A stretch of DNA of 64,000 nucleotides from positions 186,001-250,000 of the forward strand of contig NIVC01000264.1 of assembly GCA_002269645.1 (NCBI GenBank), read 5' to 3'. The translations under genes were made by a program, and so were the position numbers. The stretch is from Macrostomum lignano (Eukaryota). Position 1 is the first letter of the stretch. Every line of letters begins with the position of its first letter. Below the pieces are notes generated by a model. That model saw nothing but the letters and a program-made list of their open reading frames with translations, was not told the origin of the DNA and searched no databases. Shown here in pieces: positions 1-64,000 of the stretch.

Positions 1-222
1 AGTGGAATCACGTTATTGAAGACAGTGGCATCACGTGACTAAAGACAGTGGAATCACGTGATTAAAGACAGTGGCATCACGTGACTAAAGACAGTGGAAT
101 CACGTGATTAAAGACAGTGGCATCATGTGACTAAAGACAGTGGCATCACGTGACTAAAGACAGTGGAATCACATGATTAGACAGTGGCATCACGTGACAA
201 AAGAAATGGCGTCACGTGACTA
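1..222. repeat. 23-bp minisatellite (taaagacagtggcatcacgtgac), truncated by window edge
   Basis: Unit recurs about 9 times with 23-bp spacing (e.g. 41, 64). Confidence 0.9.
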
Positions 223-844
223 AAGAAAATGATATCAATATGAGAGCGATTATGAAGAACACGAATTCCACTTTAATCAAGGCAGTTTAGAGGTGATTAA
301 TATAATAGAATATACAGAACCTTGTGTTGACAACCTCTTACTTAGAGAATCGTCAGGGGGGTCAAAAGTCAGTCTTCTCTTCTTATTAAAATCTAAATTC
401 TACACTGAAGTAATTGAGCAAAGATATTTTCAAAAATTCATAAAAACTGAATGAAGATCAACAGAAAAGTTCAAGTATATTAAAGCTCATGAAGTTTAAC
501 AACAACATAAAATCTGATTTGAAAAAACCAATCAGACTACTCGCGAATGACAGTGAGATGCGCAAAATGGCCTACTGATTGCCAGTAGTATCGAACAAAA
601 TGAATATTGCTACAGCAAAAAGTCGTGCTGAAAATGCATTGAACGATATACTCGTATTGTTTAATTCTTGATAGAAATTGATTAAAAATCATCGATGATG
701 ACAAAAATTTTTATGATTTTTGCAACGGCTAAAAACGACAAAAACACGAAAGAGCAATTTAAGTCCCACAAGTTTTAACTTTCATTTTGTTTTAAATGAA
801 AAAATACATGCGATAGTGTAAAATATTCAAATCTAACTGTACAT

Positions 845-1420
845 AGTACATTGTCTCCCGCGCTAACCTTATCCGCCGACTCTGTCCCAATGTACATTGT
901 CACCCGCGCTAACCTTATATCTCCACTCTGTCCCAATGTACATTGTCTCCCGCGCTAACCATATTTCCACTTTGTCGCAATGTACATTGTCTCCCGCGCT
1001 AACCATATTTCCACTCTGTCCCAATGTACATTGTCACCCGCGCTAACCTTATGTCTCCACTCTGTCCCAATGTACATTGTCTCCCGCGCTAACCTTATCC
1101 GCCGACTCTGTCCCAATGTGCATTGTCTCTTGCGCTAACCTTATCCGCCGACTCTGTCCCAATGTACATTGTCTCCCGCGCTAACCTTATCTCGATTCTA
1201 TCCTAACTCCTAATGTACATTGTCTCCCGCGCTAACCTTATCCGCCGACTCTGTCCCAATGTACATTGTCTCCCGCGCTAACCTTATCCGCCGACTCTGT
1301 CCCAATGTGCATTGTCTCCCGCGCTAACCTTATCCGCCGACTCTGTCCCAATGTACATTGTCTCCCGCGCTAACCTTATCTCGATTCTATCCTAACTCCT
1401 AATGTGCATTGTCTCCCGCA
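845..1420. repeat. ~45-bp minisatellite (aatgtacattgtctcccgcgctaaccttatccgccgactctgtccc)
   Basis: About 12 tandem copies; aatgtacatt at 889, 935 and onward. Confidence 0.9.
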
Positions 1421-1650
1421 CTAATATTTCCCCGTAAAAACGCCTGAAAATCAAAAGAAATGTAAGGACACGAAGAGTCCGATCTCGAATGCCCTCGGAT
1501 AACCTAAATCGAGCTATTTTGTTCCTGATCAATTGCTAAATTCTCAAACAGCTACTGAAAGTAGAAAAAAATAACTTTTTTCACAAAACAGACAACCGGA
1601 ACCGGATTAACTACTAGCGGTTAGTAGCATTTGATTATAACAATTTTGTG

Positions 1651-2537
1651 TCAGAACTCGCCGCGTCTGACCGGGCCAGCAGCCATGTCGGCGCAGTGGG
1701 CGGGCGCGCCCGGATCGGCCGGGTCGTAGGCCAGACAGGCGGACCAGAGCGCCGCAGGCAGCAGCGCCAGCAACGACAGGGCGGCGAGGAGAGCCAGCAT
1801 GCCGGCTGGGCCGCAGGCGGAGCCGAAGCGAGCCAGGCAGAGCTGAGCAGCCAGCCAGACTGACACAAGCAGCAGGCCGGCCGCTTCTCGGCCCTCCTCG
1901 TGCGCCAGAGGATTTCTAGCTAACGACTGCTGATGTTGGTTGCCATGGAGACTGGTTGGTAGCAGGGCCGACTGGAGCAGGTAAGCGAGGCCCGACAGGC
2001 AGATGGCAGAGTGAGCCAGCATTAGCCAGCGGGTTGCGTTGTTGGCTGTTAATAAAATAAGGGAATAAAATACGGGTGAAATGTCTGCATCAGCCTACTA
2101 GCAGTAGAAATGCAAGAAAAATAACAGTTTTCAGGAGTCTGACTCACTTAAAAGCGAAGGCTTCAAGGCAAGTGCCAGCGCCAGCAGACAGGGTAACGCG
2201 TAGATGGGCTGAAGTGCGGGATATTAAAAACAATAAATACGCTATAGCTGCCTACTATTAGTAGTCTGATGCCAACAATTACTCAATTTTTTGCTGACAA
2301 ACTCACAATCCAAACCGCTGGGTCGGGATCGTTGGTCTGCACAGCGGCGCACATGAAAAACAGGCAGCTGGCCAGCAGGTTGGCGCAGCGCCAAATCCAG
2401 AACCGACCGCCGGCGCTTCCCAGCGGCTGAGAGGGTACATCATGCCCTTGCTGCTGCTGCGGCTGGCTTGAGTGCATACTGATGAGGCGAGAGTCTGGCG
2501 CTCCAGATGATGACGATGATGAATGTCGCCTAATCAT
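1651..2537 (-). CDS. TMEM220: Transmembrane protein 220 homolog, 3 exons: 2537-2307, 2208-2148, 2045-1651
   Basis: Spliced product WRCANLLASCLFFMCAAVQTNDPDPAVWI|PIYALPCLLALALALKPSLLT|NNATRWL...AHEEGREAAGLLLV matches TMEM220 motifs (WRACN...VQVNDPD...W; HEEEGRELSGL). GT-AG sites give consistent phases. Start could be 2537 or 2478. Confidence 0.85.
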
Positions 2538-2617
2538 TTTTACACATGAATTTCATAAAGTTTTGCTTGTTTGTCCGACTTTAATATGAGAGCCATTTGC
2601 AAGAGGCGAGGGCGATC

Positions 2618-3033
2618 GTAGAAGGGGGATTAGGGGAATTCTAGAAGGGGATTGGGGGAATTCTAGAAGAGGATAACCGGCGATTCTAGAAGGAAATAAG
2701 GGGCGATTCTAGAAGGGGAATCGGGGAATTCTAGAAGGGGAATCGGGGAATTCTAGAAGAGGATAAGGGGAATTCTAGAGAGAGATAAGGGGAAATTCTA
2801 GAAGGGGATTAAGGGAATTCTAGAAAGGGATAAGGGGAATTCTAGAATGGGATTAGGGGAATTCTAGAAAGGGATAGGGGGAATTCTAGAAGGGGATTAT
2901 AGAAATTCTAGAAAGGGATAAGGGGAATTCTAGAAGGGGATTATAGAAATTCCAGAAGGGGATAAGGGGCGATTCTAGAAGTGGATTAGGGGTGATTCTA
3001 GAAGGGGATAACGGGCGATTCTAGAAGGGGATA
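2618..3033. repeat. ~21-bp minisatellite (ggggaattctagaaggggata) between RMI1 and TMEM220
   Basis: About 20 copies, nearly all carrying TTCTAGAA. Confidence 0.9.
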
Positions 3034-3332
3034 AAGGACCGATTGCTAAGCTTCGATACTGGAAAAGGCTCCAGATTCCAGAAGTAAATTTTGATCAGAG
3101 CTGAACATGCGTTGCAAACCAAGGCAAGCAAAATCATGCGAATCGGCAATGTATTTTTATATGTAGAAATATTCGCAGTACTTAGCAGTACCAAAAACTG
3201 AGTAATGACAGCGAAATGCGGAAACTGGAGAGAGAAAAAAAACAACAGAAGAAAAATGCTCTGTAATTAACCGGTATGAACAGATATTGGAAACAGGCTA
3301 CTAAAAGTAGGCAGTTAGACATGTGAGACCCA

Positions 3333-6300
3333 TCAGCCAGACAGACCATCATCCCAGTCGGCTAAAAACTCGTCATCTTGAGCAGCCAGTCCAGCCTCCT
3401 GCTGCCGGCCTCCCCGCCGTTCTTGAGCCTTCCTAGCCCGGACCCGACGTCGCAGAGCATCGACGTCGGCATGAGTGACGCAGCGGAAGCGAATCGCCGT
3501 GGCCGTCTCCTGCCGGATGTCGAAAGCCAGCAGGAACAGACCGGCCATGTTGGCCAGCTGCTGCTGCATCTCCAGCAGAGCCGCTTGGCAGCGGGCCAGA
3601 GTGCCTGAGTCTCCGGAACGGCGGGCGGCATCGGCCTCGGCCGCTGTAAAGCCCAGCAGATCTGCGGGAGATGGAGCCAGCTAGGAGTTTTGAGAGGCTG
3701 AGCGCGACTCTAATTCCGGTCACAATTCATCAATATTGAGCACATTCTGGAAGCCACAAATTGATAATCAGGGCACCACACCTAGGATTTATGATCCCAC
3801 ACCTATGAATCATGATCCCACACCTAGGAATCATGATCACACACCTAGGAATCATGATCCCACACCTATGAATCATGATCCCACACCTATGAATCATGAT
3901 CCCACACCTAGGAATCATGATCCCACACCTAGGAATCATGATCCCACACCTATGAATCATGATCCCACACCTAGGAATCGTGATCCCACAATCAACGAGC
4001 AGCTACTTATATCGCATTAAAAAGTAATTTCAAATCTCTTTACTACCTGTAAGCACTCGGTCCCCCAGATTGCAGCTGATAGTGCAGGTGGCATCAGCCA
4101 GCAGACAGGGCAGGCTGTAGCCGCCGTCTCGAATCTCCAGGCGACCGCGCAGACCCATCAAGTAGCCGCGCACGGTGAACTCTCTCACCTGGGGACCGGA
4201 CTCCTCCAGCCAGGTGTAAACGTCTTTCAGGTAAACGAATGGCTCTTTGCTAGTGGGGATGCCTGCGATGTCCCGGCCTTCTGGTTGGGCTGGTGAAGGA
4301 GACAGATTGACGCGAATTAATAGAGAATGAAAGCTTTTAAAATACTCTGTCCCAAACAGACGATAGCCCATTAGATACCTCCCTTAGTCACTCATTCATT
4401 TAACAGAATGAATAATTCATTCTATCACTCGCTCATTAATTCTATCACTCACCCATTCATTCTATCACTCACCCATTCATTCTATCACCCACTCATTCAT
4501 TCTATTACCCATCCATTCTATCACCCATTCATTCTATCACCCATTCATTCTTTCACTCACTCATAACTCACTCATTCATTCATTTTATCACTCACTCTAA
4601 CTCTATCGCTCACTCATTCCATCAGTCACTCTATCACTCACTCACTCATTCATTCACAAATTATTTCATTCATTCACCCACTCTTTAATTCATACACTCA
4701 ATCATTCGGTCAGGTATTCAATCACTTACTATCTCATTCATTCACACATTTCTTCATACACCAGCCCCTCATTCATTAATTCATTCTCTCACTGCCTTAT
4801 TCACGCACTCACTCATTCACTCAGTGACAATAAATCACGAACACAGTCTCACCCGCACGCCGCTCCAGCTCCATCCTAGGCCGCTTAGTACTTGTAGAGG
4901 GGAACAGCGGCTGCCGGTCAGCGGAGGCAGACGTTGCAGCCCGGTTGGCTGACGAGGCGGCCGCCGAAGGAGCAACAGCGGCGGCTTCCAGCTCGTCGCA
5001 GTCGATGCCTTCGATAGCCTCGGCGAAGAGCAGATCGTCCGCATCGAGGACCTCTTGGACTGACATCTGGCGAGGTGGCTGGGGCTGCTGCTGTTGATAG
5101 CTTTGCTGCCGTTGGAGACTCGTTCCGCTTGATGACGGATTCATGCCTGACGCAGTCTGCCTGCGTTTTTTAGGATAGAGGCTGCGCAATCAGATAGATG
5201 CTATTTGGGATTTGGGACTAATTGATGGATGGGGATCTTTTTAGTGTTGATGGATTGGGGATTTTTCTAGTGTTGATGGATTAGGGATTTTTCTAGTGAT
5301 TTTAGATGAGGATTTTTCTAATGTTGATGGATTGGGGATTTTTCTAGTGTTGATGGATGGGGATCTTTCTATTGATTATAGATGGGGATTTTTCTAGTGT
5401 TGATGGATTGAAGATTTTCCTAGTGTTGATAGATTGGGGATTTTTTTAGAGTTGATAGATTGGGGATTTTTCTAGTGTTGATGGATTGAAGATTTTCCTA
5501 GTGTTGATAGATTGGGGATTTTTTTAGAGTTGATAGATTGGGGATTTTTCTAGTGTTGATGGATTGAAGATTTTCCTAGTGTTGATAGATTGGGGATTTT
5601 TTTAGAGTTGATAGATTGGGGATTTTTCTAGTGTTGATGGATTGGAGATTTATTTAGTGATTATAGACGTGGATTTTTCTAGTGTCAATGGACAAGACAG
5701 TTAGTTACCTGGAAGACTGCTGCTGAAGCCGCTGCCGAGGCTGAGCACTATTCTCAGCAGCATCTTCATCGTCCTCAAAGGGATCGAATCCGCCCAGCAG
5801 GTCGCGCACATTGTTCCCACCAGCCAGTAGGGAATTTCCTCGGTTAGCCGCTGAGGTGTCCGGATAAGGGCGCGACCGGATGTTGCTGGCGCCGCGGTTA
5901 TTCGCTGCAGAACTGGAAGCAGGTGGGATAGATTGGTTCCGGTTGGTTGCCATGGCATCCGGCTGGTTCCGGTTGGTTGACATGGAATTCGGCTGGTTCC
6001 GGTAGGTTGCCATGGCATCTGGTTGGTTCCGGTAGGTTGCCATGGCATCTGGCTGGTTCCAGTTGGTTGCCATGGCATCTGGCTGGTTCCGGTAGGTTGC
6101 CATGGCATCTGGCTGGTTCCGGCTGGTTGCCATGGCATCCGGCTGGTTCCGTTGCTGATGCTGCTGCTGCTGATTCCCAACGGTCGCTGGGCGGTTATTT
6201 CCGGTGTCCAAGTCGGCAAACAGGCGGTTTGCTGCATCGGCTGCTGCTGCTGCTGGCTGGCGCGGGCCTGCCTGAGAATTTGGAATACGCGGCTTGGTGC

Positions 6301-7790
6301 AGGAGTTCGCGGTACACTACTAACTATAGTAGGCTAGTTTGAAAATAAAAGTAAGATATTAAGTAAAATTAGTAAACTATCAGCCACTCAGAAAATCAAA
6401 ACTTTATTCCAACCCCTACCTGCTCCGAATCCGTGGGTTCGAATCCCAGCCGACGCAATGCCGCTAATAGCAGACTCTCCTGGCTTCGCTCGACAACCAA
6501 CTCGTCAACTTGGCCGCCCAGCACTTCAACAGACTGCGGCGAGGTCAGCATCGCGATGCCGCGCCTGACCAGCAGCGGCGGCAGCAGTCGCAGCTTACAG
6601 CCGGGCGGCAAACCAACGCTGAGCTGCGGCATCGGGCGGCACTCGACAGCCCGCAGCTGGGCGCAGCCGTCTGTCAGGGTCAGCAGCAGCATGCGGCCGC
6701 CTTTCGGCTCGTCCCAGTTGCCGCCTGCGCCGCGGTCGCCGCCGCCGCCGCCGCCACCTCCGAAGTTTCCTCCGTTTGTCTCATTTGATGTGACCTGAGG
6801 GAGATTAGGTTAGCGAATTCTAATCTCTTTTTGGATTCTTGAAATTTTGTTTAGTGATTTTAGGAATTTTGTTTGTTTACTGACCTCTAAGAGTAAAATT
6901 TTGTCATAGACTACTGAAGCTGGTTGTGTAGAATTCGGTCATAGACTACTGAAGCTGGTTGTGTAGAATTCGGTCATAGACTACTGTATCTGGCTGTGTA
7001 AAATTGCGGTCATAGACTGCTGAAGCTGGTTGTGTAGAATTCGGTCATAGACTACTGTATCTGGCTGTGTAAAATTGCGGTCATAGACTGCTGAAGCTGG
7101 TTGTGTAGAATTCGGTCATAGACTACTGTATCTGGCTGTGTAAAATTGCGGTCATAGACTGCTGAAGCTGGTTGTGTAGAATTCGGTCATAGACTACTGT
7201 ATCTGGCTGTGTAAAATTGCGGTCATAGACTGCTGAAGCTGGTTGTGTAGAATTCGGTCATAGACTACTGTATCTGGCTGTGTAAAATTGCGGTCATAGA
7301 CTACTGAAGCTGGTTGTGTAGGATTCGGTCATAGACTACTGTAGCTGCTTGTGTAGAATTGCGGTCATAGACTAAATTGGGTTTGTAGACCTTTACCATA
7401 TATATTGACTAATTGGTGTAGAACTCGGCCACAACAACTCAAGTAACAGCTCACCTCCAAATTAGCATTCTCATCGCCCCTGCATTTTCGGTACTGACTG
7501 TACAGAGACTGGCTGACATCAATCACTGACTCCAGCTGCAGCACCAGCTTCCCAGTCAGTTGCAGTTTCTCTTCACTAGCAACTTGAGCTGGCAGGGAGG
7601 GGTTCTCAAACTCGCGCAAATCCGAGTGCAGGTATTGCTCATAGAGCAGGCTGCGCAGCTCATTGGGTGCAAATTCCTCAGGCCGGCGGCCGTGCTCCTG
7701 ACAGAGCCAGTCCTCACCAGCCTCTAGCCAGCCCTGTGGCACCGCCAGGGCCTGAGCTCTGAACCAATCTGACAGAGCTGAGTAGCTTGA
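3333..7790 (-). CDS. RMI1: RecQ-mediated genome instability protein 1; exons ~7790-7455, 6794-6420, 6271-5709, 5181-4853, 4289-4047, 3661-3333 (start codon not found)
   Basis: N-terminal VPQGWLE...YEQYLHSDLREFENPSLP...LQLESVIDVSQSLYSQ; OB1 RMLLLTLTDG...VECRPMPQLSVGLPPGCKL...VEVLGGQVDEL; C-terminal OB2 EPFVYLKD...LADATCTISCNLGDRVLT|DLLGFT. Intron phases 0,0,2,1,1 join into one open frame. Confidence 0.9.
3770..3990. repeat. 21-bp intronic minisatellite (atcatgatcccacacctagga)
   Basis: About 10 copies in the last RMI1 intron; source of the NHDPTPR ORF. Confidence 0.9.
4385..4825. repeat. Degenerate (CATT/CACT)n simple repeat in an RMI1 intron
   Basis: cattcattctatcactcac-type motifs throughout. 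Confidence 0.8.
5205..5690. repeat. ~26-bp intronic minisatellite with a ~79-bp trimeric higher-order repeat
   Basis: Unit ggggatttttctagtgttgatggatt; the variant gattgaagattttcc recurs at 5406, 5484, 5562. Confidence 0.85.
5930..6150 (-). repeat. 30-bp coding minisatellite inside an RMI1 exon (RNQPDAMATx)n
   Basis: About 7-8 in-frame units within exon 6271-5709. Confidence 0.85.
6903..7373. repeat. 35/36-bp intronic minisatellite with alternating A/B units (71-bp dimer)
   Basis: ...ctgctgaagctggttgtgtagaattc alternates with ...ctactgtatctggctgtgtaaaattgc. Confidence 0.9.
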
Positions 7791-8297
7791 CAGGAAAAAT
7801 AATACATTAATAGAGATAGGCAGGGCTAGTCTTTGAGCCAGGGATTTTCAACTTTATAGCAATCTCTAGCCAGATAGTTATTGTAGTCATATTTATGATT
7901 TTTAGATGAAAGATTTGTCTAATAGCTTATTTAGAATTCCTTTATTCTATAATATATTTTTCTTGTCTAAAATTTGATAGATTATTTAGGGAAATATACA
8001 TTCCTTTGTCTATTTTAAATAGTCTATAGAAAATGTATAAAGAAAGATAGAAAAAATACAGAAAAAATTATCTTTAATAAATACATTTTATTTTATATTT
8101 TATTTTATAATTTAGCCTAGAACTAGTGCCCCTATTGGGGAGCCAATAAAAAGTTGAATTATAAATTTTTTTCAAATAAACTACAAGTGTATATGTAGGT
8201 TCTGACCTTTGCCTTGATCTTATTGCAGCCAATGGCCATTATTGTAGATAGCATTTGGTGCAGATTGGCTCTCATTATTGCAAGTATAATCTGGCAT

Positions 8298-8599
8298 CAT
8301 ACATGCGCAACCTCCAAAATTCGGTCAGCCATGCGACTTAGTTTTAACAAAAATGCGACATAGTTTTTGGCCAAAAATGTGACTTACATGTAAAAAAACA
8401 CTAAAGCAAAGTTAACGCAATTTTGGATAAACGGCAGGAGTAACTATAACTATCTTATTAAGTCAAAATGCCTCGTCAGCTACTTAGTACTACCTACTAC
8501 TTTGTAATTTTTTCAGGTAGGCATTTTTGCGACTTTCTTGATTGGCCGCCAAATTGGTCAGCCAGATTGGCCAACTTGGCCGACTGTTGCGCATGTATG
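8298..8599. mobile_element. hAT-type MITE, 302 bp
   Basis: TIR CATACATGCGCAAC / GTTGCGCATGTATG; perfect 8-bp TSD TCTGGCAT at 8290-8297 and 8600-8607. Confidence 0.85.
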
Positions 8600-9551
8600 T
8601 CTGGCATATTGGTGTGGTTTGGTGCAGGAAAAGGGGGTGTCAGTGCAATTTAGACCTTGGCTACAATAGGAAGCCTTGGTTGATTTCGAAGCAATTCCTC
8701 AAATAAACCTTGTTATCTTAGTAATTTTCTAAGTAATCTTGTATGTTCAACATGAAATTTCTTTTACTTTTAACATGATGCTTTTTCATGATATACCTAT
8801 TAAAAAAAGTTTTGAAAACCCATAGACATATGATAGCAATGCAAAAAAGTAGCTCAAATGCATGACACACAAGACAAAAGTATGAAAAATGTGATGCAAT
8901 ACAACATTGACATTGCAGATGAACTAAAATACAAAAATAATGATCTGAAAAGTTACAAAACATGGTGGGTAATGACAGAACAACCAATATAAAAACAAAA
9001 AAAAATCTGAAATTCTATACTTAAGTATCAAATAACAACTGTTATTCTTGCAATGTTGCATGTGCTATGCTTTTGGAACTGTAGCCTATCAATCGTAAAA
9101 GACATTGCATGCATTTTTTGAACCCACAATTTGACATCAAAAAAATATTTAAAATACAATAGACAACCATCTATAATTTGTTTACTTATTCTATTAGGGC
9201 ATGATATTATGTTTAAAATAGGGTTTAACAGTTATTTTATATTTGACTTGATGATTCTTTAAGTCTTGATATGATAATTCTTTTATATTAAATTATATGA
9301 TACTTCTTTTGTGGTAAATATGATGCTTCTTTTACATTTAACATAACAAGGTCTAATGATACATACATAGCAATAATAATAACAATATATGAACATTAAT
9401 AGAAAAACTATATAGTAAAATATATAATATATATATAAATGATTTAAATCATTTGACATTTAGGAATTAAGACAGAAAAGATTATAAATAAGTTGGCCTA
9501 CATTTATAAAGCTTTATAAAGATATTTAGCTTATTTAAAACTAGGCAAAAT

Positions 9552-9723
9552 CATGCTTAGATGCAACCTAGGGATTTACCTAGCCATTTTTATTGGCAAC
9601 ACATATATGTAAGTTGCTATTGGACAGAATAGCAGTCATGTGACTACTCTCAGCCAATAGTGACTTACATGTGTATGTTGCCAATAGAAACAGCCGAGTG
9701 ATTCCCAAGGTTGCGCATGTATG
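9552..9723. mobile_element. Older hairpin MITE related to the 8298 element
   Basis: Right end GGTTGCGCATGTATG; ~80-bp imperfect inverted arms; flanks GGCAAAAT / GGTAAAAT (7/8 TSD). Confidence 0.6.
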
Positions 9724-11131
9724 GGTAAAATACTTGATTAGACTTTATAAGCAAGACTCATAAGAGAATGGCGCATGACTAAAACTATTATACACTATTA
9801 TACTAAGACTACCATAGCTATTATTAGCTACTGGTACTCATATTGAGGGGAGCTACTAAAGCATTGCTATTCTTTTTGTAGGTTACTTTCTTGCAGCCTT
9901 GTCTTACTAGCTTTCCTAGGCCTACCTACTTATCTCCTTTCTAACATTATCTAATATTGGGGGCAATAACACATTGAGCCAAATTCCTTCCCTAGCTCCC
10001 TAAAGAGTGGCAGACTTGGTGTGTAGCCTAGGCCCTACTTCACAAAATGGCCTATGGCTTTAGTTTTACAAAACGACTTAGGCCAATAAATTTATAGGCC
10101 TATATCTATATTCTAAATATAACTAACAAGTCACAAGTGCAATAAAATTATATAAATGCTTGAATATCAATAAAAACATTAAATTATCTTAGAATTGAAT
10201 ATATTGAATAAGATGATTATTTCTGCATTCTGCTTAAAACCACAATGCAATGCCAATACTAACTTGGCTATTATCAAAAGGGTCTTTTTCTTACTAAAAT
10301 AACTTTTGCTTGCCACTGAAACAACTGTCATGGAATTGGAAACATCTTGTTACCAAAATGACTGTAATCTGATGAATAATACATGAATAATAATTTTTAA
10401 TAATTTGAATAATAATAGAAATCAGCCATACTCATACTCTGTACTTTGTAGTTGACTCTCCTATTTATTCATGTAGTAGTGATATAATTGTAAAAAATCT
10501 TTATAGGCTAGCGATATATAACGATATTTAATGTTAAATCACACTGAGTTACTTCTTATATATATCAGGGCTAGATATCTACTCTACTCTCTAGGCCTAC
10601 TCTGTCTAACAGTTGCTAAAAACTACAGTAACCTCTCCTCTCACTGGCACTGCTCGTCTAGAAGCATGTGATTTCGTATTTTGCTGATACTTTCCTTAAA
10701 TTTTTGGGTTTTATTGCATAAAAATATGTTAATTACAAAACCATAGTTCTAATTGATAAGCTCAGTATTTGTTTTTATCTTTACTGTCAAAGTGTAAAAA
10801 ACAAAATTTTGTTATAACCTAAAGCGAAAATCTTTAAAACTTTTGAAATTTTCGCTGACGTTAACAGACTGCACTGTGGGACTTAGGCAGTCGTATGGAA
10901 TAGTATATGCTAAGTTTTCTTTTTTTCTTTAGTCACTAATACTCTTCACTTGGAACTGAATCCCTTACCTAAATAAAATGCACTTCGCTGCTTAAAACTA
11001 TTCGACAGTCACTTCGGAAGTAATGAATTTCCAGTAGCCATTGTAAAAATCAAGCCATAATTAGCATCCGTCTACTCAGCTGTTTGTGTAAAAACTGGCT
11101 ATTGAGCAAAGTTTTATAACCTTGAAATAAT

Positions 11132-13715
11132 ATGGACTTTAAAAAAATTGCCGGAGGAATTACAGCTTCGATAAATCGGGCAGTTCAGGTAATTTTTCAT
11201 TATTTTTGTTCCGTCTTTTTTACAGATTCATTTATTATTAAGATATTTAATTATAATAGGACAAATTAAATAAAAAATTAAAATACTTTGACAATCAACT
11301 TTCTCGAATGATTTACATAAATACTGTATTTTCTATGAATAAAGTTTCGGTTTATATTCTTTGATTTTTTGATTACAGCTCACAGAAGAGAAACTGGGAC
11401 AGACTGAGCGCACTCAATATGACGCTGAGTTTGAGGCGCTCCTGCTGCTGGCCGACCGCTCCGAGAAGTGGACGGAGCGCATGGCCAAGGCGTCCGAGGC
11501 CGTGATGCAGCCCAACCCGGCCTACCGGGTGGAGGATTTCTTCAGCGGCAAGCTGGAAGCTGCCGGGCACCGGCGTCGGGAGCGGCCCTCGCCGCTCGAG
11601 GAGCTGGGCAGCGCGCTGGTGGCTGCCAGCAGCGAGATCGGCGGCATTGGAGTCGACGAAGGCGGCGGCGGCGGGATCAAGTTTACTGCGCAGGTGACTG
11701 TGGGAGTGATAAGACATCCCTCAATAGCACACAAGAAGCCTGTTGGGGGATCCCCATTTCCTGTAGCTCATAATCCCTATTTCCTGTAACTCATAGTCTC
11801 CAATTCCTGTAGCTCATAATCCCCCAATTCCTGTAGCTCATAATCCCCAATTCCTGTAGCTCATAATCCCCAATTCCTGTAGCTCATAATCCCCATTTCC
11901 TATAGCTCATAATCCCCAACTCCTGTAGCTCATAATCCCCAACTCCTGTAGCACAAAACCCCATTTCCTGTAGCTCATAGTCCCCATTTCCTGTAGCTCA
12001 TAGTCCCCATTTCCTGTAGCTCATAGTCCCCATTTCCTGTAGCTCATAGTCCCCATTTCCTGTAGCTCATAGTCCCCAGTTCCTGTAGCTCATAGTCCCC
12101 AGTTCCTGTAGCTCATAATCCCCAATTCCTGTAGCTCATAATCCCCAATTCCTGTAGCTCATAGTCCCCAGTTCCTGTAGCTCATAGTCCCCAGTTCCTG
12201 TAGCTCATAATCCCCGATTCCTGTAGCACAAAACCCCATTTCCTGTAGCTCATAGTCCCCATTTCCTGTAGCTCATAATCCCCATTTCCTGTAGCTAATA
12301 ACCCCCATTTCCTGTAGCTCATAGTCCCCATTTCCTGTAGCTCATAATCCCCAATTCCTGTAGCTAATAACCCCCATTTCCTGTAGCTCATAGTCCCCAT
12401 TTCCTGTGTACTTCAGAATGTCATTTCTGCAGCTCAACATCTCCATCATCTGTGGTTCGAATCCTTTAATTTCACCCAGCCAGAATCCGAAATTCCTCTT
12501 CTTCCCAAAGACTTCATCAGATGGCGCCGCCGCCACGGCCCGCTACGCGAAGTCGCTGGCGTTGGCGGGCCACGCTGAGCTGCGCCTCGCCCAGCTGGAG
12601 GCGGACTTCTTGGCCAGCTGCGGCAGCGCCTTTGTCGCTCCGCTGCGCGCCCATCTGGCTGGCGATGCGCGCTCGCTGCGTAAAGAGCGCCGGTCGCTGG
12701 AGATTTTCCGATTGGATCTTGACTGGGCCAGGACCAGGCTGCGCAGGTGCGGTGATGATGAGGCGGCGAGGAGAGCGGTGAGTGGAGCACTGAAGCTGTA
12801 CAGTTCTGAATACAAGGGCGGATCTAGAAGCTTATAATGCTGCCCGCTTACTAAATAATAGCGGCGCTTAATGAATGATAGCGGCGCTTACTGAAACTAC
12901 AATAGGTGTTAAGGAATGATAGCGGCGCTTACTGAAAAGACAGTGGCACTTACTGAATAATAAAGGCTCTTACTGAATGACAGGGGCGCTTACTGAAATG
13001 ATAGCAAAGCTTACTGAAACGAGAATAGTGCTTAATGAATGATAGCGGCGCTTACTGAATGACAGTGGCGCTTACTGAATGACAGCGGCGCTTACTGGAA
13101 TGACAGTGGCGCTTACTGAATGACAGCGGCGCTTACTGGGATGACAGTGGCGCTTACTGAATGATAGCGGCGCTTACTGAATGACAGCGGCGCTTACTGA
13201 ATGACAGTGGCGCTTACTGAATGATAGCGGCGCTTACTGAATGATAGCGGTGATTACTATACCAGCACTTACTGTAGAATTAGTTGGGTAGCAGCGCTTA
13301 CTGTAGGATTTGGAAGATAGTGGCGCTTTCTGAAGAATGGTGAGTGCGGCGGCGCTTACCAAAACGTTTTGAATGTCCTACCAATCTACTACTGCAAGTA
13401 AGTGAATTGGAAATTTCAGGCAGAACAGGAGTGCGACAAAATGGAGGCGGAATTTGAGCATCAGTTGCGAGTAACCCGACTGCTTTTAGAAGGAGTCAAC
13501 GCTACTCATGTGAGCACAGCGCTTTCATTGAGGTGAAATTGTCGACTAGTATATTTTGCTTCGATTATTTACAATTCATATCTCTACACGTCACCATCAA
13601 GGACTACCACCTGAACTGCCTGAACGAGTTGGTGGCAGCTCAGCTGAACTACCACTCCGAGTGCCTGAATCGGCTGCAGCAGCTTCAGAGACAAATGGCC
13701 GACAAGACTGAATAA
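11132..13715 (+). CDS. SH3GLB1: Endophilin-B-like N-BAR protein, 280 aa, no SH3 before the stop; exons 11132-11188, 11379-11693, 12511-12777, 13420-13509, 13602-13715
   Basis: MDFKKIAGGITASINRAVQ|LTEEKLGQTERTQYD...VMQPNPAYRVEDF...LAPLRAHLAGDARSLRKERRSLEIFRLDLDWARTRL...TRLLLEGVNATH|DYHLNCLNELVAAQLNYH matches the endophilin B BAR domain. All introns are phase 0 GT-AG. Confidence 0.88.
11750..12410. repeat. 23-bp intronic minisatellite (ttcctgtagctcataatccccaa)
   Basis: About 28 copies in endophilin intron 2. Confidence 0.9.
12850..13265. repeat. 20-21-bp intronic minisatellite (ggcgcttactgaatgacagc)
   Basis: About 19 copies in endophilin intron 3. Confidence 0.9.
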
Positions 13716-14688
13716 AGTTTTGCCCGTTTCTCTACTTGCAGTAGCAAGTTGAGCGTTTTTTATCCAATTTCTGGATGCCAGTTCAACTGAAAGCCGACTA
13801 TACTAAATGACATTAAGGCGTTAAGCGAAAGATGTCTAACTGAACACTTCCAAAAATAGCAGCTTTGAATCACGGCTTCTTTTCCTTCTGATAACGCGTT
13901 TTTTACATTTATTTTGCTTTAATTAAATTTGTTATACCTCGCTTCTTTATTTAAAAAAACTGTTGAATTTTGAATTTCAATTTAACCACGGTGAAACTAG
14001 TCCTGAGGTGCGGTGCAACTTTGCTTCCGTCTGACTATCGCGGGAAGACCACGCGATAATACTACTTACTGCGAGAGTAGCTTGAAGACATCGGTTGATA
14101 GATTTTTGTTACATGTATGTACCGTATATGTAGAAATGTATTTTTATTTATTTAATCTTATACTCGTAAAGGTAAATAGTGCTGCATTGAAATATTTTTT
14201 TTCATAAGATGCTCATAAACTCTAAGTACCTTATTGCCTATTAAATATATCGTTTTAATCTCTATTTGAGCAGCTTTTTTGAATCAATTAGTATGCTCTA
14301 GACAAGGACTTCTATAATTAGCATCTGGAGTGGAAACGAGGTTTTGACTCCTTTGGATCTGTTGGGACATTTGATGGAATTCGCGGGAAAACCATCGAAA
14401 AGAAAAGCCTAACAGGAACTGTCCTTCTCTTAAGCCACTTATAATGACAAAATGTGCTGAGAGCACAGAGCCATAGACATTCAATGCTGGACTGACGTGT
14501 AAAAAATTAAATTAATCTTTCCACTCCAGATGCTGATTATAGAACTCCTTGGCTCTAGAGAACGCAAAGCGCTGAATGAAGTTTGGCCATAGACAAATTC
14601 TGTCGATAAAAATCGAGATTTCTCGAGAGCCTACTAGGAGCCTTAGCTCCCTGCCACGGAAATGAATAAACGGGGAATAACTGATACT

Positions 14689-14977
14689 GATTACACCTGC
14701 CATAATGGGCAGATGCGCAACCAACAGCTCAGCCGCAGCTATTGCGCAACGCATCTGAAGGCTGCGTACGGCTGTTCAGTCCAAGGACTGGGGGTCGCCA
14801 CACTCACCCTCAATTACCCCAGCTCATGCTGACACCCATTTTACAGCTGGGTGAACTGCAGCACTGCAAAGTTAAGTGTCTTGCTCAATGACACAAATTG
14901 TTGCTAGTGGGATCGGGAATCGAACCGCCGACCTTCAAGTCGTGAGTGCGAGGCTCTAACCACGAGGCTACAACCCC
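14689..14977 (-). mobile_element. tRNA-derived SINE with MIR/CORE-like central domain, copy 1
   Basis: Minus strand: A-box-like TAGCCTCGTGG, B box GGTTCGATTCC, then TGTGTCATTGAGCAAGACACTTAAC...CAGTTCACCCAGCTGTAAAATGGG. A second copy lies at 60913-61161. Confidence 0.8.
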
Positions 14978-15942
14978 AAGAGTAAATGCACTAGCGTTAA
15001 CGACAGATATGTGTACTATAAATCTACAATATCCGCCGAAATTTGTTCTGTGGAAATGAAAGTCCGAGACTGCAGCGCAGCTATCCGGCCGAGGCGAAGC
15101 AGTCTTCTTGGACTCAATTTGAGGCCAGTTGTATGAAGTCTGACCATAGACTACGCGAAAGTGAGACATCCTACGGAAAAGAAAGGCCAAGTTAAATAAG
15201 CCATTAATCAGTTTCAGTACGGTAGGTTAAATGGCCTCCAGGTGGTTTCTAAGAAAATCGAGAGTAATCGAGAGTCCACGCTTCAAGTTCATAACTATGC
15301 TGGCAATAAATAATAAAAATAAGCTGTATTTATTGTTGTTATGCCCTCGAGAGCAAATCGGCGGCCAAGGCTTAGTGGATGCTGGTATTCGCATATATTT
15401 ATTTGATATAATAATTTATCAGGTTTGCAACAGATCTACCAGCTCATAATTAAACAGCAGTTTATATCTTCACAGACGTTCAGATTCTCACTACTAGCTG
15501 GGAATATAAAAATAAATGTGTTGAGAGGGTTGCATACAATATAATGTGCTGTGTCCATGAGGTATGCTTTGTATTATTATGGAGAGCGAGAGAGAGAGAG
15601 AGCGAATTCGAAAAAGTGCCTCAAAACGTTTTGAAAAATAATAAAATTTGAACGTGCGCCAAAGTATGTTCAGTGCAGTAAAACAAATGAGCTTTAGTCA
15701 GATAGTATTGATTGCTGGGATTTTGGACTGTTATTTAGGGATAGCTCAGGGATTAGCGAGAATACAGGAAATGAGATACATGTACTGCATACAGTGTAAA
15801 GTGCGGTCTGGTGCAAAATCACCCAATGCCAGTTTGCCTTATTCAATGCAGTCAGACAAGTTTTTTGAAGTCAGCGCATTGTTGCTTGCGACGGGCAAGA
15901 TTGCCGCTATGACTTGCGAGTCTGGAAAATTAATTATCATTG

Positions 15943-16053
15943 TAGCTAAACTGTCTGTAAGCTGTAGCTAAACTGTCTGTAAGCTGTAGCTAAACTGTCT
16001 GTAAGCTGTAGCTAAACTGTCTGTAAGCTGTAGCTACTGTAAACTGTCTGTAA
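15943..16053. repeat. 22-bp minisatellite (gctgtagctaaactgtctgtaa) just 3' of the collagen stop
   Basis: About 5 copies. Confidence 0.85.
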
Positions 16054-16091
16054 GCAATACCTGCAGCAGTCAACCGTCCGTGACGCACCTT

Positions 16092-34686
<18,595 letters not shown>

Positions 34687-35059
34687 GCTGACCCAGACTG
34701 CGAAACTCTGTCTCAGATGCAAGACTGCTCGGCGCGGAGCTGTCTTTCTTGCGTTAAAGATGAAATACAGTCCAAACTGGGCCAGAACTTCAGTACTATG
34801 GCGCACAGGGGGACCAGGCTTGCAAGCGAAGCCTATTGGCTCATAGAGGTGCAGCCAATAGGCATGCGGATTTTCAAACTCTTAGACAGATTCAGACTAT
34901 AGTTGAGTTTGATGACATCATACGAGTAATCGCTGGCTAATGACCCGACTGACACCTTTGAAAGAGTACTGACATCCCTGCACCTGACACCTTGATTTGA
35001 GATGACATTTTGCTAGCGACCTGACAGACTACAGAGACCCAACATCCATTCGAGATCCG

Positions 35060-36430
35060 ACACCTTTGTTACATAGCTATCTGACATTTTTACCCGAGCT
35101 CTGACACCTTTGTTACATAGCGATCTGACATCTTTACCCGAGCTCTGACACCTTTGTTACATAGCGATCTGACATCTTTACCCGAGCTCTGACACCTTTG
35201 TTACATAACGATCTGACATCTTTACCCGAGCTCTGACACCTTTGTTACATAGCGATCTGACATCTCTACCCGAGCCCTGACACCTTTGTTACATAGCGAT
35301 CTGACATCTTTACCCGAGCCCTGACACCTTTGTTACATAGCGATCTGACATCTTTACCCGAGCTCTGACACCTTTGTTACATAGCGATCTGACATTTTTA
35401 CCAGAGCCCTGACACCTTTGTTACATAGCGATCTGACATCTTTACCCGAGCTCTGACACCTTTGTTACATAGCGATCTGACATTTTTACCCGAGCCCTGA
35501 CACCTTTGTTACATAGCGATCTGACATCTTTACCCGAGCCCTGACACCTTTGTTACATAGCGATCTGACATCTTTACCAGAGCCCTGACACCTTTGTTAC
35601 ATAGCGATCTGACATCTTTACCCGAGCTCTGACACCTTTGTTACATAGCGATCTGACATCTCTACCCGAGCCCTGACACCTTTGTTACATAGCGATCTGA
35701 CATCTTTACCCGAGCCCTGACACCTTTGTTACATAGCGATCTGACATCTCTACCCGAGCCCTGACACCTCTGTTACATAGCGATCTGACATCTTTACCCG
35801 AGCTCTGACACCTTTGTTACATAGCGATCTGACATCTTTACCAGAGCTCTGACACCTTTGTTACATAGCGATCTGACATCTTTACCAGAGCTCTGACACC
35901 TTTGTTACATAGCGAACTGACATCTTTACCAGAGCCCTGACACCTTTGTTACATAGCTATCTGACATCTTTACCCGAGCTCTGACACCTTTGTTACATAG
36001 CTGTCTGACATTTTTACCCTAGCCCTGACACCTTTGTTACATAGCTATCTGACATCTTTACCCGAGCTCTGACACCTTTGTTACATAGCGATCTGACATC
36101 TCTACCCGAGCTCTGACACCTTTGTTACATAGCTATCTGACATCTTTACCCGAGCTCTGACACCTTTGTTACATAGCTGTCTGACATTTTTACCCGAGCT
36201 CTGACACCTTTGTTACATAGCGATCTGACATTTTTACCCGAGCTCTGACACCTTTGTTACATAGCGATCTGACATCTCTACCCGAGCCCTGACACCTTTG
36301 TTACATAGCGATCTGACATTTTTACCCGAGCTCTGACACCTTTGTTACATAGCTGTCTGACATTTTTACCCTAGCTCTGACACCTTTGTTACATAGCGAT
36401 CTGACATCTTTACCCGAGCTCTGGCACCTT
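35060..36430. repeat. 44-bp minisatellite (ctgacacctttgttacatagcgatctgacatctttacccgagct)
   Basis: About 31 copies; unit starts at 35101 and 35145. Confidence 0.95.
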
Positions 36431-36646
36431 TGCCCGTAGTAGGCAGTCAATCTACTGGATCGCAAATCAAATCTACCCCAATAAAATTACGAAATTAACA
36501 AAGCCGGAAAAAGTCAGTCAACAGAAACAGTTGTTCACACCCTTTCCGCAAGTACGCGGGGCCCTTCGACACAAAAATCCAAGATTTGTAATTATTTTCC
36601 AATAGTAAATTTATATTAATTTTATTATTATTAGTTACCTTGGATA

Positions 36647-36750
36647 ACTACAGCCTGAGCAGATGGCACAGGGCAAGCGCACACGGCGGACCAGCAGAAC
36701 AGGTGTGGCAGCGGTAATGGCAACGGGAAAGGAGGCAGATGAAGCGGCTA
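36647..36750 (-). other. Probable non-coding 5' UTR exon of the collagen gene
   Basis: Minus-strand acceptor ctaattcatag and donor CAAG|gtaact; a downstream acceptor near 34752 precedes the collagen ATG. Confidence 0.35.
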
Positions 36751-37199
36751 TGAATTAGTGGACGAGATTTTTAGCAAGCTTATTGCTGATTGGCCGGCCA
36801 GATTTCAACTTTCTAGCCCCCTGGCAGACAGCCACCCCATCCTCCGCCATCTGATTGGCCAACACCAATTCCTCCAAAAATACCAGGAATCAACGAAGCA
36901 GCAAGTGGGGCGTATGTACAGAAGACAAGCGGATGCTATATAAAAGGTGGCGGCAGTTACATGAGCATTCGGTGAGGGGGGAGAATGGCAGCTGATGAGT
37001 GAGTGGCACAGTAACAAGCAAAGAGTTCTGAGGGACTGGGAGAGCAAAATCGCAGCACCGAGTGTCTTCTTCTAATGCTGTTGCATCTTTGAAATAGGAA
37101 AATGCCACCAACTTTGGCAGCGAGTGAGAAGTGGAGGAAAATTCTAAATGAATGCAGAGTAAGCCTTGGACGAGATTGGGTAGGAATTAAGACTAGGAA

Positions 37200-37370
37200 A
37201 GGGTGAGATTAATTTAGAGACTGGTTAAGATTAAAGAGAGACTTTCTGAGATTAATAGAGACTGGGTGAGATAAATTAAGAAACTGGGTGAGGTAAATTG
37301 AGAGACTGCGTGAGATAAATTAAGAGACTGGGGTGAGATAAACTGAGAGACTGGGTGAGATAAACTGAGA
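37200..37370. repeat. Degenerate ~22-bp repeat (gagactgggtgagataaatt)
   Basis: About 7 divergent copies. Confidence 0.7.
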
Positions 37371-38084
37371 GAAAATGCTAGTCAGGATGGAGATTAAAGA
37401 CAGCAAGTGAGACGGCAGGTTGCAAACCGGCTAAAGAGAGGAAAAGCAGACCAAGTGAGGCAAGCAAATGTAAGTAAGGAGAGACACAGCAGGTGAACAG
37501 AGCAAGTTGCTCAGCGGGCGGGCTTGCAAAGACAAGTTACAAAAAAGACAACAAAAAGGCTGGGGGCAACAGAGCATAAAACTTTGGATTAACTGCATTT
37601 AGTGCGGCTGCGGTGAGCGAATCAAATATACAGGTAATCAATCATAAGCAGAGACTGCAGTTGGTGAAGTTATGAATTAGCAAATCAGATCAACTATTAG
37701 AGAGAAATTATGCAGCTGACTGAGAGACCAGCTGGGTGGTGACGGGGGACTGGGGGCTCATGGACTGCGGCAGACTTTTAATTTACTATTTTAAAAAATA
37801 AATAAAAACTTGTAACCTGGACACGATAAAAAGCCAAGAGGGTCGTTCGGGAGAACAAAAGCACTAATAATAAGAAATACGCAGACACGGTTGTAAAACT
37901 GGCGGTCAAATATTTGGCAGCTGGGCTGGGTTGGCCAGTGAGGTTCGTGCGCGCGGCAGAATGTACATTGGAGGAGAGGAGAGGGGGTGGGGGCGGCGCC
38001 GCACTCTCGTTGAGGCGCATCAGGAAGAGGGGGGCAAAACGACACAATGTACACGCCTTTCTAGCTTAACGGCAAATTTCCCTA

Positions 38085-38700
38085 AAGTGTACGCTAGAAT
38101 GTACATTCCGCAGATGTACACTAGAATGTACATCAGCCTGATGCACACTAGAATGTACATTCCCAATGTACACTAGAATGTACATTCCCGATGTACACTA
38201 GAATGTACATTCCCCTGATGTACACTAGAATGTACATTCCCGATGTACACTAGAATGTACATTCCCCTGATGTACACTAGAATGTACATTCCCGATGTAC
38301 ACTAGAATGTACATTTCCGATGTACACTAGAATGTACATTCCCGATGTACACTAGAATGTACATTCCCGATGTACACTAGAATGTACATTCCCCAGATGT
38401 ACATTAGAATGTACAACACACTGATGTACACTAGAATGTACATTCCACAGTTGTACACTAGAATGTACATCAGCCTGATGCACACTAGAATGTACATTCC
38501 CGATTTACACTAGAATGTACATTCCCCAGATGTACATTAGAAAGTACAACACACTGATATACACTAGAATGTACATTCCGCAGATGTACACTAGAATGCA
38601 CATTCCGCTGATGTACACTAGAATGTAAATTTCCCGGATGTACAATAGAATGCAAATTCCGCTGATGTACACTAGAATGTACATTTCTCTGATGTACACG
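38085..38700. repeat. 25-27-bp minisatellite (tgtacactagaatgtacattcccga)
   Basis: About 23 copies. Confidence 0.9.
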
Positions 38701-39375
38701 AGAATGCACAGTTTTGGGTGTACAAAAGTACATTAGACCCTGGAACATGACAGGAAAAGCGTGTACATACAGTCAAACAAAGCAGATAATAGTAAAAAGC
38801 ATACAGCAAAAGCTCCAAGCGTCATGCGCATAGAATGAGAATCAACCAACTCGCCTATTGCATGCACTGGGGCTGGCAGGCAGGTAAAAAATAGACAAAA
38901 TAAATCGCTGACCGGGAACTGAGTCCTGTGTGAAATAAACGAAACTTATTAAAATAAGACTGGGTCGGGTTCTCAACCTCTGGCAAGATCAGCGGTTGTC
39001 GCTGATGAATCAGGTCTCTGGAAAATCGGGGGGGGGGGGTCGCAGCTCCCACTACCGGAAGACGGTGGGCGGCGGGCAGCGGCAGCGGAAATAAAGTCAA
39101 AAAAGGTCAAAATAACTCATTATCAGCAAATAAATAGAAAGATAAATGACACGGAGGAAATGGGAAGCAAAATATAATAAAAAAATACATACAGAGATGG
39201 ATAGGGAATTCCACACGGATACAAGCGGAACTCGGGCCTGATAAAAAGCAGCTATGCTCCTCAGTCTCTGCCAGTTTGATAACAAATTTGTACAGAATAG
39301 GGAGAGGCTGGGCGGGGACGAAGAGCAAGAGGAGGAGACGCTCTGGCACACAACTGCACAACCCCAAATGCCAGT

Positions 39376-42130
39376 CTAGTGGGGATGGCTGGAGACGGAC
39401 AGGTAGGTGTGGGCGCCGCGATTCTCGGGAGTGCCGCCAGGTACAAAGGAGCCCGGCGGCCGGACCACGCCCACATTGTAGTTTGGCGGGAACTGCGGCT
39501 GCTGCTGCGGCTGAGGAGAGAAGAACTGCTGCTGCTGTCTGCTTCGTGGACCCCGCTGCTGCTGCTGCTGCTGAGGCACCGCGTAGCCAACAGCTGCCGG
39601 GGCAACAGCGGGATGATGCTGCGGCATGGGGACAGCGAGCGAGTGCAGCTGCGGATGGAACTGCTGGTGCTGCGGCTGGTAGAACTGAATGGCAGCGGAG
39701 GCGGCCTGGTGGGCCTGGGGAGCGGCATAGTAGGCCTGGTGAGGGTCCGGCAGTGCCGCTGGAGCGGCGGCTCCGTAGGGCCAGGCGGCCGGGGGAGCCA
39801 TGGCTATCATTGGACCGGCGGCCGCCGCGTACTGGGCGGCCACGGCGGCCATCGCCGATGGGTTGTGCGGCTGCGGCTGCAGAGGCGCGGCCGGCTGCTG
39901 CTGCTGCGGCTGAGGAATCTGGGCCGGGCCGGACACCTGAACCTGCGGCTGCTGGGGCATGGGAGCCGGCACGTACTGAGGCTGCGGCGGCGGCGGTGGC
40001 GGCGGCGGAGGAGGCTGGTGGGCCTGATGATGATGGTGGTGATGTGGAGCCGGCGGCGGGGGCGGCGGCATCGGGTGCTGGTGATGCTGGGCAAAGTGGC
40101 CGTGAGGAGGATGATGAGGTGGCCCGTGATGCTGCACTGGCATCATCTGTTGGTACCTGGCCATACGTCGCTCCTCCTTTCTCTGCTTGGCTCGCTCAGA
40201 CACTGGCCGGGCCATACTGACCGACAGCTGATTTCCGGCCAGCTCCGTCCCGTTCATGGCCTCCACCGCGCGGACCGCCGCGTCCCGATTGGCGAAGTGC
40301 ACGAAAGCGTACTCGGACTGCACCAGGCGGACTCGCTCTGGCTGGCCGCAGTCTGCGCCAGCGAAGGCCTCGGCCAGCTGCTGCTCAGTGACTGACGGCG
40401 AGATGCCGCGAACGTAGACGGCGCGGACCGTCTCTAGCGCGGCCGGGTCTGGCTCCTCCAGCGGGTCGGCCCAGTCCACCCAAACGTCGGCGGCGGCCGG
40501 CCAGACGCGGGGCTGGCGCTGCAGACGGCGCCTGGCTGCGCTGGCCGCGCTGTGCTTCTTGAATTCAACGAAGCAGAAGCCGCGATTCTTGCGCTGTACG
40601 CCGGGGACGCCGCCGCCGCCGTTGGGGCCGGTTGGCGCGGTCACGATGACGTCAACAACGCCGTCGAGGTGGCTCTGGAAGTCGGCTAGCAGCTCCTCGC
40701 GGCTCTTCGTCTTTGGCACGTTGCCGACAAACAGGCGCAGATTGGGGTTGGTGATGTTCACCTGGGAGAGGCGGGGTAAACGGCGGGAGTAACTATGCAA
40801 TTCCAAACAATAGTAAGTACGCCGTCACCATATCAGCAATGGGCAAGGTAATAATTGTTCCTCCAATCTCTACCCTCTCTCACTGTATCTCTACCCCACT
40901 TTCACTGTATCTCTACCCTCTCTCAGTGTATCTCTACCCCTCTTACTGTATCTATACCCCTCTCTCACTGAATCTCTACCCCTCTCTCACTGTATCTGTG
41001 CCCCTCTCTCATTGTATCTGTACCCCTCACTCACTCCTCACTCTCTCTCTCTCCCTCTCTCTCTCGCCCTCTCAACCGACCTGCAGGTGCCGCCGCGTAG
41101 CAGCCTCGTAGCCGTTGAACTTCTCCACAGCCGCGGCAGCGTCCTCTTTGTCGGCGTAGCACACGAAGCCGAAGCCGCGGCAGCAGCCGGTGTTCGGGTC
41201 CACCATGACGCGAACATCGCACACGTTGCCAACACTGGAAAACAGCTCGTACAGCTGGTCCTCGTACATGCCTCTGGGCAGATGGCCGACAAACACTTCC
41301 CGGCCGGCGGGGTCCAGCGCCGCCTGCGGGGAGTAGCAAGCAAATGGGAAGACAGGCCTCAGCTAGGAGGTCCCGGGCTGGAAACCAGACGGGGCCACAT
41401 TTCAACTAACAGCAATAAGTGGTGGCTAATTTAGTCCGTTCCGCACCACACATTCAGTTGAGGCTTGTAGCACGAAACTTTGACCCGGGGGTCAGGGCCT
41501 GCTGCTGTACATCCTGTGTGAGCGTTTGCATAAGGCGATACTCCGGGGCGCTCACAACACTCCTGCGAATATACTCAGCAACAGTACTCACTCACTAAAG
41601 AATGTCCCTTCAGGACGCCATAAGTACTAACAAGCGCAAATCACCTGCTCTCCATTGGTTGCCGGTCCCAGTCGGCGCTGGCCAACAGTGACGAAGTGCT
41701 CCAGCCCGGTGCGCTCCAGCAGAGCTTTCAGCGCCTGCGGATCGGGGCCCAGATTGCCCGGTCCAGCCGCCTGCGGCTGCTGCTGGTAGCGGTACTGCTG
41801 ATAGTGCTGCTGCTGATGCTGGCCACCGCCGTTGCCAATGACAACGCCGTTAGGAACCGGCCTTGCCGCAGAGTCGCCAGCGCCAGTGGCTACATTAGTT
41901 GATGATGAGGCCGCTTGGTCAGCTGGTGGAGCCTCCGCAGTGGATGACTCATCGTCAGTGTCCAGTGTGCCATTGCCATTCTGCTTTGGTGGCTGCGGCG
42001 TTGCTTTCGTATCCAAGGACACCGCCTCCATGGCTGAGGCAGCAGACTCTGCATCAGCTGCTGCCTCGGCTGCTGGAGCGGGCATCTTGGCTGGGCCCGC
42101 CTTTGATTTGCTCGATGCCGCCTTTGACAT
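39376..42130 (-). CDS. SYNCRIP: hnRNP Q/R (SYNCRIP)-like triple-RRM protein; exons 42130-41645, 41323-41081, 40761-39376
   Basis: GPDPQALKALLERTG...VTVGQRRLG; RRM1 EVFVGHLPR...VMVDPNTGCCRGFGFV; RRM2 RLFVGNVPKTKSRE...KNRGFCFVEF...AARRRL...VDWADPLEEPDP; RRM3 AFVHF...AVEAMNG. These are hallmark hnRNP Q/R motifs. The symbol could equally be HNRNPR. Confidence 0.9.
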
Positions 42131-44368
42131 TTGGCCGGGTGGGAGCTGCGCTGCCGCTTGGAGCTGAATGATGTGCGGCAGTTTGAAGCATGACGTCATC
42201 ATTAGAGAAGAAAACAAAATCCCAGTAGGCAAAAAATTGCTGTGTTTTGTAAAAAAATATTTTACAGTTTTCAGACTTCTATATAAAATTGATTCATAAA
42301 GTGTACTCATATACTGCTAGAGCAATTAAGTGTGTGATAAAATGTTAGTATATACACTGTGCAAGTGCTACTAAAAGTAATAATCTTTGTAAATAGTTTT
42401 GTTCTTAAAGGTCAGTAACAATTTTGAGTATATTTGTTCTTCCAATAGTCAATAATAATATTTATGTAAAAGTTGTATGCATTTTAAACTGAAAATCAAT
42501 ATTTAGCTTTGCTTGCTTTATTCATACATAAATTCACCCTGTTCTAAACTTGTTAATCTAGTCTCCAAATGCTTAGAAATATTTTCAAAGACTTAGTGTG
42601 TTTTTTGAAGGAAGTAGAAAGAAATCATACCATAGATACTACTGATACAAAGAATACCAAGGAGATCAAAGTGAAAAAAAGTAGATCTCAGGAATACATA
42701 TGTAGTACTAAGAAGGATATGACCCTCTAATGCCTAAGGACTAGATAGTGAATGCATAGATAATTGCTACAACATTTACAAAAAGAGTTATTTTGAGAGT
42801 TATCTATAATAAATTCTAGGCCAATAGTAGACTGCTCAGTACACAATAATAATGCTATCAAAAGAAGTAAATACTTAGACTTATTTTTAGATTAATACAC
42901 AGACTTATACTTAGAATCATACTTAGACTTATATTTAGACCATATTCTGAGATCTATCCTTAGAAGTTAATTATAGTTTAGTATAGCTTGGTGGTAGCAG
43001 TAAGATTGAACTATAAAAAAGGATAGAGCACCCCTTATATAATACCAAAATTTAATTTTTATATTTGACTTGGACAAGTGTCTTGTAAAACTTAAAAGTT
43101 TTTAAAAATTAACATAATGACTATTTCTTGCAAATTTAATGCTTTCTTAATATCTGTAGTATATGCCCCCTCTATGCCTTGTTATACTTCTTTTGAATAG
43201 CCTTCTTGACCAATGTGCACTAGTACTAGTCCTTCCCAACTATTGTATAACATTGTAAGCTACATATTGGTAGTGATTCTATATAATAGCTTAGATTTGC
43301 TATCTACAAGACCATGTTTTACTCTGCATACAAGTGCAGTATAATATTTTACCATAATCTAGTTTTAGTTTTAATAATTTTAGTTTACATAAATATACAT
43401 TTTGGCAACAGAAAGTGACTAGTTCAATAAAAAGATAGGCTATTTATACTTGCAAATATACTAATTCACATATTATAGCTTTTAATAAATTATTTATCAA
43501 CTGCCTGATACATATGTATGAATAGGCTACAATTTAATTCAAGGACAGATGATTGAATGTCAATATCTTGAGCATTAACAAAATATCTATTCTTTATTCA
43601 AAGCAGAGTTTTTATATATAGAATATATATATATACCTTAATTTTAAAATTGCACTTTGAAATTGAAAAGTGGATATGGTTTAGGTGTAGTCTTATAACT
43701 TTTTTCTTTTTAAGGTTTAAGCTTTATTTAATAAGAAAAATTGAACTCTGGGCCTTAAAATTACACTTTGAAATTAGGTATAGAGTGCAATTCCGTACCA
43801 TGTCTTAGGCAAAAAACCCAGATCTAAACCAACAATGATATTGAAGGCTAACATTGATAGCTCAACTTCTAAGCTTAGTAAGACAGCCTTCCATTTTGTA
43901 TTCTAATATTCTTATGCAACTATTATATGAGGATTATTGTTATTAATATTTAGCTGATTATATAAGGACAATTGCAATGATTCTAGTGTAAAGCACATTA
44001 AAAGTATGGCTACATATTTGTAGATCTTTGGCAAGAGCACCATTTGGCTTTGGTCTATACTCAACTAAAAGCATATTGGAAAAATATATTTGGTTGAATA
44101 TACCTTAGCTTTGTAATATATTTCTCATAAACATAGGCCTAGGCTCTAATAATAATACCAATGAATAAATTTAGTTTTATTTGCTAAGATTGTTTTTATT
44201 AATTGTTTTTTAGTCAACTATTTTTAATAGGCCTAGATGTTAAAAAATAGTTATTGCAAATGACAAAATGGTTATTGCAAAAGCCTTCTTTGCCATTATA
44301 AACTGTTTTTGTAAAAAATTTCTCAAAGTGGATTGAATTTCTTGGTATAGGGCCAGTATAAGAAATTA

Positions 44369-44743
44369 GGCAGTTGTTATTTGTCCGATGACTAGACAAA
44401 TAGCCTTTTTGCTATTTGTCCAGTTAAATTGCTAACATAAATATCTTATTTGTTTTGTGATGAATATTCTAGATTTTTTTAGACCTTTTCTCGTATAAAG
44501 CAGTGTATTCAATATGTCATAATTTGGTGTATAAGATACACACTAGTATAATAATATAATAATCAAGATACGAGTAAGAAGTCTTTGAAGTCTAGGAATA
44601 TTTACCCTTGTGGTTTTTATAAACTAGATATTTTAACATTATCAATTTAACTGGACAAATAACAAAATGTCTGGTTAGGATCTAGTAACCGGACAAATAA
44701 CCACATCGCTATTTGTCCAGTCACCGGACAAATAACAACTGCC
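44369..44743. mobile_element. Mutator-like MITE, 375 bp
   Basis: ~36-bp TIR GGCAGTTGTTATTTGTCCG(A/G)TGACT(A/G)GACAAATAGC; perfect 9-bp TSD AAGAAATTA at 44360-44368 and 44744-44752. Confidence 0.88.
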
Positions 44744-46460
44744 AAGAAATTATTATTATTAGGCCCCTATTATTTAGGTTATATTAGTTAAGGTCTATAC
44801 TAGGGCTAGGCTAGGCCCTAGTTAAATTTGGCCTAAGCCTAGCCATATCTTTTTGAGATTTTTTATAGTTAGGTTTAGCTTTGTCAGATCTAGGCCTAGC
44901 ATTAAACTAGGCTAGAAAATGAGGATATATATTTTTTATAAAAATCAAAGGCTTAATAAATAGAGCACTTCTTAAATTAAAATGCAAATTTTATAGATCT
45001 AGGCCAGAAAACAGAAGTCTGTATCATGCCATTAACTATCCCTAAAATAGAATCAAGCTGGGATGATGGAATCATGGGATTATGCCATCAAGACAAGATT
45101 GATATCAAGATTTAATAATCAAAAATACAATACCACTGTAACACAAGTTAATAGACCTAACATGTCATACAATAATCGCAGCACAGATACAAAGCCAAAG
45201 GAGTATAGTATAATGTAAACTCGTGTTTTTTTAGTTTTGACGCGAAAAAAACATTCTTTTCTTTTTTATTAGATTAGGCCCCTAGGCTAGGGGCTAGCAA
45301 TAAATGCTATCGAATTTTCTTTTTCAGGTAAAGCATAATTTTCATAATAGATAGCGTTTACATAAAATTATAAAAATTACATAAGTCTACAAGCAGGGCT
45401 AGCAGAACGGATAATTTTAGTTTATAGTAACAATAACAATACAATCCCACGACTCCAATGTAAGCGTGTAATAATGCAGGCTCCTACCCTCAAAAAGTAG
45501 TTGAGAGTAGGGCTTAGTAATACGTAAAAAAGAAGTTATACTCCGGAAACTTTAAATTGCATCCTTATAAAGAGATGTAAAGAAAAAAATCAGTAATAAA
45601 TTTTATAAGCTAATTAATTATTTTGCAGATTAGTGACTTACTCCTTTTTTTAAGTTTATTGTACAAGATTTGCAGCTTGTTATAACAATAAAAATTAATA
45701 TCATGCATTTATATTATTCAAATTAAGATCTTTATTAAACTAGCTAGAGTAGTCAAGAGCTGACTTTAACTCTCTTCTTTAAACAATTATAAAGTTATTG
45801 CTTTTAGAACAGGCAAAAATTTGTTGTAACTTTTTCGGTGTAAAATTTTAAATCGTAGCATTCTACGAAATTCTACGAAATTTCTACCGTCGGTTTTTTG
45901 GTTTTTCGATTTATAAATTTCTGCTTCGCATACGCATTATGTTTAAGAAAATAAAAAGGCGTAACAGGTCTGATACTGCTAAAGAATCTACTGTCCGACA
46001 AGGTGGGTGATGTATTAGTTCTATTAATTTTTTGATGGAATTCGGTTTTTAGCTATAATACAATACTATCAAAATTTCTCGTTTCTTGATCGCTAGGAAC
46101 TTTAAATTATGTGCAACATGCCATAAAATTTTTAACATGCAATTTTTTTGGACTTTGGTAATATTGCTTTGCTTTGCTTTGGTACTAGCTAGGCCCTACT
46201 AGGGGTCAGGCAAGATCTGATCAGGAAAGTTAAAGGATTAAGTCATTGTAAGATCCTCACTTGCACTTCAAAAGGGAAAATATCACATCATGTTTATTGT
46301 TTACCATAGTTCGGAAGGCGACATATATGCTGGGATTTCCCAGTGTACAACAAGGGTCTTACCATTTTTAGCATACATCAGGGTATATCCTGGTGTATAT
46401 AACATAGCAGATACATTGTGTCAAATGACAATTTTTTTGTATTGGCACACAAACCCCAGA

Positions 46461-47159
46461 GGTTGACGGTCATTTCGTCTGCCGCCTTTTCGTCTGCCGC
46501 CTTTTCGTCTGCCAATATACGATATAGTCGTTTCGTCTGCCAATATATATAATATATAAATCGGAATAACTAATTATGTCATCAAGCTTCGCATGGAAGT
46601 GTAATGTAAATGTCTTATTAATTGTAATTTATTATATTATAATGCTAGGATTTTTCTGAAAGTTCCGGAGCTAATATGTTGCATATAAATACACAAAGCC
46701 AGAAGCAAGTATCTCCAACCATTTAGTTTCCTTCCAACTTTCTTTTTACAAATAATTGCAATTTTTTTTAAAATTGTAAAATTTTGTAAATTGTAAATTG
46801 TAAAATTGTAAAATTGTAAAATGTTTTTACAAATTACGCATCAAGTACCACTAGAAGTTACGTTGTAACGGTAACTTCTAGTGGTCCTTGTTACGCATGC
46901 GTCCATGGTGAAAAAATTATCGATAACACCACTTTCTCAGAAAATAACTTCGCATCGATGCGTCGTAGAAAATGAAGAAAAACAAAATGTATCAATATAA
47001 ATAAGAAAACATACTTAAAACTTGCTTATACTAATTTATTTTAATTCCCTACATAAAAAATACTAAATAAGTGAACCAAAATAAACAAATAAAAAAGTCG
47101 TTTCGTCTGCTAAAATTCTTTGGCAGACGAAAAGGCGGCAGACGAAATGACCGCAGACC
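46461..47159. mobile_element. MITE, 699 bp, with TTTCGTCTGCC subterminal repeats
   Basis: Ends GGTTGACGGTCATTTCGTCTGCCGCC / GGCGGCAGACGAAATGACCGCAGACC; 8-bp TSD ACCCCAGA at 46453-46460 and 47160-47167. Confidence 0.85.
46842..46890. mobile_element. 49-bp hairpin micro-element nested in the 699-bp MITE
   Basis: 20-bp arms CAAGTACCACTAGAAGTTAC / GTAACTTCTAGTGGTCCTTG (19/20), 9-bp centre, 8-bp direct repeat TTACGCAT at 46834-46841 and 46891-46898. Confidence 0.8.
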
Positions 47160-48211
47160 ACCCCAGACTCAGGATGGTATACATGTACGCCGGAAAATTC
47201 CGATTTCGGGACAGAAAATTCCGGCGTACTGAGGGACCTAGATTACACATTGGCGTACAACTTGGCATACAAAGGTGCCTGGCGTGCCCTCTTGGCATAT
47301 AGCTTAGCATATAGATTGCTGAGACCAGCAGGTAGGACCAAAAGTTCCTAGTCCCAACAATCAATATACATAATTAGCATACAAAAATGATTAAGTTTGC
47401 ATTTGGCATAGTTTCCATGTACATAGTTACAGTAGCTAAATTTTGATTGGAAAGAATAGCCAGCCCTTTACGAAAAAAGATGGAAAACTAAATTCAAAAA
47501 ACCAGGTTTAACTTTTCTAAGAAAGTAAAAGTAAAACAAAAATAGTTTAAATGAACTATTTTTCTACAGTTTAGTAAAAAGATTTTTAGTTTTAACATAT
47601 AGGTTGTTTGAATATTAAAATTTTGCAAACTTTTAATATTAGTTGTAATTAGTAATTTTTATTTTGGCATATTTTTGTATGCAATAAAAAGTTTGTTGGC
47701 GTACATTGGCATGCATGAGCTACGGAAGAAATTTTCGTTCTGGTGTACAGTGGTATACGATCCTGACCCTGGCACAAACCCAGCGCCATAGTCAGGAAGG
47801 TGGCATAATGTGCACCAGAATAATTTTTTTGGGACGATTTGTGTGCTGTCTGTGTGCTGTCTATGTGCCACTCTTCACGAGTAGAGTTTTCTAAGAAAGG
47901 CCTTCATACAAAAAGCCTTTTTAAAATGTTGCGCATATTTTCATTTTAAACAAACTTAAATTATACTTACAAATAGAGTAATGCAAAATTGACGTTTTTA
48001 GCAATAATTTATTTTAATTTTATTTACTGTTAATTTTAAAGAAGCAAAAAGTTTATCACTGACTTTCTAGACTATACAAATCTCCTTTATTTTACGTAAA
48101 ATTGTTAATTTGCATTATAATTTTTATGCATGTCAGGGACCTTATGCGCCGCAATTATGCGCTGCATGCGCTAGGGACCTCAGTGTGCACCATGATTGTG
48201 TGCCAACAAAC

Positions 48212-48506
48212 GGCAATGGTTAGAGTTCTGGCACAGGAACCCATTTTCTAATGGCTACAGATCTGGCAGTGCCATTATAATATAGATGGAACATTATATT
48301 TTTCTTTCTACAGGTGGCTGATATTGAGATTTTGTTCTAGATTAAAATTTAAGACGATATGATATGATAAGATTTGGGACGAGATGCTTCTAATATTTAG
48401 AATTCTTAAGATATGTTCTTAGCAGTCTTTATATGCTTCTATACGGCACTGCCAGATCCTTAGCTGTTGGAAAATGGGTTCCAGTGCTAGAATTCTAGCC
48501 ATTACC
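48212..48506. mobile_element. Degenerate long-TIR MITE (Mutator-like)
   Basis: ~60-bp imperfect inverted arms (GGCAATGGTTAGAGTTCTGGCACAGGAACCCATTTT...GATCTGGCAGTGCC); flanks CCAACAAAC / CATACAAAC (7/9). Confidence 0.7.
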
Positions 48507-50341
48507 CATACAAACAAGGTCTTGTCATTCTACTAGCATTGAACCCGACATACACTAATATACAATCAAAACTATAGCATGTTTATTTAAAGGCCCAAAA
48601 AGCCTATGTGGCATAGTGCATAGCTCCTATAGTTAGAAAAATGGTCTTTTTCATAGAAAATTCTGGCACAAAAAGTAGCCAAATTCAAGGCTAACATAAT
48701 TGTATAGTTAAATATCAACCAACGTAGAAGGCTCTTTAAAAATAATCAGAAACTAAAATAGAAAATATGAACGCAATCACGAGAAAATCAAAATTAAAAC
48801 AAAGAAGATCAGTTTTTAGCAAAAACAGCTGTTTTCAAGTTTAGTAAAAGTTTTGAGCTCCTAAAAATATATATTAGTTAAAAAATGGCGTATAAACAAT
48901 TTTAGTTTCGGCATAAAATTTTTATTTTGTTTTATGTCTGTAAAATTGAAAAACATGAATTTTCATTCTGGCGTACGCATGCCATGATCCGGACTATGGT
49001 CTTACAGTAGTGGCATACCAAAAAATTTAGTATGTACTGCTTTGTGGAGCATATCAAAAAACTTTGCTGACTCTGTAGTATATGCCAAAAATTTTTTGGT
49101 ACACATTTGAAAAACCTCAAAATGCAAAGCATGCAAATTAAAAAAATATTTGGTTGTCAGTATTCATAGTTGTCATGCAGTGTACATGCCATAGTATGAT
49201 TGTGTATATGCATAATATATATGATTATTTATTTTATAGATTTATATTCTATTTAAAAAATTGAATCAGACCTTCTGTATAAGATTACAGTCTTTTTCCC
49301 TCCTAGTCTATTTGCACATATACTATGTATTTATTTGGCATCAGTGTGCATTTGGTTTAGGATATTCTGGTGTTCACTCAGCATGATCTAGACTATGGGA
49401 TTACTAATTAAAAATATTTTGGTATTCTCCATTCTACTTATGTAGCAATGTGAATCGAATTCAGAGCTGCAACTCTGCTAAATGCGGTTTGTTCTGTCTC
49501 TTGTTTGCCTATCAAAAGTTTCATTTCAAGCGCTCGTTTGAGTGGGTAGTGTGCAACGTTTTTACTGCTTTTGAATTCAAAAGTTAAGTTAATATTTACA
49601 AAACAAGAAAAAACTTTTTATAACTCTCCCTTCTCTATAAAGCTTTCACTTGTTCTAGCACTAAAGTGACTTGATAGCATAGTGTCTAAAACTTGTCTAT
49701 AAAAGACCTAAAGCTGATAGGTGTTTTGGCTAAGACAAATAAGAAATAAAAAGTAATTAGATCAACTATCCCGTTTTTAAAAAAGTATTTTTTTGCTATT
49801 GTCTTTTAGATAAAACATATTAAGTAAATAAAAATTCAAATAGAACCATCTAAATACTCTTAAGATATACTGTATACTTGCTTAAACCTATCTACAATAT
49901 GGCCTATCATTACTTAGGAATGTATAGTCTAGACTAGAATTTTAGAATTCTTTCTAGACTTTCTGGACTTAAAACTATATGATAGCACTTGTATATTTAA
50001 AAGTTGGATAAATAGCTTTTTGTAACCATATATGAAATTTTATGAAATAACAATTGTAGTTATAAAACAAAAATATTTAGTACACGAAGCTAAAACACAA
50101 AAAATTGAAAGTATAGAATTTACAATTTTATATTAGGCCCCTATATGTATTGCATATCATTAATGAAGCAAAGCATAAGGATAAAGTTTAATTGTGATGG
50201 TTTTGCATGGCATATCCTCTCTTCAAATGACAAACTGTTGAGTCTAGTAATCTTGTGAAATATATAAATATTTGCAGTTGAACATCTAAACTAGGGAATA
50301 TTATATAGCATACTTTTCTCCACCTTTCTATACTTTTTTAG

Positions 50342-53405
<3,064 letters not shown>

Positions 53406-53519
53406 AGCTCAGTGTGCTATGTGACTTTTTCTTGTGAATGATGGAAGTAAGGAATAGGCAAGCTGCGTCTGAGAACGGGGTGGTAACGGGACTGAGTACT
53501 GAGCAGTGAGGGACTTGAG

Positions 53520-54210
53520 GGACTGAGTCTGGTGAGCAGGATAGGACTGAGTCTGGTGAGCAGGATAGGACTGAGTCTGGTGAGCAGGATAGGACTGAGT
53601 CTGGTGAGCAGTGAGGGACTGAGTCTGGTGAGCAGGATAGGACTGAGTCTGGTGAGCAGGATAGGACTGAGTCTGGTGAGCAGGATAGGACTGAGTCTGG
53701 TGAGCAGGATAGGACTGAGTCTGGTGAGCAGGATAGGACTGAGTCTGGTGAGCAGGATAGGAATGGGTCTGGTGAGCAGGATAGGACTGAGTCTGGTGAG
53801 CAGTGAGGGAATGAGTCTGGTGAGCAGGATAGGACTGAGTCTGGTGAGCAGTGAGGGAATGAGTCTGGTGAGCAGTGAGGGACTGAGTCTGGTGAGCAGG
53901 GTGGGACTGAGTCTGGTGAGCAGTGAGGGAATGAGTCTGGTGAGCAGGGTGGGACTGAGTCTGGTGAGCAGGATAGGACTGAGTCTGGTGAGCAGGATAG
54001 GAATGGGTCTGGTGAGCAGGATAGGACTGAGTCTGGTGAGCAGTGAGGGAATGAGTCTGGTGAGCAGGGTGGGACTGAGTCTGGTGAGCAGGATAGGACT
54101 GAGTCTGGTGAGCAGTGAGGGAATGAGTCTGGTGAGCAGTGAGGGAATGAGTCTGGTGAGCAGTGAGGGACTGAGTCTGGTGAGCAGGGTGGGACTGAGT
54201 CTGGTGAGCA
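53520..54210. repeat. 24-bp minisatellite (gactgagtctggtgagcaggatag) 3' of RNF113A
   Basis: About 28 copies. Confidence 0.93.
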
Positions 54211-54660
54211 TTGTATGTCGTAAATTTGTAAAACTGACCTTAGGCATTTAATGTTAATTTTAAATGGATTGTAAATACAATGTCTTGCATTTGCGACGAT
54301 TTTTTGTGCAGCAATATTGTTTGACAAATAAAATTTCGCATTGTTTCAAGTTGAAACTTAATTTGTTAAATTTGTACCACAATGTGCAGCTGTGAATGAT
54401 TTCTGTGCTGATGCGTTAATTATTTGCTTGGGTCCCAAAAATATTTGCTTGGCATTGAACCAGGGGTCTTGGCGCGAGAGTCCTCAGGCTTTGTTTTCCG
54501 TAGCAGCGCTAGGGAAGGGGTTAAATGTTTGAATATTTATCAAGGTCGACTTTATTAAGAAACGCAGGACGACAGCAGTTCCTGTTAAGGCAAACAGCCA
54601 AGTTGCTTACGGATGGATGCTATTTATAAAGCAAGATTCTGAAAATATTTTCATCGTAGT

Positions 54661-56368
54661 ATGTCTTGGCAAATGCGATTACTTTTAATATTTCCTGTTT
54701 ATCTACATGTTGTCAAAGGTTTCTATGCTATAATTGTAAGGGCCAGAATTTATGAACTGCTAATGCTTCGGTACAGGAAAATAGGTATCCGCAAATCGCT
54801 GCTCAGCATCCTACTATATTTCAGGCGAGCTCCCCAGTCGCCGGAGCCGCGTGCTGAGCACCTGGCAGTCCTCATTTGGCGATGGACCAGCAGATTCTAC
54901 AGCAGAAGCCAGGATGATGAAGAATCCATATTGAGCAACAAGACACTCAGCTAGTGCGTCCAAAGCGCCAGCAAGCACGAGGCAGACGGCGGGTTTCACT
55001 GGTTCGCAGTGCAGCTGAATGAGCCAGTGCTCATCAGATCTGTGACTGTGAAGGGCAGAGAGGGTGAGTCACTCACTCAAATGCGTGCTCAAAGTCTGCT
55101 GTCTCTGCTCACGGTGCTCTCGCATTCCAGATGGTGCATCGTGGGTCTTTGAAAGAGCCAGAGGCATTGAGATCTGGACATCAGACAGCAGCAGTCAGCT
55201 GTTCTCAGGAGATCACTGCAGCTCAAGGAGCATGAGCAGCCAGTTCAGAGAGTCCCAGCAGCACTGGATGATGTTCGGTTTTAGTCGCTTTAGTCTTGAG
55301 AAATCAAAACATTGTCTTCAGTAGTAAACTGAAGCAGCCCCGAGTGAAAAAGTTACCTGTTTGTGCCATTACCATCGCAGATCAGACACCTGCTGCTCCG
55401 CAAAGACGTATCCGCGATTCAATCGTCAAGCTATTTCGACTTCCTAAGCATAGCAGATCTCAGGCTGCAGAGAATGCAATTAAGTTAGTCTGCTTCATGG
55501 TTTTGAAAATGGTCTGGTTGTTATCAGTCACAGTTCTATTGTACATTTCAGAGATTTCGAAGCCCCAAATGGTTCTAGAAGGATCCAACTTCACGGTGCG
55601 CTGTGTTCCCCACTGTCAGGGCTGCGGTCTGTCCGGAAATTGTAGCATCCCTCAGCTCTGCTTTCCATCTGGCAGCTGTGTAGTCGGTCAGCAGGTGCAA
55701 CTTTTTAAGGCGCGGCTTCTGCACTCTGGAAACTTCACCTGCTAACTAGGTCACGTTGTGAGGCGTACAGTATATCCGTCACTGTTCTGCGTGAGTACGA
55801 TTTGGGCAGGAACTTGTGCAATTATCTTGATATTTCAACTCGCGGATGTTATTTTAAACACTCGACAGGTCATTGTCGTTCATCAAGTGAACCATTTTTG
55901 GGGCAGTTTTCGCAGCGGTCCTTGTCGCTGTCGGATTCGTCCTTGGCTTCGTGACTGCGACCATCATTGTGTGCGGGTTTTTCCGAGTAAGTCGTGCTCG
56001 GTGAGATCCCCGAGTTTGTAAGAATCTTTCTGATTAAGAGTTTCAAATTTTCTGCTATTATCGATAGTATTATTAATTATAATTATAATTATTCAAAAAA
56101 ATTATTTCGATAGTTTTCGATAGAGCCGACGAGCCGGGACTTATATACGCTTGTGCGGCCCCAAAAATATCCCAAACTTTCTCAAGACATCTTGTTATCA
56201 ATAATATTCCGCAGGGTGCTGCGTGCTTATCTGTCATCTGAACAACCTCACGCTCTGCTTTGCACACTACTACTACTACTAAAGCCCGTTTTCATGCGTC
56301 TTATTATCGTTTTTATTCAGGTGTCCGCCTACTGGCGCAGTCCTGCTGGAGTTAACACAGTCGGGGTG
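54661..56368 (+). pseudogene. Disrupted paralog of the F-type lectin/Ig receptor (copy A); exons ~54661-54718, 54825-55063, 55131-~55268, 55381-55483, 55549-~55790, ~55871-55984, 56321-56368
   Basis: Same exon series as copy B. Lesions: 1-nt deletion near 54890, TAG at the TAC position (~54932), loss of the end of lectin exon 2, TAA after the Ig cysteine (~55744), and further frameshifts before the Ig donor and the TM segment. A possible extra exon lies at ~57301-57367. Confidence 0.75.
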
Positions 56369-58249
56369 GTGAGTCGATAAAGCGCGACTGTGAAGTCTTT
56401 TATGCTGCTCAGCTTGTTCGAGCATACGAACGATCGATCATACGAACGAAATTTGTGAACTCCGACAGTATAGGCTTTCGGTCTGACTTCTGATTGAATT
56501 CTTGATCGAGGTTTGGAATTCTATATTACGCGCGTACATTTTCAATACCCCTTTTCTATGTAATCTAGTAATTCTATTTGTATCAAAGCACTAATAAAGT
56601 TCGTCTAGTACTGCTTTCTAAAACAGCTGCATGGCTGCTGGCTTTCTGTTATAACCTAAACCTTTGGCGCTCTCGTAGTCTTTTCTGTGCGACTGTTGCT
56701 TTTTTAATCCTGAACTCACACAAGTACTCGCGGTCTCTTGAACGATTCAGTTTATTCACAAACTACAAAATAAAAACAGTCTTCATTAACTAGACTCAAT
56801 GAAGACCAAATTACTAAAGAATTTTGTAAGGTGCAAAATTCTAGAAGCGGAGTTGCATCTGAGGGATAGGTGTCATGGTTTCTGGTGGAAGTGGCAGCCA
56901 TCAATTCGACACGTATTGATAATGTAGAGTACTGAATAAAGTTACAGAAAAATAAGGACGCTCTCTTATTCCCTTCAGAATGAAAGTCTATCAACAAGCG
57001 GGGTGTCAAACAAGTCGCAGCCGTGAGCAATAGAATTCCATAGCATCCTTGCGAGACGATCTAGACAAAAATGCTATCGCTAGGGATACATTTGGCTGCC
57101 TCGCAACAAGGACGTCACGGGGGCATTCCATATAAATAATAGTACTGGCTTATGTACAGTATAACAACAAGGTACACCTCGCCCAGCTTCTCGTGAGACA
57201 GAGTCCTACGGTGGCTATATTTAAGTGCAATTTCATCCCAGTTGCTTGAGCGAGTCAGACCGGGTGTCTGTGCACTTTACATTTTTTGTACAATACCACA
57301 GCCGGTAACAAAAATGAGGACAGATGCAGCAGCAGCAGCACTGGAGCTGATGGGGCACGGCAACAGGTGAGCTTCTCTGCATTGGCAGTTGGAGTGGCTG
57401 CAGTCAGGTATCATTTTATCTATAAAAAAGAGACTATTGTGCTATTAACGTCCTTGAGAGTGAAGTGTACATGCCTAACGATAAATAAAGTTAGGGCCGC
57501 TGTACACTCCTGTGCGAGTTGTGTGCCTGTGCGAATGACTGCGTACGTATCCGCGCTTGTGTGCCTGCTCGGCAGAGTCGGCGGAATGGGCAGCAATGCC
57601 TCTCTCTGGCCGGTTGTGCGACAATGTCGCTTATGCGCCACGATGCAGACAGCGCCTGCCTCTTAATAAGAAGGCTCACGGGGGATTGCTTAGCTGCTGA
57701 GGCTCAATCGGGAAGTTCCTGGTAGGCCAAACATCAAAGGGATGTTGCTGAGATGCCAACGGTCAAGAGGATCGGCTTGATGCCAAGGCTCGAAGGAAAT
57801 GCTGATAGCTCGTATATCTTAGACTAAAAAGCTGGCTTTCAGGGCGGCTGCTTTTTGCTTTGGAAATCTTTTTCTTTAAGAAACTAACAATTGTGACTCT
57901 AGAGCGCTTTATGTACATAAAAGACTGCCAGATGCTGTGAACTATAAGCAATTGCTACACCGATATGGCAATGCATCGATAAGCGGTCAGCTTTGTCATT
58001 AAAATTAAATATGTCATTGGAATATGAGGACAGAAACATGTCATAAGAGTAAACATAGCGAGTGTTGTCGTAAATAACAAGGAGGCCAATTTACTGGCTT
58101 GTGAAACCATGCTTTGAACTTGAAATAGCCGATTAAGGGCAATTTAGCTGAAGAGGAAATGCGTCATCCATTGCGCCTCAGCCACAACTCCTGTGTCTCT
58201 GAATACTATATGGAATAGCAATTATAAACCTTTAACTGTGTTGGTCATT

Positions 58250-58560
58250 CTTTGTCAGCACAATGTCAGTCCCCTTGTCCTTCCCCCGGTTTCCGCAGGG
58301 CCCAGCTTGGACTCAACCGCAAGGACACCAGGGCGGTAACCACGGCCCTCTCGGGTCATGACTGTTTTGTCAGGCACGAACCTCTCCGACGTTTTCAAGT
58401 CCTAGAATCTCTGCCAGTTCGTCCGCTACCTAAGAGCTACCGGGTGAGCGACCATCCACCTCCTGGGGGTTTGCGGAATGGGCGGCGACGCCTCCCCGCT
58501 GTATCCGGATGTCCAGAATTCCCCTGCAGCTAAGTCAAGCACAATGTTTGACACATCAAA
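58250..58560 (+). mobile_element. 3' fragment of a non-LTR retrotransposon ORF2 (internally deleted)
   Basis: LGLNRKDTRAVTTALSGH followed, in another frame, by NLSDVFKS*NLCQFVRYLRATG*, as at LINE ORF2 C-termini (L..LTGH ... F+..TG). Confidence 0.5.
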
Positions 58561-58810
58561 ATCTTTTCACATATACCTGTGGCTTTTCAACTCAGTGATT
58601 TCATTATATTTAGCCACACAATTTCGCCTTTCGACAGCTTTTTACAGGTGTAAACTATATTTATTTAAACCATAGCCATTACTGCTGTCTGAATATTGAT
58701 TTAAACAGTTCTTGATGTTTTGAATAATAGAATTTGAATATGACAGGGATACTGGTGCATAAGCAATTCGTGTCCATCTCCTTTTTCAAATTTCCGCAAA
58801 TCAGACAGAC

Positions 58811-61800
58811 TCAGCCAATGTAAATTTCAGCTGCGTTCTCCAGCTTGTACTCAGAGTTCTCATACTCTGTTGCCGCATCCTGAGGTCTCCCAGAAGCTGA
58901 TCCTCCGCCTCGGCTCAACTGAAAGCGAAGTTTGCTGCGGATTATGCTTACGCGAATAGTACGAGGGCTGTCCCAAAAGTAGTGTTAGTTTTCTTTATAT
59001 CTTTCATTATGATGATCCAAATAACACCATTTTGCACCGTTTTGTAGTGGCAACTCTCTTCTTCATGTATATGAAATCCGAATTGCTTATTTTTGTAGCT
59101 TTCTCTTGAGCCGGGCCGAATGCGGTGCAGCTAGTCGGCGAAGCCCCGACTGGGGTGTGGGGGCGAAGCCCCCACATTGGAACCATAGACAAATTTTCCA
59201 TAAATTTAAGACAGTACTAGCTAGACGAAATCCTGATGAGACCTGATGAGCTTGATGAGACCGCTTTGGAGCGCAGAATGCTAGAGAGCTCACCTGAGTC
59301 TACACGAGCAAAAGAAAAGTGGGCGATGAATGTGTTCCGGACGTGAAAGGAGAATCGTGTCCAACTGCAAATGCAAGGCCGTCTGTCAGGACTCGCGGTG
59401 ATTAAGCCTGTCGAAGAGCTTACAAAGAATGAGATCAACGAACTGTTGCACTTCTTCGTTTTTGAGGTGAGGAAGGAGAATGGCGAAAAATATCCGCCGG
59501 GAACTCTGAAAAACTTGGTATCGATGATCCAACACTTTTACGTGAGCCTGTCGCTTCTGGAGATTCCAGCTGCGGAAACCGGTTGTGGAGATTCCGGTTT
59601 CCGCAGGTGTCAAGTCTATCATCATTGATGGAGCTAAAATCGAAATTCAGTTTAAGTGAGTTTGTGAAACGTTAAATGCACTGCCTATTATTGAAAAAAA
59701 AACGTAATATGTTTCCTAGATAACCCTACCAATTGTCCATGGCTTAGCTAGAAAATTGATTTTTTGTTGCTTCGTTATACAGTATATAATAACAGTTTTT
59801 TTGTTGCATCCAAGTACACTGTCTAGTTCTGTTTAGTCTATGGTTCAAACTGCTTTCATTCAGGGACCATCAAATCATTTGATGTGCCTGAAATTATAGC
59901 ACTTTAAACCATAGACTAGGCTTTCCTGGCTCAGAATGAGCCCAATAAATGTCAATAAAATAAGTAATCGGATTTTATATAAGATCACGGTAGTTTAATG
60001 CGCATTCTATGGTAGAAAGTCCTCGGCCACACTTAATGGTCCTCGGCTCGCTTCGCTCGCCTCGAGACCATCAACTGCAGCCTCGGACTTTCTAACCCTA
60101 GAATGCGCATTAAACATCCATGATTATATACAAGATATATCGTGGTTTTCAGGTCGGTATTTGTTTAAATGAAATTAATGAAATATATGGTTAACAATTA
60201 ATGCCGAACAAGTTTGGACCATAGACAAAGCCACAAAACAAAACAAGCGTCAGATTAGGATTATAGAGGACTGGAGTCAACAATAGATTAAGTTTCAGTC
60301 GGGTGTAAAAGTGTCAGCGAGCAAAGTAGCGTAGGAGGCTTGTCTGTTTATTATTGATGATGACAGTTGCAGTCCTTGAACTTAAAGCTCACGGTAGTCT
60401 GGCCCGTCTATAGTCTATGGCTTATAGCCAAGGCCTCTCACTGGCAGCGTATTAAGAATTCTAAGAGCATCGGAGCCATAGACGAAAATGGACTTCAAAC
60501 TGGATGGGGGTATGGGTCCCGGGATTTATTCGAAAACATCCCCTCCCTGAGCAACAATTAAATTACATCCATGATTTTTGGCGCAGCAAAATGAAGGAAA
60601 AAGCAATGAAGCTGAAGCCCAGTGGGAAATATCTGCTGCTTTAAAAATTTTTATGGTTCTCAAAGTTTCTCCATAGATGTCTCTTTATCAAAGCAGCCTA
60701 ACAAATAAGTCTGAGTGGCATTCAATCAAAAGTACTTTCGCTACTTTCCACTAGCTTGTTGCCCTGTGGTCGAGTTTGTGCTGCATTTTGTTCATAAATT
60801 TTGGTTCCATTGTTTTTAAAGCTGTTAAAGTTAATATGAAGAAGAGAGTTGCCGCTATAAAATTGTGCAAAATGATGTTTTTTGGATCACTACTTTTGGC
60901 CTCGTAAAAATTGATTACACCTGCCCCAATTGGCAGATGTGCAACCGACAGCTCAGCCGCAGCTATTGCGCGGCGCATCTGAAGGCTGCGTACGGCTGTT
61001 CAGTCCAAGGACTGGAGGGTCGCCACAGACACTCTCAATTACCCCAGCTAATGCTGGCGCCCATTTTACAGCTGGGTGAACACTAATTGTTTCTTGTTGG
61101 TTGAGAATCGAACCCCTGACCTTCAAGTCGTGAGTCCTACGCTCTGACCTCTACAACCACCTTGTAGCCGACGCTTACGCTAAAAGCGAAACAGTGACAA
61201 AAATAAGCATCAAGTCTGCATCAAGCAGCCACTCACCATTTCAGTTTGCTCCGCAGTGCCTTGCATCTGTTGAGCAGGTGTCGCCTGAAAACGGACACCT
61301 GTCAACTACAATTATAAAATAATCAAGTACTTTTCGTAAACATTTTCTATGTGATGCCAGGTGATTTCAGAGTTGGTAATTCACAAACAGATCTCACTCG
61401 GAACAAAGCGCAAAGGAGGCTGGATGCAGCAAAGCCGATCCCAAAGAAAGCAGCTGCACAGGCTGCGTGCCCTTTTGCGCCGAGTTCACTCAGCTTTCCT
61501 GGGCAGCTCAGTCGAGCTCTGGCGCTGTGGACTTGCCTGAACTCGATTCCTTCCGGGAGAGTCTGCACCGCACTGCAGGTGACCAGAGCACGGCTCAGTC
61601 CTTCATCATCAGTGTCCAGTTTCCATTGGCTGACTGAGCCATCCCTGCTCGAGCTCTGCTCGACCAGTGTCAGGCGAGTGAGATTTCCTATGAGCAATTC
61701 ATCGGATTCAGCGCTGCATCTGTGCTTAGGCAGCGGCTTAGAGACAGAGGATGAGAATATAACGATTATGTCAGACAGTCTCTGACAATTGTCGGACGTC

Positions 61801-63387
61801 AGCACTGAGATTAACACGGTTGACGGCGGGTCTGTAAGGTGGGGATCAGTGAAATGGCCTTATCCATGCTCTGGTTTAGGAAAACCCACATAAAATATGT
61901 CCTTCAATAACAGATGATTAACAACATTAACAAGAAAACATTTGACTTCTTCCAAAAGTTGCTATCTTCCTCATCCAAACTACGGTGACTTGCAAGTCTG
62001 ACTTGAGACAGGTGCAAAAACTCATCAACTTATTTGAAGGTAAACCCTTCGTAATCTTCTAAATACCGGATTTTGCCATTTTACAATTTACATAATCCTT
62101 AAAAGTGATTTTATTGCTCCTATAAAGAAATGCAAATGGTTCTGCAGAACCTCGAGCTCACACAGCACAGCGACTGTCGTGCGCGTCTCCACAGAGCCCA
62201 GTCTGCAGGTGTAGCTTCCAGCGTGCTGAGGCTGCGCTCTGGGAACCCGCAGCTCCTGTGATGCAGTGCAGCTGCCGTTTGGAAAGCAGAGCTGCTGCTG
62301 CTGCACATTGGATGGCGTGAAAGTCGGCTTGCCTCCACATAGCTGAGTACAGCTGACAATGAAGCTGGAGTTCTCAGCCAGAGCACCAGGTCCTGACAGC
62401 TCTGCAATGCAGATCAGAGTTTCATGGGGTTCGCATAGATGATTCAAATCAGTTTTGTTGCTTCTACGGGTAACAGGTGCAAAGTGTATTAAATAAATCC
62501 TATATTTTCCCTCACTCAGCTGCACTGTTTGAAGCATCAGGTCAGTAAAGCTCAAGAAGTCATGGTAACTCGAACTGTTTGCTGCAGCAACGTTTTTACG
62601 AAGCAGCAGGTGCCTCATCTGGAATTCGTTTTATTACAGATCATAATTCAGATGCTGAAGTTTCCATGCAACAAGAGGCGTAGATAAAAATGATTATAAT
62701 AACTTCTTACCTTTGCAACGCAGTTTACAGTAAAGATCTCCCCAGCTGCGATCTGTGAATTGTTGCTCTCCGTGACCCCACACAGTCTCCAGTGCTGCTG
62801 GGACTCTCTGAACTGGCTGCTCATGCTCATTGAGCTGCAGTGATCTCCTGAGAACAGCTGGCTGCTGCTGTCTGATGTCCAGATCTCAACGCCTCTGGCT
62901 CTTTCAAAGACCCACGATGCACCATCTGGAATGCGAGAGCACCGTGAGCAGAGACAGCAGACTTGGAGCACGCATTTGAGTGAGTGATTCACCCTCTCTG
63001 CTCTTCACAGTCACAGATCTGATGAGCAGTGACTCATCCAGCTGCACTGCGAACCAGTGAAACCCGCCGTCTGCTGAGCTCTTTTCTTTGCTGTGGAAGA
63101 ACCGGTAGCTAAAGGTTTTGTTTTTGAGCACGGATTCCTCATCAGTGTGGCTTCTGTTGAAAAAGCAAGTCGGGCCGTCATCAAAGGACGACTGCCAGGT
63201 GCTCAGGACGCGGCTCTGGCGAATCGGGAACTCACCTGCAATGGTGAGCACAGGAAGTCAAGCACAAATTGGTAATTTGTTTTAGCATAGCATGAGATTC
63301 AGTAGCAAGCACAGACTTACAGTCTCCGTAGACTGTAGCGCTCACCGATGCCATCAGCAGCGACATCAAACGGAGCCAGGATCTCAT
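58811..63387 (-). CDS. Type I membrane receptor: signal peptide, F-type (fucolectin-like) lectin domain, Ig-like domain(s), TM, Tyr-bearing tail (copy B, ~485 aa). Exons 63387-63321, 63235-62993, 62925-62711, 62618-62516, 62401-62162, 61831-61398, 61284-61237, 58918-58811
   Basis: Signal MRSWLRLMSLLMASVSATVYG; FH...HWFAVQLDESLLIRSVTVKSRE|DGASWVFERARGVEIWTS...LCG fits the FTL W..V.L....I..V....R.D...ER pattern; Ig ...QHAGSYTCRLG...TVAVLY|PP; TM AACAAAFFGIGFAASSLLCALF; tail EYENSEY...EIYIG*. Splice phases close the frame. Exon 61831-61398 may hide an intron. Confidence 0.7.
59180..59846 (+). mobile_element. Crypton-like (DUF3504 tyrosine-recombinase family) non-autonomous element with a decayed N-terminal ORF (~59237-59560)
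   Basis: SPESTRAKEKWAMNVFRT*...LTKNEINELLHFFVFEVRKENGEKYPPGTLKNLVSMIQHF matches the Crypton/ZMYM/KCTD1 motif; TGA replaces the conserved Trp; 11-bp inverted ends GAACCATAGAC / GTCTATGGTTC. Confidence 0.75.
59976..60129. repeat. Palindromic hairpin element
   Basis: Arms TTTAATGCGCATTCTA.GGTAGAAAGTCC / GGACTTTCTAACCCTAGAATGCGCATTAAA around a GGCTCGCTTCGCTCGCC core. Confidence 0.7.
60913..61161 (-). mobile_element. tRNA-derived CORE-like SINE, copy 2
   Basis: Co-linear with 14689-14977; B box GGTTCGATTCTC; lacks ~35 bp of the post-tRNA linker. Confidence 0.8.
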
Positions 63388-64000
63388 TGACAAGTACTTT
63401 CTTCAAGATTTTATTCTCTTCTGAAGTGTCTTGTTGGCGGCGACGTATTCGGGAAAAATTCGAAAACGAACCTACGCTCGTAATTTAGCGATCTTTTGTT
63501 TAAAGTCTTTCGGACGGTCACGTGATTCACAGCATATGCATTCCTAGCCCGCCCAGTTGATGTTACCGTCCGAATATAGCCAACTGCTGCCAAGAATACC
63601 CTGCAGGAATCTTAAACTCATTCACCACTAGCAATTGCAACCAGTTTAACTGAGGTTAATAAGTGTTTGTTCCAGTCAGAAATTGGACAGCGCCTCCGTC
63701 TAAAAATTCACTAATTTGGATGCATTCGGCGCAGCTTACTGTGGTTGACAAGTAAAAATAGACACTAATTTATAAGCAAAAACCAAATTCACGGATGTCG
63801 AAGACTTTGCGCGACGAATCTGACAGAATTCATGATTGAATTTTTTTTGGCGCTTTGATAAACAAAAACTTGAACGTGAAAATTATTTCAAAGTTTTCTT
63901 AAACATCAGAATAAATACCTATTTATGTAGCAGAAAAAAATCCATTTGGACGCAACATATTCATTATAAATGAAGTTAATGTGCCACTCTGAAATGTTCA

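Follow-up and report, generated by a model that had tools for sequence, protein, structure and literature searches.

The window analysed here is a 64,000-nucleotide stretch of contig NIVC01000264.1 from the flatworm Macrostomum lignano. On its minus strand lies a gene of eight exons that runs from an ATG at position 63387 to the last base of a TGA stop codon at 58811. A preliminary description of the sequence had proposed one gene over these positions, and the eight-exon model is coherent: GT-AG dinucleotides flank every intron, the phases are compatible, and all exons are open and close in frame as a protein of 485 amino acids. The features of the locus are as follows.

63321..63387, minus strand: exon 1, with the start codon (63385-63387) and a signal-peptide-like leader, MRSWLRLMSLLMASVSATVYGD; ends in phase 1, donor GTAAGT
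62993..63235, minus strand: exon 2, first half of the F-lectin-like domain; placed by the gene model and family profile A5 (E = 5.9e-38)
62711..62925, minus strand: exon 3, middle of the F-lectin-like domain; A5 profile E = 3.9e-27
62516..62618, minus strand: exon 4, last strands of the F-lectin-like domain, MRHLLLRKN...FLSFTDLMLQTVQL; 103 nt
62162..62401, minus strand: exon 5, Ig-like domain, residues about 210-289, with five family-conserved cysteines and a GSYTC motif
61398..61831, minus strand: exon 6, cysteine-containing module (residues 290-411), transmembrane helix and stop-transfer Arg434
61237..61284, minus strand: exon 7, cytoplasmic linker, ATPAQQMQGTAEQTEM
58811..58918, minus strand: exon 8, C-terminal tail, LSRGGGSASGRPQDAATEYENSEYKLENAAEIYIG, and stop codon
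58660..58665, minus strand: AATAAA hexamer, 146 nt 3′ of the stop codon; candidate polyadenylation signal
54821..55985, plus strand: convergent degraded paralog, 3 kb from the gene, with pieces like exons 2, 3 and 4, the Ig exon and the transmembrane segment

Exon 2 contains WQSS, Cys46, His70 (63095-63093), Ser75 (63080-63078), GFHWFAVQL and Arg102 (62999-62997). Intron 2 interrupts the codon of Asp104 (G, then AT), so that exon 3 opens with the rest of this residue, followed by Arg112 (62902-62900) and the conserved Cys133, Cys152 and Cys172. By phase arithmetic, the reading frame closes only with the 103-nt exon 4 (62618-62516), which is therefore required; it matches positions 153-183 of the A5 profile (E = 1.3e-4) and is also present in paralogs P0002 to P0005. 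The exon 6 reading frame matches the module profile A8 with E = 1.9e-46. With an alternative in-frame acceptor at 61305, exon 7 would gain LTGVRFQ, which the model of the P0001 paralog also contains. Exon 8 is 82% identical to the P0001 tail and shares its exon border. Intron 7 spans 2.3 kb of repeat and transposon debris, and minisatellites dominate the window. No tRNA or Rfam features were found across the window, and accordingly no claim is made for a tRNA-like stretch in intron 7. As judged from its reading frames, the locus is a real, intact gene for a predicted type I membrane glycoprotein.

The N-terminal domain, of roughly 185 amino acids over three exons, had been proposed to be fucolectin-like. 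Searches of the spliced protein against Pfam and PDB sequences gave sub-threshold matches only, and a profile of close paralogs matched no PDB sequence. The best F-lectin-type Pfam match of this protein was PF22633 (E = 0.13), and the best E-value for such families among all family members was 0.002, both under the gathering score. Weak Pfam matches that recurred in the family were solely to PF00754 (seven members) and PF22633 (five members), the same pair that true F-lectins match. Alignment of the family profile with F-type lectins by hhalign gave a probability of 85.8% (E = 5e-6) and a score of 40.9 over 97 columns, against a column-shuffled null of 11.7±2.5 (maximum 19.5). This score also exceeds that of F-type lectins against FA58C, which is 26.1. 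An FA58C/discoidin identity was rejected, as hhalign against factor V/VIII C domains returned a probability of 3% over 28 columns. The lectin domain of a streptococcal cytolysin and a factor V-like chain from snake venom also came up and were left out of the comparisons.

AlphaFold2 was applied, with a 20-sequence alignment, to the corresponding domain of the 60%-identical paralog P0002 and not to this protein itself. A full-length P0002 model built with 5 sequences (pLDDT 37) was left aside, and the domain-only model (pLDDT 88.4, pTM 0.88) was used. This model is a galactose-binding-like jelly roll, whose top Foldseek match was 3cqo_A, the striped-bass F-lectin FBP32 (E = 2e-6, TM(query) 0.50); the top 20 also included eel agglutinin (AAA; 1k12, rank 10) and pneumococcal fucose-binding modules. 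CBM32 modules and the galactose oxidase N-domain scored within one order of magnitude of the F-lectins, and the fold alone is therefore evidence at the level of the superfamily, not the family. Of the HMMER and AlphaFold checks proposed at the outset, the first stayed under the Pfam threshold, whereas the second recovered the jelly roll in the paralog's domain. With FBP32 as the top structural match and a profile match of 85.8%, compared with 3% for FA58C, the F-lectin-like call is right: as modelled, the domain is remotely related to the F-type lectin fold. It shares with AAA (1K12) and FBP32 (3CQO) a QSS near its start, F-[FY]-H, SVTV..R and two site arginines, and its tryptophan-containing strand reads GFHWFAVQL where F-lectins have NPWWRVDL. 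In contrast with these secreted lectins, the flatworm protein is predicted to be membrane-anchored and falls under the Pfam threshold. Its domain exceeds theirs by about 45 residues, includes predicted helical inserts and has a different disulfide pattern with four other conserved cysteines.

The preliminary description left the number of Ig-like domains open, and one is supported by sequence profiles. For exon 5, Pfam Ig_3 and Ig_2 matched this protein under threshold; in P0002, Ig_2 reaches E = 2.9e-4. The exon 5 family profile A7 matched 431 PDB sequences, and the best 60 of the 431 were all IgSF, including Robo2 (7e-9), MDGA1 (1.7e-6) and Fc-gamma-RI (5.5e-6); the best single-domain values were 1.7e-6 to 5.5e-6. 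The GSYTC motif is conserved across the family. The second ectodomain module is unassigned: its profile (A8) had no PDB match at E<=10 and no similarity to the Ig exon. This module is roughly 120 amino acids long and family-specific, and has only two conserved cysteines, whose spacing of 47 residues suggests a β-sandwich.

The predicted topology agrees with the transmembrane helix and tyrosine-bearing tail first described. The N-terminus is signal-peptide-like, a single hydrophobic helix covers residues 412-433 (61466-61401; Kyte-Doolittle 2.0), and all seven N-glycosylation sequons lie in the ectodomain. The cytoplasmic tail of 52 amino acids contains three tyrosines in acidic context, the first within the YEN motif originally noted.

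58864-58862, minus strand: Y469 (TEYENS)
58849-58847, minus strand: Y474 (SEYKLE)
58822-58820, minus strand: Y483 (EIYIG-COOH)

The tail block EYENSEYKLENAxxIYIx is common to paralogs P0001 to P0005, as is the domain order. The tails of more divergent paralogs likewise end in tyrosine motifs in acidic context (FYINS, TVYLEI, TEYLDI, MEYEQP and TYADIY). No ITIM, ITSM or ITAM ([SIVL]xYxx[IVL], TxYxx[VI] and Yxx[LI]-x6-12-Yxx[LI], respectively) occurs in the tail, and an ITIM or ITAM receptor was accordingly rejected; TxYxx[VI] fits paralogs P0004 (TVYLEI) and P0025 (TEYLDI).

An exhaustive HMMER search of 1.84e9 representative proteins returned 19 relatives. The ten that were looked up were all from M. 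lignano, except for one metagenome fragment. No orthologs in other phyla were detected among the same representatives, and neither a word-indexed broad-profile search nor a metagenome scan found relatives outside M. lignano. At least three paralogs lie in tandem within 12 kb on another contig. In the degraded paralog at 54821..55985, exon 2 lacks 1 bp and is interrupted by an in-frame TAG, exon 3 has lost its 3′ third, and the Ig exon contains an in-frame TAA; neither the second module nor the tyrosine-tail exon was found there. Pairwise dN/dS between the intact gene and its paralogs was 0.26-0.74 in all exons tested (0.26-0.49 in exon 2, 0.26-0.31 in exon 3), and the gene is, on these ratios, under purifying selection. 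From its relatives, it is one of a tandemly duplicated birth-and-death family found almost only in M. lignano.

Nothing was found in the literature on the family or its locus tags, nor on flatworm F-type lectins, and the family is uncharacterised so far. F-type lectin domains are reported to be patchily distributed, and the partners listed in two reviews (including PMC5712786) are CTLD, pentraxin, CCP, H-type lectin, FA58C and transmembrane segments; these reviews neither name an Ig-domain partner nor mention flatworms. Within the scope of these two reviews, the initial impression that the architecture belongs to no named family is supported. Drosophila Furrowed and CG9095 are likewise single-pass membrane proteins that combine an F-lectin-type domain with modular spacers (PMC5712786). 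Their spacers, however, are CCP repeats and a C-type lectin domain rather than an Ig-like domain and a family-specific module, and no sequence relationship to the flatworm protein was detected beyond the lectin fold. DCBLD2/ESDN, the neuropilins and DDR1/2 are also type I proteins whose membrane-distal domain belongs to this fold superfamily. DCBLD2 signals via tail tyrosines that recruit SH2 adaptors. The flatworm protein differs from these discoidin receptors in its 3% FA58C match and in having no CUB, LCCL, MAM or kinase domains. Hydractinia Alr, vertebrate Fc receptors and CEACAMs are similarly lineage-specific, tandem type I Ig-like proteins with pseudogene neighbours and short tyrosine-bearing tails, and the IgSF chains matched by the Ig exon profile include Fc receptors and CEACAM. 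Unlike these immunoreceptors, the flatworm protein carries no ITIM, ITAM or ITSM, and its distal domain has a lectin fold instead of a V-set.

The best explanation, with a probability of about 0.6, is that the gene encodes a type I glycoprotein in which a divergent F-lectin-fold domain, an Ig-like domain, a cysteine module and a tyrosine tail together form a lineage-specific recognition or adhesion receptor.

Among the alternatives, a non-signalling adhesion or structural surface protein survives best, although it is rather unlikely. Its lectin fold would bind protein or lipid, comparable to factor V C2 and phospholipid, and its tail tyrosines would act solely in endocytosis or sorting or as a docking motif at the C-terminus. 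Members of the fold superfamily do bind non-sugar ligands once the basic triad is lost (PMC5712786), but this protein keeps two of the three basic residues of the site. The missing ITIM, ITAM and ITSM fit a non-signalling tail; P0004 and P0005 have YxxPhi-type motifs (YLSV and YLEI) compatible with sorting signals, and the tail tyrosine motifs of this protein could be sorting signals instead. Against this, the YENSEY...IY block is kept in close paralogs despite an unconserved flanking tail, Y-x-N-S appears again in the distant paralog P0016 (FYINS), and the tail tyrosines stand in acidic context. Acidic context around a tyrosine is typical of tyrosine-kinase substrates.

It is improbable that the protein is a working fucose-binding F-type lectin with a stretched canonical site, acting as a fucose-sensing immune or allorecognition receptor, which is a stronger form of what the preliminary description had suggested. 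No detectable relative is nearer than the F-lectin family, and F-type lectins elsewhere act in immunity and gamete recognition (PMC5712786). The string H70-x31-R102-E-D104-x7-R112 is indeed present and split by an intron as described. However, the canonical pattern H-x26-R-x-D-x4-R/K is absent from the protein by regular-expression search, and a pattern loose enough to take in the variant turns up in 11% of shuffled versions of this protein; the motif alone is therefore weak evidence. Profile-profile alignment equates Arg79 of AAA with R102, Arg86 with R112 after a 3-residue insertion, and Asp81 with Asp104. Some two thirds to three quarters of the family retain these arginine equivalents. The histidine part of the variant motif did not hold, as the fucose-binding His52 of AAA falls on Ser75, exactly x26 ahead of R102, and His70 aligns with a non-binding histidine of the eel protein. 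His70 and His82, both close to the site in the linear sequence, are well conserved, but the Ser75 position is S, T, H, R, D or A across the family, and Asp104 is replaced by Tyr, Val, Ala or Ser in paralogs. Furthermore, the vicinal Cys82-Cys83 pair that contacts fucose in AAA is absent, CCGE being replaced by the 3-residue-longer GASWVFE, and the AIDGN calcium motif is aligned with VLKNK in this gene or VLSKP in P0002. A canonical F-type lectin identity was rejected on the failed fucose-motif test. The protein lacks the classical fucose-binding site, fucose binding cannot be inferred, and the proposed variant fucose-binding motif is not supported.

That the locus is non-functional, whether as a decaying copy or as over-read ORFs in a repeat-rich region with a distant last exon that is not joined, is very improbable. 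Its neighbour 3 kb off is a clear pseudogene, intron 7 is repeat and transposon debris and minisatellites dominate the window. Against this, all eight exons stay open, their splice sites are canonical and their phases agree, each exon compared has a dN/dS below 1, and the last exon shares its border and 82% identity with the P0001 tail and is followed by AATAAA 146 nt past the stop.

For the recognition or adhesion receptor favoured here, the ligand class, tyrosine phosphorylation and biological role are inferred. The membrane-distal lectin-fold domain would bind an extracellular ligand, with the Ig-like and cysteine modules as a stalk. Because the two conserved F-lectin-site arginines are kept, a glycan ligand is favoured, although it is probably not canonically bound fucose, since the domain lacks the histidine, Cys-Cys pair and calcium site. 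Once the ligand clusters the receptor, its tail tyrosines would become phosphorylated, and a Grb2/Drk-type SH2 adaptor could dock at pY469-E-N. The receptor may thus signal through phosphotyrosine. A bolder and rather unlikely proposal is that the family comprises Macrostomum-specific, fast-turnover receptors in which a remodelled F-lectin fold, with both arginines kept in a new His/Ser environment, an IgSF stalk and a phosphotyrosine tail sense a partner-, sperm- or microbe-derived glycan. If this glycan-sensing reading is true, a flatworm would have invented a lectin-plus-Ig signalling receptor independently.

The claim made for this species-restricted, uncharacterised paralog family is a modest one, with function inferred. 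It places a strongly diverged F-lectin fold, missed by Pfam thresholds, in a free-living flatworm and on a membrane receptor with a conserved tyrosine tail. The family is also a natural experiment in how an F-lectin sugar site is rebuilt after loss of its histidine, Cys-Cys pair and calcium site. Macrostomum lignano is a flatworm model for sexual conflict and regeneration, and the gene is an RNAi-testable candidate for surface recognition, whether immune, mating or tissue, in this species.

The gene on the minus strand at 63387–58811 was modelled from the three minus-strand frames and the sequence itself as eight exons, listed below, and both ends match exactly the interval of 58811–63387 proposed in the preliminary description. 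The introns are GT-AG throughout with compatible phases, and the coding sequence of 1458 nt specifies 485 amino acids and a stop codon. The 103-nt exon 4, which was picked up by the family profile, is required: without it, exon 3, which ends in phase 0, would run into the Ig exon out of frame. If the in-frame alternative acceptor at 61305 were used, exon 7 would be seven residues longer, which is how the closest paralog is modelled in the database. An AATAAA hexamer follows the stop codon at a distance of 146 nt.

Exons of the predicted gene
63387–63321, minus strand: exon 1
63235–62993, minus strand: exon 2
62925–62711, minus strand: exon 3, ending in phase 0
62618–62516, minus strand: exon 4, 103 nt, last strands of the N-terminal domain
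62401–62162, minus strand: exon 5, the Ig exon
61831–61398, minus strand: exon 6
61284–61237, minus strand: exon 7
58918–58811, minus strand: exon 8

Pfam searches with the protein gave sub-threshold matches only (PF22633, E = 0.13; Ig_3 and Ig_2, E about 0.02–0.04). Across 20 family sequences or fragments, the only recurrent matches were to PF00754 (7 members) and PF22633 (5 members), with a best E-value of about 0.002; these are the two families strongly matched by genuine F-type lectins. Structure prediction was performed on the homologous domain of the paralog P0002, which is 60% identical in a nearly gap-free alignment, and a 20-sequence domain alignment yielded a confident model (pLDDT 88.4, pTM 0.88). 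The first-ranked Foldseek match to this model in the PDB was the striped-bass F-lectin FBP32 (3cqo_A; E = 2e-6, TM 0.50 on the query). As eel agglutinin (1k12) also ranked in the top 20, alongside a pneumococcal fucose-binding module, the galactose oxidase N-domain and several CBM32 modules, the fold alone places the domain in the galactose-binding-like superfamily.

Profile comparison by hhalign, using F-lectin sequences drawn from PDB alignments, was more specific. The family profile matched F-type lectins with a probability of 85.8% (E = 5.3e-6, score 40.9, 97 columns). Controls were shuffled and reversed F-lectins and factor V/VIII C domains: 100 column-shuffled F-lectin alignments scored 11.7±2.5 (maximum 19.5), the reversed alignment scored 10.3, and factor V/VIII C domains scored 21.4 at a probability of 3%. 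Measured against these nulls and controls, the flatworm domain is truly, if remotely, related to the F-type lectin domain. F-type lectins themselves scored 26.1 against factor V/VIII C domains; by profile score, the distance from F-lectins to the flatworm domain is thus smaller than that from F-lectins to discoidin domains. The fucolectin-like domain originally proposed is therefore borne out as a remote relative.

The sugar site is less well preserved. In F-lectins such as eel agglutinin (AAA; PDB 1K12), this site is defined by a His/Arg/Arg triad, a Cys-Cys pair and a calcium motif, and superfamily members without the triad bind other ligands (PMC5712786). The canonical H-x26-R-x-D-x4-R/K pattern was not found in the protein. 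The variant put forward in its place, H70-x31-R102-E-D104-x7-R112, is literally present, with its Asp codon split by intron 2, and a pattern loosened to admit it occurs in 11% of shuffles. The profile alignment to F-lectins, which runs without gaps from F-F-H70 to the W-rich strand, gives the following correspondences.

Sugar-site positions of AAA, their equivalents in this protein and their variation across the family
His52 (fucose-binding): Ser75, exactly 26 residues before Arg102; family-wide S, T, H, R, D or A
Non-binding His of 'NFYH': His70, outside the sugar site; family-wide His in 12/15
Arg79: Arg102, kept; family-wide Arg in 10/15
Asp81: Asp104, varying among paralogs; family-wide D, Y, V, A or S
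Cys82-Cys83: missing, with a longer insert in place
Arg86: Arg112, preceded by a 3-residue insertion; family-wide Arg in 12/16
AIDGN calcium motif: VLKNK, not conserved
His82 of the family: His in 13/15

The variant motif therefore holds in part: equivalents of Arg79 and Arg86 are kept, but the position of His52 is taken by Ser75 rather than filled by His70, and the Cys-Cys pair and calcium motif are missing. Because the triad, Cys-Cys and calcium features are largely lost, fucose specificity is not assignable; the correct statement, judged from the alignment, is that the N-terminal domain is an F-lectin fold with a remodelled, putative site and no assigned specificity.

An Ig-exon profile built from six family members matched 431 PDB sequences at E <= 10, the best 60 of which all belong to the Ig superfamily, and its matches include Robo2 (7e-9), MDGA1 (1.7e-6) and Fc-gamma-RI (5.5e-6). 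A second, Cys-containing module (residues 290–411) recurs in paralogs, with several copies in the relatives P0019 and P0021, and showed neither a match in the PDB nor similarity to the Ig exon; to call it 'Ig-like' would be a guess. Hydropathy indicated a single helix at residues 412–433, and all seven N-glycosylation sequons lie N-terminal to it. The 52-residue tail carries Y469ENS, Y474KLE and IY483IG-COOH, and across the relatives P0001 to P0003 an EYENSEYKLENAxxIYIx block is conserved while the remaining tail is not. Grb2-type SH2 domains prefer pY-x-N, which Y-E-N fits; neither ITIM, ITSM nor ITAM fits the tail sequence. Tyrosines in an acidic context also stand at the C-terminal ends of more distant paralogs (FYINS, TVYLEI, TEYLDI, MEYEQP and TYADIY). 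Thus one of the Ig-like domains first suggested is supported, residues 290–411 are not, and the transmembrane helix and the tail with YEN and two further tyrosines were all recovered.

A word-indexed protein search gave five matches, every one of them from Macrostomum lignano, a free-living flatworm; the best was P0001 at 86% identity. An exhaustive HMMER search of 1.84 billion cluster representatives with the N-terminal-domain profile yielded no more than 19 proteins at E <= 0.001; cluster look-up named a source for 10, namely M. lignano for nine and a 1.6-kb JGI metagenome contig for one. Neither a broader-profile search nor a metagenome scan added relatives outside M. lignano. Automatic UniProt names of the relatives disagree (Ig-like, Sushi, CUB, MATH, fibrinogen C-terminal, ricin B and others), and none has a precomputed Pfam domain. 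Given these inconsistent names, the missing Pfam domains and the species-limited matches, the family is uncharacterised, and Macrostomum-restricted as far as current public protein sets show. P0015, from a 1598-bp JGI metagenome contig, is the sole family match not attributed to M. lignano (about 29% identity over the lectin-fold domain), a hint that one or more other, unsampled organisms also carry the domain. The 2224-residue P0014 carries a family lectin-domain fragment at residues 1974–2094 after more than 1900 residues unrelated to the family; its layout suggests a chimeric or read-through prediction and not a genuine domain architecture.

Family members occur in tandem elsewhere in the assembly and as a degraded, convergent copy beside the gene. 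On contig NIVC01002544.1 (GCA_002269645.1), a 22-kb stretch contains a fragment and, packed into 12 kb, three or more members in tandem; directly upstream of these members is a large protein-kinase gene.

Further family loci
NIVC01002544.1, 10001–21300, all on the same strand: three or more tandem members, P0004 without an Ig exon and two with several Ig-like exons
NIVC01002544.1, 2083–2196, opposite strand to the tandem members: family fragment
Window, 54821–55985, plus strand: degraded convergent paralog

In the degraded paralog, a 1-bp deletion shifts the frame of exon 2, which also contains an in-frame TAG; exon 3 has lost its last third, and a TAA stands in the Ig exon. The TM exon is retained; the second module and the tyrosine-tail exon were looked for in this copy and not found. 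Over a stretch that starts midway in exon 2, spans intron 2 and stops midway in exon 3, the paralog (about 54975–55270, plus strand) and the gene (about 63075–62780, minus strand) are about 97–98% identical, and outside this tract they are about 80% identical or less, or unalignable. From this pattern, the tract looks like gene conversion between the two convergent copies. Pairwise Nei-Gojobori dN/dS between the gene and its paralogs, from short and rough comparisons, was 0.26–0.49 for the lectin-domain exons and 0.32–0.74 for the Ig and module exons. By these ratios, the exons are constrained as coding sequence, and a bulk signal of positive selection is not seen.

Upstream of both receptor genes, positions 1–54210 of the window contain some thirty different arrays of minisatellites or tandem repeats (34 TRF rows), which have periods of 4–189 nt, reach up to 2.2 kb each, fill much of that stretch (for example 30937–33148, period 13, and 35051–36432, period 44) and account for strong local GC and AT skews. 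At 39376–40806 on the minus strand, a long ORF encodes two RNA-recognition motifs (Pfam RRM_1, E = 9e-22) and probably represents a gene, or one exon, of an unrelated RNA-binding protein. Intron 7 of the receptor gene, 2.3 kb long, contains an imperfect long inverted repeat around 59980–60110, several copies of a motif containing CCATAGAC, and a plus-strand interrupted ORF (59347–59540; sub-threshold Pfam QRICH1 match, E = 5.9e-6) that is probably what remains of a gene derived from a mobile element.

Among the nearest known systems, secreted fish F-lectins are alike in fold and homology, whereas this protein is predicted to be membrane-anchored. Drosophila Furrowed and CG9095 share a membrane-anchored F-lectin domain but have other accompanying modules; IgSF receptor families with tyrosine tails are also close, and the likeness to discoidin-domain receptors such as DCBLD2 is a functional analogy only. 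Two reviews of F-type lectins, one of them PMC5712786, mention neither flatworms nor an Ig-domain partner.

The predicted gene is solidly placed in a family of type I membrane glycoproteins that is lineage-specific and has duplicated in tandem, and it is an intact member; on equally solid grounds, the distal domain of the protein is a cryptic F-lectin-fold domain. It is proposed that this domain may bind an extracellular ligand, whether a glycan or something else, and that the tail would signal via phosphotyrosine. F-lectins serve immunity and gamete recognition in other organisms (PMC5712786); a candidate immune, allorecognition or mating role would be compatible with these uses and with the birth-and-death pattern of the family.
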